Shown: positions 1 to 64,000 of the stretch, in pieces | How the letters are laid out: each line of letters opens with the position of its first letter | Numbering within the stretch: position 1 is the stretch's first letter | Origin: Escherichia coli | GTDB lineage: Bacteria > Pseudomonadota > Gammaproteobacteria > Enterobacterales > Enterobacteriaceae | Assembly: GCF_050920415.1 (NCBI RefSeq) | Contig: NZ_CP169309.1 | Strand: one strand, 5' to 3' | DNA length: 64,000 bases | Program-made: the position numbers and the translations under genes | Notes under the pieces: generated by a model | Database searches by the model: none | Told to the model about the DNA's origin: nothing | Seen by the model: only the letters and a program-made list of their open reading frames with translations

Positions 1-117
1 AAAGTGTGCGTGCTGGAACAACCCGCAATCAAGGTGTTACCGCTGTCACTGGCGAAAGGGGAGTTAGGTCACCATTACCGCTTCGGCTGGCTGGAGGGGA
101 ACAATGGCAAATCGTAA
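1..117 (+). CDS. napG: NapG ferredoxin-type subunit, 3' end only (gene begins upstream of window)
   Basis: Frame 1 is open from base 1 to TAA at 115-117 (...[10 protein letters not shown]). It overlaps the napH start by 14 nt. Its position fits the napFDAGHBC order. Confidence 0.8.
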
Positions 118-967
118 ACGTGACGCCGGGCGCGAGGCGCTGGAGAAAAAAGGCTGGTGGCGCAGTCACCGTTGGCTGGTGTTGCGTCGCCTTTGTCAGT
201 TCTTCGTGCTGGGGATGTTTTTGAGCGGTCCGTGGTTTGGTGTGTGGATCTTGCACGGCAACTACAGCAGTAGCCTGTTATTCGACACCGTTCCACTGAC
301 CGATCCGCTGATGACGTTGCAAAGTCTTGCCAGCGGTCATCTGCCTGCCACGGTGGCGCTGACCGGTGCGGTGATTATCACCGTGCTCTACGCCCTGGCA
401 GGAAAGCGATTATTTTGCAGCTGGGTCTGCCCGCTGAACCCGATTACCGACTTAGCAAATTGGTTACGCAGACGATTTGACCTCAATCAGTCTGCGACGA
501 TCCCTCGCCACATTCGCTACGTGCTGTTGGTGATCATTCTGGTGGGATCGGCCTTAACTGGCACGCTCATCTGGGAATGGATCAACCCCGTTTCCCTGAT
601 GGGGCGCAGCCTGGTAATGGGATTCGGCAGCGGCGCGCTGCTTATTCTCGCGCTGTTTTTATTTGATCTACTGGTCGTTGAACACGGCTGGTGCGGGCAC
701 ATTTGTCCGGTTGGCGCGCTGTATGGCGTGTTGGGTAGCAAAGGTGTGATTACCGTTGCGGCCACCGATCGGCAGAAATGTAACCGCTGTATGGATTGTT
801 TTCATGTTTGCCCGGAACCGCATGTGCTACGTGCCCCGGTGCTGGATGAACAAAGCCCGGTGCAGGTCACCAGCCGCGATTGCATGACGTGCGGTCGCTG
901 CGTGGATGTCTGTTCTGAGGATGTATTTACAATAACTACACGATGGAGTTCGGGAGCGAAATCATGA
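104..967 (+). CDS. napH: NapH, membrane-bound quinol dehydrogenase Fe-S subunit of periplasmic nitrate reductase
   Basis: 287-aa ORF with TM segments followed by Cys clusters [12 protein letters not shown] and [11 protein letters not shown]. Length and sequence recognised as E. coli NapH. Confidence 0.95.
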
Positions 968-1413
968 AAAGCCATGACCTGAAGAAAGCGCTGTGTCAAT
1001 GGACGGCGATGCTGGCCCTGGTGGTAAGCGGCGCGGTTTGGGCGGCTAATGGCGTCGATTTTAGCCAGTCGCCGGAAGTATCCGGGACGCAGGAAGGGGC
1101 CATTCGGATGCCAAAAGAGCAGGATCGGATGCCGCTGAACTATGTGAATCAGCCGCCAATGATCCCGCATAGCGTTGAAGGTTATCAGGTAACGGCCAAT
1201 ACCAACCGCTGCTTGCAGTGCCACGGTGTCGAAAGCTATCGCACCACTGGCGCGCCGCGCATTAGTCCTACTCACTTTATGGACAGCGACGGCAAAGTGG
1301 GCGCAGAAGTGGCTCCGCGTCGTTATTTCTGTCTGCAATGTCACGTACCGCAGGCCGATACCGCGCCAATCGTGGGGAATACCTTTACCCCATCAAAAGG
1401 TTACGGGAAATAA
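964..1413 (+). CDS. napB: NapB, dihaem cytochrome c subunit of periplasmic nitrate reductase
   Basis: 149 aa from ATG 964 (MKSHDLKK..., signal peptide ending AVWA). Two CLQCH haem motifs. ATGA overlap with the napH stop. Confidence 0.95.
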   Translation: MKSHDLKKALCQWTAMLALVVSGAVWAANGVDFSQSPEVSGTQEGAIRMPKEQDRMPLNYVNQPPMIPHSVEGYQVTANTNRCLQCHGVESYRTTGAPRISPTHFMDSDGKVGAEVAPRRYFCLQCHVPQADTAPIVGNTFTPSKGYGK

Positions 1414-1422
1414 GAGGTTATT

Positions 1423-2025
1423 ATGGGAAATTCTGACCGTAAGCCTGGTCTGATTAAGCGCCTGTGGAAATGGTGGCGTACCCCCAGCCGTCTGGCGCTA
1501 GGGACGCTGCTGTTGATCGGTTTTGTCGGCGGCATCGTTTTCTGGGGCGGCTTTAACACCGGGATGGAAAAAGCCAATACCGAAGAGTTCTGCATTAGCT
1601 GCCACGAAATGCGTAACACGGTGTATCAGGAATACATGGATTCCGTGCACTACAACAACCGTAGCGGCGTCCGTGCGACCTGTCCGGATTGTCACGTTCC
1701 GCACGAGTTTGTGCCGAAGATGATACGCAAGCTCAAAGCAAGTAAAGAGCTGTATGGTAAAATTTTTGGCGTTATTGACACGCCGCAGAAATTTGAAGCT
1801 CATCGCCTGACGATGGCACAGAATGAGTGGCGGCGCATGAAGGACAATAACTCGCAGGAGTGTCGTAACTGTCACAACTTCGAGTATATGGATACAACCG
1901 CCCAGAAATCAGTTGCCGCTAAGATGCACGACCAGGCGGTGAAAGATGGGCAAACCTGTATTGATTGCCATAAAGGGATAGCGCACAAGCTGCCCGATAT
2001 GCGTGAAGTCGAGCCAGGTTTTTAA
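1423..2025 (+). CDS. napC: NapC, tetrahaem NapC/NirT-family quinol dehydrogenase
   Basis: 200 aa with an N-terminal TM segment. Four CxxCH motifs (CISCH, CPDCH, CRNCH, CIDCH). Confidence 0.95.
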   Translation: MGNSDRKPGLIKRLWKWWRTPSRLALGTLLLIGFVGGIVFWGGFNTGMEKANTEEFCISCHEMRNTVYQEYMDSVHYNNRSGVRATCPDCHVPHEFVPKMIRKLKASKELYGKIFGVIDTPQKFEAHRLTMAQNEWRRMKDNNSQECRNCHNFEYMDTTAQKSVAAKMHDQAVKDGQTCIDCHKGIAHKLPDMREVEPGF

Positions 2026-2037
2026 CAGGGTTATTGC

Positions 2038-2661
2038 GTGGGTATGCTTGAAGCCAGAGAGTTACTTTGCGAGCGGGATGAACGAACCTTATTTAGTGGT
2101 TTGTCATTTACGCTGAACGCAGGCGAGTGGGTACAAATCACCGGTAGCAACGGCGCGGGGAAGACAACGCTTCTCCGTTTGCTGACGGGGTTGTCTCGCC
2201 CTGACGCAGGCGAGGTTCTCTGGCAAGGGCAGCCCTTGCATCAGGTACGCGACAGCTACCATCAAAACCTGTTATGGATAGGCCATCAGCCGGGGATCAA
2301 AACCCGGCTGACGGCGTTAGAAAATCTGCACTTTTATCATCGCGATGGCGATACCGCACAATGTCTGGAAGCCCTGGCGCAGGCCGGGCTTGCCGGATTC
2401 GAAGATATTCCGGTAAATCAACTTTCTGCCGGGCAACAACGCCGCGTCGCTTTAGCGCGTCTGTGGCTGACCCGTGCCACGTTATGGATACTCGACGAGC
2501 CTTTTACCGCGATTGACGTTAACGGCGTCGATCGTCTGACCCAGCGTATGGCGCAGCATACGGAGCAGGGGGGGACTGTGATTCTGACTACCCACCAGCC
2601 GCTCAACGTTACTGAAAGTAAAATCCGCCGCATTTCACTGACGAAAACGAGGGCCGAATAA
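2038..2661 (+). CDS. ccmA: CcmA, haem exporter ATP-binding protein
   Basis: 207 aa from GTG. Walker A GSNGAGKT, signature LSAGQQRR, Walker B LWILDEP. Confidence 0.93.
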
Positions 2662-3320
2662 TGTTCTGGCGAATTTTCCGTCTTGAACTGCGCGTGGCGT
2701 TTCGTCATAGCGCCGAAATCGCTAACCCGCTGTGGTTCTTCCTGATTGTTATTACCCTTTTTCCGCTCAGTATCGGTCCGGAGCCGCAACTGCTGGCGCG
2801 TATTGCCCCTGGCATTATCTGGGTTGCCGCGCTGCTTTCATCCTTGCTGGCACTGGAACGACTGTTCCGTGACGATTTGCAGGACGGCAGTCTTGAACAA
2901 TTGATGTTGTTGCCGTTACCCTTGCCCGCCGTTGTGCTGGCGAAGGTGATGGCGCACTGGATGGTAACCGGTCTGCCGTTACTCATCCTTTCGCCTCTGG
3001 TAGCAATGCTACTGGGAATGGATGTTTATGGCTGGCAAGTGATGGCGCTGACGCTGCTGCTGGGAACCCCAACGCTTGGTTTTCTCGGTGCACCGGGCGT
3101 GGCGCTGACAGTGGGACTTAAACGCGGTGGTGTGCTGCTCAGCATACTGGTGTTACCGCTGACTATCCCATTACTCATCTTTGCCACCGCCGCGATGGAC
3201 GCGGCTTCGATGCATTTGCCCGTTGACGGGTATCTGGCAATTTTAGGCGCGTTGCTGGCAGGCACCGCGACATTAAGTCCTTTTGCGACGGCGGCAGCGT
3301 TACGAATCAGCATTCAATAA
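2661..3320 (+). CDS. ccmB: CcmB, haem exporter membrane protein
   Basis: 219-aa polytopic membrane ORF. TAATG overlap with ccmA. Fits ccm operon order. Confidence 0.93.
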   Translation: MFWRIFRLELRVAFRHSAEIANPLWFFLIVITLFPLSIGPEPQLLARIAPGIIWVAALLSSLLALERLFRDDLQDGSLEQLMLLPLPLPAVVLAKVMAHWMVTGLPLLILSPLVAMLLGMDVYGWQVMALTLLLGTPTLGFLGAPGVALTVGLKRGGVLLSILVLPLTIPLLIFATAAMDAASMHLPVDGYLAILGALLAGTATLSPFATAAALRISIQ

Positions 3321-3361
3321 CGCTGGATTACTGATTTTTGTTCGAGTCTGGTATCGAAACT

Positions 3362-4099
3362 ATGTGGAAAACACTGCATCAACTGGCGATCCCACCACGG
3401 CTGTATCAAATCTGTGGCTGGTTTATACCGTGGCTGGCAATTGCCAGTGTGGTCGTGCTTACCGTCGGCTGGGTCTGGGGATTCGGCTTTGCTCCGGCTG
3501 ATTATCAGCAGGGAAATAGCTATCGCATTATCTACCTGCATGTGCCTACGGCGATCTGGTCGATGGGCATTTATGCATCAATGGCGGTGGCGGCGTTTAT
3601 TGGCCTTGTCTGGCAGATGAAAATGGCTAACCTGGCGGTCGCGGCGATGGCTCCCATTGGTGCCGTGTTTACCTTTATTGCCCTTGTCACCGGCTCTGCA
3701 TGGGGAAAACCGATGTGGGGCACCTGGTGGGTATGGGACGCACGTCTGACTTCTGAACTGGTGCTGCTGTTTCTGTATGTTGGTGTGATTGCCCTGTGGC
3801 ACGCCTTCGACGACCGCCGTCTGGCGGGCCGAGCGGCAGGTATTCTGGTGCTGATTGGCGTGGTGAACCTGCCGATTATTCATTACTCCGTGGAGTGGTG
3901 GAACACCCTGCATCAGGGATCAACGCGGATGCAGCAAAGTATCGATCCGGCGATGCGTTCGCCGCTGCGCTGGTCGATTTTTGGCTTCCTGCTGCTGTCT
4001 GCCACGCTGACGCTGATGCGGATGCGTAATTTAATTTTGCTGATGGAAAAACGCCGTCCGTGGGTGAGTGAACTGATACTGAAAAGAGGCCGTAAATGA
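3362..4099 (+). CDS. ccmC: CcmC, haem lyase/haem delivery protein
   Basis: 245 aa from ATG 3362 (MWKTLHQL...). Trp-rich haem-handling motif WGTWWVWD. The ORF track extends to 3338, but the K-12-length start is at 3362. Confidence 0.92.
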   Translation: MWKTLHQLAIPPRLYQICGWFIPWLAIASVVVLTVGWVWGFGFAPADYQQGNSYRIIYLHVPTAIWSMGIYASMAVAAFIGLVWQMKMANLAVAAMAPIGAVFTFIALVTGSAWGKPMWGTWWVWDARLTSELVLLFLYVGVIALWHAFDDRRLAGRAAGILVLIGVVNLPIIHYSVEWWNTLHQGSTRMQQSIDPAMRSPLRWSIFGFLLLSATLTLMRMRNLILLMEKRRPWVSELILKRGRK

Positions 4100-4305
4100 C
4101 CCCTGCATTTGCTTCCTGGAATGAATTTTTCGCAATGGGCGGTTACGCCTTTTTTGTCTGGCTGGCGGTGGTGATGACCGTTATTCCGCTGGTGGTTTTG
4201 GTCGTGCACTCCGTGTTGCAGCATCGCGCAATTCTGCGTGGCGTGGCGCAACAGCGGGCGCGTGAGGCGCGTTTACGTGCTGCGCAACAGCAGGAGGCTG
4301 CATGA
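4096..4305 (+). CDS. ccmD: CcmD, small haem exporter membrane protein
   Basis: 69 aa with a single TM segment. 4-nt overlaps with both ccmC and ccmE. Confidence 0.9.
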
Positions 4306-4781
4306 ATATTCGCCGTAAAAACCGTTTGTGGATTGCCTGTGCCGTGCTGGCGGGGCTGGCGCTGACTATCGGCCTGGTATTGTATGCGCTGCGCTCGAAT
4401 ATCGATCTTTTTTATACGCCGGGGGAAATTCTCTACGGCAAGCGTGAAACTCAACAGATGCCGGAAGTCGGTCAGCGTCTGCGCGTTGGCGGGATGGTAA
4501 TGCCGGGTAGCGTGCAGCGCGATCCCAATTCGCTAAAAGTAACGTTCACTATTTACGACGCTGAAGGTTCAGTAGATGTCTCTTACGAAGGCATTTTGCC
4601 GGATCTGTTCCGTGAAGGGCAGGGCGTTGTGGTGCAGGGCGAACTGGAAAAAGGCAATCATATCCTTGCGAAAGAAGTACTGGCGAAACACGATGAAAAC
4701 TACACGCCGCCAGAAGTCGAGAAAGCGATGGAAGCTAATCACCGTCGCCCGACGAGTGTTTATAAGGGCCCAGCATCATGA
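4302..4781 (+). CDS. ccmE: CcmE, periplasmic haem chaperone
   Basis: 159 aa with an N-terminal anchor. [13 protein letters not shown] haem-binding His motif. Confidence 0.95.
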
Positions 4782-6721
4782 TGCCAGAAATTGGTAACGG
4801 ACTGCTGTGCCTGGCGCTAGGAATTGCGCTGTTGCTGTCCGTGTATCCGCTATGGGGCGTGGCGCGCGGGGATGCGCGCATGATGGCTTCTTCGCGCTTG
4901 TTTGCCTGGCTGCTATTTATGTCTGTGGCTGGCGCATTTCTGGTGCTGGTCAATGCTTTCGTGGTGAATGACTTTACTGTCACCTATGTTGCCAGCAACT
5001 CCAATACCCAGCTTCCGGTGTGGTATCGCGTGGCGGCAACCTGGGGTGCGCATGAAGGCTCGCTACTGCTGTGGGTGCTGCTGATGAGCGGCTGGACCTT
5101 TGCGGTGGCGATTTTTAGTCAGCGTATTCCGCTGGATATTGTGGCCCGTGTACTGGCGATAATGGGGATGGTCAGTGTCGGCTTTTTGCTGTTCATTCTC
5201 TTTACCTCTAACCCGTTCTCACGCACGTTGCCAAACTTCCCGATTGAAGGGCGCGATCTTAACCCGCTGTTGCAGGATCCAGGGCTGATCTTCCACCCGC
5301 CCCTGCTCTATATGGGGTACGTCGGTTTCTCGGTGGCGTTTGCTTTTGCCATTGCTTCTTTGCTGAGTGGTCGTCTGGACAGCACTTACGCACGCTTTAC
5401 CCGTCCGTGGACGTTGGCCGCGTGGATTTTCCTGACGCTCGGCATTGTGCTCGGTTCCGCATGGGCCTATTACGAACTCGGCTGGGGCGGCTGGTGGTTC
5501 TGGGATCCGGTAGAAAACGCCTCGTTTATGCCGTGGTTGGTGGGTACTGCGCTGATGCACTCGCTAGCGGTCACTGAACAACGCGCCAGCTTCAAAGCGT
5601 GGACATTACTGCTGGCAATCAGTGCCTTCTCGTTGTGTCTGTTGGGGACTTTCCTCGTGCGTTCCGGCGTGCTGGTATCGGTACACGCGTTTGCGTCTGA
5701 TCCGGCGCGCGGTATGTTTATCCTCGCTTTTATGGTGCTGGTGATTGGCGGTTCGCTGCTGCTGTTTGCCGCGCGTGGACACAAAGTTCGCTCACGCGTA
5801 AACAATGCGCTGTGGTCGCGGGAATCTCTGCTGTTAGCGAACAACGTTTTGCTGGTCGCCGCAATGCTGGTGGTATTGCTGGGGACGCTGCTGCCGCTGG
5901 TGCACAAGCAACTGGGACTGGGCAGCATTTCGATTGGCGAACCGTTCTTCAACACCATGTTTACCTGGCTGATGGTGCCGTTTGCGCTACTGCTGGGTGT
6001 CGGTCCTCTGGTGCGCTGGGGGCGCGATCGCCCACGTAAAATCCGCAATTTATTGATTATCGCCTTCATCTCTACGCTGGTGCTGTCTCTGCTGTTGCCG
6101 TGGCTGTTCGAAAGCAAAGTTGTGGCGATGACGGTGCTCGGCCTGGCAATGGCCTGCTGGATTGCGGTGCTGGCAATTGCGGAAGCTGCGCTGCGTATTT
6201 CACGCGGCACGAAAACCACCTTTAGTTATTGGGGCATGGTGGCGGCTCACCTGGGGCTGGCGGTAACAATTGTTGGTATTGCCTTTAGCCAGAACTATAG
6301 CGTTGAGCGTGATGTGCGCATGAAGTCCGGTGATAGCGTCGATATTCATGAATATCGCTTCACCTTCCGTGATGTCAAAGAAGTGACTGGTCCGAACTGG
6401 CGTGGCGGTGTGGCGACTATCGGCGTAACGCGAGAGGGTAAACCGGAAACGGTGCTGTATGCGGAAAAACGTTATTACAACACTGCCGGGTCGATGATGA
6501 CCGAAGCGGCGATTGACGGTGGCATCACGCGTGACCTGTACGCAGCGCTCGGTGAAGAGTTGGAAAACGGCGCGTGGGCTGTGCGTCTTTACTACAAACC
6601 GTTTGTTCGCTGGATTTGGGCGGGCGGGCTGATGATGGCGTTGGGCGGGCTGCTGTGCCTGTTTGATCCTCGCTATCGTAAGCGCGTGAACCCGCAGAAA
6701 ACTGCGCCGGAGGCTGTATGA
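4778..6721 (+). CDS. ccmF: CcmF, cytochrome c haem lyase subunit
   Basis: 647-aa polytopic [15 protein letters not shown] motif. 4-nt overlaps with both neighbours. Confidence 0.95.
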
Positions 6722-7275
6722 AGCGCAACGTATTGTTAATTCCTTTGATTATCTTCCTGGCGATTGCCGCGGCGTTGCTGTGGCAGCTGGCACGTAATGC
6801 CGAAGGGGATGATCCGACCAATCTGGAATCGGCGCTCATTGGCAAGCCGGTGCCAAAGTTTCGCCTCGAATCACTGGACAATCCGGGGCAGTTTTATCAG
6901 GCGGATGTGCTGACTCAGGGCAAACCAGTGCTGCTTAACGTCTGGGCGACCTGGTGTCCGACCTGCCGTGCGGAACATCAATATCTGAATCAGCTTTCTG
7001 CGCAGGGCATCCGCGTGGTCGGCATGAACTATAAAGACGATCGCCAGAAGGCAATCAACTGGCTGAAGGAGCTGGGCAATCCTTACGCGTTAAGCCTGTT
7101 TGATGGCGACGGCATGTTAGGGCTGGATCTCGGTGTCTATGGCGCGCCAGAAACGTTCCTCATCGACGGCAACGGCATCATTCGCTATCGCCATGCGGGT
7201 GATCTCAATCCCCGCGTCTGGGAAGAAGAGATCAAGCCGTTGTGGGAGAAATACAGTAAGGAGGCCGCACAATGA
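6718..7275 (+). CDS. ccmG: CcmG/DsbE, thiol:disulfide interchange protein
   Basis: 185 aa with an N-terminal anchor. Thioredoxin active site WCPTC. Confidence 0.95.
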   Translation: MKRNVLLIPLIIFLAIAAALLWQLARNAEGDDPTNLESALIGKPVPKFRLESLDNPGQFYQADVLTQGKPVLLNVWATWCPTCRAEHQYLNQLSAQGIRVVGMNYKDDRQKAINWLKELGNPYALSLFDGDGMLGLDLGVYGAPETFLIDGNGIIRYRHAGDLNPRVWEEEIKPLWEKYSKEAAQ

Positions 7276-8324
7276 GGTTTTTATTGGGCGTGCTGATGCT
7301 GATGATCTCCGGCTCAGCGCTGGCGACCATCGACGTGTTGCAGTTTAAAGATGAAGCACAGGAACAACAGTTTCGTCAGCTTACTGAAGAACTGCGCTGC
7401 CCGAAATGCCAGAATAACAGCATTGCCGATTCCAACTCGATGATTGCCACCGACCTGCGCCAGAAAGTGTACGAACTGATGCAGGAAGGTAAAAGTAAGA
7501 AAGAGATTGTCGATTATATGGTGGCGCGCTATGGCAACTTCGTCACTTACGATCCGCCGTTAACGCCGCTGACCGTTCTGCTGTGGGTGCTACCGGTAGT
7601 CGCTATTGGCATTGGCGGTTGGGTTATTTACTCCCGCTCGCGGCGTCGGGTACGCGTGGTGCAGGAAGAGTTTCCTGAACAAAGCGTGCCGGAAGGTAAG
7701 CGTGCCGGATATGTTGTTTATCTGCCGGGTATTGTGGTGGCGTTAATTGTGGCTGGCGTCAGCTACTACCAGACCGGCAATTATCAGCAGGTGAAAATTT
7801 GGCAGCAGGCCACGGCTCAGGCGCCGGCGTTATTGGACAGGGCGCTGGATCCGAAAGCTGAGCCGCTCAACGAAGAAGAGATGTCCCGCCTTGCGCTGGG
7901 GATGCGTACTCAACTGCAAAAAAATCCGGGAGATATAGAAGGCTGGATTATGTTGGGCCGCGTTGGCATGGCGCTGGGTAACGCCAGTATTGCCACCGAT
8001 GCATACGCCACTGCGTATCGCCTCGATCCGAAGAACAGCGATGCTGCACTGGGATACGCTGAAGCGTTGACACGTTCATCTGATCCCAACGACAACCGCC
8101 TGGGTGGTGAACTGCTACGCCAGTTGGTGAGAACGGACCATAGCAATATCCGTGTGTTAAGCATGTATGCGTTTAATGCCTTTGAGCAGCAGCGATTTGG
8201 CGAAGCCGTTGCCGCGTGGGAGATGATGTTGAAACTCTTACCTGCCAACGATACTCGCCGTGCGGTGATTGAACGCAGTATCGCGCAGGCGATGCAACAT
8301 TTATCACCACAGGAGAGTAAATAA
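7272..8324 (+). CDS. ccmH: CcmH, cytochrome c maturation protein (CcmH-CcmI fusion type)
   Basis: 350 aa with LRCPKC motif, TM segments and a TPR-like C-terminal half. Confidence 0.95.
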   Translation: MRFLLGVLMLMISGSALATIDVLQFKDEAQEQQFRQLTEELRCPKCQNNSIADSNSMIATDLRQKVYELMQEGKSKKEIVDYMVARYGNFVTYDPPLTPLTVLLWVLPVVAIGIGGWVIYSRSRRRVRVVQEEFPEQSVPEGKRAGYVVYLPGIVVALIVAGVSYYQTGNYQQVKIWQQATAQAPALLDRALDPKAEPLNEEEMSRLALGMRTQLQKNPGDIEGWIMLGRVGMALGNASIATDAYATAYRLDPKNSDAALGYAEALTRSSDPNDNRLGGELLRQLVRTDHSNIRVLSMYAFNAFEQQRFGEAVAAWEMMLKLLPANDTRRAVIERSIAQAMQHLSPQESK

Positions 8325-8383
8325 GAACAAGCCCGATGGTGATGCCATCGGGCCAGACTGATGGCAAAGTGCGCTTTGTTTAT

Positions 8384-8417
8384 GCCAGATGCGGCGTAAA
8401 CGCCTTATTCAGCCTAC
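8384..8417. repeat. REP (repetitive extragenic palindrome) unit
   Basis: GCCAGATGCGGCGTAAACGCCTTATTCAGCCTAC forms an imperfect palindrome of the canonical E. coli REP type, downstream of ccmH. Confidence 0.8.
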
Positions 8418-8512
8418 AAAATCGTGCGAACTCAATACATTGCTCGATCCGCGTAGATACTGTTATGGCCTGCAAGTTTTTTTCTACCCTGGTTTCCCAG
8501 ATTGCAGGCATG

Positions 8513-9763
<1,251 letters not shown>

Positions 9764-9784
9764 TTTGCGTTTGTCATCAATATC

Positions 9785-9817
9785 AGCCCGAGGGTAAATC
9801 CATCGGGCTATTTTTTT
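9785..9817 (+). terminator. Rho-independent terminator, probably the native ccm operon terminator, now separated from ccmH by IS621
   Basis: Stem AGCCCGA (9785-9791) pairs with TCGGGCT (9803-9809), followed by a T7 run. Confidence 0.6.
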
Positions 9818-10463
9818 ATTGTGCCCCACGTTGTTGCAGGAACAGAATGGTGGCCGCCACGCGTGAGCGGACATTGAGTTTACGCAGCAGATTGCGAATG
9901 TGTACTTTTACTGTCTGCTCGGAAATATTCAACACCGCGGCAATCTGTTTATTTGACAGTCCCTGTGCCAGCTCGTGCAGAACATCCAGCTCGCGCTCCG
10001 TCAGCACGCTGAAGGGATCTTCTTCCGCGCCAAACATTTCACGTTCACGTAAGTACTGATTGACGCGTTCGCTAAAGACTTTGCTGCCTTTCGCTCCGGC
10101 ACGAATCGCTTCCAGCAACACTTCCGGGTCGCTGTCTTTCAACAGATAACCGTCTGCGCCTGCGTCTATCAGCGCAAAGACATCGCTGGAGGCATCTGAT
10201 ACGGTCAGGATAATAATTTGCGCGGTAACGCCATCCCTGCGCAAGGCATTGAGGGTATCCAGGCCACTCATACCTTTCATATTGAGATCCAGCAAGATCA
10301 CGTCGATATCCAGTCTATTCGCCAGATCGATAGCACTTGCGCCGTCGCCCGCTTCGGCGACCACTTCAAAGCCAGGATCAAGTTCCAGTAACTGACGAAC
10401 ACCGCGTCGCATAAGTGGATGATCATCCACAATCATCACCTGAAAAGGCGTTGCTTCAGGCAT
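9816..10463 (-). CDS. narP: NarP, nitrate/nitrite response regulator
   Basis: 215 aa from MPEATPFQVMIVDDHPLMRRG... Receiver domain plus LuxR-type HTH. The ORF track extends 10 codons further upstream. Confidence 0.95.
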   Translation of the reverse strand: MPEATPFQVMIVDDHPLMRRGVRQLLELDPGFEVVAEAGDGASAIDLANRLDIDVILLDLNMKGMSGLDTLNALRRDGVTAQIIILTVSDASSDVFALIDAGADGYLLKDSDPEVLLEAIRAGAKGSKVFSERVNQYLREREMFGAEEDPFSVLTERELDVLHELAQGLSNKQIAAVLNISEQTVKVHIRNLLRKLNVRSRVAATILFLQQRGAQ

Positions 10464-10781
10464 AGTAGTCTCCTGAGGTTTTATTAGAATCATTATGTTT
10501 GAGCGTAGCGTTGGAAACGCTACCAGGCGCGTGAATGTTACCCCATTTTATGTATGGACATGTAGTGAAAAGTACAGCTCAGTAGTTCACCCTCGCATCA
10601 TTTTCATTATAAATATGGAATTTTGCATCAACTTCCCATCAAGAAAAACAACTAAAAAATCAATCACAATACATGTGCATTTCTTTAAACAGTTTTTAAA
10701 AACTGACTCCGGGTATGGCGCTATGGGTATTTTCAGTACCCAATGCTTTTACAGCAATTAATTTCATAGGATGAAAGATTA

Positions 10782-13376
10782 ATGCATCACTCTGGTTCTG
10801 TTTCTCTTTGTCGTTCCGCAATATCTGTTCTGGTGGCTACAGCGTTATATTCTCCCATAGCATTGGCATCAACTGTTGAGTATGGAACGACTGTTGATGG
10901 TGTTGTCCTGGAAAAAGATATCCAGCTGGTTTATGGGACCGCAAATAATACGAAAATCACTCCCAGCGGAGAACAGCATATAAAAGAATGTGGTGTAAGT
11001 AATAATGCTGAAATAAACGGAGGGTATCAGTACATTGAAGCATATGGCTCAGCAGAATACTCAGTATTAAATGATGGTTATCAAATTGTTCAATTGGGTG
11101 GTGCAGCAAACCAAACTACCATCAATAATGGTGTGTTACAGGTTTATGGAGCTGCTAATGAAGCCACTATTAAAGGCGGGCGCTTACTCGTTGAAACCGA
11201 AGGCATTGCCATCTTCGCCGTTATCGAAAAGGGAGGACTACTGGAGGTTAAAGATGGCGGATTGGCATTTGCGGTAGATCAAAAAGCAGGCGGTGCAATC
11301 AAAACAACCACGCGGGTTATGGAGGTATTCGGAACAAATCGTCTCGGTCAGTTTGATATCAAAGATGGGGTTGCTAACAATATGCTGTTGGAAAACGGCG
11401 GAAGTTTGCGGGTTGAAGAGAATGACTTCGCTTATAATACCACTGTGGATAGTGGTGGTTTACTGGAGGTTATGGATGGCGGGACTGCAACTGGCGTTGA
11501 CAAAAAAGCAGGCGGAAAATTAATTGTTTCAACGAATGCGCTGGAAGTGAGTGGTACAAACAGTAAAGGCCAATTTAGCATAAAAGATGGCGTGTCTAAA
11601 AATTATGAACTAGATGACGGTTCCGGGCTAATTGTTATGGAGGGCACTCAGGCAATTGACACTATCCTTGATGAGCATGCAACCATGCAATCGTTGGGAA
11701 GAGATACTGGTACGAGAGTGCAGGCACATGCAGTTTATGATCTTGGTCGGTCAGTGCAGAATGGAAGCATAAAATATTCCTCAAATGCTATATCTGAAAA
11801 TATGGTTATCGATAATGGTCGCGCTAATGTCTGGACTGGCACAATGGTTAACGTAACAGTCAGAGGAAATGAGGGCATTATTGATGCAATGGCGCTGGAA
11901 TTAAATTTTTATACACCGGCTACATTATTAGGTGACGTGGTGGTTTCTGATGGTGCATCTTTAAGAACGCATGGCGCAGTGGATACCAGTAAAGCAGATG
12001 TTTCTATCGAAGAGAGTTTTTGGGCTATTATTGCCGATATCAATAATATAAACCAAAACACCCGTCTCAATTTAGCAAACCTGGTGATGTCAGACGGAAC
12101 TGTCGTTATGATGGCTGAGCCAGTGACTCGTTCATCTGTGACGGCAAGTGCGGAAAATTTCACTACATTGACCACTAATACCCTGTCGGGAAACGGCAAT
12201 TTTTATATGCGCACCGATATGGCCAATCACCAGAGCGATCAGCTTAACGTCACCGATCAGGCAACAGGTAATTTCAAAATCTTCGTTACGGACACCGGTG
12301 CCAGCCCGGCAGCAGGAGATAGCCTTACACTGGTAACAACGGGCGGCGGTGATGCTGCATTTACCTTGGGCAATGCCGGAGGCGTTGTTGATATCGGTAC
12401 GTATGAATATATCTTGCAAGATAATGGCAACCATAGCTGGAGTCTGGCAGAGAATCGCACGCAAATAACTCCTTCAACCACTGATGTGTTGAATATGGCG
12501 GCAGCACAACCGCTGGTATTTGATGCAGAACTGGATACCGTACGTGAGCGTCTTGGTAGCGTAAAAGGCGTTAATTACGATACGGCGATGTGGAGTTCGG
12601 CAATTAACACCCGCAACAACGTAACCACTGATGCGGGAGCTGGCTTTGAGCAAACATTGACGGGGCTGACGCTCGGTATCGATAGCCGTTTCTCCCGTGA
12701 AGAAAGCAGCACAATTCGTGGCTTATTCTTTGGTTACTCTCATTCTGATATTGGTTTTGATCGCGGCGGTAAAGGCAATGTCGATAGCTATACCCTGGGG
12801 GCTTATGCCGGTTGGGAGCATCAGAACGGTGCCTATGTTGATGGGGTGGTGAAAGTTGACCGTTTTTCCAACACCATCCATGGCAAGATGAGTAATGGGG
12901 CAACAGCGTTTGGCGATTACAATAGTAACGGCGCGGGTGCTCATGTCGAGAGCGGGTTCCGTTGGGGGGAGGGGTTGTGGAATGTAAGGCCTTATCTGTC
13001 CTTTACCGGCTTTACCACTGATGGTCAGGACTATACGTTATCAAATGGTATGCGAGCGGATGTGGGAAATACCCGCATATTACGCGCTGAAGCGGGAACG
13101 GCGGTAAGCTATCACATGGACCTGCAAAACGGTACGACGCTGGAACCCTGGCTGAAAGCCGCCGTGCGTCAGGAATACGCCGATTCTAACCAGGTGAATG
13201 TTAATGACGACGGCAAATTTAATAATGACGTGGCTGGAACCCGTGGCGTTTATCAGGCTGGGATAAGGTCATCGTTTACCCCGACGTTAAGCGGTCATTT
13301 GTCAGTCAGCTATGGCAATGGCGCGGGGGTAGAATCACCGTGGAATACCCAGGCGGGTGTGGTCTGGACGTTCTGA
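10782..13376 (+). CDS. yejO: YejO, AIDA-type autotransporter adhesin (intact)
   Basis: 864 aa with a signal peptide. The passenger has repeated GGLLEV-DGG-A-VD-KAGG modules. The C-terminal beta-barrel ends ...AGVVWTF. Confidence 0.9.
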   Translation: MHHSGSVSLCRSAISVLVATALYSPIALASTVEYGTTVDGVVLEKDIQLVYGTANNTKITPSGEQHIKECGVSNNAEINGGYQYIEAYGSAEYSVLNDGYQIVQLGGAANQTTINNGVLQVYGAANEATIKGGRLLVETEGIAIFAVIEKGGLLEVKDGGLAFAVDQKAGGAIKTTTRVMEVFGTNRLGQFDIKDGVANNMLLENGGSLRVEENDFAYNTTVDSGGLLEVMDGGTATGVDKKAGGKLIVSTNALEVSGTNSKGQFSIKDGVSKNYELDDGSGLIVMEGTQAIDTILDEHATMQSLGRDTGTRVQAHAVYDLGRSVQNGSIKYSSNAISENMVIDNGRANVWTGTMVNVTVRGNEGIIDAMALELNFYTPATLLGDVVVSDGASLRTHGAVDTSKADVSIEESFWAIIADINNINQNTRLNLANLVMSDGTVVMMAEPVTRSSVTASAENFTTLTTNTLSGNGNFYMRTDMANHQSDQLNVTDQATGNFKIFVTDTGASPAAGDSLTLVTTGGGDAAFTLGNAGGVVDIGTYEYILQDNGNHSWSLAENRTQITPSTTDVLNMAAAQPLVFDAELDTVRERLGSVKGVNYDTAMWSSAINTRNNVTTDAGAGFEQTLTGLTLGIDSRFSREESSTIRGLFFGYSHSDIGFDRGGKGNVDSYTLGAYAGWEHQNGAYVDGVVKVDRFSNTIHGKMSNGATAFGDYNSNGAGAHVESGFRWGEGLWNVRPYLSFTGFTTDGQDYTLSNGMRADVGNTRILRAEAGTAVSYHMDLQNGTTLEPWLKAAVRQEYADSNQVNVNDDGKFNNDVAGTRGVYQAGIRSSFTPTLSGHLSVSYGNGAGVESPWNTQAGVVWTF

Positions 13377-13443
13377 TAACAGAAAATAAACAGGCCGTAA
13401 TGTGTCGCGGTCTGTTTATCAAATTAATCGCAGATATAAAAAA

Positions 13444-13470
13444 AACCAACCGCAATAGGTTGGTTTTTCT
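13444..13470. terminator. Bidirectional Rho-independent terminator
   Basis: AACCAACC-GCAATA-GGTTGGTT, preceded by an A-run and followed by a T-run. Confidence 0.7.
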
Positions 13471-13478
13471 TGGGATTT

Positions 13479-13493
13479 TTGGTCGCACGAGAG
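13479..13493. repeat. Integrase-distal att core repeat (degenerate copy of the proL 3' end)
   Basis: 15/16 match to 24289-24304, with one G missing. Confidence 0.75.
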
Positions 13494-13507
13494 TAGTTTA
13501 ATTGAGT

Positions 13508-13578
13508 GTATAACTAAATGATTTTAAATAATATTCTTTATTCAACTTTTAAATCGTATAACCAAACGTATAACTAAA
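13508..13578 (+). repeat. Three copies of the 11-mer GTATAAC(T/C)AAA (putative integrase arm-type sites)
   Basis: Copies at 13508-13518, 13556-13566 and 13568-13578. The same 11-mer occurs four times at the other end of the island. Confidence 0.6.
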
Positions 13579-13660
13579 ATAATTTGCTGAAAAAGTGTAC
13601 AATTTCAGCAATAATTGCCCTAGCGACTATCATCCTGCTCCCCGGATTTTTTCCGGTTAA

Positions 13661-13897
13661 ATGTTAATCAGGCTGCTGGGCTTTGCCTGTTCGGTAGGTG
13701 TAATGATTATCGTAATACTTTTCCCCCAATGGGGTAAAAGCATCAACCGTAACGGAAGTCGTTATGGTTGCCTTGATGATCTGCGTGGTCATTATGACCA
13801 TTCAGCCAATGACCTTAATCAGAGCTTTTCGCTAAAAATGACGTTGGCCACTCGTCCGAAAAGCACAAAATCCCATCGATTTTTAATTAACGGTTAA
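13661..13897 (+). CDS. Hypothetical small membrane protein
   Basis: 78-aa ORF with a hydrophobic N-terminus (LLGFACSVGVMIIVILF). The stop lies within an ACGGT-TAA-ACCGT hairpin followed by CTTTTT. No recognisable homology. Confidence 0.3.
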   Translation: MLIRLLGFACSVGVMIIVILFPQWGKSINRNGSRYGCLDDLRGHYDHSANDLNQSFSLKMTLATRPKSTKSHRFLING

Positions 13898-13908
13898 ACC
13901 GTCTTTTT

Positions 13909-13943
13909 GTCACGTCGTGTCACTGGTTGTCACTCTCCGTCAC
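13909..13943 (+). promoter_or_regulatory. Four direct GTCAC repeats at exact 10-bp spacing (putative DNA-bending/recombination-directionality or regulator sites)
   Basis: tGTCACgtcg tGTCACtggt tGTCACtctc cGTCACgatc, with GTCAC at 13909, 13919, 13929 and 13939. Confidence 0.5.
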
Positions 13944-14035
13944 GATCTCCGATAGCCTGGCTGCAAATTAAACTACGAAAATTTCGTAGTTCTGACTTCT
14001 TTCAGATAGTCGGTTGCCTGGTTACACGAAAAAAA

Positions 14036-14407
14036 TTACTTCCTGCGTTTATCCCGCTTTGTATGTCCGTGCTGAATGCCCCGCAGTGGATCTTCTTTTT
14101 TCAGGTCGATCCCCATGTCCGTTAGTGTTTTTGTGGCGGCGGTTCTTATGGCACAAATCAGGTCTCTTTCCGGTTCCCGGGTTATGGTTGCCTTCCGGAT
14201 ACATGCCGTTCGTCGTTCCGTTACATACTGACGCGCTTCATCACTTGCCGCCTGTTTCAGTAACTCACCCCAGCGATTAGCCGCCCGTCGCCATAAACCT
14301 TTCGCTTCCAGTTCTTCCGCTTTGTCATCATGCACCATAAGCATAATCCCATTGATACCTGTTAAATCTGAATGGTTGGTTTCCGTTCTTTTGATAATTT
14401 CCCTCAT
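14036..14407 (-). CDS. PerC/Pch-family transcriptional regulator
   Basis: Contains MVHDDKAEELEAKGLWRRAANRWGELL, the signature LE--G-WRRAA-RW of PerC/Pch proteins. The true start may be at the internal Met near 14338-14344. Confidence 0.7.
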   Translation of the reverse strand: MREIIKRTETNHSDLTGINGIMLMVHDDKAEELEAKGLWRRAANRWGELLKQAASDEARQYVTERRTACIRKATITREPERDLICAIRTAATKTLTDMGIDLKKEDPLRGIQHGHTKRDKRRK

Positions 14408-14410
14408 AGC

Positions 14411-14440
14411 TTATTGTATGACAGTACTGTCCCACAATAA
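14411..14440. promoter_or_regulatory. Nested inverted repeat in the divergent perC-like / 99-aa gene control region
   Basis: TTATTGT-atGACAGTACTGTCcc-ACAATAA. The inner 12-bp perfect palindrome is at 14420-14431. Confidence 0.5.
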
Positions 14441-14450
14441 GGAATCACAC

Positions 14451-14750
14451 ATGAGAATGACCAGGCACAAAAAACAGATTCTTGAACTTTACAAACCTGA
14501 GTATCGCGATTGGGTGCGGGTGGAGGCCGGAGATCCGCCTTTTGATGTTCGTGGTGTGACAGTGCTGCTCTATGGTTCCGAATATCAGCGATATCACATA
14601 GAGGCAACCCGACGAACGTTAAACGCTATGGTAAATGATGGGATCCTGTACCGCGTGAAAGTGCGCGAACCCCGCTTTGATGTGCGTATCGGTAGCGATG
14701 GCGCTCACTGTACGGTAATCCGGTACGGGCTGGGTAAATCAGATGATTAA
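14451..14750 (+). CDS. Hypothetical protein (99 aa)
   Basis: An AAGGAA RBS lies 7 nt upstream of ATG 14451 (MRMTRHKKQILELYKPEYRDW...). In frame with ORF 14322-14750. No recognisable family. Confidence 0.5.
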   Translation: MRMTRHKKQILELYKPEYRDWVRVEAGDPPFDVRGVTVLLYGSEYQRYHIEATRRTLNAMVNDGILYRVKVREPRFDVRIGSDGAHCTVIRYGLGKSDD

Positions 14751-14756
14751 ATCACC

Positions 14757-14852
14757 AGAATGTAAATTTACATTCTGCCAGCCACCAGCTACAGAACGCA
14801 AATTTGCACTTTGCTGAAATATTAACGGGTTAGGCCAGAGTGCAAATTTGCA
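14757..14852. promoter_or_regulatory. Three related AT-centred palindromes TG(T/C)AAATTT(A/G)CA
   Basis: AGAATGTAAATTTACATTCT (14757-14776, a perfect 20-mer), GCAAATTTGC (14798-14807) and TGCAAATTTGCA (14841-14852). Confidence 0.55.
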
Positions 14853-14873
14853 TTATGCTTTAACTTCAGCAAG

Positions 14874-15155
14874 TTACCGCCGTAACCGCTCCGGCTTCTT
14901 CCACTGGTACGTTATTTTGGCTTTTTCCCTGTACGTCTGTATCCGGCGACGGTAGGCCAGCATTTCAAGAACGCGGATCCGTATGTCGCGCATATCCGCA
15001 TCATTAAGCTGGATACCATCACGGTGCATCACCTCAGCAACCACACGAACATAATTTTCTGCGGTCACGCTGTCCGGCTGCGTGGCCTGTTCGTCAGCCT
15101 GCTGGTTGATTCCGGCGACGCGGCGGATTAATCGCAGTAGTTCGGTTTCTGTCAT
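14874..15155 (-). CDS. Hypothetical protein (93 aa), downstream of the capsid gene
   Basis: ORF MTETELLRLIRRVAGINQQ... with a basic C-terminus, preceded by conserved cassette A. No family recognised. Confidence 0.5.
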   Translation of the reverse strand: MTETELLRLIRRVAGINQQADEQATQPDSVTAENYVRVVAEVMHRDGIQLNDADMRDIRIRVLEMLAYRRRIQTYREKAKITYQWKKPERLRR

Positions 15156-15194
15156 TGTGCCCCCATCGCGCTGGTTAAGAAAACAAGCTCAGAT

Positions 15195-15408
15195 TTTTTG
15201 TAAAGAATCTGTCACGCTAAAAGATGTCGAACAAAAAACAACCTTCTCCATCATCTTTTTTGCATCGATTACATTAAAAACAACAGGTTACATACATGAT
15301 GATGATGACGATAAAATCACAAAAATGCGCTTTTTTCCGCGCCCGCCCGCCCCGTGTTCATACCCACCCCACCAGGAGGACCCGCAAAAAAGGCGGCTGG
15401 TGCCGCCT
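15195..15408 (-). promoter_or_regulatory. Conserved intergenic cassette A: terminator, G-tract block and putative activator-dependent promoter
   Basis: Read on the minus strand: hairpin GGCGGC-ACCA-GCCGCC followed by T6 (plus-strand coordinates 15385-15407). Then a G-rich block and a 36-nt block (15321-15356) that is 35/36 identical to 17860-17895. Then AGGTTGTTTTTTGTTC (15229-15244), 24 nt, and TTTACA (15199-15204). Confidence 0.55.
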
Positions 15409-15413
15409 TGTTG

Positions 15414-17303
15414 TCATAGTGAATCGGTACCGCCTGATTTGACCATACCGCGATAATCCAGAGCGGCCACACCAGCATCAATACGGACTTTCCAGGCCAC
15501 ACCGTCAACGATGAAACCTTCCTGCTGTTCAAGGTAAGGCTCGTCATTGCCATCAAGATAAGCCACCTCGATTGTGTCCGTTCCCTGTGCGGAAAGCATG
15601 TACCATTGTTTTTCGCTGATATCATCAAGGCGGGGATCGACGATAATATCCAGTAGTTTGTGATACGGGTTAAAGATCCCGCTGTTTTTATCTGCCCCGA
15701 AAGGTGCGGTTGAGTTAATCATCTGCAACGCGCGATCTTCCAGTGCTGCCGGAACTAAAAGGAATTTAGGCGCAATATTCAGCACTTCGCCATTTTTGTC
15801 CTTCTGTGTGCGCATCAGGTGACGTGCTGCACTAAGTCCCGGTGTTGTCAGTCCTGCTTCAATCAGGTTGCTGTGTTTTTTGTCAAACAGCGCTATTCCA
15901 TCAGAAAGTTTTACGTTGCCTGTAAGCACCAGATTAACCAGATTTCCCACCGTTCTTGATGCTGCACGGCCCATAGCCATTGGCACCGTTGATAACTGAT
16001 CAAGGTCATCATTGATTATCGCCTGGCGGGTAATGCTGAAAATATTCCCGTAAGTAGCCAGCGCGATGGGTTCACCGCGATCGCTGGTGGTGATGTATTT
16101 ATATTCTGCCCCTTCCGGCACTTTGTTTAACGTAGAGAAACCATTCAGACCAACGCGGCGGGCTTCACGAAAGTTTGAAAGGGAACCTTTTTTCGTCCAC
16201 TGGCGGAATGTTTCGCCGCTGTGCTCCCAGCCTGCAAGCACTGATTTTTCAGCACCACCAGCAAGGATATCGGTAAAATCGCTGCTGCTGTGGTTGAATG
16301 CCGCGTTTACTATCTGCGAGCGTGTTCCGTAGCTGCCCGTGCTTATACCACGATGGGTTAATGATGCCTGTGCCATATCGAAAAGGCTCATCATGGCGTA
16401 AGGATTACCGCGTTCGGCCCGTTCGTGACCAAGACGCGCATTAAGCCCCTGGCGCATTGCATCGCCGGTTATGTTGCCGTTATCCGTGTACGCGTAGTAA
16501 AGATTTGCGGGGGTGGTTTTATTTGTTGGCGTTGATTCTTTACCCATAGCGAGTAAAAGGCGTTCGCGTGCATTCTCAACGCTACATTCTGAATCAGCAA
16601 GACAACTTATAGCCAGGTCGTTATATCTTCCGTTGAACGTGCCAAACAATTCACGGATGCCGTTAAGTCGTTCCTGTTCGCCACTGCCAGTTTTCTGGCT
16701 GATCATGCTTTTAATTTTTTCCGGCATATTTGAAAAATCTCCGATTCGTTTTGATTCAATTCGGGCCATTGCTGTAATCGCGGGTATAACCTCATCTGCG
16801 AAGCCGTTAGCCTTACACTCATTGCCATCCATCCAGGTTTCCGCCTCCATCATGGCGGTGATTTCCTGTTTGCTCCTGCCCGTTCTTCCGGCGTAGGTTT
16901 CAGCCATCGTGTCGCCCAGCTTGTCCATCAGGTCAGCAAAGCGGCGAACGTCGCCCGACACTCCGGCAGTAACACCACGGGGGGCATGTATCATCATCAT
17001 TGCGTTTTCAGGCATAACGATGTGATCGCCACACATGGCAATAAACGAGGCCATAGAAGCCGCCATGCCTTCAATGTGTACAATTTTCTTTGCCGGATGA
17101 TTTTTCAGGGCGTTATAGATAGCCAGCCCTTCAAAGATGTCGCCACCAGGTGAATGGATGCGAAGATGGATTTCAGACGCATTACCACACGCGTTGATCT
17201 CGTCAGTAAGTGCCGATGCTTTTACACCGTACCCGCCGATCTCGTCATAAATGCGCACATAGACAACATCTGCCATAGCCTTAATGGAAAACCATGTTTT
17301 CAT
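15414..17303 (-). CDS. Prohead (ClpP/S49-like) serine protease fused to an HK97-fold major capsid protein
   Basis: 629 aa. The N-terminal ~180 aa (IYDEIGGYG...RIHSPGGDIFEGLAIYNAL...GMAASMASFIAMCGD) is typical of a phage head-maturation protease. The C-terminal ~300 aa (GAEYKYIT...ATYGNIFSITRQAIINDDLDQL...FLLVPAALE...WYMLSA) is typical of a phage major capsid protein. Confidence 0.8.
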   Translation of the reverse strand: MKTWFSIKAMADVVYVRIYDEIGGYGVKASALTDEINACGNASEIHLRIHSPGGDIFEGLAIYNALKNHPAKKIVHIEGMAASMASFIAMCGDHIVMPENAMMMIHAPRGVTAGVSGDVRRFADLMDKLGDTMAETYAGRTGRSKQEITAMMEAETWMDGNECKANGFADEVIPAITAMARIESKRIGDFSNMPEKIKSMISQKTGSGEQERLNGIRELFGTFNGRYNDLAISCLADSECSVENARERLLLAMGKESTPTNKTTPANLYYAYTDNGNITGDAMRQGLNARLGHERAERGNPYAMMSLFDMAQASLTHRGISTGSYGTRSQIVNAAFNHSSSDFTDILAGGAEKSVLAGWEHSGETFRQWTKKGSLSNFREARRVGLNGFSTLNKVPEGAEYKYITTSDRGEPIALATYGNIFSITRQAIINDDLDQLSTVPMAMGRAASRTVGNLVNLVLTGNVKLSDGIALFDKKHSNLIEAGLTTPGLSAARHLMRTQKDKNGEVLNIAPKFLLVPAALEDRALQMINSTAPFGADKNSGIFNPYHKLLDIIVDPRLDDISEKQWYMLSAQGTDTIEVAYLDGNDEPYLEQQEGFIVDGVAWKVRIDAGVAALDYRGMVKSGGTDSL

Positions 17304-17527
17304 AGCCAGGCTCCTAACGTTGCCCTGTACCAGTATTCAACCGCGCTGCGTGTGATTTGTCCTTTCGTGGGTACCGGCATACCCGGGTGATTGTCTTTGA
17401 TGAACTGCTGATAGCGTTCGATCTTCTCCATAGTTCCGGCGTCTATGTGTACCGTGGCACTTTTATCCGGCTTTCTGGTGTTGTTCTCTGGCATAAATCC
17501 GCCTCCGTTTTGATTAACGGGCATCAT
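17300..17527 (-). CDS. Hypothetical protein translationally coupled to the protease::capsid gene
   Basis: 75-aa ORF. An alternative start, MPENNTRK, lies at 17494. ATGA overlap with the capsid gene start. Confidence 0.5.
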   Translation of the reverse strand: MMPVNQNGGGFMPENNTRKPDKSATVHIDAGTMEKIERYQQFIKDNHPGMPVPTKGQITRSAVEYWYRATLGAWL

Positions 17528-17734
17528 TATTGATCGATAAAAGTAATAGATAAATCATTTTCTACCTGAAAATTAGATTATATTTTTTCTGATTATTCTC
17601 AGAGAGGCAAAGCCATTGACGCATTTTTGCTATTGAAGCAATATTAAGACTCGTCATCCTGGCGATAAAAACTCCTTTGTCGTGTAAAAGCGCCTCCGGT
17701 AACAGCAATCGAGGGCGCTTTTTTTTGCGCCTGT

Positions 17735-17947
17735 TTTTTTGTAAATGTTTTCGGGAACGCTCCAGTGATGAACAAAAAACAACCTGATTCGACACTAAAA
17801 ATTTTTATTCCTCAATATATCAATAACTTATAGTGGTGGTGATGGTGCCATAAAAATCAAAAAATGCGCCTTTTTCCGCGCCCGCCCGCCCCGTGGACAG
17901 GCCCACCAAGCCAGGAGTACCTACAAAAAAGCCGGATTGCTCCGGCT
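17735..17947 (-). promoter_or_regulatory. Conserved intergenic cassette B (paralogue of cassette A)
   Basis: Same order of blocks as cassette A: hairpin AGCCGGA-GCAA-TCCGGCT followed by T6 (17925-17947), the 36-nt block at 17860-17895, AGGTTGTTTTTTGTTC (17770-17785), 24 nt, and TTTACA (17740-17745). Confidence 0.55.
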
Positions 17948-17965
17948 GTGTGCTCACTTCTTCGG

Positions 17966-18217
17966 TTATTCTCCAGCGCTTTTAACGTTGATGGTTGTAA
18001 CCTGTTCCGCTTCGGCAATCTCCCATTCTGTCAGCGTGGCAAAGTTTGCCGCCGCTGTGGTCATGAATGCGCTTATCAGGTCGGGATGTGCTTTCGCGTA
18101 TCCTTCCCCCGTGTTGCGGTCGATGATTTTTATCGCCACTCTCAGCCAGTGCTCTGTAAGGTCAATGGCGCGGTTATGCTGCTTCTTCTGATTATTAAGT
18201 TTTCCTGATGTGCGCAT
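17966..18217 (-). CDS. Hypothetical protein (83 aa)
   Basis: ORF MRTSGKLNNQKKQHNRAIDLTEHWLRV..., followed by the cassette B terminator. No family recognised. Confidence 0.5.
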   Translation of the reverse strand: MRTSGKLNNQKKQHNRAIDLTEHWLRVAIKIIDRNTGEGYAKAHPDLISAFMTTAAANFATLTEWEIAEAEQVTTINVKSAGE

Positions 18218-18261
18218 TTTTATTTTTACCCCCTCGTTTAAAAAGTTTTGAGTTGTGCCTC

Positions 18262-18500
18262 CCCTTGTCTACCTTATCTACCTTACTGGCCACCATGCCA
18301 GTAATGGCGCGGCTTTCAGTGGGGTAGAGTGCTTTTATCCACTATCTACCCCGTATCTACCTCCCTGTCTGATTCAGGTAAAATCAGGTAGAGAGGGTAG
18401 ATAGTAGGTAGACAGTAAAAAAAGGCTGTCTACCCAAGTTAATGTACTGAATTAAATGTATTTTTCTTTACTCAGGTAGACAGGGTAGACAGCCATTGCA
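18262..18500. repeat. Iteron array (putative replication origin of the island)
   Basis: Eleven copies of (G/A)TCTACC or its complement GGTAGA(C/T/G), starting at 18267, 18276, 18322, 18344, 18355, 18387, 18396, 18407, 18428, 18475 and 18484. They flank an AT-rich stretch (18436-18470). The array lies immediately 3' of the primase-helicase gene. Confidence 0.7.
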
Positions 18501-18505
18501 ACAAA

Positions 18506-20254
18506 TTATAAAAACGCGTCGCAATCGTCTGTTGTTATTGCGTTAGTCTGCGTTACTCCTTTAACTTTCCGCGTAATATATTCATGTCCGTAAACTTTCG
18601 CGGCTGGCTTCATAGCCTTGCCAAAGTCATTTACGTTTAGCGGTTTGCTCCTGCCTGCGTACGCCATAAACGCCAGATAGACGCGGTAAAGGCTGTTTCT
18701 GGTCGTGTACTTCACTGAATCGCCACCGCCGCCCATCATCAGGCCGCGTGCTTCCTCCAGAAAATTCAGGAACTGGCAAAACTCAATAACCGGATCCGTC
18801 TGTTGCTTTATTGCCAGTGCTTCATCACCGTCACGCTGTTCAATGAGTAAAGCCCGTGCCTTTTCAGGGTCGGCAAAGTTCGCCAGCAAGCGGCGGATAA
18901 TGACAGGGATTTCAGCCGCGATCTTTTCCGGTAGCTCCCTGTCTTTTTCTGCCTCGCTTACGATGTTATCGAACCGGAATATCACCCGACGACGTGCCAC
19001 ACCTCCGGCCCGTTCGGTGAATATCATCGGATTGTTATTGGTTGCCAGCACCACCGCCCTGATTACCGCCGTAAAACGCTTTTCATATTTCGGGTTAATT
19101 TCCACGGGGTCGCCGCCCGTGATTTTCTTGATGCCCGTTCCTTCGCCTGTATATTTCTGCTGGTCTGCCAGGACGATAAGACGACTCCCGACAACCTGCG
19201 CACGCCCACCAGCATCATCAAGCGATGTCATTTCAGCGCTTACCGTGTTTTGTTTCCCTGCCAGAAGGCTGGCTATGTGTGTGAATGTACTTTTACCGCT
19301 CCCGCCGTCTCCGGTGGCCTCAATAAACATCTGCCAGTCGTACCGGTTCGCCATAATCATGTACAGCGCGGCACATATACGCATCATCTTGCTCGGGTCT
19401 TTTCCGGCTGCGTGCTCAAGCCATTTATGAAAGTTTGGCGCGTTATCGCGGATGTTCTCCCCGGGTGCTGGTGGCGTGTACTCAATGCCGTTGTGCGTGG
19501 TGATCCAGTTCTCCGGCGTGTGCGGGGAAAATTCCCCCGTTTTCAGGTCAAGCGCACCATTGGCGAACGGCAGCAAATCGCCGGACGGCTCGCCCATTGG
19601 TTCGGCAATAACTTTTAACGCTTCCACGGCGTTATTGATTACGCGCTTGCTGAAAGTGGCCCTGTGCTCTGAATAGATAGCCACCATTTCGCGGCTCAGC
19701 TCCATTGTGCTGACCGGACACCATACCCCGCCGCGCCATACGTGAACGATTTCACTTTCAGGATGCACACAAACGCCATCAAAGCGCTCGGCAAGCAGCT
19801 GCGCGCGCTCACTGTCTGCCATTTGTGCCAGTTGCGTATTTTTCTGCTCCGGCATGGTAAGCCCTGCGGCAATATTTTCACGCTCAGCATTCAGATAGCG
19901 CCGCCAGTTTTCACACTTCTGGACGTGCATTCCTTCGGGGTAAAAATTTGCGTCCTGAATATCTGCCGCCGCCAGCTTCTGACCAATCTTTTTGGTCTCC
20001 ACCAAATCCAGTTCTCCGGCCTGGTACAGCCTTACGCGCTTTTTCCCATCCGGAACAATTTTCAGTGCATCAAGTTCGGCAAGCTGATTTGGCCCAAGCC
20101 ACACAGGCGGCACATTATCGCCGGATGCGGGGCCATCCTGCTCCTGCCATTGTTTCGCGTGCGACCAGGCATCACTACCCGCGAAAATAATTACCTCTGT
20201 GTCTTTGTGTTTTATTCCGCGTGGCTGTTTTTTTACGTTCGGTGCCAGTTTCAT
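18506..20254 (-). CDS. P4/D5-family primase-helicase (replication initiator, SF3 NTPase)
   Basis: 582 aa. Walker A GDGGSGKST, Walker B LIVLADQ. A D5_N-like region (LPFANGALDLKTGEFSPHTPENWITT) and a C-terminal DNA-binding-like domain. Confidence 0.8.
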   Translation of the reverse strand: MKLAPNVKKQPRGIKHKDTEVIIFAGSDAWSHAKQWQEQDGPASGDNVPPVWLGPNQLAELDALKIVPDGKKRVRLYQAGELDLVETKKIGQKLAAADIQDANFYPEGMHVQKCENWRRYLNAERENIAAGLTMPEQKNTQLAQMADSERAQLLAERFDGVCVHPESEIVHVWRGGVWCPVSTMELSREMVAIYSEHRATFSKRVINNAVEALKVIAEPMGEPSGDLLPFANGALDLKTGEFSPHTPENWITTHNGIEYTPPAPGENIRDNAPNFHKWLEHAAGKDPSKMMRICAALYMIMANRYDWQMFIEATGDGGSGKSTFTHIASLLAGKQNTVSAEMTSLDDAGGRAQVVGSRLIVLADQQKYTGEGTGIKKITGGDPVEINPKYEKRFTAVIRAVVLATNNNPMIFTERAGGVARRRVIFRFDNIVSEAEKDRELPEKIAAEIPVIIRRLLANFADPEKARALLIEQRDGDEALAIKQQTDPVIEFCQFLNFLEEARGLMMGGGGDSVKYTTRNSLYRVYLAFMAYAGRSKPLNVNDFGKAMKPAAKVYGHEYITRKVKGVTQTNAITTDDCDAFL

Positions 20255-20550
20255 TTTTTACCCCTGAATACGTTAAGCATCTTTTTTATTTCCTGAATAT
20301 TGGCGCGTGCTTTCTCCCTGCTGGTTGGTTTACTGCGGGGCGCTGCCTGTACCAGAGAAAAATCACGCCGAAACTGATAAACAGGCATCACGCAATCATA
20401 TTCGTAGCCTTCACGACGGTAGGTGATGCGCCGTTCTGCCACGCCTTTAATCGTTACCATGCCGCCATATTTATCGCGGTAAATATCGCCGCGCGTAAAT
20501 TTAGGGTGAGTGTTGCCACTAGCAGTTAAGCCAGAAATTTTCTTTTTCAT
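20251..20550 (-). CDS. Small conserved satellite protein (possibly DUF4222-like)
   Basis: 99 aa with an ATGA overlap onto the primase start. The GDIYRDKYGGMVTIKGVAERRITYRREGY motif resembles proteins found upstream of primases in P4-like islands. This comparison is from memory only. Confidence 0.5.
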   Translation of the reverse strand: MKKKISGLTASGNTHPKFTRGDIYRDKYGGMVTIKGVAERRITYRREGYEYDCVMPVYQFRRDFSLVQAAPRSKPTSREKARANIQEIKKMLNVFRGKK

Positions 20551-20566
20551 GGTTTTTATTCCGCGT

Positions 20567-20782
20567 TTATTTTTTATCGTGAATTTCGATCGCTTTATTT
20601 AATTCGGTGATTACCGTATCGAGTAATGAAATAAACGCACCAGCAAGATTAGATTCACGTTCACCTTCCGGCGCATCACTTAAACCATCAAGCCAGATAA
20701 GCAATATTTGCCGCAAGCATTCACTGTTAGTCAGTGCGTTTTCTGCATGGCTCATTAATTTAAAATAACGGTCATCATGCAT
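20567..20782 (-). CDS. Hypothetical protein (71 aa from MHDDRYFK)
   Basis: The start overlaps the stop of the upstream ORF (ATGCATGA). The ORF track offers a longer 86-aa form. Confidence 0.45.
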   Translation of the reverse strand: MHDDRYFKLMSHAENALTNSECLRQILLIWLDGLSDAPEGERESNLAGAFISLLDTVITELNKAIEIHDKK

Positions 20783-21011
20783 GGTGCGCCCCTTGAATAT
20801 CTGCGGTAAGAATTTTGCCTGCCTCATTCAGCGCCATATCAGCACTAAGTTGCATAACCGCCAGCGAATGAGGAACGAAAGCCCCTGCATATTCTGTTTC
20901 ACTGGTGGCGTGCTTATGCGCCATGTCAGCAATAACAGAAATATCAATAAGCGCATCCATCAGCGTTTTGATGGCTTCGGCGGCTGCGTCCGGACGGGGG
21001 TTATTGCACAT
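20775..21011 (-). CDS. Hypothetical protein (78 aa)
   Basis: The ORF overlaps the Icd-like gene stop by 11 nt. Operon context only. Confidence 0.45.
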   Translation of the reverse strand: MCNNPRPDAAAEAIKTLMDALIDISVIADMAHKHATSETEYAGAFVPHSLAVMQLSADMALNEAGKILTADIQGAHHA

Positions 21012-21207
21012 GGCGCACCTCCTGACGAATACGGGCGGCGAATACCATCACGCAGCCAGCCGGGGATTGCTGGCGGGCTTCCTGTTCGCTGGTGGCCTCG
21101 ATGGTAATCACGCGCGGTTGTGCCGTGCTCAGGGCGATAAAACGCCAGATGTATTTATTCAGGTTGTGCGAATCCCGCCCTTGCGGGTGTGTGGTATGAT
21201 TTCTCAT
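21001..21207 (-). CDS. Icd-like (host cell division inhibitor-like) small protein
   Basis: This is the last 68 codons of the 367-aa ORF: MRNHTTHPQGRDSHNLNKYIWRFIALS...ATSEQEARQQSPAGCVMVFAARI. The pattern is recalled from Icd-like proteins of P4-type prophages. Confidence 0.5.
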   Translation of the reverse strand: MRNHTTHPQGRDSHNLNKYIWRFIALSTAQPRVITIEATSEQEARQQSPAGCVMVFAARIRQEVRHVQ

Positions 21208-21291
21208 AGCTGCCTCGATACTCTTTCTATCGTTGGTGGTTAGACGCCCTGCATGTGTGCCACCACTGCGGGGCGTTGCGTTTTTTGATGC

Positions 21292-21347
21292 ACACGTGTT
21301 AAGGTGTACACCTACAAAGCAAAAACATAACGCCATAGGTGTACACA
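21292..21347. promoter_or_regulatory. Palindromic operators upstream of and overlapping the RHH gene start
   Basis: ACACGTGT (21292-21299), AGGTGTACACCT (21302-21313, a perfect 12-mer) and AGGTGTACAC (21338-21347, abutting ATG 21347). Confidence 0.55.
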
Positions 21348-21541
21348 TGTCAACAGTTATTAAGCGCGATAAAAAACAAAAAGGCACAGGAAAGACCCCA
21401 CCGTTCCATATGCGTATAGTTCCTGAATTGAAGGAGCAGTTTGATAACGAAGCCAGTAACGATGGAGTAAGTCTTGCCAACTGGCTTAAAGAGTTGGGGC
21501 GCGCCGAACTAAAGCGACGCGGCATTGAACCTAAAGGCTGA
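21347..21541 (+). CDS. Ribbon-helix-helix (Arc/MetJ/CopG-like) DNA-binding protein
   Basis: 64 aa from MSTVIKRDKKQKG. FHMRIVPELKEQFDNEASNDGVSLANWLKELGRAEL fits a beta-strand/helix/helix RHH pattern. Confidence 0.55.
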   Translation: MSTVIKRDKKQKGTGKTPPFHMRIVPELKEQFDNEASNDGVSLANWLKELGRAELKRRGIEPKG

Positions 21542-21544
21542 TGT

Positions 21545-21664
21545 ATGACCGATAACAAACTTTCTCTAACAGAGAATAAACCATCAGGCTTCTTACCAAG
21601 AAAAATCCTTGATGAGATCAAACGCCGCCAGCGTAAAAAATCCAAAGGAGCAGACACGGAATAG
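21545..21664 (+). CDS. Micro-ORF, 39-aa highly basic peptide
   Basis: MTDNKLSLTENKPSGFLPRKILDEIKRRQRKKSKGADTE. It starts 3 nt after the RHH stop. Found by hand translation, as it falls below the ORF-track cutoff. Confidence 0.3.
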   Translation: MTDNKLSLTENKPSGFLPRKILDEIKRRQRKKSKGADTE

Positions 21665-21667
21665 CTT

Positions 21668-21832
21668 ATGCAACAAATACCATACTGGCTTGGCTCTCTG
21701 TTTGTATTTGCATTTCTCATGAAATATTGCATTAGCAATGAACTTGTCGGTAATGAAAGTGCATGCGCGAGCGCTGAAAAAAATATTCCACTTCTCGTAT
21801 ATGAAAACGAAAGCCCTGTGAACCGCAATTGA
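21668..21832 (+). CDS. Micro-ORF, 54-aa peptide with hydrophobic N-terminus
   Basis: MQQIPYWLGSLFVFAFLMKYCISNE... It starts 3 nt after the previous stop. Found by hand translation. Confidence 0.3.
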   Translation: MQQIPYWLGSLFVFAFLMKYCISNELVGNESACASAEKNIPLLVYENESPVNRN

Positions 21833-22108
21833 GCGAAATTTAATGAATTCACTCTTTGCCCACCAGCCGCAAATGTGGCATTGTTGGCGATGCTCATGCG
21901 TTGGGGATAACGTGTAGCTTGTGTCGAAGGGCCATCGTGACAGGTGGCCTTTTCTTTACCTGTTATCTGGCAATTGTGGCGCTTCGTCACACGGTTGATA
22001 TAATTCCCCTGCACTGATCCATTTTTTTCGCAGCAGGTTAATTGTTCGCAAGGGCGCTCCGGCAACGGGGCGCTTTTTGTTATGTTCATCACGTTACGCC
22101 TCACACCA

Positions 22109-22315
22109 TTACGCAGCCGTTCCGCGCGCTTCTTCCTCGCGCTCTTTCAGCCAGGCCAGCACTTCATCTTCATACCAGCCAACACGACGCAGACCGATTT
22201 TGAAGCCTTTCGGAAATTTTCCGGCGTTGATCATGTCCTGTAGCGAACTGTCTGCCTTGATGCGCAGAATATTTTTTACTTCCTGACGGGTAAGAATTTT
22301 TCTGATTGTTTCCAC
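22109..22315 (-). CDS. alpA: AlpA-family (MerR-like HTH) phage/satellite transcriptional regulator-excisionase
   Basis: 68 aa. ILTRQEVKNILRIKADSSLQDMINAGKFPKGFKIGLRRVGWYEDEVLAWL is the typical AlpA/Xis HTH pattern. Confidence 0.8.
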   Translation of the reverse strand: METIRKILTRQEVKNILRIKADSSLQDMINAGKFPKGFKIGLRRVGWYEDEVLAWLKEREEEARGTAA

Positions 22316-22383
22316 TATGTTTTACCTCGTTAATCCGGCGTATTCCGGTGATAAATACGGTAAAACAGGGCAGGGCGGGAAAA

Positions 22384-22417
22384 ACAGTACCCACCGTTTT
22401 AAAACGGTACCCACTGT
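22384..22417. promoter_or_regulatory. Composite operator upstream of alpA
   Basis: ACAGT-ACCCAC-CGTTTTAAAACG-GT-ACCCAC-TGT. It contains a perfect 16-bp palindrome ACCGTTTTAAAACGGT (22393-22408), direct ACCCAC repeats and outer ACAGT/ACTGT arms. Confidence 0.5.
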
Positions 22418-22485
22418 TTTTTATCTTATTGATTACGCTTTTCTTTCTGCAAAAAAATAGCGACCGCAAGGGGCCGCTATTGTGA

Positions 22486-22728
22486 TTACCGTTTCCACTT
22501 CTTAGGTCGCCCACCGCATTTAAGGCTGGTGGGCCTCAGCACCTTGTCGATGCTTTCAGCCAGATTTTTCGATGCGCCACGCGAGCGCAAAAAACTGACT
22601 ACCTCGTGTTTTGTGGGGGCAGTTGATTTGTCTTCCGGATCGTACGTTGACCAGAATTCACGATTTGCCATTAAGGCCAACTGAAGGCCTTCACCATAGG
22701 CAGGGGATACCTTTTCATTGAAAAACAC
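22486..22728 (-). CDS. Hypothetical protein (80 aa) with basic C-terminal tail
   Basis: ORF between int and alpA ending ...GGRPKKWKR, followed by a hairpin and T7 run. No family recognised. Confidence 0.5.
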   Translation of the reverse strand: MFFNEKVSPAYGEGLQLALMANREFWSTYDPEDKSTAPTKHEVVSFLRSRGASKNLAESIDKVLRPTSLKCGGRPKKWKR

Positions 22729-22829
22729 TCGGATAACTCCTTGAATTTCAAGAGTCGGGTCTCTCTGTATATGGTGATTATACGATGGTTTAGCATGGTT
22801 TGCATCGCTTTTACTGGTTTTTTGTACAG

Positions 22830-24071
22830 TTATACGGCACGGATACCCCTTTTACCACTGGCTATGGTCACTCCGGTTGCTGCGGCCTCTACAAATTCCC
22901 CCCACCAGCGCATAAGCACCACGCGCTTTTCCAGGTAGTTACTTCGGTTATATGCTCGCCTTACCTCGTTCGTGTCCACGTGTGCGAGTGCGGCCTCGAT
23001 TACGTCCGGCTCGAATCCTTCCTCGTTCGCTGCTGTGCTGAATATGGCGCGTAATCCATGAGACACCAGCACGCCAGCGAATCCCATTCGCCGCAATGCT
23101 GCGTTGGCGGTCTGGCTGTTCATAGGCTGCCGTGGGTCTTTCAGGCTAGGGAAAACGTGCTCGCGGTGGTGGCTGATTGGCTTCATGGCCTCCAGTACCG
23201 CCATAGCCTGACTACAAAGCGGGATAACGTGATCACGCCGCATCTTCATGCGTCCGGCGGGGATCGTCCATTGTTGCGCGTCCATGTCGATTTCTTCCCA
23301 GCGTGCTGACGATGCTTCAACCGGACGGGTTACAGTCAGTAGCTGCCATTCAATCAGTAATCTGGTCTGCCGTTCTGTTGCTGATACGGATAAAGCCTGC
23401 ATAAGCTCCGGCAACTGTTCGGGGCGGATTGTTGGCATATGTTTTTTTACAGGGGAGGGGAACGCCTTACGCACATTCATAGCCGGATTGGCATCAATCA
23501 GCCCACTGTTGGCGGCGTAATCCATTACCTCATTAACGCGCTGTAAAACCCGCTTGAGTGTTTCCAGGTTGCCGCGCTCCTTGATGGGTGTAAGCACCTC
23601 AACGAACCTTCGGGCAGTGAGGGTATCTATTGGCGTGTTGCCGATGAACGGGAATACATATTTATCCAGCGAACGCCAGATGTCTTTAATCGTGTTGGGG
23701 GCCAGATTCTGGCTGATTTTCACCTGGTACCATGCCGCCGCCACATTTTCGAACGTGTTCCCTTGTCTTCGGGCCTCTGCCTCTCGTTTTTTCTTCTCAT
23801 GGTCCTGCGGGTCAGTTCCGGCACTGATTAACGTCCTGTACTCGCTACGGCGTTTTCTGGCATCAGCCAGGGAAACATCTTCAAGAGATCCAAAACTCAG
23901 CAATATTCTTTTTTTGTCCGATGGTCGGTAGTAGGAAAATCGCCAGAGTTTTGATCCGGACGGTTTTACCAGGAGAAAAAGCCCACCGCCGTCCTGTAGG
24001 GTGTACTCCTTTTGCGCTGGTCTGGCTGCTTTGATCTGCACTGTGGTTAATGGGGGTGTTTTTCTCGCCAT
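22830..24071 (-). CDS. int: P4/CP4-57-type tyrosine integrase
   Basis: 413 aa from MARKTPPLTTVQIKAARP...GGLFLLVKPSGSKLWRFSY (the N-terminal arm-binding domain typical of P4-type integrases). The catalytic region contains HGLR...ALAH...Y. The gene is adjacent to a tRNA. Confidence 0.9.
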   Translation of the reverse strand: MARKTPPLTTVQIKAARPAQKEYTLQDGGGLFLLVKPSGSKLWRFSYYRPSDKKRILLSFGSLEDVSLADARKRRSEYRTLISAGTDPQDHEKKKREAEARRQGNTFENVAAAWYQVKISQNLAPNTIKDIWRSLDKYVFPFIGNTPIDTLTARRFVEVLTPIKERGNLETLKRVLQRVNEVMDYAANSGLIDANPAMNVRKAFPSPVKKHMPTIRPEQLPELMQALSVSATERQTRLLIEWQLLTVTRPVEASSARWEEIDMDAQQWTIPAGRMKMRRDHVIPLCSQAMAVLEAMKPISHHREHVFPSLKDPRQPMNSQTANAALRRMGFAGVLVSHGLRAIFSTAANEEGFEPDVIEAALAHVDTNEVRRAYNRSNYLEKRVVLMRWWGEFVEAAATGVTIASGKRGIRAV

Positions 24072-24102
24072 ATGTCTATGATTCCACACGAAAAAACAGG
24101 GT

Positions 24103-24158
24103 TTTAGTTATACGGCTTTAGTTATACGCCAGCCCGTATAACTAAACGTATAACTAAA
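24103..24158. repeat. Four copies of the 11-mer GTATAACTAAA (two inverted, two direct), putative integrase arm-type sites
   Basis: Inverted copies at 24103-24113 and 24117-24127. Direct copies at 24136-24146 and 24148-24158. Confidence 0.6.
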
Positions 24159-24208
24159 AAATCCGGCTGATAGCTTATAAATCCGGTGATGTTCGGTGAC
24201 TAAAAACC

Positions 24209-24243
24209 ATAAAAAAACCCGCCAATCAAGTGATTAGCGGGTT
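24209..24243 (-). terminator. Rho-independent terminator downstream of proL, supplied by island DNA
   Basis: On the minus strand: AACCCGC-(14 nt)-GCGGGTT followed by T7. Confidence 0.6.
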
Positions 24244-24289
24244 ATCCCTGTCTTATTCGGTGCTTTCCGGTGATATCCGGTGGGCGATT

Positions 24290-36401: not shown

Positions 36402-38216
36402 CTACTCTCCCTGTTGTCTGGCTGACGGCAGTTTGGCCGCTTTATTAACGTCATACCACCATGTATCAATACCCAGGCTGTAAATAGGGCGCACCGCGGG
36501 TTGGGAGAATTTATCCCACCAGGCGAGACGGTCTTCCGCCATGTACCACATCGGCAGCATGTAATAATTCCACGTTAATACACGGTCCAGTGCGCGCCCC
36601 AACGGCAATAATTTTTCTTTATTTCCCTGGGCGGCAATAATTTGGTTGATCAGTGAATCGATAACCGGACTTTGCACGCCGGGAGCATTATAAGTGGAAT
36701 TGATATATTCCGATGACCAGGAAATCTGTAAATCAGAACTGGGCCACGGCATCGCCCGCCATACGCGAGGCATCATGTCATAGTCGCGACTGCGCATTCG
36801 ATTGGTGATTTGCGAGTTATCCACCTTGCGAATGTCCATGTTGATACCCAGCCGTTGCAGGCTGTGCTGGAACGGTAATACCCACTGACTATTGCTGCTT
36901 GCGGGAAGCAATAATTCAAAGCTGAGAGGCTGACCCGTTGTGGCATTAACGCGTTGCTGACCCTTCAGCACCCAGCCCGCTTCATTGAGAAGTTTGTCGG
37001 CTTTTAACAGGTTGTCACGATCGTAGCCATCGCCTTTCGATACCGGCGGCTGGTAGATTTGTGTGAAGACTTCTGGCGGAAGATCTTTTTTCATTGGTGC
37101 CAGAAGCACCAGCTCCGCGGCGTCGGGGTAATTTCTGGCTGCGTATTCGGTATTCTGAAAATAACTGTTCGTGCGACTCCAGGCATTGTAAAACAACGCC
37201 TTGTTCATCCATTCAAAGTCAAAGGCGAGAGTGATCGCTTCCCGGACCCGGCGATCGCTGAATACCGGACGTTGGATATTAAACGCCAGCCAGCGCGTAT
37301 CCTGGGCTGATTCGTTCTTTTGCTCATCTTTGATGATGTATTTCTTATCGAAATTTTTACCGGTATAGCGCGTGGCCCAGTTTTTGGCGTCGTTTTCCAT
37401 ACGCAAATCAAAGGCACCGGCTTTAAACGCTTCAAAGGCGACATTATCATCGAGGTAGTAATCGTAGCGAATGGTGTCGAAATTCCAGCGTCCACGGTTT
37501 ACCGGTAAGTTTGCTGCCCAGTAATCTTTCACGCGGGAATAGACAATATTTTGCCCCATTTTCCAGGACGTAATTCGGTACGGACCACTGGAAAGCGGAG
37601 GCGTGGCGAGCGGATCGCTAAGTTTGTGATTCTTCCAGTACTTTTCTGGAAAGACCGGCAGCGAAAACAGACTCAACATATCTTCTTTGCCGGGTTTCGC
37701 TAACTCAATACGCACGGTTAATGGTGCAATGGCTTTGACGGTGGTGCCTTTGTAGACCAGACGAAATTGCGGCACGCCTTCGGTCATAAATTTTTGAAAA
37801 GTAAACTCTACATCGCGGGCAGTAATGGGGGAACCATCATGAAAACGGGCGCGCGGATTAATTGCGACCTCCACCCAGGAATAATCGTCAGCATAGCGCG
37901 CACTTTCGGCAATCAGCGGATAATAACTGCCTGGTTCGTCATCGGAAGTAGTAAATAGCGTGTCGTACAACTGCTCGGTGCGTGCGCCTGGGTTGCCGCG
38001 CAGTGCATAGCGGTTGAAATTATCGAAGGTGCCGAGGGCTGACAACGTTATCTGCCCACCTTTTGGCGCGGCGGGGTTCACATAATCAAAATGGTTGAAA
38101 TTAAACGCGTACCGGGGTTCGCCCAGTACCGCAAAGGCATAGCTTTCCTTGATAGCCTGCGCCTGCGCACCAAAGGTGAACAGAGCGATAAACAGCAGCA
38201 GTATGCGCACAATCAT
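36402..38216 (-). CDS. yejA: YejA, periplasmic substrate-binding protein
   Basis: 604 aa from [21 protein letters not shown] (signal peptide). The ORF track adds 2 codons. Confidence 0.93.
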
Positions 38217-38297
38217 CTGCAACAGATTTCCTTTTACTCATCATTAGCCGCAAACCGGCATGCTTTCACTATGAATAATAAGGGACGTAAGCACGCC

Positions 38298-39854
38298 TTA
38301 CCACTGCGGCGTATACGGTTTCTTAAGCCAGCGGACAAAATCGTCCAGCGGTAATGGGCGACTGATCCAGTAGCCTTGCATGAAATTAACGCCGCGTTCG
38401 CTTAGCCATCGCGCCTGTTCCGGCGTTTCAACCCCTTCAGCAACCGTCAGCATATTGAGACGTTTCGCCAGCGTCAGCACCGCGTCAAGTACGGGTGAAG
38501 TGATCGTTTCCGTACCGATGGCGTTGATAAATCCACGATCAATTTTCAGATAATCGAGCGTAAAACGCTCAAGATAGATAAGCGCGCTGTGCCCGGTGCC
38601 AAAGTCATCAATAGCAATTTCAACGCCGACTGAATGCAGCCAGGCGAAGAGTTGCGTGGCTTCTTGCTCTTTCAACATATCGCGCTCGGTAATTTCCAGC
38701 ACAATCTGGAAATGATGTGCGGGCAGGGAAGTGAGCAATTTTTGGATATCAGCTTTAAAGCTTTCGCTATGCAGATGGTCCGGCGCAATGTTAATGCCAA
38801 ATTTGACGCCTACCGGCAGTACTTTTTCTAATTCTGCGGCATCGCGGGCAATTAACTCAAACAGGTGCTGAGTCAGCGGCACAATCATCTTTTGCGATTC
38901 GGCAAAGTTGATGAAGGCATCCGGGGGAATTTCTCCCGCTACAGGATGCCGCCAGCGTAGTAGTACTTCCAGGCCCGTTACCCGCAGAGCTTGTGTATCA
39001 ACCACCGGTTGATATACCACGTAAAATTGTTCGCGCTTGATGGCGGTCATGATTTCTCTGCCCGGTCGCATACGCACGCTCATCAGGTAATAGCAGAGAA
39101 GTCCAACCATTGTTCCACTCATGCCGCCCAGTAAAAATGCGTACCACACATCGTTCCAAGTCCAGTCATCCGCATAAAGCCGAACGGTCAGAGGAATGCC
39201 CGCAATTTTAGTTTCACGGACCGGCATGTCGGTTAATTCATTAACGTTCATCAAACGTGAAGAAAAGGTAGATAGCGCAGTATTGCCAATAATGAGGGCG
39301 ACGCCATCGTAATCTTCCTGCCGTGAACTATAAAAGAGAGAAGGCGTCAGGTTGAGATTCAGAGCGGCAAACACGCCGCTATTTTTCAGCAAAGGGTTGC
39401 GATACCAGATGACGATTGCGGGTTTGTTCGGCACCATCGGCGTGCCGGGTAAGATCGCCATATCGACGTTTTTATTAATGTCGAGCGCCGGAATCAATTC
39501 ATTGAGTGGAATGTCCATCTCACCAGTCGCAGATGAACAGAATGTTTTTTTATCTTTTACCAGCACAAACGTACGGACATTCATGCTAAACGCCGCGCGG
39601 GCAGTCAGTTCGGGGTTAGCCTGCTGGCAGGTATCTAAGGTCAGCGGCTGGAGCCGGTCAGTAGTAGATTTCAGGTCGGCAAAATAGGTATCGAGATACT
39701 TTTGTACGTCGGTAATCAGTGTGTCGTATTTGACTTCGTGCTTATGCCAGGCCACTAAAAACTGAAGGCAGCTCACCAGTATCGCAATCATCACGCCTGC
39801 AACGATGCAGGTAAGCATAAGCTTACGTCCAGAATTGGGAGCGCGTATGAACAT
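38298..39854 (-). CDS. pdeN: PdeN (Rtn), CSS-domain c-di-GMP phosphodiesterase
   Basis: 518 aa with 2 TM segments and a periplasmic CSS domain. The EAL domain contains EITER and DDFGTG motifs. Confidence 0.93.
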   Translation of the reverse strand: MFIRAPNSGRKLMLTCIVAGVMIAILVSCLQFLVAWHKHEVKYDTLITDVQKYLDTYFADLKSTTDRLQPLTLDTCQQANPELTARAAFSMNVRTFVLVKDKKTFCSSATGEMDIPLNELIPALDINKNVDMAILPGTPMVPNKPAIVIWYRNPLLKNSGVFAALNLNLTPSLFYSSRQEDYDGVALIIGNTALSTFSSRLMNVNELTDMPVRETKIAGIPLTVRLYADDWTWNDVWYAFLLGGMSGTMVGLLCYYLMSVRMRPGREIMTAIKREQFYVVYQPVVDTQALRVTGLEVLLRWRHPVAGEIPPDAFINFAESQKMIVPLTQHLFELIARDAAELEKVLPVGVKFGINIAPDHLHSESFKADIQKLLTSLPAHHFQIVLEITERDMLKEQEATQLFAWLHSVGVEIAIDDFGTGHSALIYLERFTLDYLKIDRGFINAIGTETITSPVLDAVLTLAKRLNMLTVAEGVETPEQARWLSERGVNFMQGYWISRPLPLDDFVRWLKKPYTPQW

Positions 39855-40034
39855 GATTCCGTTAATTTCCTGAAATTACGACAACATTTAAAAGATAACA
39901 ATGACCGGACTATAGCCTGGATCAAGACGCGGAAACATCATTTTCTCTGATGAATGAAAACAAAAAAGCACTGCCTAAGCAGTGCTTTCAGTTAACTCGT
40001 CAGGATAGCCAAGGGATTGCATCCAAACGGTTTA

Positions 40035-40601
40035 TTAGCTGCGGCTGAGAACCCGGCGTGCTTCGTTGTAACGCTTCTTCCAGTACGGTTCATTCATGCT
40101 GGAAATAATAACACCACTGCTGGTGGAAGCATGGACAAACTGATTGTTGCCGATATAAATACCGACATGGCGTCCCGTTGAACCGGCGCGGAACAGAACT
40201 AAATCACCCGTACGCAAATTACTGCGGGAAACAGATTTACCCATTTCCTGCTGTTCGTAAGTCGAACGCGGAAGTTCTAAGCCAAATTGCTCACGGAATG
40301 TACGCTGTACGAAACCAGAACAATCGATACCTTTTTTAGTGCTGCCGCCCAGACGATAGCGTACGCCTTTCCAGTCAGCATACTGATCCATAATTCGCGA
40401 TTTTACGTCGACATTACGAACCAGGTTTTCAAATTCATCCTGAGAAGCTTGCAGTGATGATGTTTCACTACCCACTGCACGTGTCTCAGGATGCATATTC
40501 TTTGCGGTGTTATTTGCACTACATGCAGAAAGCAGAACCGCTACTGCAATCGCGGGGATCCCGCGCAAGATATATCTCAAAATCGGTTGAGATTTGACCA
40601 T
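40035..40601 (-). CDS. mepS: MepS (Spr), NlpC/P60 murein DD-endopeptidase lipoprotein
   Basis: 188 aa with lipobox LLSAC. The NlpC/P60 region contains GIDCSGFV...H. Confidence 0.95.
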
Positions 40602-41013
40602 GTTGTTTGTTTTCCCTTGAAGTCCTTAACGACAAATATCGTTATAAAAAAATGCCAAGCGACACGAGACTAATTACCTGGGCATGTTGAAACAATTCCT
40701 TAAGGCCAAATCTGTGGACTAACGCACAAAATTATATGCTGTGAGGATAATCTACCGCCGAGGCAAAACGAGTTCGAGATTACCCGATTGGTGCGGTCTT
40801 GGCGAGTGGTTTTACATGATTTTTTATAAGAAAAAGTGATACAGAAAGTTAATAAGCGGGATTGGTCAATTAAAGTACGATTGAGTGAAACGCATACAAT
40901 CCATTCATTTACTTAGGGAATGATTTTTGTGTTCGATGAAAGAAAGCAAAGGCGCACATCATCAGGAATATCCTTACTATAAAAATAAACCTGATGATGT
41001 TAATTACCGTGAG

Positions 41014-41727
41014 TTATTTGTTTTGGAAATGTTTGTTTTTTCCCGGTAGTGATTTGTCAAAAAAGGTGATTAATCGATCACTTAATGGCGTCAGCAACAT
41101 CCAGGGCAAACCAATCAATATCACGGTCATCGAACCAACAATGATGTCAGTAAACCAGTGTGCACCAATCATTACTCTGGGAAATGCAAAAACCACAAAA
41201 ATAATAAGGGCGATAAGGCCTGCGACTTTGCCGAAATAACGCCACATGAATGCCGAAAAAATAAGCAGCATCATGCCGTGATCGCCGGGAAAGCTGTCTC
41301 GTGAGGCATCTTTCGTGGGGATAGGGAGCAGTTCGCTGACGCGGTTAATATTGGCAAAAGTTAATGTTGGGCTGGCCCGTTTTACAGGAATTAATGCCTG
41401 TCCCAGTTGGTTTAAGACCACTGCAGTTAATAGCATGACGAGGCCAATAATCACGATACGTCGTCGGCCTGGGGCGTTTTCTTTCAGCCAGAAACTCAGC
41501 ATCAACATTCCCATTGCCAGCAGTGAACAACCGTCGAAGGCACGATTATTGGTCAATGCAACCAGCCACAAAAAGGCCTTACTTTCGACCAGTTTCTGAT
41601 TAAAAAAATAAAAAATATCCGCATCAATCGGCAACCAGAATCCATGATTAACGGGAATATACCAGGAAAGAAACAGCGCGAGGCCGACAATATTCAACAA
41701 CACTATTTGCGGCAAATTTTTAATCAT
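41014..41727 (-). CDS. lpxT: LpxT (YeiU), lipid A 1-diphosphate synthase (PAP2 family)
   Basis: 237 aa from MIKNLPQIVLLNIVG. PAP2 motifs PGDHG and HWFTD. Confidence 0.93.
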   Translation of the reverse strand: MIKNLPQIVLLNIVGLALFLSWYIPVNHGFWLPIDADIFYFFNQKLVESKAFLWLVALTNNRAFDGCSLLAMGMLMLSFWLKENAPGRRRIVIIGLVMLLTAVVLNQLGQALIPVKRASPTLTFANINRVSELLPIPTKDASRDSFPGDHGMMLLIFSAFMWRYFGKVAGLIALIIFVVFAFPRVMIGAHWFTDIIVGSMTVILIGLPWMLLTPLSDRLITFFDKSLPGKNKHFQNK

Positions 41728-41765
41728 ATTTTCTCTAATTATCTTACTGAAAAACGCAGGCAACC

Positions 41766-42752
41766 TTACGCGGTAGTCGCTAAACGAAGCTTCAACAGCG
41801 CGCTCTGCAAAGCATTCCAGTCAGCTTCGCTGCTGGAAATCAGCTCAATACGACTGTCCGGTGGAGCAACGTTTTGCGTTTCAATGTGCAGGTCATCGCC
41901 CTGACGGTTGATTCGCACCAGCCCTTCGGGAATACGCATCACGCCTTTGACGCGTTCCACCGGTGCAAGTCGCGCCCATTCCAGAATGCCAATGGTGTCG
42001 AATACCGTATCAGCGTCGAATATCCAGCCACAGGCCTGATGCCCTTGTCCACTGTTCAGACTGCGACGCCAGCGTTGATGCTCTGGCAGGCTTAACGCTG
42101 CTAACCCTTTTTTCACGCTATGCTGATGAGAATGCGCCGCGCTGGCGGGCAACTCGGCTAAATTGCGACGTGGCAAATCCAGAAGATGACCGTCAATTTT
42201 CCCATGTTCGCTGTGAATTAAATGCCGATCGCCACCATTTTGCTGCCACCAGCGCTGTAGCGCTTGCTCACTTTCGGGCGTCGCACGGTCGGATTTATTG
42301 GCGACAATAATGTCTGCGGCAGCCAGCTGGTCACGGAAGTTTTCATTGCTGGCGCTTTTTTCGTCCAGCAGCAAGCGTGGATCGAGAATGCACAACGTGG
42401 CGCGCAGATCTATCCACGGTTCATACACGGGCGCGGTTAAGAGATCGAGGATCTGTTTCGGATGGCCCAGCCCGGTCGGCTCTATCAACAAGCGGTCTGG
42501 TTTTCCCTGACGCAGTAAGGTATTCAACCCTACCTGCATGGGTAAACCATTAACGCAGCACATACAGCCGCCGGGGATCTCTTTCAACAATGCGCCGCTA
42601 TCGGCGAGCAAAGCACCATCAATTCCGACTTCCCCAAATTCATTAACCAGTACCGCCCATTTTTCGTTGGGATCTTTATGGGCTAACAGATGAAGAATCG
42701 ACGTAGTTTTCCCGCTGCCGAGAAAACCGGTGATGAGGTTGGTCCTGGTCAC
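41766..42752 (-). CDS. yeiR: YeiR, COG0523 zinc-associated GTPase
   Basis: 328 aa. P-loop GFLGSGKTT and a GGCMCC metal-binding motif. Confidence 0.93.
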   Translation of the reverse strand: MTRTNLITGFLGSGKTTSILHLLAHKDPNEKWAVLVNEFGEVGIDGALLADSGALLKEIPGGCMCCVNGLPMQVGLNTLLRQGKPDRLLIEPTGLGHPKQILDLLTAPVYEPWIDLRATLCILDPRLLLDEKSASNENFRDQLAAADIIVANKSDRATPESEQALQRWWQQNGGDRHLIHSEHGKIDGHLLDLPRRNLAELPASAAHSHQHSVKKGLAALSLPEHQRWRRSLNSGQGHQACGWIFDADTVFDTIGILEWARLAPVERVKGVMRIPEGLVRINRQGDDLHIETQNVAPPDSRIELISSSEADWNALQSALLKLRLATTA

Positions 42753-42869
42753 AACGGCTCCGCAATATTCTTAAAAGTTAACTGAGCGTTAATCCTGGCT
42801 AAAAAAGGCAGAAAAGAGAAGGGGAGAGCGGACGAAGGCGAGCTTCATCCGCTTTAACCGCAGAAATCG

Positions 42870-44336
42870 TTAAATTTTGAGGGTGTTTAATAGCGCCTGA
42901 TGCGCGCCGAATTGTGCGATTTGTTGCCAGGCTTGTTCGATAGCCTGCACAAAATGCGGGTTATCTGGCAGATCATCACCGAAAACTTCACGCAGAGAAA
43001 GCAGGGCGGTTACGCGTTGTTCACTGCTACTGCCCGCAACAAGTTCGCAAATTTTATCGCTAAGCGGATCGCGAACATCAATGGCATTTCCGGCATCATC
43101 AACGCCGCTGACGTAACGCATCCAGCCTGCAACGCCTAATGCCAGCAACGACCAGTCCGTTTCGCGCGCCAGATGTATGCGAATACCTGCCAGCATACGT
43201 TGCGGTAATTTCTGGCTACCATCCATTGCGATTTGCCAGGTCTTATGTTTCAGCGCCGGGTTAGCAAAACGTGCAATTAACTTATCTGCATATTGTGTTA
43301 AATCGACATCTTTAATTCGCAGTGTCGGCGCTTGCTCATCCAGCATTAATGCTCTGGCGGCATGGCGAAATGCGCGATCCTGCATGCAATCACTGATGTG
43401 CGCGAATCCTGAGAGGTAACCCAGATAAGCGAGAAAAGAGTGGCTGCCATTAAGCATACGCAGTTTCATCTCTTCCCATGGCAGGACATCATTCACCATT
43501 TGTACACCTGCGACTTCCCAGGCAGGACGCCCAGCGACGAAGTTATCTTCCACCACCCACTGGATAAACGGTTCGCAGCTAATCGCGCAGGGATCATTCA
43601 CCCCCAGATTTTGGCTGATTTCCGCCAGTGATTCGTCGGTTGCTGCCGGAACAATACGGTCGACCATGGTTCCCGGAAAACTGACGTGTTCTTTTATCCA
43701 CCCGGCGAGTTCTGGTGAACGTTTTTCCGCCATCCCCTGCACCGCGTTTTTCACCACATGGCCATTGTCGGGAATATTGTCGCAGGAGAGTACGGTAAAC
43801 GGTGCAAGGCCGCGTTCACGGCGTCGTTTCAGTGCTTCGACGAGAATACCCGGCGCGGAGTGAGGTTCTTCAGGATTTTGAAGATCGTGAATAATCCGCG
43901 GATTGCTGGTGTCGAGTGCACCGGTGGCCGGGTCAATACAATAGCCTTTTTCGGTAATCGTCAGGGAAACAATTGCCACCTGTGGCTCGCAAAATTTCTC
44001 AATAATTGCCGCTAAGGAATCCAGTTTTGCATTCAGGCATTCGTGAACGGCACCGACAATTATCGCCTGATTGCCGTCCGCACCTTTCTCCAGCACGGTA
44101 TATAAATGGTTCTGTGCGCGGAGCTGGCTCATCAGTTGATCGCCGCTGAACAAGCTGATCTCACAGATCCCCCAGTCGCCGCCCTGGGCATTCAGCACAC
44201 GATCGGTCAGTAACGCCTGATGTGCGCGGTGAAAGGCTCCGAAGCCAAAATGAACGATACGTGATTGCAACTGCTGGCGATCGTAGCGTGGAGCGTGTAC
44301 CTGAGGCGGGAGCGTAGCGGAGGCGATTGTATTCAT
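42870..44336 (-). CDS. yeiQ: YeiQ, mannitol-dehydrogenase-family oxidoreductase
   Basis: 488 aa from MNTIAS... with HFGFGAFHRAHQ dinucleotide-binding N-terminus. Confidence 0.9.
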   Translation of the reverse strand: MNTIASATLPPQVHAPRYDRQQLQSRIVHFGFGAFHRAHQALLTDRVLNAQGGDWGICEISLFSGDQLMSQLRAQNHLYTVLEKGADGNQAIIVGAVHECLNAKLDSLAAIIEKFCEPQVAIVSLTITEKGYCIDPATGALDTSNPRIIHDLQNPEEPHSAPGILVEALKRRRERGLAPFTVLSCDNIPDNGHVVKNAVQGMAEKRSPELAGWIKEHVSFPGTMVDRIVPAATDESLAEISQNLGVNDPCAISCEPFIQWVVEDNFVAGRPAWEVAGVQMVNDVLPWEEMKLRMLNGSHSFLAYLGYLSGFAHISDCMQDRAFRHAARALMLDEQAPTLRIKDVDLTQYADKLIARFANPALKHKTWQIAMDGSQKLPQRMLAGIRIHLARETDWSLLALGVAGWMRYVSGVDDAGNAIDVRDPLSDKICELVAGSSSEQRVTALLSLREVFGDDLPDNPHFVQAIEQAWQQIAQFGAHQALLNTLKI

Positions 44337-44558
44337 AGGAGTCACGTCTTAGTAACGATTGATTAACAATGACAGTGTAAAGTTATATGACAGAAATTGA
44401 AATTGGTCTGGATTGTTAATGCGATGAAGTGTGAGGGCGATCAATGAACTGGTGAATATTACGGGAGAACTATATTCAGGAAGCGCAAAATAGAAGATTG
44501 GTATAATAAATTAAAAAAGGGACAGCCTGAGCTATCCCTTTTCTGCATGCGGCTGAAG

Positions 44559-45131
44559 TTAGTCAGCACGACCCATATAACGGCGTTCTTCGATATGGAT
44601 ACGAATTTTTTCGCCCGGGCTTAAGTATTCTGGTACCTGAATCACCAGACCAGTGCTCAATGTCGCCGGTTTGTTACGGGCGCTGGCAGATGCCCCTTTG
44701 ATGCCTGGTGCGGTTTCAACGATTTCCAGATCAACGGTCTGCGGCAGTTCAAGCGCCAGCAGTTGACCGTCCCAGGTCAGCACCTGCATGTCCGGCATGC
44801 CGCCCTCAGGCATAAACAGCAACTCTTCTTCAATCTGATCTTTGGTGAAGGTATACGGGGTATAGTCTTCTTTATCCATAAAGACATATTCGTTGCCATC
44901 GACATAGGAGAAGTCAACGTAACGGCGGGTCAGCGTCACGGTGTCAACGATATCATCTCCTTTGAAACGCTCTTCTACTTTCAGCCCGGTACGGACATCA
45001 GAAAAACGCATTTTGTACAGCGTAGCGGCACCGCGGGCAGTGGGCGACTGAATATCAATATCCTTAACCAGCAGCAGTTTGCCGTTGTAATTCAGTACCA
45101 TACCTTTTTTAATTTCGTTCGCTCTTGGCAT
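44559..45131 (-). CDS. yeiP: YeiP (EfpL), elongation factor P paralogue
   Basis: 190 aa from [22 protein letters not shown]. The ORF track extends upstream through non-coding sequence. Confidence 0.93.
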
Positions 45132-45285
45132 CGAAAAATTCCTGTAGTCGAAAATGTCAAAAATATCGCGACAAAGTACTCGCGACGGGCCTTTCGGGCA
45201 AGTGGTATTCGCACTTTTGCTGGTGCAAAAAAGGTGGTACTGTGCGCGCTCATCAATCCGGTGGTTAACCTTAAGAGAACAACGT

Positions 45286-45540
45286 ATGGAATGCCGTCCG
45301 GGTTGCGGGGCGTGTTGCACAGCCCCTTCAATTTCCAGCCCTATTCCCGGTATGCCAGATGGCAAGCCCGCCAATACGCCCTGCATTCAGCTAGATGAGT
45401 ATCAGCGCTGTAAAATTTTCACCTCGCCACTACGACCGAAAGTCTGTGCAGGGTTACAAGCCAGCGCTGAAATGTGCGGTAACTCGCGTCAGCAGGCAAT
45501 GACCTGGCTTATCGATCTGGAAATGCTGACCGCGCCTTAA
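45286..45540 (+). CDS. yeiW: YeiW, small Cys-rich protein
   Basis: 84 aa from [18 protein letters not shown]... Its 3' end overlaps the setB stop by 4 nt (convergent genes). Confidence 0.85.
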
Positions 45541-46718
45541 ACATCTTTAATCCGCAGTAAGCAAAACAGAGTGGCGATAATCATCACCATCGCAAACCAG
45601 AACACAGCGTGATAATTCCAGATCTCGGCGACGATGCCCGCCACAGATCCTGCGATGATCCAGCCCACGCGCGACGTGTTGGTATAGAGCGTGGTGGCTG
45701 AACCTGCCTGACCGGGCATCAAATCCTGAAAATAGAGCATCCCGATGCCACCCAGAATGCCAATAAAAATAGCATTTAGCAGCTGCAAGCCCAACAGAAT
45801 GACAGGTGAATGCGCCATCAGCATTCCTGCGTAAAAACAGACGCCACCCACGGCAGCAACGCGCATTAAGAAACGCTTACCCAGACGTTTGGCGAAATAT
45901 CCGGCAATCAACATGGTCGGGATTTCCAGCCCGGCGGCGGTCCCCATCATCACGCCTGCCAGTTTCTCGGGAAGATGCAGTTCGTTGATAATAAATAGCG
46001 GCATGTTGATAATGTACAGGCTGTTCGAGCCCCACATCAATGTACAAATGACAAACAGCAGCAGCGTATCGCGACGGTTACGGCGCGGCGCTTCAACCGT
46101 GCCGGTCGCCAGCGGAAGCTCTTTTTGCATCGACGGTAAAAACAGCCACACCATCACGCCGCAAACAATAAACGCTACCGCTGCGCTCAGATACATTACC
46201 GTAAAGCTGAAACCCATCGCTAAGGCATAAGCCAGCGGCGGGCCAATGACCCATGCCAGTGAAACCTGAGCGCGTAAAAAAGAGCTGAACATCACCGCCT
46301 CACGTCCGGTTTTGTCGGCATGTTCACGTGCAAGGGCAAACATTTGCGGGTTAGCGGTCGAGCCAAAGCTGCTAAGAAAGACGCCAACGAATAGCAAAAC
46401 AAAGTAGTTGCGATTCCAGGCAAAAAGGGTGCAGGCCAGCACGCCTAACAGGCAGCAAAAGACAATCAGCGATTTGCGATCGCCGCGCTTATCAGAGCGC
46501 CCGGCGAGAAACTGACTGACCAGAATCCCAATGACAGCGCTGCCGGTAAAGAAGAATCCCACCATCGCCGGACGGGCATGTACTTCATCGGTAAGGAAAA
46601 TACTGAGTGTCGGGGTTTGCAGAGCGCCCGCAATACCGGTGAGAAAGGCAACGATTAAAAACGCCGTCGAGGTCAGGTCAAACGATTTCGCGCTGGAGAC
46701 TGCGGGGGAGTTATGCAT
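45537..46718 (-). CDS. setB: SetB, MFS sugar efflux transporter
   Basis: 393 aa, 12-TM protein. Sequence recognised. Confidence 0.93.
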
Positions 46719-46985
46719 GCTGGTCGATCACTGGAAGAGGAAGACGCGGAGTTTACGCTGCTTGTTAGAAAATAAACAGACAGCGAAATCAAAAGCGCCA
46801 CGAATAATCAAAATGCCATTTCACTGTTGCTGATTGGCTGCTGACGCTGCTGAAATGAAATTGCTGATAACGGATTTTCCCATCAGCAATTAGGAAAAAT
46901 GACAAAAAATTGTGCAGCACATCAAACTTTTGCTCATTACTTTACGGCTTTCCTTGCGTGCTGAAACAGAAGTATTATGCTTTCT

Positions 46986-47071
46986 TGAAACGTTTCAGCG
47001 CGATCTTGTCTTTAACCCTAAGCCAGGTTGGCGCTTTTTTTCTCATAGAAGCTGAATCGTTTCAATTCAGC
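46986..47071. promoter_or_regulatory. fruBKA promoter region with two Cra (FruR) operator-like palindromes
   Basis: TGAAACGTTTCA (46986-46997) and GCTGAATCGTTTCAATTCAGC (47051-47071) both match the Cra half-site consensus TGAA(A/T)C. Confidence 0.75.
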
Positions 47072-47085
47072 AAGAGAGGAGAACT

Positions 47086-48216
47086 ATGTTCCAGTTATCC
47101 GTACAGGACATCCATCCGGGCGAAAAGGCCGGAGACAAAGAAGAGGCGATTCGCCAGGTCGCTGCGGCGCTGGTGCAGGCCGGTAATGTAGCTGAAGGCT
47201 ACGTCAATGGCATGCTGGCGCGCGAACAGCAAACCTCTACGTTCCTCGGCAATGGTATTGCTATTCCACACGGCACTACCGACACCCGCGATCAGGTGCT
47301 GAAAACCGGCGTTCAGGTATTTCAGTTCCCGGAAGGCGTCACCTGGGGTGACGGCCAGGTAGCGTACGTGGCGATCGGTATTGCTGCCAGCTCGGATGAA
47401 CATCTGGGTCTGTTACGCCAGCTGACCCACGTACTGAGCGATGATTCCGTTGCTGAACAGCTGAAGTCAGCAACGACAGCAGAAGAACTTCGCGCATTGC
47501 TGATGGGCGAAAAGCAGAGTGAGCAGCTGAAGCTCGATAACGAAATGCTGACGCTGGATATTGTCGCCAGCGATCTGCTGACGCTTCAGGCGCTTAACGC
47601 TGCGCGTCTGAAAGAAGCAGGGGCAGTTGACGCCACCTTCGTCACTAAAGCCATCAATGAACAACCGCTGAACCTCGGACAGGGCATCTGGCTGAGCGAT
47701 AGCGCTGAAGGCAATTTGCGTAGCGCGATTGCGGTAAGCCGTGCGGCAAATGCTTTTGATGTGGACGGCGAAACGGCAGCCATGCTGGTGAGTGTGGCGA
47801 TGAATGACGATCAGCCCGTCGCGGTTCTTAAGCGTCTCGCTGATTTGTTGCTCGACAATAAAGCTGACCGTTTGCTGAAAGCGGATGCGGCAACGTTGCT
47901 GGCGCTGCTGACCAGCGATGATGCGCCGACCGACGACGTGTTAAGCGCGGAGTTTGTGGTGCGCAATGAACACGGCCTGCATGCTCGTCCAGGTACCATG
48001 CTGGTCAATACTATTAAACAATTTAACAGTGATATTACCGTGACAAACCTTGATGGCACCGGCAAACCGGCAAACGGACGTAGTCTGATGAAAGTTGTGG
48101 CACTTGGCGTTAAGAAAGGTCATCGCCTACGCTTTACCGCCCAGGGGGCAGATGCTGAGCAGGCGCTGAAAGCCATTGGCGACGCTATCGCTGCTGGTCT
48201 TGGGGAGGGCGCATAA
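47086..48216 (+). CDS. fruB: FruB, fructose PTS diphosphoryl transfer protein (EIIA-M-FPr)
   Basis: 376 aa with an EIIA-like N-terminus and an HPr-like C-terminus ([10 protein letters not shown]). Confidence 0.95.
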
Positions 48217-49154
48217 TGAGCAGACGTGTTGCTACTATCACCCTTAATCCGGCTTATGACCTTGTTGGTTTCTGCCCGGAAATTGAACGCGGCGAAGTGA
48301 ACCTGGTGAAAACCACCGGTCTGCATGCGGCGGGTAAAGGCATCAACGTGGCCAAAGTATTAAAAGACCTGGGGATTGATGTCACCGTTGGCGGCTTCCT
48401 CGGTAAAGACAATCAGGATGGTTTTCAGCAACTGTTCAGCGAGCTGGGCATTGCCAACCGTTTCCAGGTTGTACAGGGGCGCACCCGAATTAACGTTAAG
48501 CTGACGGAAAAAGACGGCGAAGTGACCGACTTCAACTTCTCGGGTTTTGAAGTTACCCCCGCCGACTGGGAACGCTTTGTGACTGATTCTCTGAGCTGGC
48601 TCGGTCAGTTCGATATGGTCTGTGTCAGCGGAAGCTTACCGTCAGGCGTCAGCCCGGAAGCGTTCACCGACTGGATGACTCGCCTGCGTAGTCAGTGTCC
48701 TTGCATTATCTTTGATAGTAGCCGTGAAGCGTTAGTGGCAGGTTTGAAAGCGGCACCGTGGCTGGTGAAACCTAACCGCCGCGAGCTGGAAATCTGGGCG
48801 GGCCGTAAACTGCCTGAAATGAAAGATGTGATTGAAGCTGCGCATGCGCTGCGTGAACAAGGTATCGCGCATGTCGTTATTTCACTGGGTGCCGAAGGCG
48901 CGCTTTGGGTTAATGCCTCCGGCGAATGGATCGCCAAACCACCGTCAGTCGATGTCGTAAGCACCGTTGGCGCAGGGGATTCTATGGTTGGTGGCCTGAT
49001 TTATGGCTTGCTGATGCGTGAATCCAGTGAACACACACTGCGTCTGGCGACAGCTGTTGCAGCCCTGGCGGTAAGTCAAAGCAATGTGGGTATTACCGAT
49101 CGTCCGCAGTTGGCCGCAATGATGGCGCGCGTCGACTTACAACCTTTTAACTGA
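48216..49154 (+). CDS. fruK: FruK, 1-phosphofructokinase
   Basis: 312 aa of the PfkB family, with GAGDSMVGG near the C-terminus. Confidence 0.95.
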   Translation: MSRRVATITLNPAYDLVGFCPEIERGEVNLVKTTGLHAAGKGINVAKVLKDLGIDVTVGGFLGKDNQDGFQQLFSELGIANRFQVVQGRTRINVKLTEKDGEVTDFNFSGFEVTPADWERFVTDSLSWLGQFDMVCVSGSLPSGVSPEAFTDWMTRLRSQCPCIIFDSSREALVAGLKAAPWLVKPNRRELEIWAGRKLPEMKDVIEAAHALREQGIAHVVISLGAEGALWVNASGEWIAKPPSVDVVSTVGAGDSMVGGLIYGLLMRESSEHTLRLATAVAALAVSQSNVGITDRPQLAAMMARVDLQPFN

Positions 49155-49170
49155 CAGCAGGAGAGGCATA

Positions 49171-50862
49171 ATGAAAACGCTGCTGATTATTGACGCTAAT
49201 CTCGGTCAGGCACGCGCCTATATGGCGAAGACCCTGCTGGGCGCGGCGGCGCGAAAAGCAAAACTGGAAATCATCGACAATCCGAACGACGCTGAAATGG
49301 CGATTGTTCTCGGTGATTCCATCCCGAACGACAGCGCGCTGAACGGTAAAAATGTCTGGCTGGGCGATATTTCCCGGGCAGTTGCGCACCCTGAGCTGTT
49401 CCTGAGTGAAGCCAAAGGCCATGCGAAACCTTACACTGCACCGGTCGCTGCGACAGCACCAGTTGCCACCAGCGGTCCGAAACGCGTAGTTGCGGTGACA
49501 GCTTGCCCGACTGGCGTAGCACACACATTTATGGCGGCTGAAGCCATTGAAACCGAAGCGAAAAAACGTGGCTGGTGGGTGAAAGTTGAAACCCGTGGTT
49601 CTGTTGGCGCGGGTAATGCGATCACCCCTGAAGAAGTAGCCGCAGCGGATCTGGTGATTGTGGCGGCAGATATCGAAGTGGATCTGGCGAAATTTGCTGG
49701 TAAACCGATGTATCGCACCTCTACCGGTCTGGCGCTGAAGAAAACCGCGCAGGAACTGGATAAAGCGGTTGCTGAAGCAACGCCGTATGAACCGGCGGGC
49801 AAAGCTCAAACAGCGACCACTGAAGGTAAGAAAGAGGGTGCAGGCGCTTACCGTCACTTGCTGACGGGCGTCTCTTACATGCTGCCGATGGTCGTTGCAG
49901 GTGGTCTGTGTATCGCGCTTTCTTTTGCTTTTGGTATCGAAGCGTTTAAAGAGCCGGGTACGTTGGCAGCGGCGCTGATGCAGATTGGTGGTGGTTCAGC
50001 CTTTGCGCTGATGGTGCCGGTACTGGCAGGTTACATTGCCTTCTCCATTGCCGATCGTCCGGGTCTCACGCCGGGTCTGATTGGCGGTATGCTGGCGGTC
50101 AGCACCGGTTCTGGCTTCATTGGGGGTATTATTGCGGGCTTCCTGGCTGGTTACATTGCGAAGTTAATCAGTACGCAACTGAAACTGCCACAGAGTATGG
50201 AGGCGCTGAAACCGATCCTGATCATTCCGCTAATTTCCAGTCTGGTGGTCGGTCTGGCGATGATCTACCTGATCGGTAAACCGGTTGCTGGCATTCTCGA
50301 AGGGTTGACTCACTGGCTGCAGACCATGGGGACTGCGAATGCGGTTCTGCTGGGGGCGATCCTCGGTGGCATGATGTGTACTGACATGGGCGGTCCGGTA
50401 AATAAAGCAGCGTACGCATTCGGTGTGGGTCTGCTGAGTACTCAAACCTATGGTCCGATGGCGGCGATTATGGCGGCAGGTATGGTGCCACCGCTGGCAA
50501 TGGGTCTGGCAACAATGGTGGCGCGTCGCAAATTCGACAAAGCGCAGCAGGAAGGTGGCAAAGCCGCTCTGGTTCTTGGTCTGTGCTTTATTTCGGAAGG
50601 TGCAATTCCGTTTGCTGCTCGTGATCCGATGCGTGTGCTGCCGTGTTGTATCGTTGGTGGGGCGCTGACTGGCGCAATCTCAATGGCGATTGGTGCGAAA
50701 CTGATGGCACCGCACGGTGGTCTGTTTGTTCTGCTGATCCCTGGCGCTATTACGCCGGTACTGGGTTACCTGGTAGCAATTATTGCCGGTACGCTGGTGG
50801 CGGGTTTGGCCTATGCCTTCCTGAAACGTCCGGAAGTGGACGCAGTAGCGAAAGCAGCGTAA
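49171..50862 (+). CDS. fruA: FruA, fructose PTS EIIB'BC
   Basis: 563 aa with two IIB-like domains (VTACPTGVAHTFMAAE) and a membrane IIC domain. Confidence 0.95.
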   Translation: MKTLLIIDANLGQARAYMAKTLLGAAARKAKLEIIDNPNDAEMAIVLGDSIPNDSALNGKNVWLGDISRAVAHPELFLSEAKGHAKPYTAPVAATAPVATSGPKRVVAVTACPTGVAHTFMAAEAIETEAKKRGWWVKVETRGSVGAGNAITPEEVAAADLVIVAADIEVDLAKFAGKPMYRTSTGLALKKTAQELDKAVAEATPYEPAGKAQTATTEGKKEGAGAYRHLLTGVSYMLPMVVAGGLCIALSFAFGIEAFKEPGTLAAALMQIGGGSAFALMVPVLAGYIAFSIADRPGLTPGLIGGMLAVSTGSGFIGGIIAGFLAGYIAKLISTQLKLPQSMEALKPILIIPLISSLVVGLAMIYLIGKPVAGILEGLTHWLQTMGTANAVLLGAILGGMMCTDMGGPVNKAAYAFGVGLLSTQTYGPMAAIMAAGMVPPLAMGLATMVARRKFDKAQQEGGKAALVLGLCFISEGAIPFAARDPMRVLPCCIVGGALTGAISMAIGAKLMAPHGGLFVLLIPGAITPVLGYLVAIIAGTLVAGLAYAFLKRPEVDAVAKAA

Positions 50863-50872
50863 TAAAAGGTGT

Positions 50873-50908
50873 GTTACAGGGCAGAAATTTCCTGCCCTGT
50901 AACATTTG
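50873..50908 (+). terminator. fruBKA terminator
   Basis: GTTACAGGGCAG-(7 nt)-CTGCCCTGTAAC followed by ATTTG. Confidence 0.75.
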
Positions 50909-51284
50909 ATGAGCGCAAAGGGAATGACCAGTTTGTGAATGTAATTTTATGAATTTAAATGGTTTTATCTTTCAGTAGAAACCTGAAATGTTCATCAAAC
51001 ACTAAGGTTATTTCCTCAAGGGCAGATTATTTCTGCCCTTTTTTAGTGTTCCTGTTCTGTGCATCCCGTCACAAATTCCTCACTTTTGTAATTCAGGCAT
51101 TTAATCGCATTTTGTGAGCCTGCTCAAATCTGCCCATTTTGCCTCTCTGGCGGCAATTTACTTTACGTAAAACATGCATACTATGAGCACATGTTTAAAT
51201 ATGAACACATGTTTAAACCGTCTTTGCAGTATCTATATTCTTGTGGATTGACAGGGTTGGTAATTTTTTACCAGAGGACGTGCT

Positions 51285-52226
51285 ATGCGCGAAAAGGATT
51301 ATGTCGTAATTATAGGCTCGGCGAATATTGATGTCGCCGGATATTCACATGAATCATTAAATTATGCGGATTCAAATCCAGGTAAAATAAAATTTACGCC
51401 TGGTGGGGTAGGGCGCAATATTGCACAAAACCTGGCGTTGCTGGGTAATAAAGCCTGGCTACTGAGCGCCGTAGGCAGTGATTTTTATGGTCAATCGCTG
51501 CTAACGCAAACTAATCAATCTGGCGTTTATGTCGATAAATGCCTGATTGTGCCGGGAGAAAATACGTCGAGCTATTTATCATTACTCGATAATACCGGTG
51601 AAATGCTGGTTGCTATAAATGACATGAATATTAGCAACGCTATTACAGCTGAATATCTCGCACAGCACCGTGAATTTATTCAGAGGGCAAAGGTCATTGT
51701 CGCGGACTGTAATATCAGTGAAGAGGCACTGGCATGGATTCTGGATAATGCCGCCAACGTACCCGTATTTGTCGATCCTGTTTCTGCGTGGAAATGTGTC
51801 AAAGTGCGCGACCGTCTAAATCTGATCCACACTCTCAAGCCAAACCGCCTTGAAGCGGAAACCCTGAGTGGGATTGCGTTGTCAGGGCGTGAAGATGTGG
51901 AAAAGGTTGCCGCCTGGTTCCATCAACATGGCCTGAACCGACTGGTATTGAGCATGGGCGGCGACGGCGTTTATTACAGTGATATTAGCGGTGAAAGTGG
52001 TTGGTCTGCGCCGATTAAAACCAATGTCATTAATGTTACCGGAGCGGGCGATGCCATGATGGCGGGACTTGCTTCGTGTTGGGTAGACGGAATGCCGTTT
52101 GCCGAATCTGTTCGTTTCGCACAGGGATGTTCGTCAATGGCGCTCTCCTGTGAATACACCAATAACCCCGATTTATCGATTGCCAACGTTATATCGTTAG
52201 TGGAGAACGCAGAATGTCTGAATTAA
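51285..52226 (+). CDS. psuK: PsuK (YeiC), pseudouridine kinase
   Basis: 313 aa of the PfkB family. Sequence recognised. Confidence 0.93.
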   Translation: MREKDYVVIIGSANIDVAGYSHESLNYADSNPGKIKFTPGGVGRNIAQNLALLGNKAWLLSAVGSDFYGQSLLTQTNQSGVYVDKCLIVPGENTSSYLSLLDNTGEMLVAINDMNISNAITAEYLAQHREFIQRAKVIVADCNISEEALAWILDNAANVPVFVDPVSAWKCVKVRDRLNLIHTLKPNRLEAETLSGIALSGREDVEKVAAWFHQHGLNRLVLSMGGDGVYYSDISGESGWSAPIKTNVINVTGAGDAMMAGLASCWVDGMPFAESVRFAQGCSSMALSCEYTNNPDLSIANVISLVENAECLN

Positions 52227-53152
52227 AAATTTCCCCTGAATTATTACAAATTTCCCCGGAAGTGCAGGACGCTTTAAAAAACAAAAAACCGGTTGTGGCA
52301 CTGGAATCGACCATTATTTCTCACGGGATGCCGTTCCCGCAAAATGCTGAGACGGCAATTGAAGTAGAAGACACAATTCGTAAGCACGGTGCTGTACCTG
52401 CAACAATCGCCATTATTGGTGGTGTCATGAAAGTAGGTTTGAGCAAAGAAGAAATTGAATTGTTAGGCCGTGAAGGACATAACGTGACGAAAGTCAGTCG
52501 CCGTGATTTACCTTTTGTCGTTGCCACAGGAAAAAATGGCGCGACCACCGTTGCTTCAACGATGATTATCGCGGCACTGGCAGGAATTAAAGTATTTGCA
52601 ACGGGGGGTATTGGTGGTGTACATCGCGGTGCGGAACATACATTCGATATTTCTGCCGATTTACAGGAACTGGCAAATACTAATGTCACCGTTGTTTGTG
52701 CCGGTGCAAAATCTATTCTCGATTTAGGATTAACAACAGAATATTTAGAAACCTTCGGTGTACCGTTAATTGGCTATCAGACAAAAGCGCTGCCTGCGTT
52801 TTTCTGCCGTACCAGCCCATTTGAAGTCAGTATTCGCCTTGATAGTGCCACGGAAATCGCTCGTGCAATGGCAGTGAAATGGCAAACCGGTTTGAACGGC
52901 GGCCTGGTAGTGGCGAATCCGATCCCGGAGCAGTTTGCGATGCCGGAGGAATCTATCAATGCAGCCATAGATCAAGCTGTCGCCGAAGCCGAAGAGCAGG
53001 GCGTTATTGGTAAAGAAAGTACACCGTTCCTGCTGGCTCGTGTTGCTGAACTGACCGGTGGTGACAGCCTGAAATCCAACATCCAACTGGTGTTCAACAA
53101 CGCCATTCTGGCGAGCGAAATTGCCAAAGAATACCAGCGTCTCGCGGGTTAA
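52214..53152 (+). CDS. psuG: PsuG (YeiN), pseudouridine-5'-phosphate glycosidase
   Basis: 312 aa. Overlaps psuK by 13 nt. Sequence recognised. Confidence 0.93.
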   Translation: MSELKISPELLQISPEVQDALKNKKPVVALESTIISHGMPFPQNAETAIEVEDTIRKHGAVPATIAIIGGVMKVGLSKEEIELLGREGHNVTKVSRRDLPFVVATGKNGATTVASTMIIAALAGIKVFATGGIGGVHRGAEHTFDISADLQELANTNVTVVCAGAKSILDLGLTTEYLETFGVPLIGYQTKALPAFFCRTSPFEVSIRLDSATEIARAMAVKWQTGLNGGLVVANPIPEQFAMPEESINAAIDQAVAEAEEQGVIGKESTPFLLARVAELTGGDSLKSNIQLVFNNAILASEIAKEYQRLAG

Positions 53153-53245
53153 TTTCTGACGGGCAGAAAGCCGTCGCCCGTACTGATCATACATACCAAA
53201 ACCTGGCGCTAGCGCCGGGTTTACTGGCATGAAAGGAAAATCATT

Positions 53246-54496
53246 ATGGATATAATGAGAAGTTTGGTGGGTATGGTGGTATTGCTGGCAATTGCATTCT
53301 TATTGTCAGTGAATAAAAAAGGTATCAGCATACGCACGGTCGGGGCTGCATTGCTGCTGCAAATCGCTATTGGTGGCATTATGCTCTACTTCCCACCGGG
53401 AAAATGGGCAGTAGAGCAGGCGGCATTAGGCGTGCATAAAGTGATGTCTTACAGTGATGCCGGTAGCGCCTTCATTTTTGGTTCGCTGGTTGGGCCGAAA
53501 ATGGATGTCCTGTTTGATGGCGCGGGCTTTATCTTCGCCTTTCGCGTACTTCCGGCAATTATTTTCGTCACAGCGCTCATCAGCCTGCTGTACTACATTG
53601 GCGTGATGGGGCTGCTAATCCGCATTCTTGGCAGTATTTTTCAGAAAGCCCTCAACATCAGCAAAATCGAATCTTTTGTTGCGGTTACCACTATTTTCCT
53701 CGGGCAAAATGAGATCCCGGCGATCGTTAAACCGTTTATCGATCGCATGAATCGCAACGAGCTATTTACGGCAATTTGTAGCGGGATGGCGTCCATTGCC
53801 GGTTCGATGATGATTGGTTATGCCGGAATGGGCGTACCAATTGACTACCTGTTAGCGGCATCGCTGATGGCGATCCCTGGTGGTATTTTGTTTGCACGTA
53901 TTCTTAGCCCAGCCACCGAGCCTTCGCAGGTGACATTTGAAAATCTGTCGTTCAGCGAAACGCCGCCAAAAAGTTTTATCGAAGCGGCGGCGAGCGGTGC
54001 GATGACCGGGTTGAAAATCGCCGCTGGTGTGGCGACGGTGGTAATGGCGTTTGTGGCAATTATTGCGCTGATCAACGGCATTATCGGCGGAATTGGTGGC
54101 TGGTTTGGTTTTTCCAATGCCTCTCTGGAAAGTATTTTTGGCTATGTGCTGGCACCGCTGGCGTGGATCATGGGCGTGGACTGGAGTGATGCCAACCTTG
54201 CGGGTAGTCTGATTGGGCAGAAACTGGCGATTAACGAATTCGTCGCTTACCTGAGTTTCTCCCCATACCTGCAAACGGGCGGCACGCTGGAAGTGAAAAC
54301 CATTGCGATTATCTCCTTTGCGCTTTGTGGTTTTGCTAACTTTGGTTCTATCGGTGTAGTCGTTGGGGCGTTTTCGGCTATTTCGCCAAAACGCGCGCCG
54401 GAAATCGCCCAGCTTGGGTTACGGGCGCTGGCAGCAGCAACGCTTTCCAACCTGATGAGCGCGACCATTGCCGGGTTCTTTATTGGTTTAGCTTGA
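53246..54496 (+). CDS. psuT: PsuT (YeiM), NupC-family nucleoside transporter
   Basis: 416 aa of the CNT family. Close paralogue of nupX in this window. Confidence 0.93.
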   Translation: MDIMRSLVGMVVLLAIAFLLSVNKKGISIRTVGAALLLQIAIGGIMLYFPPGKWAVEQAALGVHKVMSYSDAGSAFIFGSLVGPKMDVLFDGAGFIFAFRVLPAIIFVTALISLLYYIGVMGLLIRILGSIFQKALNISKIESFVAVTTIFLGQNEIPAIVKPFIDRMNRNELFTAICSGMASIAGSMMIGYAGMGVPIDYLLAASLMAIPGGILFARILSPATEPSQVTFENLSFSETPPKSFIEAAASGAMTGLKIAAGVATVVMAFVAIIALINGIIGGIGGWFGFSNASLESIFGYVLAPLAWIMGVDWSDANLAGSLIGQKLAINEFVAYLSFSPYLQTGGTLEVKTIAIISFALCGFANFGSIGVVVGAFSAISPKRAPEIAQLGLRALAAATLSNLMSATIAGFFIGLA

Positions 54497-54504
54497 GTTT
54501 CATT

Positions 54505-54539
54505 GCCGGATGTACGCGCTTATTAAGCGTTGCATCCGG
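54505..54539. repeat. REP-like palindromic unit
   Basis: GCCGGATGTACGCGCTTATTAAGCGTTGCATCCGG. Confidence 0.7.
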
Positions 54540-54566
54540 TAATCACGTACTATTCCAGATTATTTT

Positions 54567-55226
54567 TTACTGCATCATCCCGGAGAATTTATTCTCCGGG
54601 TCCATCTCCAGCGCCAGCCCTAACAACTGCTTTCTGTTTTTAATCAGATACCCTTTCTTGCTTTTAATTAATAAACCGTCATGAATGAATTGCGCGAGAA
54701 CATATAAAAGATGTCGATAAGAAACGCCCAAATACTCTGCCGCTTGCGTATGCTTTTCGTGATAAAGATCACCTTCCTGCGAGAGTAATATAAAAGCTGC
54801 CAGGCGATTCACTAACGGAAATGATTGATTCTGAGTTAAAGAAACAATATTACGATAATTTTTATGACTTAAGGTGACGCAGAGTTTTCGTAAAAATAGC
54901 GTGTCGTTTAATAACAGCGGACGGTAATGTTTCATGGGGAGTGCAAGGCACCAACACTCTTCAATCGCCTGTACCGCTCGTGGTTCATGATCTTTATCGA
55001 TTAACTCAATCTCGCCAATAAAACAGGGTGCAGCAAAGAAATCAATCAGCGACACGCGACCATTAGCAAGCGTGGCGTAAAGCCTGGCGCGGCCTCGCGT
55101 CAGGTAAAACAGCCATGACGGCTGTTGCCCTTCCTGCACAATGTAGTCACGCGCTAAAAAATGAAACAGCCGTGTATCGGCTGAAACATCCGTTGAAAAG
55201 CAATCCTTATACGCGGACTCACTCAT
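54567..55226 (-). CDS. yeiL: YeiL, CRP/FNR-family regulator
   Basis: 219 aa from [10 protein letters not shown]... (the K-12 length). An in-frame upstream ATG at 55265 would give 232 aa. Contains a cNMP-like domain and a C-terminal HTH. Confidence 0.88.
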
Positions 55227-55394
55227 CAATTGCTGCTTAAGATCATTATTGTGGATTTCTTTCACGATGTTTATCCGCTATGAGATTTCTCATATTTAGC
55301 ATACGTACGCTGTTGTTAAGATTCAATCATCGGCCCGGTCGAATTTTCTTTGCTGTAGAAAAAATAACGCAACTGGAAACAGAGGAAATAAACA

Positions 55395-56336
55395 ATGGAA
55401 AAGAGAAAAATTATTCTGGATTGTGATCCGGGTCATGATGATGCTATTGCCATAATGATGGCCGCGAAACATCCGGCGATTGATTTATTAGGTATCACTA
55501 TTGTGGCGGGGAATCAAACCCTCGATAAAACATTAATTAATGGTCTGAATGTTTGCCAGAAACTGGAGATTAACGTTCCGGTTTATGCGGGGATGCCGCA
55601 ACCCATTATGCGTCAACAAATCGTTGCTGATAATATTCACGGTGAAACCGGACTGGATGGCCCGGTATTCGAACCGCTGACCCGTCAGGCAGAAAACACC
55701 CATGCGGTGAAATATATCATCGATACCCTGATGGCAAGCGATGGCGATATCACTCTGGTGCCGGTTGGTCCGCTTTCAAATATCGCGGTGGCAATGCGTA
55801 TGCAGCCCGCAATCCTGCCGAAAATCCGTGAAATTGTGCTAATGGGCGGCGCTTACGGTACTGGCAACTTCACCCCATCTGCCGAGTTCAACATCTTTGC
55901 TGACCCGGAAGCGGCGCGAGTGGTGTTCACCTCCGGCGTTCCATTAGTGATGATGGGCCTCGATCTCACCAACCAGACCGTTTGCACTCCGGACGTGATT
56001 GCTCGGATGGAAAGGGCAGGCGGCCCTGCCGGAGAGTTGTTCAGCGACATCATGAACTTCACTCTGAAAACCCAGTTCGAAAACTACGGTCTGGCTGGCG
56101 GCCCGGTACATGACGCCACCTGTATCGGTTATCTGATTAACCCTGATGGCATTAAAACCCAGGAGATGTACGTCGACGTGGACGTTAACAGTGGCCCTTG
56201 TTACGGGCGTACCGTCTGCGACGAGCTGGGCGTTCTTGGCAAGCCCGCCAATACCAAAGTCGGCATCACTATTGATACCGACTGGTTCTGGGGATTAGTC
56301 GAAGAGTGCGTGCGCGGCTACATCAAAACCCATTAA
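55395..56336 (+). CDS. rihB: RihB (YeiK), pyrimidine-specific ribonucleoside hydrolase
   Basis: 313 aa with the DCDPGHDDA nucleoside hydrolase signature. Confidence 0.95.
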
Positions 56337-56435
56337 GTGTTGATAACAAGCCGGGACAGTATCGCAAGATGCAGGCCCGGCTATTTCTGATGGGCAGAAA
56401 GACGTCGCCCAAAATGACATGAAGAGATAATAACT

Positions 56436-57686
56436 ATGGATGTCATGAGAAGTGTTCTGGGAATGGTGGTATTGCTGGCAATTGCGTTTTTGCTGTCAGT
56501 AAACAAGAAGAAGATCAGCCTGCGTACCGTTGGCGCGGCGTTAGTGTTACAGCTCGTGATTGGCGGCATTATGCTTTGGTTACCACCAGGGCGTTGGGTC
56601 GCAGAAAAAGTCGCTTTTGGCGTCCATAAAGTGATGGCGTACAGCGATGCAGGTAGCGCTTTTATCTTCGGTTCTCTGGTCGGACCGAAAATGGACACCT
56701 TATTTGATGGCGCAGGATTTATCTTTGGTTTCAGGGTATTACCGGCAATTATCTTCGTCACTGCACTGGTGAGTATTCTCTACTACATCGGTGTAATGGG
56801 GATCTTAATTCGCATTCTCGGCGGTATCTTCCAGAAAGCGTTAAATATCAGCAAGATTGAGTCATTCGTCGCGGTCACTACCATTTTCCTCGGGCAAAAC
56901 GAAATTCCGGCAATCGTCAAACCCTTTATCGATCGTCTGAATCGCAATGAATTATTTACAGCGATTTGTAGCGGGATGGCCTCGATTGCTGGTTCGACAA
57001 TGATTGGTTACGCCGCACTGGGCGTGCCTGTGGAATATCTGCTGGCGGCATCGTTAATGGCGATCCCTGGCGGGATCTTGTTTGCCCGCATGTTAAGTCC
57101 GGCTACGGAATCTTCGCAGGTTTCCTTTAATAACCTCTCTTTCACCGAAACACCGCCAAAAAGCATTATTGAAGCCGCTGCTACAGGGGCAATGACCGGG
57201 CTGAAAATCGCTGCGGGTGTGGCGACAGTGGTGATGGCATTTGTCGCCATCATTGCGTTGATCAACGGTGTTATCGGCGGCGTTGGTGGCTGGTTTGGTT
57301 TTGAACATGCCTCGCTGGAGTCCATTTTAGGTTACCTGCTGGCCCCGCTGGCGTGGGTGATGGGTGTTGACTGGAGTGATGCGAATCTTGCCGGAAGTTT
57401 GATTGGACAGAAACTGGCGATTAATGAATTTGTCGCTTACCTCAATTTCTCACCTTATCTGCAAACAGCTGGCACTCTGGATGCTAAAACCGTGGCGATT
57501 ATTTCCTTCGCGTTGTGCGGTTTCGCTAACTTTGGTTCTATCGGGGTGGTGGTTGGCGCATTTTCTGCGGTTGCGCCACACCGTGCGCCGGAAATCGCCC
57601 AGCTTGGTTTACGCGCGCTGGCGGCGGCGACACTTTCTAATCTGATGAGTGCCACCATTGCAGGATTCTTTATTGGCTTAGCGTAG
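56436..57686 (+). CDS. nupX: NupX (YeiJ), NupC-family nucleoside transporter
   Basis: 416 aa, colinear with PsuT along its whole length. Confidence 0.93.
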   Translation: MDVMRSVLGMVVLLAIAFLLSVNKKKISLRTVGAALVLQLVIGGIMLWLPPGRWVAEKVAFGVHKVMAYSDAGSAFIFGSLVGPKMDTLFDGAGFIFGFRVLPAIIFVTALVSILYYIGVMGILIRILGGIFQKALNISKIESFVAVTTIFLGQNEIPAIVKPFIDRLNRNELFTAICSGMASIAGSTMIGYAALGVPVEYLLAASLMAIPGGILFARMLSPATESSQVSFNNLSFTETPPKSIIEAAATGAMTGLKIAAGVATVVMAFVAIIALINGVIGGVGGWFGFEHASLESILGYLLAPLAWVMGVDWSDANLAGSLIGQKLAINEFVAYLNFSPYLQTAGTLDAKTVAIISFALCGFANFGSIGVVVGAFSAVAPHRAPEIAQLGLRALAAATLSNLMSATIAGFFIGLA

Positions 57687-57700
57687 TGCGCGAGTTATGA

Positions 57701-57734
57701 GCCGGATAAGACGCGGTCAAGCGTCGAATCCGGC
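57701..57734. repeat. REP unit
   Basis: GCCGGATAAGACGCGGTCAAGCGTCGAATCCGGC. Confidence 0.8.
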
Positions 57735-57741
57735 AAGATTG

Positions 57742-58830
57742 TTACACCATCGGCACTAATGAAAGCGCGTTATCGGCAGACAGGGTAGGGTTGTTTAAGC
57801 TGCCGCTGGCGCGTGAAATTGCCGCGCAGGCCATCGCAAAACGGGCACTATCACGGAAACTGCTTCCTTCCAGAAAGCTATACACCAGGCCCGCCATAAA
57901 ACCATCGTCAGCACCAAAACTGTCTACCGTCGTATGCGCTGGCGCAGTCAGCAAAAATTGTTCGCCATCCTTTTGGCTGCAATAAACAGACTCATCGGGC
58001 AAATAAACAAACAGTTGCTGAACGCCTTGCTGATGCAACGCATTCACTGCGGCATTACGATCAGCATCGCGGGTTATCGGCTGGCCCCATAAAATTTCCA
58101 GCTCCGGCAAAGTGGGTTTCAGAGTGTGAATATGCGCCAGCCAGTGTTTGATTTTGCCCGCTTTGAATTCTGAAACGGTATCGACAAACACCGGGATTTC
58201 ATCAGCGAGGGTAAAGACCCACTCCAGCGCCTCGGCTGTCAGGTTGCAATCAGCCAGTACCACGCCCGCATGACGAAGTAAATCGCGCGACCCGTTCAGT
58301 AGTTGCGGTGTCAACTGATCCAGCAGATGGGTATCGTTAATCGCCAGCACGGTTTGATCGTCTCGATTGGCAATTGCCAGATACGTCGATGTGCTTTGAC
58401 CATGTAAACGAACGCAGCCGGAGACATTCACGCCGGCGCGGCGCGTTTCTTCCAGGAGCATTTCGCCATAAAAGTCATCGCCAATCACTGAAAGCAAATG
58501 GACGTCGCGGCCTAACAGCGCCAGATTGTGGGCGATATTGCGTCCAACGCCGCCTGCCGAGCAATGAATTGTACCGGGATGAGAAGCCGCTTGCGGGTAA
58601 CGGATATCCGCCATCCCGCGAATATCCATATTGATTGTCCCCACCACTACGCAGTATTCCTGCTCGGTGAGAATGTAACCTTTGCCTTTAATCCGACCTT
58701 TGCGCATTAAATCCATAATATGCGCTGCAACACGCGAACGGCTGATTTGCAGCATATCCGCAATTTCGTTCTGCTGAATCAGCGGGTTACGCCTTAATAT
58801 TGCAAGGATCTCCTTCTCCCGGTTATTCAT
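57742..58830 (-). CDS. yeiI: YeiI, HTH-fused PfkB-family sugar/nucleoside kinase
   Basis: 362 aa with an N-terminal winged HTH (NNREKEILAILRRNPLIQQNEIADML) and a PfkB kinase domain. Confidence 0.92.
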   Translation of the reverse strand: MNNREKEILAILRRNPLIQQNEIADMLQISRSRVAAHIMDLMRKGRIKGKGYILTEQEYCVVVGTINMDIRGMADIRYPQAASHPGTIHCSAGGVGRNIAHNLALLGRDVHLLSVIGDDFYGEMLLEETRRAGVNVSGCVRLHGQSTSTYLAIANRDDQTVLAINDTHLLDQLTPQLLNGSRDLLRHAGVVLADCNLTAEALEWVFTLADEIPVFVDTVSEFKAGKIKHWLAHIHTLKPTLPELEILWGQPITRDADRNAAVNALHQQGVQQLFVYLPDESVYCSQKDGEQFLLTAPAHTTVDSFGADDGFMAGLVYSFLEGSSFRDSARFAMACAAISRASGSLNNPTLSADNALSLVPMV

Positions 58831-58832
58831 CT

Positions 58833-59690
58833 TCAGGCTACCGCTTTTTCAGTTTGTTGCGCTTTCAGCCAGGCGATTTCTTCTGCCCAGATATCCGGGT
58901 TGATGGTTTCAAGGATCAGCGGAATACCGTCGAAACGGTCGTCCTGCATAATCCAGCGGAACGCATCGTGGCCGATATTGCCTTCACCGAGGCTATGATG
59001 ACGGTCAACGCGGCTGCCAAAGGTACTTTTCGCATCGTTAAGATGCATACCGCGTAGATACTTAAAGCCGACAATACGGGCAAAATCCGCGAACGTTTTC
59101 TCGCATTCGGCTGGAGTACGCAAATCATACCCGGCAGCGAAAGCATGGCAGGTATCAATGCAGACGCCGACGCGGGATTTATCTTCCACGCCGGCGATAA
59201 TCGCCGCGAGATGTTCGAATTTAAACCCTAAGTTGCTGCCCTGACCGGCGGTATTTTCAATCACCGCTGTCACACCTTGAGTTTTATCCAGCGCAATGTT
59301 GATGGATTCGGCAATACGCGCAAGGCAATCCTCTTCTGAAATCTGCATCAGATGGCTGCCAGGGTGGAAGTTGAGCAAAGAAAGCCCCAGCTGTTCGCAA
59401 CGCTGCATTTCATCTATAAACGCATCGCGCGATTTTTCCAGAGCTTCAGCGACCGGATGTCCGAGGTTAATCAGATAACTGTCGTGGGGAAGAATTTGCG
59501 CCGATGTGTAGTGATATTTTTCACAGGCGGCTTTGAATTCATCGATGGTTTGCGTCGTGAGCGGTGCGGCACGCCACTGACGTTGGTTTTTGGTGAACAA
59601 GGCAAACGCGGTTGCGTCGATTTCGGCGGCGCGAATTGCGGCATTTGCCAGACCGCCAGCAGCACTAACGTGCGCTCCAATGTATTTCAT
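58833..59690 (-). CDS. nfo: Endonuclease IV
   Basis: 285 aa ([18 protein letters not shown]...). TIM-barrel AP endonuclease. Confidence 0.95.
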
Positions 59691-59763
59691 GCGAGGACTC
59701 CTGTTAAACCCGCTGGAGGAAAACGGTAATGATAGCGGGTTAACAGGAGCAAGATGTAGTGGT

Positions 59764-60813
59764 TTATGCGATGACGCTTTGAATCACATAGTTAATCGCA
59801 CCACCACCAACAATCAGCCAGGCAAACAGTACCAGAGCCATCAGCAGAGGTTTCGCCCCGGCTTTTTTCAGCGCGCTGACGTGAGTGGTCAGACCCAGCG
59901 CCGCCATCGCCATTGCCAGCAGGAAAGTATCCAGCGTTACCAGCATATTCACTACGCTCTGCGGTAACAGGTGGAACGAGTTAAAGATGGCAACTACGAT
60001 GAACAATATGGCAAACCACGGAATAGTGATTTTGCTTTTCTCGCCGCTGTTCGCCCCAGACAGCTGTTTAACACGCGCCGCCAGCAGGATGAGGAACGGA
60101 GCCAGCATCATCACGCGCAGCATTTTGGAAATAACTGCTGCGTTTTCTGCATCCGGGCTGATGGCATGACCTGCCGCCACCACCTGCGCCACTTCGTGCA
60201 CAGTAGAACCAATGTAGATACCGAAAGTTTCCGGACTAAACCATTGAGACATCAGCGGATATATCGCCGGGTAGAGGAAAATCGCGACGGTCCCGAAGAT
60301 AACAACGGTTGCAACAGCCACGGTTACTTTACTGGCTTCCGCTTTCACTACCGGCTCAGTCGCCAGTACCGCGGCAGCACCACAGATACTGCTACCGGCA
60401 CCGATCAACCAGCTGGTGTGCTTATCCAGACCAAACACTTTCTGCCCCAGGAAACAAGCCAGCAGGAAGGTACTGGACAGCGTCAGCACGTCAATGATGA
60501 TCCCACTGATACCGACATCGGCAATTTGCGAGAACGTCAGACGGAAGCCATAAAGAATGATACCCAGACGTAATAAATATTGCTTGGCAAACAGCACGCC
60601 ACCGTCACAGCTTTTCCAGATGTGCGGATAGATGGTGTTGCCTAAAACCATCCCCAACAAGATTGCGAGGGTGAGGGCACTAAACCCGGCACCCGCAACC
60701 GCGGGAATGGAACCCCCCCACAGGGCGACCCCGGTGATAACTGCACTCAGGGCTAACCCCGGAATAAAATGCCACAGTGTACGATGTTGTTTCTGTAAGG
60801 TGATATTCGTCAT
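59764..60813 (-). CDS. yeiH: YeiH, UPF0324 inner membrane protein
   Basis: 349-aa polytopic membrane protein. Divergent from yeiE. Confidence 0.92.
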
Positions 60814-60911
60814 AACCCTCTCCTTTAACCGGGTATAAGGTTACGACTAACTGGTTTAAAAATAAAATTGATTATATATTTATAATCAATCTTTATAAGT
60901 GGTAAGCGACT

Positions 60912-61793
60912 ATGCACATCACCCTCCGGCAGTTGGAAGTTTTTGCAGAAGTATTGAAAAGTGGATCAACCACCCAAGCGTCGGTGATGCTGGCGTTGTC
61001 GCAATCAGCAGTGAGCGCAGCCTTGACTGACCTGGAAGGGCAGCTTGGCGTGCAACTGTTTGATCGCGTGGGGAAAAGACTGGTAGTTAATGAACACGGG
61101 CGGCTGCTCTATCCGCGAGCGTTGGCACTGCTTGAACAGGCGGTTGAAATCGAACAACTGTTTCGCGAAGACAACGGCGCGATTCGTATCTATGCCAGTA
61201 GTACTATCGGTAACTACATTCTGCCTGCAGTTATCGCCCGTTATCGCCATGATTATCCGCAGTTGCCGATTGAACTTAGCGTTGGGAACAGCCAGGACGT
61301 GATGCAAGCGGTGCTGGATTTCCGCGTTGATATTGGCTTTATTGAAGGCCCGTGCCACAGCACTGAAATCATCTCTGAACCGTGGCTGGAAGACGAACTG
61401 GTGGTTTTCGCCGCGCCGACTTCGCCGTTGGCTCGTGGTCCGGTCACCTTAGAGCAGCTGGCCGCTGCGCCGTGGATCCTGCGTGAACGCGGTTCCGGCA
61501 CGCGGGAGATTGTCGATTATCTGTTGCTGTCACATTTACCGAAGTTTGAGATGGCGATGGAGTTAGGTAACTCCGAGGCAATCAAACATGCGGTGCGTCA
61601 TGGATTGGGAATTAGTTGCCTGTCGCGACGGGTCATTGAAGATCAATTGCAGGCAGGCACGTTAAGTGAAGTTGCGGTCCCTCTGCCGCGCTTGATGCGC
61701 ACGTTGTGGCGTATCCATCATCGGCAAAAACACCTTTCCAACGCGCTTCGGCGCTTTCTGGACTATTGCGATCCCGCGAATGTACCGCGTTAA
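60912..61793 (+). CDS. yeiE: YeiE, LysR-family transcriptional regulator
   Basis: 293 aa with an N-terminal LysR HTH ([24 protein letters not shown]). Confidence 0.93.
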
Positions 61794-61997
61794 GTTGCTG
61801 TACAAGAACATGCTGGTGCTGTGTCGATTTCGTGACGCAGCGCCCGCAGCATGCATTCGCCAGAAAAGAGATTGGCTGCTTTACTTATAATCCCGGGGCG
61901 ATCATGAAGGTGTCTTATAACCGTGTATTTCTGCCGGAAGGATTGCCAATCGTCTGCTACAATCGCGCCTCATTTTTAAGATGGATAGCATTTTTGT

Positions 61998-63467
61998 ATG
62001 GTTTCCGAAACTAAAACCACAGAAGCGCCGGGCTTACGCCGTGAATTAAAGGCGCGTCACCTGACGATGATTGCCATTGGCGGTTCCATCGGTACAGGTC
62101 TTTTTGTTGCCTCTGGCGCAACGATTTCTCAGGCAGGTCCGGGCGGGGCATTGCTCTCGTATATGTTGATTGGCCTGATGGTTTACTTCCTGATGACCAG
62201 TCTCGGTGAACTGGCCGCATATATGCCGGTTTCCGGTTCGTTTGCCACTTACGGTCAGAACTATGTTGAAGAAGGCTTTGGCTTCGCGCTGGGCTGGAAC
62301 TACTGGTACAACTGGGCGGTGACTATCGCCGTTGACCTGGTTGCTGCGCAGCTGGTTATGAGCTGGTGGTTCCCGGATACACCCGGTTGGATCTGGAGTG
62401 CGCTGTTCCTCGGCGTTATCTTCCTGCTGAACTACATTTCGGTCCGTGGCTTTGGTGAAGCAGAATACTGGTTCTCACTGATCAAGGTTACGACGGTTAT
62501 TGTCTTTATTGTTGTCGGCGTGCTGATGATTATCGGTATCTTCAAAGGCGCACAGCCTGCGGGCTGGAGCAACTGGACAATCGGCGAAGCACCATTTGCT
62601 GGTGGTTTTGCGGCAATGATCGGCGTGGCAATGATTGTCGGCTTCTCTTTCCAGGGAACCGAGCTGATCGGTATTGCTGCAGGCGAGTCCGAAGATCCGG
62701 CGAAAAACATTCCACGCGCGGTACGTCAGGTGTTCTGGCGAATCCTGTTGTTCTATGTGTTCGCGATCCTGATCATCAGCCTGATTATTCCGTACACCGA
62801 TCCGAGCCTGCTGCGTAATGATGTGAAAGACATCAGCGTCAGTCCGTTCACCCTGGTATTCCAACACGCGGGTCTGCTCTCTGCGGCGGCGGTGATGAAC
62901 GCTGTTATTCTGACGGCGGTGCTGTCAGCGGGTAACTCCGGTATGTATGCGTCTACTCGTATGTTGTACACCCTGGCGTGTGACGGTAAAGCGCCGCGCA
63001 TTTTCGCTAAATTGTCGCGTGGTGGCGTGCCGCGTAACGCGCTGTATGTGACGACGGTGATTGCCGGTCTGTGCTTCCTGACCTCGATGTTTGGTAACCA
63101 GACGGTATACCTGTGGTTGCTGAACACCTCTGGTATGACAGGCTTTATTGCCTGGCTGGGGATTGCGATTAGTCACTACCGCTTCCGTCGCGGTTACGTA
63201 TTGCAGGGACACGACATTAACGATCTGCCGTACCGTTCAGGCTTCTTCCCACTGGGGCCGATCTTCGCATTCATTCTGTGTCTGATTATTACTTTGGGCC
63301 AGAACTACGAAGCGTTCCTGAAAGACACCATTGACTGGGGCGGCGTAGCGGCAACATATATTGGTATCCCGCTGTTCCTGATTATCTGGTTCGGATACAA
63401 GCTGATTAAAGGAACTCGCTTCGTACGCTACAGCGAAATGAAGTTCCCGCAGAACGATAAGAAATAA
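61998..63467 (+). CDS. lysP: LysP, lysine-specific APC permease
   Basis: 489 aa (MVSETKTTEAPGLRRELKARHLTMIAIGG...). Confidence 0.95.
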   Translation: MVSETKTTEAPGLRRELKARHLTMIAIGGSIGTGLFVASGATISQAGPGGALLSYMLIGLMVYFLMTSLGELAAYMPVSGSFATYGQNYVEEGFGFALGWNYWYNWAVTIAVDLVAAQLVMSWWFPDTPGWIWSALFLGVIFLLNYISVRGFGEAEYWFSLIKVTTVIVFIVVGVLMIIGIFKGAQPAGWSNWTIGEAPFAGGFAAMIGVAMIVGFSFQGTELIGIAAGESEDPAKNIPRAVRQVFWRILLFYVFAILIISLIIPYTDPSLLRNDVKDISVSPFTLVFQHAGLLSAAAVMNAVILTAVLSAGNSGMYASTRMLYTLACDGKAPRIFAKLSRGGVPRNALYVTTVIAGLCFLTSMFGNQTVYLWLLNTSGMTGFIAWLGIAISHYRFRRGYVLQGHDINDLPYRSGFFPLGPIFAFILCLIITLGQNYEAFLKDTIDWGGVAATYIGIPLFLIIWFGYKLIKGTRFVRYSEMKFPQNDKK

Positions 63468-63487
63468 GTTTCCTCCCTTCCTTGCTA

Positions 63488-63514
63488 AGCCCTCTCAACC
63501 GAGAGGGCTTTTTC
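63488..63514 (+). terminator. lysP terminator
   Basis: AGCCCTCTC-AACC-GAGAGGGCT followed by TTTTC. Confidence 0.8.
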
Positions 63515-63565
63515 AATTCTATTTCCCTGACAAATCATGCGGATATAAATTTTAACATTTGGATT

Positions 63566-63590
63566 GATAATTGTTATCGTTTGCATTATC
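63566..63590. promoter_or_regulatory. Fur box(es) in the cirA promoter
   Basis: TGATAATTGTTATCGTTTGCATTATC resembles the Fur consensus GATAATGATAATCATTATC. It lies about 170 nt upstream of the cirA ATG. Confidence 0.7.
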
Positions 63591-63759
63591 GTTACGCCGA
63601 AATCAAAAAAGGCTGACAAATCAGGGGCTGTTCCGGCTTTCTGGGATGATCACCTGCATACAAATAAGTCCACCGCGATGCTGCCGTACGCAAGGGGACG
63701 TGAAGAAGATGTGAGCGATAACCCATTTTATTTTCGTAGTTACCTCATGGAGATATGGA

Positions 63760-64000
63760 ATGTTTAGGTTGAACCCTTTCGTACGGGTCGGGCTGTGTTT
63801 GTCCGCTATTTCTTGTGCATGGCCTGTGTTAGCGGTCGATGATGATGGCGAAACGATGGTTGTCACTGCATCTTCCGTTGAGCAAAACCTTAAAGATGCA
63901 CCCGCCAGTATCAGCGTCATTACCCAGGAAGACCTGCAGCGAAAACCGGTACAGAATCTGAAGGATGTCCTCAAAGAAGTGCCTGGCGTACAACTGACGA
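63760..64000 (+). CDS. cirA: CirA, TonB-dependent catecholate siderophore/colicin I receptor, 5' end only
   Basis: [59 protein letters not shown]... with a signal peptide and TonB box ETMVVTA. The gene runs off the window. Confidence 0.93.

Follow-up and report, generated by a model that had tools for sequence, protein, structure and literature searches.

Candidate transcript-end hairpins between two convergent genes of a PICI-like satellite island in Escherichia coli

Introduction

Intrinsic terminators combine a stem-loop at a gene end with a T-rich tail on one strand, and phages also carry terminators of cis-antisense RNAs inside genes, as lambda oop does within cII and P22 sar within arc-ant. 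REP/BIME elements are short clustered palindromes of 3' intergenic gaps, proposed to stabilise upstream mRNA and dispersed in hundreds of copies through the host core genome. Other hairpins are read as DNA: the left ends of IS200/IS605 elements carry TTAC about 19 nt from a hairpin, and the integron attC is a single-strand hairpin site. Among E. coli PICIs, EcCICFT073 has a two-cos arrangement with cosB/Rpp-TerS cis sites near its end, and RppA is a protein of 144 aa (PMC6739421).

The array analysed here, three AT-centred palindromes in the gap between two convergent genes of a satellite-type island, resembles each of these systems in part. Like intrinsic terminators, it belongs to a set of stem-loops at gene ends with a T-rich tail on one strand, and the GC-rich alleles and intact 22-mers of this set pass a terminator scan. 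Unlike them, the copies in the window (the whole 64-kb stretch of DNA that was analysed) have AT-rich stems and degraded T-tails, and the cassette to which they are assigned has a conserved flank of 15-19 nt, stacks in tandem and occurs inside coding sequences. The likeness to oop and sar lies in an in-gene hairpin with a U-tail, antisense to a gene at the cII/ant position immediately after cro, but no convincing conserved antisense promoter was found for the in-gene hairpins. With REP/BIME the array shares short clustered palindromes in a 3' intergenic gap; its motif, however, occurs on mobile elements, with all three copies in the 64 kb confined to the island, and it has no GTAG head, measures 22 nt rather than ~35 nt and includes in-frame copies within genes. 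The likeness to IS200/IS605 ends and attC lies in head-to-tail units and in a hairpin with a freely varying stem that follows TAAC or TTAC at a fixed distance, whereas the cassette offers one "end" only and its flank is conserved well beyond the tetranucleotide. As in EcCICFT073, cis sites lie near the end of a two-cos E. coli PICI, but the 93-aa gene separates the array from cosN, no homologue of Rpp was detected, and the cassette also occurs in prophage early regions (compare PMC6739421).

Results

The island is satellite-type and PICI-like, spans ~10.8 kb, and is integrated at proL in E. coli, with yejM/proL and yejO/narP as its flanks. Along the 801 bp compared (14400-15200), the window is 100% identical to E. 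coli strain 08-00022. The island adjoins tRNA-Pro(GGG) (24290-24366), and a tRNA-Pro repeat at ~13480 marks an island end. The minus strand carries a P4-type integrase (22830-24089), a D5_N/DUF5906 primase (18506-20254), a 75-aa RHH-like protein (17300-17527), a ClpP-protease/major-capsid fusion (15414-17303), the 93-aa gene (14874-15155, stop codon 14874-14876), which is the last of the late module, and a PerC-family protein (14036-14407). The 99-aa gene (14451-14750, stop codon 14748-14750) lies on the plus strand, and its transcript heads into sites 1, 2 and 3 in that order.

The 93-aa protein belongs to phrog_1561 (863 clusters) and is carried by 1,874 of 5,426 complete E. coli genomes. 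It has no Pfam hit, its predicted model consists of three helices for which the fold search was uninformative, and a contig scan with the protein returned one locus only. Its gene closes the late module in the satellites inspected, namely a protease-capsid island, a cf-PICI-like island at phoQ, and a satellite lodged within the terminase gene of a prophage. In E. coli O157:H7 strain 3-5-1 (locus L004, 1536-5651) the late module, comprising the 75-aa gene, the protease-capsid fusion and the 93-aa gene, sits within a truncated prophage terminase gpA gene, an arrangement of the helper-embedded satellite type described in bioRxiv 10.1101/2022.07.18.500453. The 99-aa family is tiny (17 clusters), and its structure model is a weak winged-helix fold (pLDDT 61, fold-search E-values 0.06-0.5) that faintly resembles Fur, RTP, and histone H1. 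A 32-bp inverted repeat, CTTATTGTATGACAGT/ACTGTCCCACAATAAG (14410-14441), occupies the region of the divergent PerC/99-aa promoters and is of a type also present upstream of both 99-aa paralogues in locus L007; this repeat is likely the operator of the PerC/99-aa cassette.

The functional sites expected of such an island were located outside the gap. A pair of lambda-like cos repeats (15311-15408 and 17850-17947), each of 98 nt and 79% identical to the other, reads ACGGGGCGGGCGGGCGCGGAAAAA on the minus strand; one copy precedes the 93-aa gene and the other precedes the 75-aa and capsid genes, a layout like that of cos1 and cos2 in EcCICFT073 (PMC6739421). The array shares the same 1.5-kb end region with cos, but it lies 460-600 bp away and beyond the 93-aa gene, whereas a cosB-equivalent would be expected between cosN and that gene (PMC6739421). 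Iterons of GGTAGA(C/G) type, for example TCAGGTAGAGAGGGTAGATAG and TCAGGTAGACAGGGTAGACAG, occupy 18272-18492 just downstream of the primase gene and are probably the island replication origin. Near the island end, GTATAACTAAA occurs three times and TGTCAC four times at ~10-bp phasing (13508-13578 and 13905-13950), and these repeats are probably integrase-arm or AlpA/Xis binding sites. A TGTCAC block also stands directly after the 93-aa gene in some related islands.

All three palindromes listed in the first-pass annotation were found at their coordinates, inside a gap that is indeed 123 bp long (14751-14873) between the stop codons of the plus-strand 99-aa gene and the minus-strand 93-aa gene. 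Their common core, TGYAAATTTRCA with at most one mismatch, occurs three times in the 64-kb window, each time inside the gap, against a mean of 1.21 in shuffled sequence, and simple arithmetic puts the chance of three random matches falling inside 96 bp at ~7e-6. The palindromes themselves are real, but the extents first given to them (a 20-mer and a 12-mer) were too narrow, as the symmetry runs wider and each site is a 22-nt inverted repeat of the form CAGARTGYAAATTTRCAYTCTG. Site 1 (14756-14777) is a perfect 22-bp palindrome, CAGAATGTAAATTTACATTCTG, which starts 6 bp past the 99-aa stop codon, has no TAAC leader, and is followed on the minus strand by a moderately T-rich tail (GTGATTTAAT). 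Site 2 (14792-14813, CAGAACGCAAATTTGCACTTTG) and site 3 (14836-14857, CAGAGTGCAAATTTGCATTATG) are imperfect 22-nt inverted repeats that are able to pair with one another. The centres of sites 1 and 2 are 36 bp apart and those of sites 2 and 3 are 44 bp apart.

As RNA, site 1 is predicted to fold into a hairpin of -9.8 to -10.8 kcal/mol (z = -6.4 and -4.5 against shuffles), and sites 2 and 3 alone reach -3 to -6 kcal/mol, values that shuffled sequence matches. Every 99-aa homologue is followed by a site 1 conserved at 100%, even where the gene is just 84-90% identical. A promoter scan of 14751-14873 called none, in keeping with the original expectation for this gap, and the clustering of three motif matches with 22-nt dyads upholds the earlier view of a cis-acting feature that is not a product of chance. 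Conservation in related islands had been named as a test, and the sites do recur there. An Rfam scan of the island returned no family at the sites, and a full-text literature search with the site sequence returned DNA-dodecamer biophysics papers only.

A Chi site, GCTGGTGG, lies on the minus strand at 14782-14789, between sites 1 and 2. Because the 64-kb window holds 24 Chi sites, one in the gap is unremarkable and probably incidental, and Chi was rejected as the purpose of the array. By arithmetic from the counts, the density of Chi across the 600 bp that follow the 93-aa gene in related islands (L043-L122) is ~5 times the window-wide value; these sites mostly share one orientation, and the loci are related, so the count is not independent.

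Read from the sequence, sites 2 and 3 are parts of a ~42-nt cassette composed of TAAC, a leader of 15-19 nt of RTTGAWAWWWW type, and a hairpin whose centre lies ~27-30 nt past TAAC. Cassette 2 (14792-14832, minus strand) has TAAC at 14829-14832, the leader CCGTTAATATTTCAG, and site 2 as its hairpin. In cassette 3 (14836-14876, minus strand) the TAA of TAAC doubles as the 93-aa stop codon (14874-14876), followed by the leader TTGCTGAAGTTAAAG and site 3. Cassettes 3 and 2 are thereby two tandem units on the minus strand, and site 1 is the same hairpin allele without a leader. Site 3 is the positional homologue of a hairpin found ~19-20 nt past the stop of 93-aa homologues, where many different stems occur, and cassette 2 aligns through its leader and hairpin with a KilA-N gene segment and with other PICI units, reading NPLIFQQSANLRS against NLLKNIQTGNLRS in KilA.

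Related islands contain one to six such units, arranged head-to-tail directly after the 93-aa stop, with stems such as GCGCAAAATTGCGC, CCTCAATTTGAGG, TTCGCCAGCGGCGAA, GCCCAAAAATGGGT and AGCTCATTTTTGAGCT; in the first unit after 93-aa homologues, the TAA of TAAC is again the stop codon of the gene. Over 78 distinct units the hairpin centre falls 26-31 nt past TAAC, and this position is filled by at least 15 different stems (among them CCTCAA/TTGAGG, GCGCAA/TTGCGC, TTCGCC/GGCGAA, GCCCA/TGGGT, AGCTCA/TGAGCT, and TCCCCCA/TGGGGGA, besides the 22-mer). The leader homology is seen in the comparison of TAAC-TT-ATTGAAAAATATC-CAGA... in KilA-N genes with TAAC-CC-ATTGAAAAATATC-CAGAATGC... in PICI units. 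It is the ~42-nt cassette alone that is shared with KilA-N genes, and the neighbouring coding sequence is not.

Two further loci show unusual arrangements of these elements. In E. coli 2013C-3033 (L123, 2980-3260) a block of ~250 bp contains no fewer than six different hairpin units, with the 22-mer present twice; this block follows a 93-aa 3'-end remnant and is flanked by the genes of a MazF toxin and of a Q antiterminator. In a P4-like element (L020, 7285-7317) the 22-mer half-sites CAGGATGTAAA and TTTATATTCTG stand 11 bp apart, a pair that may be a split or expanded-loop copy of the 22-mer.

Of 5,426 E. coli genomes, 65 carry the 22-mer; its copies there all belong to mobile elements and none sits on a plasmid. 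It was absent from 50,697 isolated phage genomes, a search whose sensitivity is limited for 22-nt queries. Because it is this rare, the 22-mer is not a host core regulon site. An IMG/VR scan recovered it in 33 contigs with several unrelated flanking contexts. In context A it lies in frame inside KilA-N/ANT genes after cro in lambdoid prophages. In context B it follows the stop codon of an ant-like gene (phrog_1726) and precedes a canonical terminator; leader and hairpin are homologous to the 3' end of this gene as well, and TAA is its stop codon too. Context C is an in-frame position within an ORF that belongs to the AlpA-primase operon in P4-like satellites, contexts D and E are PICI ends like that of the window, and context F comprises isolated cases next to a serine recombinase. 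Another copy lies in a BREX island of an E. coli genome. At least six unrelated contexts agree fully at nine of the 11 half-site positions and in the AAATTT centre, and the two variable half-site positions toggle independently in each half.

The in-gene copies were used to follow how the hairpin changes at a fixed position. Ten KilA-N alleles, with DNA recovered from different Enterobacteriaceae, were compared over nine proposed pairs; the alleles at identical KilA-N codon positions include CAGAATGTAAATTTACACTCTG, CAGACTGCATATTTGCAGTCTG, CAGACCGGGAATCTCCGGTCTG, CAGACCCCGAATCTGGGGTTTG and CAAAGCCCGAATTCGGGCTCTG. Pairing was retained in 90% of cells against 75% in shuffles, a level that none of 500 shuffles reached, and both sides had changed in five of the nine pairs. 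These observations were further supported by 14 doubly changed cells (5.5 expected), a covariation score of 0.50 versus 0.23, and slid-partner controls in which 20-46% of cells paired. Compensatory turnover at a fixed position carries the signature of selection for a hairpin, whether as RNA or as single-stranded DNA, rather than for a fixed double-stranded protein site. A second in-frame inverted repeat, 23 nt long, occurs after the ELDGE motif in the phrog_1726 ant-like gene of context B, and its four alleles also differ by compensatory changes. A 21-bp palindrome, AACTACGAAA-A-TTTCGTAGTT, found at 13971-13991 in the window, at 3217 in L022 and at 12834 in L028, is a relative of this phrog_1726 hairpin. 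No conserved antisense promoter emerged when the surroundings of the in-gene hairpins were searched for one, and the sole candidate lies ~370 nt off in L012.

A terminator pattern scan classed the hairpin as an intrinsic terminator on the strand opposite the leader in four loci: L012 and L035, which carry the exact 22-mer with an intact T-tail, and L127 and L128, whose alleles have 5-6 GC pairs. A T-tail (at least 5 T in 8 nt) follows the hairpin in 21 of 78 units on the strand opposite the leader versus 0 of 78 on the leader strand, so that a classical T-tail is present in only 27% of units (n = 78). In sister islands, the 99-aa gene and site 1 are followed by canonical plus-strand terminators (for example CTCCTCAAAATTGAGGAG then CCTTTTTAT) where the window has sites 2 and 3. 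Within the gap itself none of the three sites passes the scan (0/3), and the best T counts per 8-nt window beginning 0-2 nt past the stem are 5 for site 3 on the plus strand, 3 for site 2 on the plus strand, and 4 for site 1 on the minus strand. The earlier remark that AT-rich centres make poor terminators is accurate for the window copies, which fail the scan, but it does not extend to the allele as such, because the identical 22-mer with an intact T-tail is terminator-like elsewhere. Assignment of a strand from G-U versus A-C pairs was tried and dropped, as the contexts disagree: the wobble orientation favours the strand opposite the leader in contexts A and C and the leader strand in context B.

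Discussion

The sites, the homology of the cassettes, their fixed position, the compensatory evolution of the stems, and the strand bias of the T-tails are observed. We read the array as transcript-end or insulator hairpins, with a rough probability of 0.45, because some copies are terminator-like, T-tails fall on one strand, and sister islands have terminators at the corresponding place; termination or protection of the RNA 3' end would be the function that we infer from these observations. A portable cassette would build up in head-to-tail stacks immediately behind the 93-aa gene that ends the late module of E. coli PICI-type satellites, with selection acting on base pairing and not on a fixed double-stranded recognition sequence. 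On the plus strand, the hairpin and the T-rich tail behind it, weak in the window, would end transcription arriving from the 99-aa gene or from outside, and this stop would keep the late/packaging operon from being read in antisense. On the minus strand, the same stems may cap the 3' end of the late-operon mRNA, and site 1 would represent the hairpin allele on its own, linked to the 99-aa 3' end. Counting against this reading are the failure of all three window sites in the terminator scan, the shuffle-level folding of sites 2 and 3, the small share of units with a classical T-tail, and the contradictory wobble orientation. Against purely structural selection stands the unusual constancy of the 22-mer allele. 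Overall, the array is most likely a variant of terminator-like hairpins of modest novelty, distinguished by an unusual cassette architecture and by in-gene copies kept by compensatory evolution.

That constancy is also where a protein-binding explanation finds its footing. Under it, the sites would be double-stranded operators or roadblocks for a dimeric DNA-binding protein, such as the 99-aa protein, the island RHH protein, or a protein of Bro/KilA-N/ANT type; Roi of HK022 reportedly binds in or near its own gene. The 22-bp dyad symmetry of each site with its 11-bp half-sites, the invariance of nine of 11 half-site positions and of the A3T3 centre over at least six unrelated contexts, the presence of three sites per 96 bp, and the weak resemblance of the 99-aa model to winged-helix binders (Fur, RTP, histone H1) are all compatible with such a role, as is the restriction of the motif to just 65 of 5,426 E. 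coli genomes, from which it follows that any binder of the 22-mer would be encoded by a mobile element. However, alleles at homologous positions swap their inner 10-14 bp by compensatory pairs, which a fixed protein would not tolerate, and no protein family is common to all contexts among the flanks examined. Islands differ in the palindrome downstream of the 99-aa gene although the encoded protein keeps an invariant recognition helix, a separate 32-bp inverted repeat lies in the 99-aa promoter region, and the array lies between two stop codons rather than at a promoter. The proposal that these are repeated dimer-binding sites is thus contradicted by stems that keep their pairing while the sequence turns over at a homologous position (5/9 pairs; at least 15 stems), and we consider this explanation unlikely.

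Individual binders were also considered and set aside. The 99-aa protein was judged an unlikely cognate binder on several grounds, namely its tiny family, the differing palindrome beside an invariant helix, the inverted repeat at its own promoter, and its absence from the other contexts. For the host transcription factors Fur, Zur, NsrR, PurR, TyrR, ArgR, Fis, IHF, and CRP the spacing does not fit when compared by eye with the consensus sequences, and a host factor site is further disfavoured by the lack of the motif in 99% of E. coli genomes. The cI-cro operators of a context-A prophage bear no resemblance to the 22-mer.

A rather improbable explanation is that the units have no function of their own and are decaying debris or recombination scars left by KilA-N-type segments and by repeated cassette replacement at the island end. 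It would account for units that read as KilA-N-like peptides (NLLKLKHNANLHSG and NPLIFQQSANLRS), for the way in which homology between islands breaks exactly at the units while patches of 37-64 bp occur alone elsewhere, for the degenerated T-tails of the window copies, and for the KilA-N remnant nearby (~13640-13800). Against it, the ~42-nt cassette is shared but the adjoining KilA-N coding sequence is not; moreover, pairing is held at a fixed distance by different stems in dozens of non-coding units, and site 1 is fully conserved beside a gene at 84-90% identity.

Two further readings are together a long shot: the ~42-nt unit may be a mobile or recombinogenic cassette recognised as single-stranded DNA by a hairpin-specific enzyme, or the terminator of an oop- or sar-like antisense RNA that satellites have copied. 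If the mobile version is true, the candidate readers would be an HUH/Y1-type enzyme or the nuclease-related Bro-N/KilA-N domain. Insertion would be in frame within antirepressor genes, would supply neighbours with stop codons and 3' ends, and would pile up at satellite ends, so driving module shuffling in the "Bro network" of phages and satellites. If the antisense version is true, a conserved RNA would control KilA-N antirepressors.

That the array serves packaging, partition, replication, or site-specific recombination (as a cosB-like TerS/Rpp site, parS, a contrahelicase Ter, or a resolution site) is very improbable and goes unsupported, because cos, iterons, and att-arm repeats are all elsewhere in the island, notwithstanding 8-bp arms around a 6-bp AT spacer that resemble a recombinase core site and the place of RTP among the top, though weak, fold matches of the 99-aa model. 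The proposals of this kind in the first-pass annotation met the following results. A TerS/Rpp packaging site is disfavoured by the position of cos and by a 93-aa protein unlike Rpp/TerS, which was rejected as their analogue when no PDB sequence match to RppC or TerS appeared at E <= 1. The suggested search of helper phage pac/cos regions gave 0 matches, since the motif is absent from the 50,697 isolated phage genomes, and the same cassette occurs in a prophage early region far from cos/pac. A Pfam and PHROGs scan of ten island ORFs detected neither ParA nor ParB nor a resolvase, so that a partition site would lack its partition protein, and the att-proximal repeats (13508-13578, 13905-13950) lie outside the gap.

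With regard to the question first asked of this gap, the array no longer counts among the candidates for a packaging, partition, or operator site. If the units are structure-selected cassettes, TAAC, leader, and fixed-distance hairpin together would be a marker of the variable end of E. coli PICI-type satellites and would explain how the late/packaging operon is shielded from convergent transcription from accessory genes or host flanks. Such cassettes would also link satellites, P4-like elements, and lambdoid prophages through a 42-nt nucleic-acid module that also occurs within the coding sequence of antirepressors. In prophages of Salmonella, Klebsiella, Citrobacter, Enterobacter, and Escherichia, compensatory change has preserved the in-gene copies, and this suggests an unstudied layer of KilA-N gene control, which may operate through antisense termination or antisense RNA.

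Follow-up and report, generated by a model that had tools for sequence, protein, structure and literature searches.

The island and its repeated element

Why does a G-rich element occur twice in a genomic island of Escherichia coli, once on each side of a capsid gene? The window, by which we mean the whole 64-kb stretch of DNA analyzed here, carries the two copies on its minus strand at 15321-15372 (copy A) and 17860-17910 (copy B), where both sequences quoted by an earlier, sequence-only reading were found. A 25-mer within the element, CACGGGGCGGGCGGGCGCGGAAAAA, is found on the minus strand at 15332-15356 and 17871-17895 and nowhere else in the window. Its chance expectation is 0, with no match at three or fewer mismatches in 100 dinucleotide-preserving shuffles. 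The repeat unit is larger than first noted: the two copies, spaced 2,539 nt apart, align without gaps over 98 nt at 79% identity (15311-15408 and 17850-17947), and with gaps allowed the alignment extends to about 190 nt, starting at a terminator hairpin and ending at GGTTGTTTTTTGTTC. Searches of Rfam, at the gathering threshold over the window and at E ≤ 5 over 14700-18600, returned nothing relevant at either element. The reading that we favor, with a probability of about 85%, is that both elements are complete lambda-type cos sites through which a phage-inducible chromosomal island (PICI) of the EcCICFT073 family would be packaged by helper phages, probably directly and perhaps by two classes of helper.

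The elements lie in a satellite island of about 10.8 kb (13478..24304, minus strand). A search for att sites as exact repeats of at least 12 nt yielded none; the island, inserted at tRNA-Pro, has instead an imperfect repeat (16/17 nt) of the tRNA-Pro(GGG) 3′ end at its boundaries. Its main genes are all on the minus strand. An integrase (22830-24089) is followed by an HTH regulator, an Icd-like remnant, a DUF4222 protein, and a D5_N/DUF5906 primase (18506-20254). After the primase come an iteron cluster (18266-18497), an 83-aa ORF, and copy B, which is separated from the capsid gene by a 75-aa ORF (17300..17527; phrog_4934). The capsid gene encodes a 629-aa fusion of a ClpP-like prohead protease and a major capsid protein (15414..17303), with one of the two elements on each side of it. 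This assignment follows from Pfam (CLP_protease, 3e-33; Phage_capsid_4, 8e-55) and also from the RefSeq annotation of a 99.7% identical island copy in E. coli OkiPb01679. Beyond copy A are a 93-aa ORF (14874..15155; phrog_1561), which starts 197 nt after the conserved core of that element, and a PerC-family gene (14036-14407). The 3.5-kb module was covered over at least 80% of its length in 142 of 5,426 complete E. coli genomes. A search of genome contigs with the capsid protein returned mostly phages and distant islands at no more than 62% identity, with no close E. coli relative.

Several further features of the island and its surroundings were seen. The iteron cluster consists of dense direct and inverted GTCTACC, ATCTACC, and GGGTAGA repeats just downstream of the primase gene, where PICI replication origins have been placed (PMC6092414). 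The 75-aa ORF has an equivalent in the same position in related islands. The small ORFs before the capsid gene (17300-17527 here; also in island L089 and in CFT073, L010 12463-12669) appear by eye to start with a beta strand and then a helix, and their starts, for example, ATVHIDAGTMEKIERY and GVSVYISPDIVKALKE, are reminiscent of ribbon-helix-helix DNA binders; Pfam gave no match for this ORF. Two tandem 41-nt units with an operator-like look, each with a GCAAATTTGC palindrome, occupy 14792-14876, between the 93-aa ORF and a divergent ORF (14451-14750). Near the two island ends, at 24135-24159 and 13555-13579, there is a 25-nt direct repeat, CGTATAAC(T/C)AAACGTATAACTAAAA, which may represent arm-type sites of the integrase. 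An Rfam ribosomal protein L25 leader upstream of rplY (28084-28109, minus strand) is expected in the chromosomal flank.

Lambda-type cos anatomy of both copies

Comparison with phage genomes gave the two copies different closest relatives. For copy A these are the Stx phage VT1-Sakai and several Stx2 phages, whose cos regions match it over 165 nt at about 88% identity; for copy B they are phages 1720a-02 and CP-1639, whose cos regions match it over 164 nt at about 90%. The similarity to helper cos regions that had been proposed as a check of the cos idea was thereby found, at 88 to 90% to cos of lambdoid phages. In VT1-Sakai and 1720a-02, the matching segment lies between Rz and a gene for a 158-aa small terminase, with a lambda-A-like large terminase next in order; in lambdoid phages, cos lies in this interval between Rz and the small terminase gene. 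Thus terS and terL are directly 3′ of cos in the phage homologues, and the island copies have other genes there instead. Weaker phage matches fall at or near the ends of deposited linear genomes. The record of phage cdtI begins with GGGCGGGAGCGTCGCGGAAAAAGG, i.e., at GGGCGGG, and that of mEp460_4F5 with CCACGGGGCGGGAGCGCGGAAAAAGG, 5 nt upstream of GGGCGGG, so that these two deposited starts are 5 nt apart; the lambda record begins with GGGCGGCGACCTCGCGGG (also written GGGCGGCGACCTCGCGGGTTTTCGC). Among the relatives, the tract between GGGCGG and CGCGG is 9 to 12 nt long, and the overhang length of the island sites is therefore a prediction.

Pairwise similarity of the elements to lambda itself was not above that of shuffled sequence, and the link to lambda rests on a cos profile together with a positional alignment. 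The alignment comprised lambda, the two cos sites of EcCICFT073, both window copies, and three phage cos regions. It contains a GGGTCCT block 23 to 24 nt upstream of an ACG/GGGCGG nick region, then a common CGCGG followed by an A or T run, with a cosB-like stretch further downstream. GGGTCCT is the cosQ of lambda (Wieczorek and Feiss, 2001). The cosQ and cosN blocks are equally spaced in lambda, in the EcCICFT073 sites, and in the window copies. The profile, an nhmmer model of cosQ to cosN, was built in this analysis from 25 seed sequences, one of which is probably a false seed. It finds exactly two sites in the window and matches the first 41 to 43 nt of the lambda, cdtI, and mEp460_4F5 records. 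Enterobacterial relatives with a phage layout (cos, terS, terL, portal, capsid) have one profile site, located about 4.5 kb 5′ of the protease-capsid gene, and the same single upstream site is present in many, not all, of the more distant phage-layout relatives.

Lambda cosB has the layout R3, I1, R2 (inverted), R1 (PMC9026076). As a sequence pattern, the same order recurs in both window copies, where repeated CATCAT or CACCAC motifs occur together with an inverted partner and an IHF consensus. Judged on these grounds, the homology of both elements is to the lambda-type cos of lambdoid phages with a Nu1/A-type terminase. The sequence-only reading had raised cos as a weak idea in the style of P2 and P4: both elements appear to be cos sites, but their family is the lambda type.

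The anatomy of copy A, hereafter cos A, can be followed from its 5′ side along the minus strand. A Rho-independent terminator hairpin, GGCGGC-ACCA-GCCGCC followed by T6 (15386..15407), marks the end of the protease-capsid gene directly 5′ of cos A; it was read from the sequence, has a ViennaRNA energy of −14.8 kcal/mol, and is absent from the list of a consensus terminator scan. The cosQ-like heptamer GGGTCCT (15377..15383), placed by alignment with lambda, EcCICFT073 cos1 and cos2, and the phage cos regions, is the same as the lambda block and holds the equivalent position, 24 nt from the GGGCGG tract in cos A and 23 nt in lambda. It is invariant in 12 distinct A-type sites. The G-tract element that first drew attention is the cosN core CACGGGGCGGGCGGGCGCGGAAAAA (15332..15356), within which the cohesive end is predicted to begin at GGGCGGG, from 15352 downward, with nick positions that are likewise predictions. 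In the cosB-like region (15223..15310), part of the stretch shared with VT1-Sakai, there follow an R3-like block, CGTCATCATCATCATG (15295-15310, minus strand), an IHF-like site with one mismatch to WATCAANNNNTTR (15278-15290), an inverted R2-like block, AGATGATGG (15248-15256), and an R1-like block, GGTTGTTTTTTGTTCGACATC (15223-15243, minus strand; also written TTGTTCGACATC). On the plus strand, the IHF-like site reads AAACAACAGGTTA, and the surrounding TAACCTGTTGTTTTTAAT resembles lambda I1. The R3, IHF, R2, and R1 blocks are invariant in the 12 distinct A-type sites, from phages and islands, while the spacers vary.

Copy B, hereafter cos B, has the same parts. Directly 5′ of it is a terminator hairpin, AGCCGGA-GCAA-TCCGGCT followed by T6 (17924..17947, minus strand), which was found by the terminator scan (−13.5 kcal/mol). 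The alignment places AGGTACT, a variant of GGGTCCT, at the cosQ position (17916..17922, minus strand), and the cosN core (17871..17895, minus strand) is the same 25-mer as in cos A. The cosB-like region (17765..17847, minus strand) is of a second type, that of 1720a-02 and CP-1639. It contains an R3-like block, CACCATCACCACCACTA (17831-17847, minus strand), an exact IHF consensus, TATCAATAACTTA (17818-17830, plus strand), an inverted R2-like block, TAGTGTCG (17790-17797), and an R1-like block, GGTTGTTTTTTGTTCATCAC (17765-17784, minus strand; also written TTGTTCATCAC). These four blocks are invariant in eight distinct B-type sites from phages and islands, again with variable spacers.

The variant heptamer led us to consider that cos B has a crippled cosQ and is an initiation-only site. 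This idea was withdrawn because AGGTACT is regular at the cosQ position of phage-layout cos sites in several other genera (Rahnella, Morganella, and Pasteurella), about 4.5 kb upstream of the protease-capsid gene, and because B-type sites of islands carry either heptamer, AGGTACT or GGGTCCT.

Two cosB types and their possible helpers

From the homology, anatomy, phage context, and conservation of the sites we infer cleavage, direct recognition by TerS, and dual-helper use, as follows. When a lambdoid helper prophage is induced, the island would excise and replicate. The small terminase (TerS) of the helper would bind the R sites, and its large terminase (TerL) would nick cosN. Packaging would proceed from cosB toward lower window coordinates and end at a later cos. 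The cosN core is the same at both sites, so that ends made at either site should be mutually cohesive.

A tblastn search of the island with RppA gave no match at E ≤ 1 beyond short chance-level segments, and one with TerS gave only short chance-level segments (best E, 0.24). At Rpp-type sites, rpp lies about 100 bp downstream and cosB is unrelated to that of the helper phage; neither cos in the window is followed by an ORF of 139 to 154 aa, and neither has a cosB of that kind. Each cosB region closely copies that of a phage, and the island lacks a gene for Rpp or TerS; helper terminase in its unmodified form therefore probably recognizes the sites directly.

Why, then, would one island have two such sites? 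The TerS proteins of VT1-Sakai and 1720a-02 are nearly identical from about residue 64 to residue 158, and identical from residue 91, whereas they diverge over residues 1 to 63, the DNA-binding domain. The two cosB types of the island match these two variants of the TerS DNA-binding domain, which suggests that the pair may serve two helper classes, a reading that we hold tentatively, at close to even odds. Across loci, the R3 motif CATCATCATCAT occurs mostly with an APGSN-type TerS, CATCACCAC with a GGHESN-type TerS, and GCTGTCAGCAGCAGG and GGCGGCGGCA with a cdtI-like TerS. This correlation draws on a small number of independent lineages, and one locus breaks it: in island L089, CATCATCATC accompanies a GGH-type TerS-like protein.

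Two cos sites in direct orientation around the capsid gene are also present in other E. coli islands (L089, L090, L092-L096, and L108). L090 has the same two site types as the window island, L089 combines a cdtI-type site with a CATCATCATC-type site, and L088 has three cos sites. The cosN cores of L090 are unlike, GGGCGGAGGGG and GGGCGGGTCGG, so that ends from its different sites would not match. One island that is 100% identical to ours over 4.6 kb differs only in a patch of about 300 bp over the cosB of cos A (85 to 89% identity), which suggests local replacement of the cosB region.

As a separate observation, cos sites that are near-identical in other respects have different centers of the predicted cohesive end. 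A survey of the window, L088, L089, L090, L096, and L003 gave GGGCGGGCGGG, GGGCGGGCGG, GGGCGGAGGGG, GGGCGGGTCGG, GGGCGGGAGG, and GGGCGGGAGCGG. The length of this center also varies, and the two sites of one island can differ.

An alternative is that only one of the sites is a working packaging signal and that the other is a recombination scar or passenger, neutral or mildly harmful, left from acquisition of the protease-capsid module out of a phage head region. The sequence-only reading had called two cos sites 2.5 kb apart odd, but EcCICFT073 provides a precedent with two that are experimentally functional: in deletion experiments, loss of both abolished transfer (PMC6092414). In that island, only cos1 is needed for transfer, and cos2 is dispensable; deletion of cos2 raised transfer (PMC6092414), which means that a second cos need not be beneficial. 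Islands of Kluyvera, Yersinia, Buttiauxella, and Moellerella have a single cos, which is placed like cos A, just 3′ of the capsid gene. Further, phages with this capsid type have cos upstream of the head genes, so a flanking cos could be co-acquired with them. Against a passenger, every cosQ, cosN, R3, IHF, R2, and R1 block is intact in both copies, B-type sites in seven distinct versions of the island show the same degree of conservation as that of the phage, and the two-site layout recurs in otherwise different E. coli islands, such as L089 with its different cosB types. We consider a passenger site unlikely on balance, though it is the strongest of the alternatives.

The reading of both elements as packaging sites can be extended further. 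The island may represent a subfamily of E. coli PICIs that has given up the Rpp packaging redirector and in which a pair of interchangeable cos cassettes, identical to helper sequence but differing in TerS specificity, stand in direct orientation around the protease-capsid gene, serve two Stx-type lambdoid helper classes, and have their range retuned by swaps of short cosB patches; we regard this extended version as possible, with the odds leaning against it. Independently of this extension, the finding points to lambdoid phages with the VT1-Sakai or 1720a-02 terminase type, including Shiga-toxin phages, as likely helpers. If the two cosB types do correspond to two helper classes, the island would have a simple means of widening its helper range without an Rpp protein, which would bear on the spread of such islands and possibly on interference with Stx phages.

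Two groups of relatives deserve mention in their own right. In the single-cos islands of Kluyvera (L011, 7261-7700; L012, 7939-8400), an 85-aa protein encoded 82 nt after cosN has a TerS-like N-terminal DNA-binding motif, GMHRQTVSKRL...PAPGS, and may be a minimal TerS- or Rpp-like factor. In three IMG/VR contigs (L096, 470-13493; L097, 446-3558; L102, 1745-4854), the terL of a VT1-Sakai-type prophage harbors a related PICI (integrase identity to that in the window, only 39%). The order there is cos, terS (98 to 100% identical), terL residues 1 to 337, and the island from its integrase onward; terL residues 330 to 707 were seen on the far side of the island in L096. The satellite thus interrupts the large terminase of its likely helper, and relatives integrated in this way suggest that satellite and helper are very closely associated. 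A literature search of limited reach found no account of multispecificity cos sites in PICIs or of terL as an insertion site for satellites.

Three other readings of the G tracts fare worse. The sequence-only reading had proposed G-quadruplex potential in RNA or in displaced DNA; such structures could regulate transcription or translation of downstream genes. Both copies do have four or more G3+ tracts on the sense strand. The description of the loops as short holds only in part, since no four-tract combination avoids a 9-nt loop (copy A, TATGAACAC; copy B, CCTGTCCAC). The canonical G3+N1-7 motif is therefore absent from both copies, and they fit only when loops of up to 12 nt are allowed. Among the 25 cos seeds, the canonical motif (loops of up to 7 nt) occurs in none and the relaxed one in 11, including both window copies, and the lambda and EcCICFT073 sites have none even with loops of up to 12 nt. 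What is invariant is instead the set of cos features, namely, the cosQ, cosN-flank, and R-site blocks, and each element stands just downstream of a terminator. These observations make a G-quadruplex role very improbable.

A P2-, 186-, or P4-type cos of a P4-like satellite is suggested by nothing beyond the initial impression that a G-rich tract leads into a run of A residues, and its probability is negligible: local alignments with the left ends of P2 and P4 (GGCGAGGCGGGGAAAGCAC..., with a 19-nt cohesive end) scored 10 to 13, no better than shuffles (means of about 10 and maxima of 14 to 20), the cos profile had no match to these ends at E ≤ 10, and all phage matches were lambdoid. Equally negligible is a His- or Thr-type leader-peptide attenuator formed by the CAT and ACC codon runs 3′ of the G tracts, for although CATCATCATCAT (copy A) and ACCATCACCACCACT (copy B) look like the codon runs of his and thr leaders, no leader ORF is in the right frame, the sole start (a GTG in copy A, with no Shine-Dalgarno sequence seen near it) reads Ser codons, and phage cosB regions 5′ of terS conserve these runs as R-site repeats with inverted partners across the IHF site, like the R sites of lambda. 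The element is best read as a packaging signal, neither a G-quadruplex switch nor a P2/P4 end.

Comparison with known satellites and lambda

By sequence and gene content, the window island belongs to the EcCICFT073 family of PICIs. Gene order matches that of EcCICFT073, and the two islands have in common the integrase, HTH regulator, Icd-like protein, DUF4222 protein, primase, 83-aa ORF (97.5% identical), PerC gene, capsid homologue, and 93-aa ORF, which is 83% identical to the last gene of EcCICFT073. Each has two lambda-type cos sites with a terminator-like hairpin before each. For the EcCICFT073 sites we relied on Fillol-Salom et al. (2018, 2019) and a review by Feiss (2022), and we located both in CFT073: they carry lambda's GGGCGGCGACCT and lie about 750 bp apart, inverted around the 144-aa rppA.

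The two islands differ in four respects. The cosN sequence is GGGCGGCGACCT in EcCICFT073 and GGGCGGGCGGG in the window island. The sites of the window island are direct repeats 2.54 kb apart around the protease-capsid fusion, whereas those of EcCICFT073 are inverted around rppA. The cosB of EcCICFT073 resembles no phage cosB and is recognized by RppA and phage TerS together, as a heterodimer (PMC6739421, PMC9026076), whereas the cosB regions in the window are 88 to 90% identical to those of phages. Finally, rpp is present in EcCICFT073 and absent from the window island. Packaging by a helper through cos is a known strategy, and two sites have a direct precedent. The arrangement for which we found no description, with phage-type cosB in two variants as direct repeats around a capsid gene and no Rpp, is slightly unusual.

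By published description, SaPIbov5 of Staphylococcus aureus is a functional analogue, a satellite with its helper's own cos and the capsid homologue Ccm (PMC6092414), in an unrelated lineage and host. The cf-PICIs, such as EcCIEDL933, likewise encode a capsid protein and protease, but they also encode TerL, TerS, portal, and head-tail connectors, whereas the window island has only the protease-capsid fusion; because it lacks TerL, portal, and connectors, it is not a capsid-forming PICI. With lambda cos the two sites share the order and spacing of subsites, the GGGTCCT block, the ACGGGGCGG...CGCGG nick region, an IHF-type site resembling I1, and R-like repeats of which the middle one is inverted. 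They differ from it in the sequence of the overhang and of the R sites, and no terS lies downstream of the island copies. Their nearest phage relatives are VT1-Sakai, 1720a-02, mEp460, and cdtI rather than lambda itself.

Follow-up and report, generated by a model that had tools for sequence, protein, structure and literature searches.

An iteron field beside a P4-alpha-like initiator gene in an Escherichia coli satellite island, very probably its replication origin of the EcCICFT073 type

In the 64,000-nucleotide stretch of Escherichia coli DNA analysed here (contig NZ_CP169309.1; hereafter the window), a short sequence recurs eleven times, in both orientations, just downstream of the gene for a 582-aa helicase. 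What is this field for, and which protein reads it? An earlier note, made from the letters alone, had taken it for the origin of a PICI-like island and the 582-aa protein for its initiator. We consider it highly probable that a phage-inducible chromosomal island (PICI) starts its vegetative replication at this field, from an origin of the E. coli EcCICFT073 replicon type and with a P4-alpha-like cognate initiator. The origin is already known, having been published and functionally tested on identical DNA in 2018; there is no new element here. What is added is comparative: a layout common to P4 ori1 and to Escherichia, Serratia, Morganella and Klebsiella-type satellites, and an iteron that changes with the DNA-binding domain of the initiator.

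Eleven iterons in two inverted units

The hexamer TCTACC occurs 27 times in the window, counting either strand, against 13.3 ± 4.0 expected from shuffles, and 11 of these copies are packed into 18268–18489. With the 16 copies in the remaining 63.8 kb taken as Poisson background (lambda = 0.056 per 222 bp), the probability of at least 11 in 222 bp is 3.8e-22, which bears out the eleven-copy cluster of the earlier note. There is no second cluster in the island, whose other copies are isolated singles at 13328 and 17561. The field begins 17 bp past the stop of the initiator gene (18506), immediately 3' of it; the starts of the iteron cores are given with the other parts of the region in Table 1.

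Some details of the repeats needed correction. The copy listed at 18322 starts at 18323, and the 7-mer (G/A)TCTACC offered as the repeat unit describes nine of the eleven copies, those at 18323 and 18387 both reading CTCTACC. The flanked consensus is cT(G/A)TCTACCy, about 10 bp, and the iteron 8-mer of the field is TGTCTACC. An extended form, TCAGGTAGA, had been ascribed to several copies but occurs exactly twice, at 18384 and 18472, besides a degenerate copy, TCAGGTAAA, at 18374; a degenerate iteron, GGTAAA, lies at 18377 in the central spacer.

On the plus strand the copies are oriented ++-++ | ---+--, at consecutive spacings of 9, 46, 22, 11, 31, 9, 11, 22, 46 and 9, a near-perfect dyad about 18375. 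The field is made of two units, inverted relative to each other. Unit 1, in gene orientation, reads ++[AT]-+++ with spacings of 9, 46, 22, 11 and 9; unit 2 is unit 1 mirrored, with one copy fewer (inverted repeats I1/I2). The AT-rich core is present as described, with 83% A+T over 18436–18470, the GC minimum of the intergenic region, although the string quoted for it ran to 37 nt and not 35. It is not, however, the centre around which opposed clusters are arranged, as had been thought. The dyad axis lies elsewhere. The AT-rich stretch belongs to the gene-proximal arm alone, of which it forms the 40-bp spacer, flanked by the copies at 18429 and at 18475/18484; the mirror spacer of the other arm is 42% A+T.

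A scan of 17900–18700 found neither a sigma-70-like promoter nor a terminator inside the field, so transcription from pri-rep probably reads through it. Between two iterons, at 18335–18343, lies TTATCCACT, which agrees at 8 of 9 positions with the DnaA-box consensus, TTATCCACA. It occurs only in the CFT073/Nissle/O26 sub-allele and not in more diverged homologues, and for this reason it is not counted as a required part.

Table 1. Features of the origin region and the surrounding island (window coordinates)
Feature	Coordinates	Strand	Basis or remark
Initiator gene 'Pri-Rep', 582 aa	18506–20254	-	Pfam; PDB matches; P4 alpha identity; EcCICFT073 identity
N-terminal domain of initiator, aa 1–146	19817–20254	-	
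Whole intergenic gap between pri-rep and next ORF, 288 bp; the published EcCICFT073 'ori' segment	18218–18505		CFT073 identity; primer mapping
Origin unit 1, gene-proximal, six iterons (18484, 18475, AT spacer, 18429, 18407, 18396, 18387)	18387–18489	-	
AT-rich spacer, 78–83% A+T, presumed DNA-unwinding element	18435–18474		
Central spacer at dyad axis, CCCTGTCTGATTCAGGTAAAATCAG	18362–18386		Inverted repeat I7
Origin unit 2, gene-distal, inverted, five iterons (18268, 18277, GC-richer spacer, 18323, 18345, 18356)	18268–18361	+	
Conserved non-iteron 22-bp block CCAGTAATGGCGCGGCTTTCAG, within GC-richer spacer of unit 2	18298–18319		Homologue comparison
RBS region (GAGGGGG) and leader of 83-aa ORF; in the gap, outside the iteron field	18218–18250	-	
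83-aa ORF, PHROG 1231 (no assigned function), co-oriented with pri-rep	17966–18217	-	
HTH/AlpA-like gene	22109–22315	-	
Integrase gene	22830–24089	-	
tRNA-Pro	24290–24366		

Identity with the published EcCICFT073 origin

Positions 18200–18520 are 100% identical, over 321 bp, to 1383981–1384301 of E. coli CFT073, where the counterpart sits between a gene annotated 'DNA primase family protein' and a hypothetical gene. The matching CFT073 DNA is the island EcCICFT073, and the earlier call of a SaPI/PICI-type origin directly after pri-rep thus coincides with a published ori. Fillol-Salom et al. (2018, ISME J, PMC6092414) put the EcCICFT073 rep and putative ori into the thermosensitive plasmid pKO3-blue, as pri-ori, pri-delta-ori and delta-pri-ori constructs. 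The pri-ori plasmid gave colonies at 44 °C and the delta-rep plasmid gave none; deletion of ori brought the colony number down significantly without abolishing colonies (PMC6092414).

The primers of that study tie the tested segment to the window. The distal cloning primer of Table S6, rep-2cNotI, maps to 18195–18215, its printed text being one C short of a CC pair; the delta-ori primer rep-3cNotI maps to 18502–18522 and the delta-pri recombineering arm to 18458–18517 (PMC6092414). By this map the published 'ori' is approximately 18216–18501, the interval that the earlier note had marked for cloning. The upstream cloning primer, rep-1m, has no match in the window, consistent with the diverged 5' part of the initiator gene. 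Cloning the field with its gene into a suicide vector, which had been suggested as a check, has effectively been done already on identical DNA, with a 91%-identical initiator (PMC6092414). The sequence together with this experiment establishes where the origin lies, its iterons and AT-rich core, and that plasmid maintenance depends on rep and ori.

The window initiator and EcCICFT073 Pri-Rep are 91% identical overall, with two substitutions over about aa 146–582 and a diverged N-terminal 145 aa. Since those 145 residues differ from the tested protein, we infer the function of the exact initiator/ori pair of the window from that of the CFT073 pair. Both components are widespread: the exact window initiator is recorded on more than 1,000 contigs, and a recognisable copy of the ori segment is found in 563 of 5,426 complete E. 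coli genomes.

A P4-alpha-like initiator without a detectable primase domain

The 582-aa protein has an N-terminal 140-aa domain, a D5_N plus DUF5906 SF3 helicase core and a C-terminal winged helix of the Pox_D5/P4-alpha type. Pfam reports D5_N, DUF5906 and Pox_D5 only, and NCBIfam reports TIGR01613 over residues 227–494. Residues 486–574 match the P4 alpha origin-binding domain (PDB 1KA8, E = 1e-6), residues 141–571 are 40.5% identical to P4 alpha (aligned alpha residues ~326–756), and the protein also matches PDB 7OLA (E = 1.5e-14). The proposal that it is the cognate initiator is upheld by the origin-binding match and the identity to alpha. Its description as a primase-helicase is another matter: no primase domain was detected by Pfam or NCBIfam, and the alignment to P4 alpha starts only at about alpha residue 326. 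The word 'primase' in its name is an annotation label without domain support. Priming might be by the host or by the N-terminal 140-aa module.

No model matched the N-terminal ~146 aa in Pfam (E ≤ 10) or NCBIfam, the only match being PHROG 2850, which has no assigned function. Members of this domain family, 76 representative clusters among 1.84 billion proteins, always place it N-terminally, fused to one of four unrelated NTPase cores: D5_N/DUF5906 (SF3), AAA_25 (RepA-like), DUF927 or VapE. The matches of a full-protein homologue search were all at least 98% identical and thus offered no diversity for alignment or structure prediction. A single-sequence AlphaFold model of the domain shows an alternating strand-helix pattern at low confidence (pLDDT 62), and with this model Foldseek returned nothing from the PDB below E = 0.01.

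The initiator gene is a mosaic: among 12 related loci identity is 50–99% over the 5' 430 nt and 90–99% over the 3' 1.3 kb. How the 5' part varies depends neither on the 3' part nor on the ori sub-allele, a pattern that indicates recombination, with breakpoints close to codon 145 and where gene and ori meet.

Conservation of the iterons and their pairing with the initiator

For footprinting, the window was compared with ten E. coli loci whose intergenic gaps are 63–96% identical to its own and whose adjoining 1.3 kb of gene is 90–99% identical. Across the 11 loci, the iteron cores keep 55 of their 66 positions unchanged, whereas outside the cores 63 of 222 positions are invariant (Fisher p = 1e-15); nine of the eleven iteron copies are intact in at least 10 of the 11 loci. 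Two further blocks are conserved across the E. coli homologues: the RBS leader of the next ORF, in which AAAACTTTTTAAACGAGGGGGTAAAAAT is invariant in all of them, and the nearly invariant 22-bp CCAGTAATGGCGCGGCTTTCAG, which is absent from the Serratia equivalent. The core of the latter block, AATGGCGCGG, is found again at 18164–18173, within the 83-aa ORF.

A replaced or diverged initiator goes with a different iteron, and the comparison of sequences points to allele-specific pairing. A swap is seen in the syntenic tRNA-Pro island of strain JNEC-KY177, where a RepA-type (AAA_25) helicase replaces the SF3 protein. The 202-bp gap downstream of it contains zero copies of TCTACC and instead 8–9 copies of CTCACTT around an AT-rich core. 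The two initiators have the N-terminal domain in common, at 58% identity; with the domain shared and the iterons different, iteron specificity does not reside there.

Divergence gives a similar picture. Homologues of the initiator at 41–53% identity occur in Serratia aquatilis, Morganella morganii and the 16.5-kb element vB_KppS-Ant; a scan of genome contigs gave only three loci. The diverged homologues keep the ++-+++--+-- layout with a changed core: TGTTCAC in Serratia, TGTTCAT in Morganella and GTTCACC in vB_KppS-Ant. The Serratia and vB_KppS-Ant loci show the double-unit pattern of the window, and AT-rich spacers stand in the equivalent place in P4 ori1 and in the Serratia, Morganella and vB_KppS-Ant loci. 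The C-terminal domains of these diverged homologues contain PRxxRKYLYHAYLAYME, as P4 alpha does, where the window protein has KYTTRNSLYRVYLAFMA. Within E. coli, alleles with LNVN(D/E)FG go with T(G/A) before the iteron core and those with LNVA(E/D)FS go with C(N), in 6 versus 6 loci; this association may reflect a single evolutionary event and is only suggestive of pairing. The iteron of the O157/RM13514 allele is CCTCTACC.

More distant relatives vary further. In Serratia phage Scapp (2332–2829) there are about eight copies of another repeat, AAAAGTGCAA. Pasteurella phage Pmp8, with a 33% identical initiator, has a terminator-like hairpin downstream (2665–3100) and no obvious iterons, so the origin layout is not universal for the protein family.

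The island around the origin

The window island has yejO on one side and tRNA-Pro/yejM on the other, and over 12 kb it is 99.6% identical to strain OkiPb01679. All its genes are on the minus strand, in the order integrase, AlpA-like HTH, Icd-like remnant, small ORFs with a DUF4222 gene, pri-rep, ori, 83-aa ORF, a ClpP-protease/major-capsid fusion and PerC. The 83-aa ORF is syntenic across all related islands. In most of them an SSB gene follows it; none is present in the window island, where 17528–17977 was compared with 4629–5060 of a related locus (the flanks align and tblastn finds no remnant). The same pri-rep–ori module recurs in islands that differ in where they are inserted and in their morphogenesis modules, and EcCICFT073 and the window island are separate islands.

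A 16-bp exact direct repeat, AAACGTATAACTAAAA, at 13564–13579 and 24144–24159 brackets the island from yejO to the integrase/tRNA-Pro side. The pair is a candidate attL/attR core, which would make the island about 10.6 kb. A 367-aa ORF with a GTG start (21001–22104, minus strand) has no Pfam match and overlaps a truncated Icd-like pseudogene and a short divergent ORF in the closest annotated genome; it is probably not a real gene.

A model for initiation, and other uses the repeats might have

If the field is the origin, the C-terminal winged helix of the 582-aa initiator would bind the ~10-bp iterons, cT(G/A)TCTACCy. The eleven sites, in two inverted units resembling P4 ori1, would assemble the initiator on both sides of the 40-bp AT spacer at 18435–18474. 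That spacer would melt, the initiator's own SF3 helicase ring would load there, and theta replication of the excised island would follow. Contact of the iterons by the C-terminal domain and melting within the AT spacer are the steps that we infer.

Could the repeats instead be operators or autoregulatory sites, at which the initiator or a different regulator of the island acts, controlling transcription of the 83-aa ORF and the capsid module, or limiting copy number by handcuffing, with no part in initiation? It is true that the gap is probably transcribed, that no terminator follows pri-rep and that the RBS of the next ORF is conserved; in P4, crr occupies the corresponding place behind alpha and acts in cis without being the start site. 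Plasmid iterons, moreover, commonly serve initiation and control alike. We nevertheless think the operator explanation improbable. The region has no sigma-70-like promoter, unit 1 has the layout of P4 ori1 with the AT-rich spacer included, and deletion of exactly this segment impaired plasmid replication (PMC6092414). A control role could coexist with origin function but would not replace it.

It is less probable again that the region works through its folded shape, with the repeats as no more than the stem of a DNA cruciform or of a long hairpin in the RNA that reads through from pri-rep. Folding of the 288-nt strand gives -106.8 kcal/mol (z = -7.5 versus shuffles), but inverted binding sites give so strong a fold automatically. 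In the consensus fold of ten homologues nearly every conserved pair joins one iteron to another, and the long spacers stay unpaired. Most of its 'compensatory' pairs are iteron flanks that change together in every copy, as expected for a repeated protein site, and Rfam at E ≤ 1 returned only sub-threshold miRNA and snoRNA look-alikes, owing to the hairpin shape. We attach next to no weight to a role of the field in packaging (as cos or pac) or in recombination (as an att arm), even though short repeats in two orientations are also found where integrases bind their arm sites and where terminases bind. It is 4.3–5.8 kb from the field to the integrase gene and tRNA-Pro, the cos deletions published for EcCICFT073 used unrelated sequences (PMC6092414), and what the repeat follows is the allele of the helicase and not the integrase or capsid module.

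As a reading of the field, then, the replication origin stands far ahead in our judgement, and a reader working from the sequence can correctly call a satellite origin together with its initiator. The residual interest of the locus is small and lies in the double unit of P4-ori1 type, the conserved 22-bp block and the missing primase domain. The comparative points could guide specificity-swap experiments and studies of incompatibility between co-resident satellites.

Comparison with known replicons

In P4 (NC_001609), crr directly follows the alpha stop and ori1 is 4.5 kb away. Read in the orientation of the initiator, P4 ori1 is ++[43-bp step; 78% AT spacer]-+++, with spacings of 10, 43, 22, 11 and 10. 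Unit 1 of the window has the same number, order and orientation of repeats at 9, 46, 22, 11 and 9, so that the P4 ori/crr-type logic invoked by the earlier note is reproduced by the six gene-proximal iterons. Both spacers are about 40 bp and 78% AT, and the helicase and origin-binding domains are common to the two initiators. The P4 type-I repeat, TGTTCACC, is present six times in ori1 and bound by alpha; the counterpart in the window is TGTCTACC, and T(G/A)TCTACC agrees with type I at 6 of 8 positions, the two central ones differing. The Serratia and vB_KppS-Ant relatives, in contrast to the field here, have TGTTCAC(C). The architectures differ in that P4 ori1 is far from alpha and needs a separate crr, a bipartite arrangement about 4.5 kb apart, whereas the window has a single compact field in which the ori1-like unit adjoins the gene and has a second, inverted unit as its partner. 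Alpha also has a ~325-aa N-terminal primase region, which the window initiator does not.

P4 crr, two 120-bp repeats just 3' of alpha, occupies the same genomic position as the window field. In both, the same iteron is clustered in both orientations, with a pair 9 bp apart followed by a 43–46-bp spacer. In contrast to the window, with its inverted units, no terminator and a unit resembling a start site, crr is a tandem direct duplication preceded by a terminator.

These likenesses lead us to a tentative proposal, which we think somewhat doubtful as it stands. The PICI origin might be a head-to-head fusion of two P4-ori1-type units, combining the ori1 and crr of P4 within 230 bp. The AT-rich unit would be the start site, and the inverted unit, with CCAGTAATGGCGCGGCTTTCAG, would serve as an enhancer in cis, like crr, or as a place where a further factor docks; priming would be by the host or by the N-terminal 140-aa module. 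The 2018 study stated that no other known bacterial replicon shares the origin organisation of EcCICFT073 (PMC6092414). The comparison with P4 ori1 qualifies that statement on organisation, and the head-to-head arrangement, if true, would qualify the uniqueness it claims. A search of a literature library found no published comparison of the layouts of a PICI origin and P4 ori1.

The nearest known system remains EcCICFT073 itself, with the origin at the same site 3' of pri-rep, the same eleven iterons and the same AT-rich core; the published ori deletion takes out exactly the window's segment. The islands are otherwise distinct. That of CFT073 lies between phoQ and roxA and has separate capsid and decoration genes, whereas the window island lies by tRNA-Pro/yejM, has the ClpP-protease/capsid fusion and lacks an SSB gene, and the N-terminal 145 aa of the two initiators are not the same.

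SaPI origins follow the rep helicase gene directly on its 3' side; in them an AT-rich region stands between two sets of iterons, and Rep and iteron are paired allele by allele. The likeness of EcCICFT073 to this organisation was stated in the original work (PMC6092414), and the window agrees with it: its iterons flank an AT-rich region 3' of rep, and the pairing changes with the helicase. The likeness described here is one of layout, and SaPIs differ in usually having separate pri and rep genes and in their Gram-positive hosts.

What the first reader, a model, noticed from the sequence alone, without database searches (positions are those of the whole stretch)
21233..21960. Opposite-strand micro-operon (RHH protein plus 39-aa basic and 54-aa hydrophobic peptides) embedded in the alpA-to-primase operon and shadowed by a 367-codon antisense ORF
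On the plus strand, three palindromes precede or overlap the ATG of a 64-aa RHH protein. They are ACACGTGT, AGGTGTACACCT and AGGTGTACAC. This looks like autoregulation.

Two further ORFs follow, each with only a 3-nt gap: 21545-21664 (39 aa, net strongly basic) and 21668-21832 (54 aa, with a hydrophobic N-terminus). A GGCCA-(10 nt)-TGGCC hairpin plus TTTTC follows, at about 21931-21958.

The compact RHH plus small-peptide arrangement resembles toxin-antitoxin or abortive-infection/superinfection-exclusion modules often carried by satellites. It is transcribed against the surrounding operon.

On the minus strand the same DNA is stop-free for 367 codons (21001-22104). Only the last 68 codons (the Icd-like protein) look like a real protein.
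Basis: partly seen in the sequence, partly recalled or inferred. Interest (0 to 1): 0.5.

Follow-up and report, generated by a model that had tools for sequence, protein, structure and literature searches.

The report
Satellite control switch with Arc-like repressor
This stretch looks like the control switch of a phage-parasitic island: a small Arc-like repressor gene with matching operators sits backwards inside a long translated reading frame that links the activator gene alpA to the replication genes, which offers a testable candidate for the repressor that had not been found in Gram-negative islands of this kind.

Summary

The 64-aa protein is an Arc-like ribbon-helix-helix repressor, not a toxin-antitoxin component. 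Across about 55 loci in Enterobacterales, its two operators change together with the residues predicted to contact DNA (at least 8 classes). The operators cover an invariant opposite-strand promoter (TTGACA, formed by RHH codons 1-3) that should drive the Icd-like-to-primase operon.

The 39-aa and 54-aa ORFs are real, rare small genes. The plus frame is always more constrained than the antisense frame. They sit in a cargo slot that holds known defence genes in other lineages. Their function is unknown.

The 367-codon ORF matches phage P4's eta with kil nested at its end. P4 Kil belongs to the same Icd-like family, and the ORF starts at the stop codon of the upstream gene in several genera. Its amino-acid sequence is unconstrained, so it is probably translated only to let AlpA-driven transcription pass.

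A conserved plus-strand antisense RNA over the Icd start site was also found. P4's C4/CI immunity RNA is absent. All mechanistic steps are inferred from sequence.

The parts
21347..21541 (+). Arc-like ribbon-helix-helix repressor gene (64 aa; WP_000108740.1)
   Evidence: Annotated by PGAP. The family keeps a length of 61-64 aa down to 61% identity. Profile against PDB: best hit P22 Arc, E 0.0012. AF2 model: extended N-terminus plus helices 26-38 and 43-57, pLDDT 84-93 in that region. Foldseek top hit Arc 1par, prob 1.00. Synonymous sites are saturated in 3 of 4 pairs (omega 0.09 in the fourth) while dN is 0.10-0.25.
21302..21313 (.). Operator O1, AGGTGTACACCT (perfect 12-bp palindrome)
   Evidence: The sequence occurs only here and at O2 in the window. 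It covaries with O2 and with RHH residues 19 and 21 across at least 8 classes. It lies at about +5 to +16 of the predicted minus-strand promoter and in the spacer of the candidate RHH promoter.
21337..21346 (.). Operator O2, AGGTGTACAC, abutting the RHH start codon and overlapping its Shine-Dalgarno sequence
   Evidence: It lies in the 18-nt spacer between the minus-strand -35 and -10.
21292..21299 (.). ACACGTGT palindrome (probably incidental, or part of the RHH promoter -35 region)
   Evidence: Present in E. coli-lineage islands only. Other lineages have ACCGTGTT, CCATGTT and similar at this position.
21324..21353 (-). Predicted promoter of the Icd/Kil-like-to-primase operon (-35 TTGACA 21353-21348, 18-nt spacer, -10 TATGTT 21329-21324). 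Analogue of P4 PLE
   Evidence: The only sigma-70-type hit in the scan. TTGACA is invariant in 55 of 55 distinct sequences, and Ser2 is always encoded by TCA (59 of 59). A TAnnnT -10 at 17-18 nt is found in 34 of 55 sequences against a background of 6.8%.
21289..21318 (+). Candidate RHH-operon promoter (-10 TACAAA 21313-21318, directly after O1). Weakest element of the model
   Evidence: At the same position Providencia has TATAAA, L036 has TAATAT and L016 has TATTAC. Read by eye only; it was not picked up by the scan.
21545..21664 (+). 39-aa basic small protein (net +5), starting 3 nt after the RHH stop
   Evidence: In-frame relatives of 41-43 aa occur in E. coli, Citrobacter, Salmonella and a metagenome, with a conserved core AGFLP.K.L.E.KRRQRRKAKE. 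There is a 12-nt in-frame indel. Omega is 0.26-0.40 in the plus frame against 0.49-1.04 in the antisense frame. The C-terminal half resembles helix 2 plus tail of YlcI/YnfO proteins. No family model matches.
21668..21832 (+). 54-aa small protein with a hydrophobic N-terminal segment (residues 8-22) and two conserved Cys
   Evidence: Five in-frame members in two subfamilies (54 and 47 aa, about 60% identical). Each starts 3 nt after an ORF ending ...EIKRRQRKK.K..D.E. Omega is 0.34-0.42 in the plus frame against 0.42-0.71 in the antisense frame. Only one relative cluster exists among 1.84 billion representatives. Never annotated by PGAP.
21851..21925 (+). Near-invariant segment at the 3' end of the plus-strand operon, marking the right border of the variable cargo
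   Evidence: Conserved at 90-95% in more than 700 E. coli genomes whatever the cargo. The region 21836-21962 is structured on the plus strand only (-41.4 kcal/mol, z -2.1, against z +0.6 on the minus strand). Function unknown.
21926..21961 (+). Intrinsic terminator T1 of the plus-strand operon (11-bp stem, then UUUUCUUU)
   Evidence: Fold -16.9 kcal/mol, z -3.4. Stem conserved and loop variable between islands.
22048..22085 (+). Intrinsic terminator T2 (back-up), just before the 3' end of alpA
   Evidence: Found by the terminator scan. Fold -20.4 kcal/mol, z -4.5. Conserved in all islands; in the eta-like frame it reads KSAPLPER.
21001..22104 (-). eta-like long ORF (367 codons from GTG 22104; 362 from ATG 22089, which has GAGG 9 nt upstream), antisense to the whole plus-strand module
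   Evidence: Stop-free. P about 0.0003 when the non-ORF parts are shuffled. The GTG lies 4 nt after the alpA stop. Homologous ORFs in other genera overlap the upstream stop by 1-8 nt. The frame is open through the RHH gene in 17 of 55 loci, all in one phase. The amino-acid sequence is unconserved outside the two ends. P4 eta has the same layout.
21001..21207 (-). Icd-like / Kil-like gene (68 aa) nested at the 3' end of the eta-like ORF
   Evidence: NF033153 at E 1.5e-19. P4 Kil matches the same model at E 1.6e-21. Direct BLASTP of the two proteins: E 0.005.
21195..21200 (+). -10 element TATGAT (extended: TGGTATGAT from 21192) of a plus-strand promoter inside Icd codons 3-5
   Evidence: A TAnnnT hexamer lies 3-12 nt before the first minus gene's start codon in 48 of 48 distinct sequences, ending exactly 10 nt before it in 41 and 4 nt before it in 5. 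Background is 10.8%. The N-terminal protein sequences differ between groups.
21207..21286 (+). Candidate cis-antisense RNA of about 80 nt, covering the Icd/Kil Shine-Dalgarno sequence and start codon. It comprises a small hairpin 21216-21232, a long hairpin 21243-21277 and a U-run 21281-21286
   Evidence: In the long hairpin there are 362 Watson-Crick pairs, 81 G.U pairs on the plus strand and 1 on the minus strand. Alifold energy is -19.3 (plus) against -2.1 (minus). The plus strand is more stable in 44 of 44 sequences. In the window: -35.4 kcal/mol, z -4.9 (plus) against -23.7, z -2.5 (minus). The U-run is present in many lineages but not all. No Rfam family matches.
22109..22315 (-). alpA (activator; vis homologue), the gene immediately upstream of the eta-like ORF
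   Evidence: Pfam Phage_AlpA, E 4.5e-8. PGAP annotation. Role as activator in E. coli PICIs: PMC6092414.

Best explanation
The region is the immunity and control switch of a PICI-type phage satellite integrated at tRNA-Pro. It is built on the plan of phage P4 (vis, then eta with kil nested at its end), but its immunity factors lie on the opposite strand.

1. The repressor. The 64-aa protein is an Arc-like ribbon-helix-helix repressor. As a dimer it binds two copies of GGTGTACAC(C). O2 lies in the spacer of a strong minus-strand promoter (TTGACA, 18 nt, TATGTT) that reads into the Icd/Kil-like gene and on to the primase. O1 lies just downstream of that promoter's start site, and in the spacer of the repressor's own promoter. 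Bound repressor therefore keeps the replication operon off and limits its own synthesis. In the quiescent island the plus-strand operon is what is expressed.

2. The antisense RNA. A second plus-strand promoter, inside the first codons of the Icd-like gene, makes an antisense RNA of about 80 nt. This RNA covers the Icd/Kil ribosome-binding site and backs up the repression.

3. The cargo. The repressor operon carries cargo at its 3' end: here a 39-aa basic protein and a 54-aa membrane-type protein, and known anti-phage genes in other lineages. It ends at two terminators before alpA.

4. Induction. When a helper phage switches on alpA, transcription from the alpA promoter must cross about 900 nt of antisense module to reach the replication genes. 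The 367-codon ORF is translationally coupled to alpA and is kept free of stop codons. Ribosomes can then follow the polymerase and prevent Rho-dependent termination, as shown for P4 eta. This transcription should also collide with and silence the repressor operon, which would make the switch irreversible.

Shown by sequence analysis: the RHH fold and its closeness to Arc; operator-protein covariation; the invariant promoter elements; the strand-specific RNA structure; coding selection on the plus-strand ORFs; Kil/Icd homology; start-stop coupling of the long ORF.

Inferred: DNA binding, repression, existence of the antisense RNA, the anti-termination role, transcriptional interference, and any function of the two peptides. 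My best guess for the peptides is an exclusion or defence accessory role, with low confidence.
For: RHH fold and Arc relationship.

The alignment to Arc places family positions 19, 21 and 23 on Arc Gln9, Asn11 and Arg13. That these are the base-contacting residues is from my own knowledge of the Arc-operator structure 1par.

Operator covariation, with both copies matching within each island: PFHMRI with GGTGTACAC; QFRMRI with GGTGACCAC; QFKMRI with GGTGGCCAC; AFQ[IV]RI with GGTGTGTACC and its reverse complement; TFQIRI with GGTACGTAC; [ML]FNVR[IL] with GGTCTATAC; IFSVRL with GGTCCATAC; HFKMRI with TGGGGCCCC.

Minus-strand promoter; TGTCAA invariant and Ser2 always TCA (59 of 59); -10 at 17-18 nt in 34 of 55 against 6.8% background.

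The RHH gene is always divergent from the first gene of the replication operon, with or without cargo.

Antisense RNA: -10 element in 48 of 48; 81 G.U pairs on the plus strand against 1 on the minus strand; alifold -19.3 against -2.1; fold z -4.9.

eta/kil: P4 Kil matches NF033153 at 1.6e-21; the P4 layout; the P4 mechanism as summarised in PMC10111431; start-stop coupling; open frame through the RHH gene in 17 of 55 loci, all in phase 1; null models.

C4/isrK are present in P4 and absent from 8 related islands and from the window.

Cargo slot holds defence genes elsewhere: PDC-M01A 2.6e-223, AriA/OLD-like 5.7e-22, cll 1.1e-20, 2TM effector 2.1e-21.

Peptides are real genes.

The literature states that a global repressor of Gram-negative PICIs is unclear (PMC6092414). 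It lists HicB and YlcI/YnfO in satellites only as accessory or TA genes (PMC13612085).
Against: - No transcript, binding or phenotype data exist. Every mechanistic step is inferred.
- TGTCAA also encodes Met-Ser-Thr, so part of its invariance could reflect protein or translation-initiation constraints.
- The RHH gene's own promoter is weak by consensus and was not detected by the scan.
- The U-run after the leader hairpin is missing in several lineages, so the plus-strand RNA may be a leader of the RHH mRNA rather than a separate small RNA.
- The eta-like frame is closed in 38 of 55 loci and in E. coli islands with larger cargo (L002, L010, L011, L013), so it is not essential to all such islands.
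- Given the plus-strand protein sequences, antisense openness over the ORFs is expected with P 0.17-0.75.
- The loci are phylogenetically related, so the counts overstate the number of independent events.
- The published EcCICFT073 work found AlpA sufficient for induction without invoking a repressor. I did not check whether EcCICFT073 carries this RHH gene.
- dN/dS for the two peptides is only moderately below 1 (0.26-0.42), and each rests on a few short sequences.
Confidence: 0.6

Rival explanations
1. Toxin-antitoxin or abortive-infection module. The RHH protein would be a HicB-like antitoxin and autorepressor. One or both peptides, most plausibly the hydrophobic 54-aa product, would be the toxin or effector it controls.
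For: PGAP and NCBI name close homologues 'HicB family antitoxin'. There is a weak Pfam HicB match, E 0.0079. Many RHH structural neighbours are antitoxins. The gene spacing is tight (3 nt). The 54-aa product has a membrane-type segment. The slot carries defence genes in other lineages.
Against: The HicB score of 16.5 bits is below the 21-bit cut-off and covers only the RHH part. At 64 aa there is no room for a HicB N-terminal domain. No HicA or other toxin or defence model matches any product. The RHH gene occurs alone or with unrelated cargo in most lineages, whereas its operators and its position against the replication operon are constant. The relatives of the 54-aa gene follow a different (YlcI/YnfO) gene in L007 and L093, so it is not paired with this RHH protein.
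Confidence: 0.07
2. The 367-codon antisense ORF is a compositional by-product and is not translated. Lys/Glu/Arg-rich plus-strand genes, all in one phase because they are copies of a few cassettes, simply do not generate antisense stop codons.
For: With the plus proteins held fixed and codons resampled, the antisense frame stays open with P 0.17 (whole window) to 0.75 (single ORFs). The cassettes and their 3-nt and 57-nt spacers recur between islands. The frame closes in islands with larger cargo and in 38 of 55 loci. The translated sequence is low-complexity and unconserved, with omega up to 1.04. No Pfam, NCBIfam, PHROGs or PADLOC family matches outside its Icd-like C-terminal end; PADLOC was run only on its N-terminal 78 aa.
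Against: The non-ORF stretches are also stop-free: 21835-22104 P 0.011, 21208-21345 P 0.09, overall about 0.0003. The first start codon abuts or overlaps the stop of the upstream gene in at least 6 genera whose DNA is far diverged. The frame is open through the RHH gene in 17 of 35 phase-1 loci, against a rough expectation of 5%. There is an experimentally studied precedent with the same gene order and a homologous nested gene, P4 eta/kil.
Confidence: 0.25
3. The RHH protein regulates only its own (cargo) operon. The replication operon would be controlled solely by AlpA, as in the published PICI model, and the TTGACA element would be a coincidence of the Met-Ser-Thr coding sequence.
For: Autoregulation is the commonest role of small RHH proteins (general knowledge). 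Published work found AlpA necessary for induction of EcCICFT073, and its overexpression sufficient. The TGTCAA sequence is within coding sequence.
Against: Ser2 uses TCA in 59 of 59 cases out of six possible codons, and the next codon always starts with A. A -10 hexamer sits 17-18 nt away far more often than background. The distance from the RHH gene to the first gene of the opposing operon, and the leader elements between them, are conserved even where that first gene differs.
Confidence: 0.12
4. The long minus-strand ORF is the only real gene here, a long Icd-like protein, and the plus-strand ORFs are artefacts.
For: Some pipelines call long Icd-like proteins across this DNA: 137 aa in L002, 258 aa in L015, 396 aa in L095. 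phrog_6196 aligns about 20 residues upstream of the 68-aa start. PGAP flags the alpA-proximal part as an Icd-like fragment.
Against: The plus frame is more conserved than the minus frame in all 11 comparisons. The RHH family has Arc homology by sequence and by fold and covaries with its operators. The middle of the minus-frame translation differs completely between islands.
Confidence: 0.02

Closest known systems
Phage P4 left operon: vis (alpA homologue), then eta with kil nested at its end, then the replication genes (Forti et al. 1999, J Bacteriol 181:5225, as summarised in PMC10111431)
   Same: Same gene order. A long ORF starts at the end of the alpA homologue and ends in a Kil/Icd-like domain (NF033153 in both). 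A promoter internal to the long ORF sits just upstream of the nested gene. The operon continues to a primase.
   Different: P4's immunity factor is the CI (C4-type) RNA, with isrK and a1b1 targets on the operon strand. These are detected in P4 but not here or in 8 related islands. Here the long ORF contains three opposite-strand protein genes, their promoter and operators, an antisense RNA and two terminators, and is about twice as long (367 against 197-199 codons). The rest of the island is PICI-like, with no psu, delta or sid genes.
Phage P22 immI region: Arc (and Mnt) repressors at the overlapping divergent promoters Pant and Pmnt
   Same: Arc is the closest solved relative by sequence profile and by fold. 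It is a small RHH repressor whose operator lies within promoter spacers of divergent overlapping promoters. The P22 details are from my own knowledge.
   Different: About 25% identity only. There are two separate palindromic operators about 35 bp apart rather than one 21-bp operator. The controlled operon is a satellite replication operon, not an antirepressor gene. The repressor gene lies antisense inside a translated ORF.
SaPI Stl / Gram-positive PICI Rpr master repressors
   Same: The repressor is transcribed divergently from the replication operon, in an island that stays quiescent until a helper phage acts (PMC6092414).
   Different: Stl and Rpr are larger helix-turn-helix proteins transcribed together with int and relieved by helper-phage proteins. 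Here the repressor is a 64-aa RHH protein placed between alpA and the replication genes. Relief is proposed to come from AlpA-driven read-through, not from an anti-repressor. Nothing here has been tested.
HicB antitoxins (HicAB type II toxin-antitoxin systems)
   Same: They share the RHH DNA-binding motif, and database names for close homologues say 'HicB family antitoxin'.
   Different: There is no HicA partner and no HicB N-terminal domain, the Pfam score is below its cut-off, and no toxin partner is conserved.
Repressor-plus-defence operons of temperate phages (lambda cI-rexAB), and noncontiguous operons (opposite-strand gene interrupting an operon, as discussed for phi80 tai in PMC11364771)
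   Same: The immunity gene is followed by variable anti-phage cargo expressed in the quiescent state. An opposite-strand unit interrupts a co-directional operon.
   Different: The cargo here consists of two tiny proteins of unknown function. The interrupted operon is bridged by a translated ORF rather than by read-through RNA alone.

Membership tests
Ribbon-helix-helix (Arc/MetJ) repressors | Beta-alpha-alpha fold of about 45 residues | tested here: met
   The AF2 model has an extended segment followed by helices 26-38 and 43-57. All top Foldseek hits are RHH proteins, with Arc first at prob 1.00 and TM 0.63/0.76. The strand itself is expected only in the dimer, which was not modelled.
Ribbon-helix-helix (Arc/MetJ) repressors | N-terminal strand with alternating residues that read bases | tested here: met
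   The profile alignment to Arc puts positions 19, 21 and 23 on Gln9, Asn11 and Arg13. Positions 19 and 21 are the ones that vary with operator class, and R23 is invariant.
Ribbon-helix-helix (Arc/MetJ) repressors | Binds repeated or palindromic operators at the regulated promoter | not testable with these tools
   Two matching palindromic sites are present at 40-44 nt and 0-10 nt upstream of the start codon in nearly all loci. Binding itself needs EMSA or footprinting.
HicAB toxin-antitoxin | Adjacent HicA toxin gene | tested here: not met
   No HicA or any other family matches the neighbouring ORFs. The neighbours vary or are absent across lineages.
HicAB toxin-antitoxin | HicB family match above the curated threshold, with an N-terminal HicB domain | tested here: not met
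   PF05534 scores 16.5 bits against a cut-off of 21, over residues 20-48 only. The protein is 64 aa.
P4-type eta/kil nested genes | Nested C-terminal gene of the Kil/Icd-like family | tested here: met
   NF033153 matches the window protein at 1.5e-19 and P4 Kil at 1.6e-21. Direct BLASTP gives E 0.005.
P4-type eta/kil nested genes | Long ORF in the same frame, starting at the end of the alpA/vis homologue (translational coupling) | tested here: met
   GTG 22104 lies 4 nt after the alpA stop, and ATG 22089 has GAGG 9 nt upstream. In other genera the start overlaps the upstream stop by 1-8 nt. The P4 eta frame overlaps the vis 3' end.
P4-type eta/kil nested genes | Promoter internal to the long ORF, upstream of the nested gene (PLE) | tested here: met
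   Sequence prediction only: TTGACA, 18 nt, TATGTT at 21353-21324, conserved across lineages.
P4-type eta/kil nested genes | C4/CI-type immunity RNA and its targets on the operon strand | tested here: not met
   No C4, isrK or c4-a1b1 hit at E up to 1 in the window or in 8 related islands. P4 gives 74.9, 60.8 and 44.1 bits as a positive control.
P4-type eta/kil nested genes | Translation of the long ORF suppresses Rho-dependent termination | not testable with these tools
   Requires nonsense mutants and Rho inhibition. The only indirect evidence is that the frame is kept open while its sequence is free to vary.
YlcI/YnfO family (for the 39-aa product) | Match to the family model | tested here: not met
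   No NCBIfam or Pfam hit. Only the C-terminal AGFL..-EIKRRQRRKAKE stretch aligns with YlcI/YnfO proteins of sister islands.
Known anti-phage defence systems (PADLOC) | Match of any window product to a defence model | tested here: not met
   No hits at E up to 0.1 for RHH, the 39-aa and 54-aa products or the eta-like N-terminus. Cargo at the same slot in other lineages does match.
PICI-type phage satellite (context) | int and alpA, then a primase operon with ori downstream, integrated at a tRNA, small size, with a captured capsid gene | tested here: met
   PGAP annotation of the identical record; tRNA-Pro; iterons downstream of the primase gene; organisation as described in PMC6092414 and PMC10111431.

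The most novel reading that the evidence does not exclude
Many Gram-negative phage satellites do have a master repressor. It is a tiny Arc-like (or, in sister islands, YlcI/YnfO-type) RHH protein with at least eight operator specificities that would define satellite immunity groups. Its gene, its cargo and a cis-antisense RNA are encoded antisense inside a translated 'bridge' ORF whose sequence is free to vary. That ORF is kept stop-free only so that AlpA-driven transcription can cross the immunity module. This would be a natural case in which selection acts on the openness of a frame rather than on its product, over hundreds of codons overlapping real genes on the other strand.
Probability: 0.4. 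Interest if true: 0.8.

Novelty: new variant of a known kind. Interest (0 to 1): 0.66.

Why it matters
The paper that defined Gram-negative PICIs states that a global repressor in these elements is unclear and that only the activator AlpA is known (PMC6092414). This locus offers a concrete candidate: the protein, its two operators, the promoter it should block, and natural specificity variants ready for swap experiments.

If the candidate is right, satellites of this type have immunity groups, and their induction is a two-key process (AlpA on, repressor off).

It would also correct a widespread annotation, since these genes are currently labelled 'HicB antitoxin', 'YlcI/YnfO' or 'hypothetical' and counted as accessory or TA genes in satellite surveys (PMC13612085).

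It identifies a promoter-proximal slot where anti-phage genes are delivered.

Finally, it provides a tractable system for asking whether a long antisense-overlapping ORF can be maintained purely to keep ribosomes behind RNA polymerase.

Tried and rejected
- **Rfam.** Scanning the window (18000-25000) and eight related islands gave nothing at the module. The leader RNA is therefore not a C4/isrK/CI relative. The only hit there is a sub-threshold SymR match in L043.
- **Family libraries.** Pfam, NCBIfam, PHROGs and PADLOC found nothing for the 39-aa and 54-aa products.
- **Phage and plasmid collections.** These held only fragments of the Icd/leader region and no informative annotated relatives. 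tblastn of the Icd-like protein against phages found a single record and missed P4, so the P4 link was made through NF033153 instead.
- **Chance explanation for the antisense ORF.** I first treated it as chance. A codon-resampling null showed that the parts over the ORFs are unremarkable. The start-stop coupling and the P4 precedent then changed the assessment.
- **Leader hairpin as a universal terminator.** I first read the leader hairpin plus T-run as a universal intrinsic terminator. The T-run is missing in several lineages, so I claim only a strand-specific RNA structure.
- **Third operator.** ACACGTGT was rejected as a conserved third operator because it is lineage-specific.
- **Tool limits.** The 39-aa query was too short for the large protein search, so its 41-aa homologue from L008 was used. 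The primary P4 eta/kil paper (PMC94026) is not held. Its content is cited through PMC10111431 and from my own knowledge.
- **Literature.** Searches found no description of an RHH repressor, YlcI/YnfO function or an antisense RNA at this site.

Full report
**Context.** The window is identical to the E. coli 08-00022 chromosome. The finding lies in an island of about 10 kb integrated at tRNA-Pro. Its gene order is int, alpA, the module, an Icd-like gene, small genes, DUF4222, primase, and then a protease-capsid fusion. This is the organisation described for Gram-negative phage-inducible chromosomal islands (PMC6092414 and PMC10111431). Only 2 of 5,426 complete E. coli genomes carry the whole segment. 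More than 1,200 carry parts of it, so the site is a mosaic and variable slot.

**Checking the observation.**
- The RHH ORF is 21347-21541, the 39-aa ORF is 21545-21664 and the 54-aa ORF is 21668-21832, with 3-nt gaps.
- The three palindromes are at 21292-21299, 21302-21313 and 21337-21346.
- The hairpin is part of an 11-bp stem at 21926-21953 followed by a U-run.
- The minus-strand ORF runs 21001-22104 for 367 codons, and its last 68 codons are an Icd-like protein.
- GGTGTACAC occurs nowhere else in the 64 kb.

**The RHH protein.** PGAP already annotates it as a hypothetical protein. The large protein database returns a family of constant length (61-64 aa) down to 61% identity in Providencia, Enterobacter, Serratia and others. 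A profile of the family finds P22 Arc as the best solved relative (E 0.0012). The AlphaFold model shows an extended N-terminal segment and two helices. Foldseek ranks the Arc-operator co-crystal first, followed only by other RHH proteins. The Pfam HicB match that gives homologues their database name is below threshold, and no HicA partner is present.

**Operators and promoters.** In 59 loci from about 25 genera, the 9 nt abutting the start codon are repeated, directly or inverted, 40-44 nt upstream. The repeated sequence changes between lineages in step with the strand motif of the protein:
- PFHMRI goes with GGTGTACAC.
- QFRMRI goes with GGTGACCAC.
- QFKMRI goes with GGTGGCCAC.
- AFQ[IV]RI goes with GGTGTGTACC.
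- TFQIRI goes with GGTACGTAC.
- [ML]FNVR[IL] goes with GGTCTATAC.
- IFSVRL goes with GGTCCATAC.
- HFKMRI goes with TGGGGCCCC.

The alignment to Arc places the two variable positions and the invariant arginine on Arc Gln9, Asn11 and Arg13. From my own knowledge of the 1par structure, those are Arc's base-contacting residues.

The only sigma-70-type promoter found by the scan is on the minus strand: -35 TTGACA at 21353-21348 and -10 TATGTT at 21329-21324. Its -35 is formed by codons 1-3 of the RHH gene and is invariant in 55 of 55 distinct sequences. Ser2 is always encoded by TCA. A TAnnnT hexamer sits 17-18 nt away in 34 of 55 sequences, against a background of 6.8%. O2 therefore lies in the spacer of a promoter that reads into the Icd-like gene and the primase operon, and O1 lies just downstream of its start site. 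The RHH gene's own promoter is less clear. The best candidate has its -10 directly after O1, at 21313-21318.

In every lineage the RHH gene is divergent from the first gene of the replication operon. That holds whether it is followed by cargo or not.

**The two peptides.** The 39-aa ORF has in-frame relatives of 41-43 aa in other E. coli islands, Citrobacter, Salmonella and a metagenome. These share a conserved core and differ by a 12-nt in-frame indel. Its C-terminal half matches helix 2 and the basic tail of the YlcI/YnfO proteins that occupy the repressor position in sister islands.

The 54-aa ORF has four further in-frame relatives in two subfamilies, none of them annotated. Each starts 3 nt after an ORF that ends in the same basic tail. 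A Salmonella island has the same layout of 64 + 42 + 55 aa.

Nei-Gojobori estimates favour the plus frame over the overlapping minus frame in all 11 comparisons by aa identity and dN; dN/dS could be computed in 8 of them, because the plus-frame dS of three RHH pairs is saturated. Omega is 0.26-0.40 against 0.49-1.04 for the 39-aa ORF, and 0.34-0.42 against 0.42-0.71 for the 54-aa ORF. For RHH, synonymous sites are saturated in three of the four pairs, and omega is 0.09 in the fourth. The peptides are therefore real genes under moderate constraint. No family, defence or toxin model matches them.

In other lineages the same slot carries PDC-M01A, an AriA/OLD-like ATPase, 'cll' and a 2TM effector. 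The slot is thus an accessory and defence hotspot expressed from the repressor side.

**The long antisense ORF.** A null that keeps the plus-strand proteins and resamples codons shows that a stop-free antisense frame over those ORFs is unremarkable. The third codon positions of the two frames face each other, and the proteins are rich in Lys, Glu and Arg. Three other things call for explanation:
- The non-ORF stretches are also open, with overall P about 0.0003.
- The frame is open from alpA to Icd in many E. coli mosaics with different small-ORF cargo, and through the RHH gene in 17 of 55 loci from many genera.
- Its first start codon abuts or overlaps the stop codon of the upstream minus-strand gene. 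The offsets are -1 nt in two Providencia loci, -4 nt in Rahnella, Serratia and two Erwinia loci, -8 nt in Pectobacterium, and +4 nt after alpA in E. coli.

The translated sequence is not conserved between islands except at its two ends.

This is the arrangement known from phage P4. [quoted passage not shown] 1999). In the P4 record the eta frame overlaps the end of vis and ends in the 65-aa Kil. Kil matches the same Icd-like model as the window's protein.

P4's own immunity RNA system (C4, isrK, a1b1) is detected in P4. It is absent from the window and from eight related islands.

The frame is closed in islands with larger cargo and in most loci whose first replication-operon gene is of another type. 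The bridge ORF is therefore a feature of a subset of islands.

**An antisense RNA.** Between the Icd start and the operators lie a small hairpin whose loop carries the complement of the Shine-Dalgarno sequence, a conserved GTGGTTAG, and a long hairpin.
- Across 44 sequences the long hairpin has 362 Watson-Crick pairs and 81 G.U pairs on the plus strand, against a single G.U pair on the minus strand.
- RNAalifold gives -19.3 against -2.1, and the plus strand is the more stable in 44 of 44 sequences.
- A TAnnnT hexamer lies 3-12 nt before the start codon of the first minus gene in 48 of 48 distinct sequences, ending exactly 10 nt before it in 41 and 4 nt before it in 5. This holds although the encoded N-termini differ (background 10.8%).
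- In the window the predicted RNA (about 21207-21286) folds at -35.4 kcal/mol, z -4.9.
- The U-run that would make the hairpin a terminator is present in many lineages but not all.

**Model and limits.** In the quiescent island the plus-strand units are expressed: the antisense RNA, the repressor and the cargo, ending at two terminators before alpA. The repressor occludes the promoter of the replication operon. On induction, AlpA-dependent transcription, which is documented for EcCICFT073, crosses the module. It is protected by translation of the bridge ORF, opposes the repressor operon, and reaches Icd/Kil and the primase.

Nothing here has been tested experimentally. The loci are related, so counts are not independent events. 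I did not check whether the model island EcCICFT073 carries this repressor.

The searchable literature does not describe a repressor, operators or an antisense RNA at this site. It lists these genes only as toxin-antitoxin or accessory genes.

Noticed in passing
window 21192-21286 (+): A conserved plus-strand -10 element lies inside the first codons of the Icd-like gene, followed by a strand-specific hairpin structure. Together they predict a cis-antisense RNA of about 80 nt over the Icd/Kil ribosome-binding site. It is not in Rfam. The only hit at this position is a sub-threshold SymR match on the same strand in L043 (2853-2931).
   Followed up: yes
window 18263-18492: At least ten copies of GGTAGAYAG in both orientations lie directly downstream of the primase gene. 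These are probably the iterons of the island's replication origin, and they caused a spurious mir-3927 Rfam hit.
   Followed up: partly
L074 3233-4876; L076 3197-5188; L071 3251-4183; L043 3236-3793: In other genera the slot right after the RHH gene holds recognised anti-phage proteins: PDC-M01A, an AriA/OLD-like ATPase, 'cll' and a 2TM effector. This is a satellite defence hotspot on the repressor's transcript, different from the hotspots described next to pri or near cos.
   Followed up: partly
L003 3059-3251; L004 3059-3254; L007 1167-1365; L012 594-786: Sister islands with a YlcI/YnfO-type protein in the repressor position have their own lineage-specific inverted-repeat pairs next to a GTCAA element. 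Examples are GGTGTATTTCACC with GGTGAAATACAC, GGTGTTTAACACC with GGTGTTAAACAC, and GGTGTAAGACAC with GTGTCTTACAC. They share the same leader hairpins. YlcI/YnfO may therefore be an analogous repressor family.
   Followed up: no
L004, L005, L008, L009, L012, L093 (plus-strand arrays between Icd and alpA): The small plus-strand ORFs behave as shuffling cassettes. Many end in ...EIKRRQRRKAKEQE, followed either by a 3-nt gap or by a repeated 57-nt spacer containing the hairpin CACCAGCGCCGTGGTG. A family of about 60 aa with the motif ERFAPCAF.LE.FLKEYR recurs. The window's 39-aa ORF is itself a mosaic joined within the shared tail.
   Followed up: partly
window 21851-21925 (+): A near-invariant 75-nt segment precedes terminator T1 and is shared by more than 700 E. 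coli genomes whatever the cargo. It is structured only on the plus strand. It could be a conserved 3' UTR or small RNA, or simply the recombination border of the cargo slot.
   Followed up: partly
window 21001-21252; L010 1506-1739; L011 1506-1739; L003 3433-3889: PGAP marks the Icd-like gene here as a pseudogene 'missing N-terminus', and marks the alpA-proximal part of the long ORF in other islands as 'Icd-like, missing C-terminus'. These flags probably arise because full-length eta-like ORFs are in the reference protein set. They are not evidence of gene decay.
   Followed up: partly
L016-L018: These RHH-bearing satellites are flanked on both sides by fragments of a phage capsid gene (Phage_cap_E). 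They are therefore helper-embedded PICIs of the kind described in PMC10111431.
   Followed up: no
L014 7003-7072 (-): The Rfam family int-alpA RNA (RF02996; 45.6 bits, above its threshold) lies between int and alpA in the Providencia satellite. No such hit was found in the scanned part of the window, 18000-25000.
   Followed up: no
L014 4196-4348 (+): In Providencia the RHH gene is followed, again after a 3-nt gap, by an unrelated 50-aa ORF with a strongly hydrophobic N-terminus and three Cys. This resembles the window's 54-aa product in design but not in sequence.
   Followed up: no
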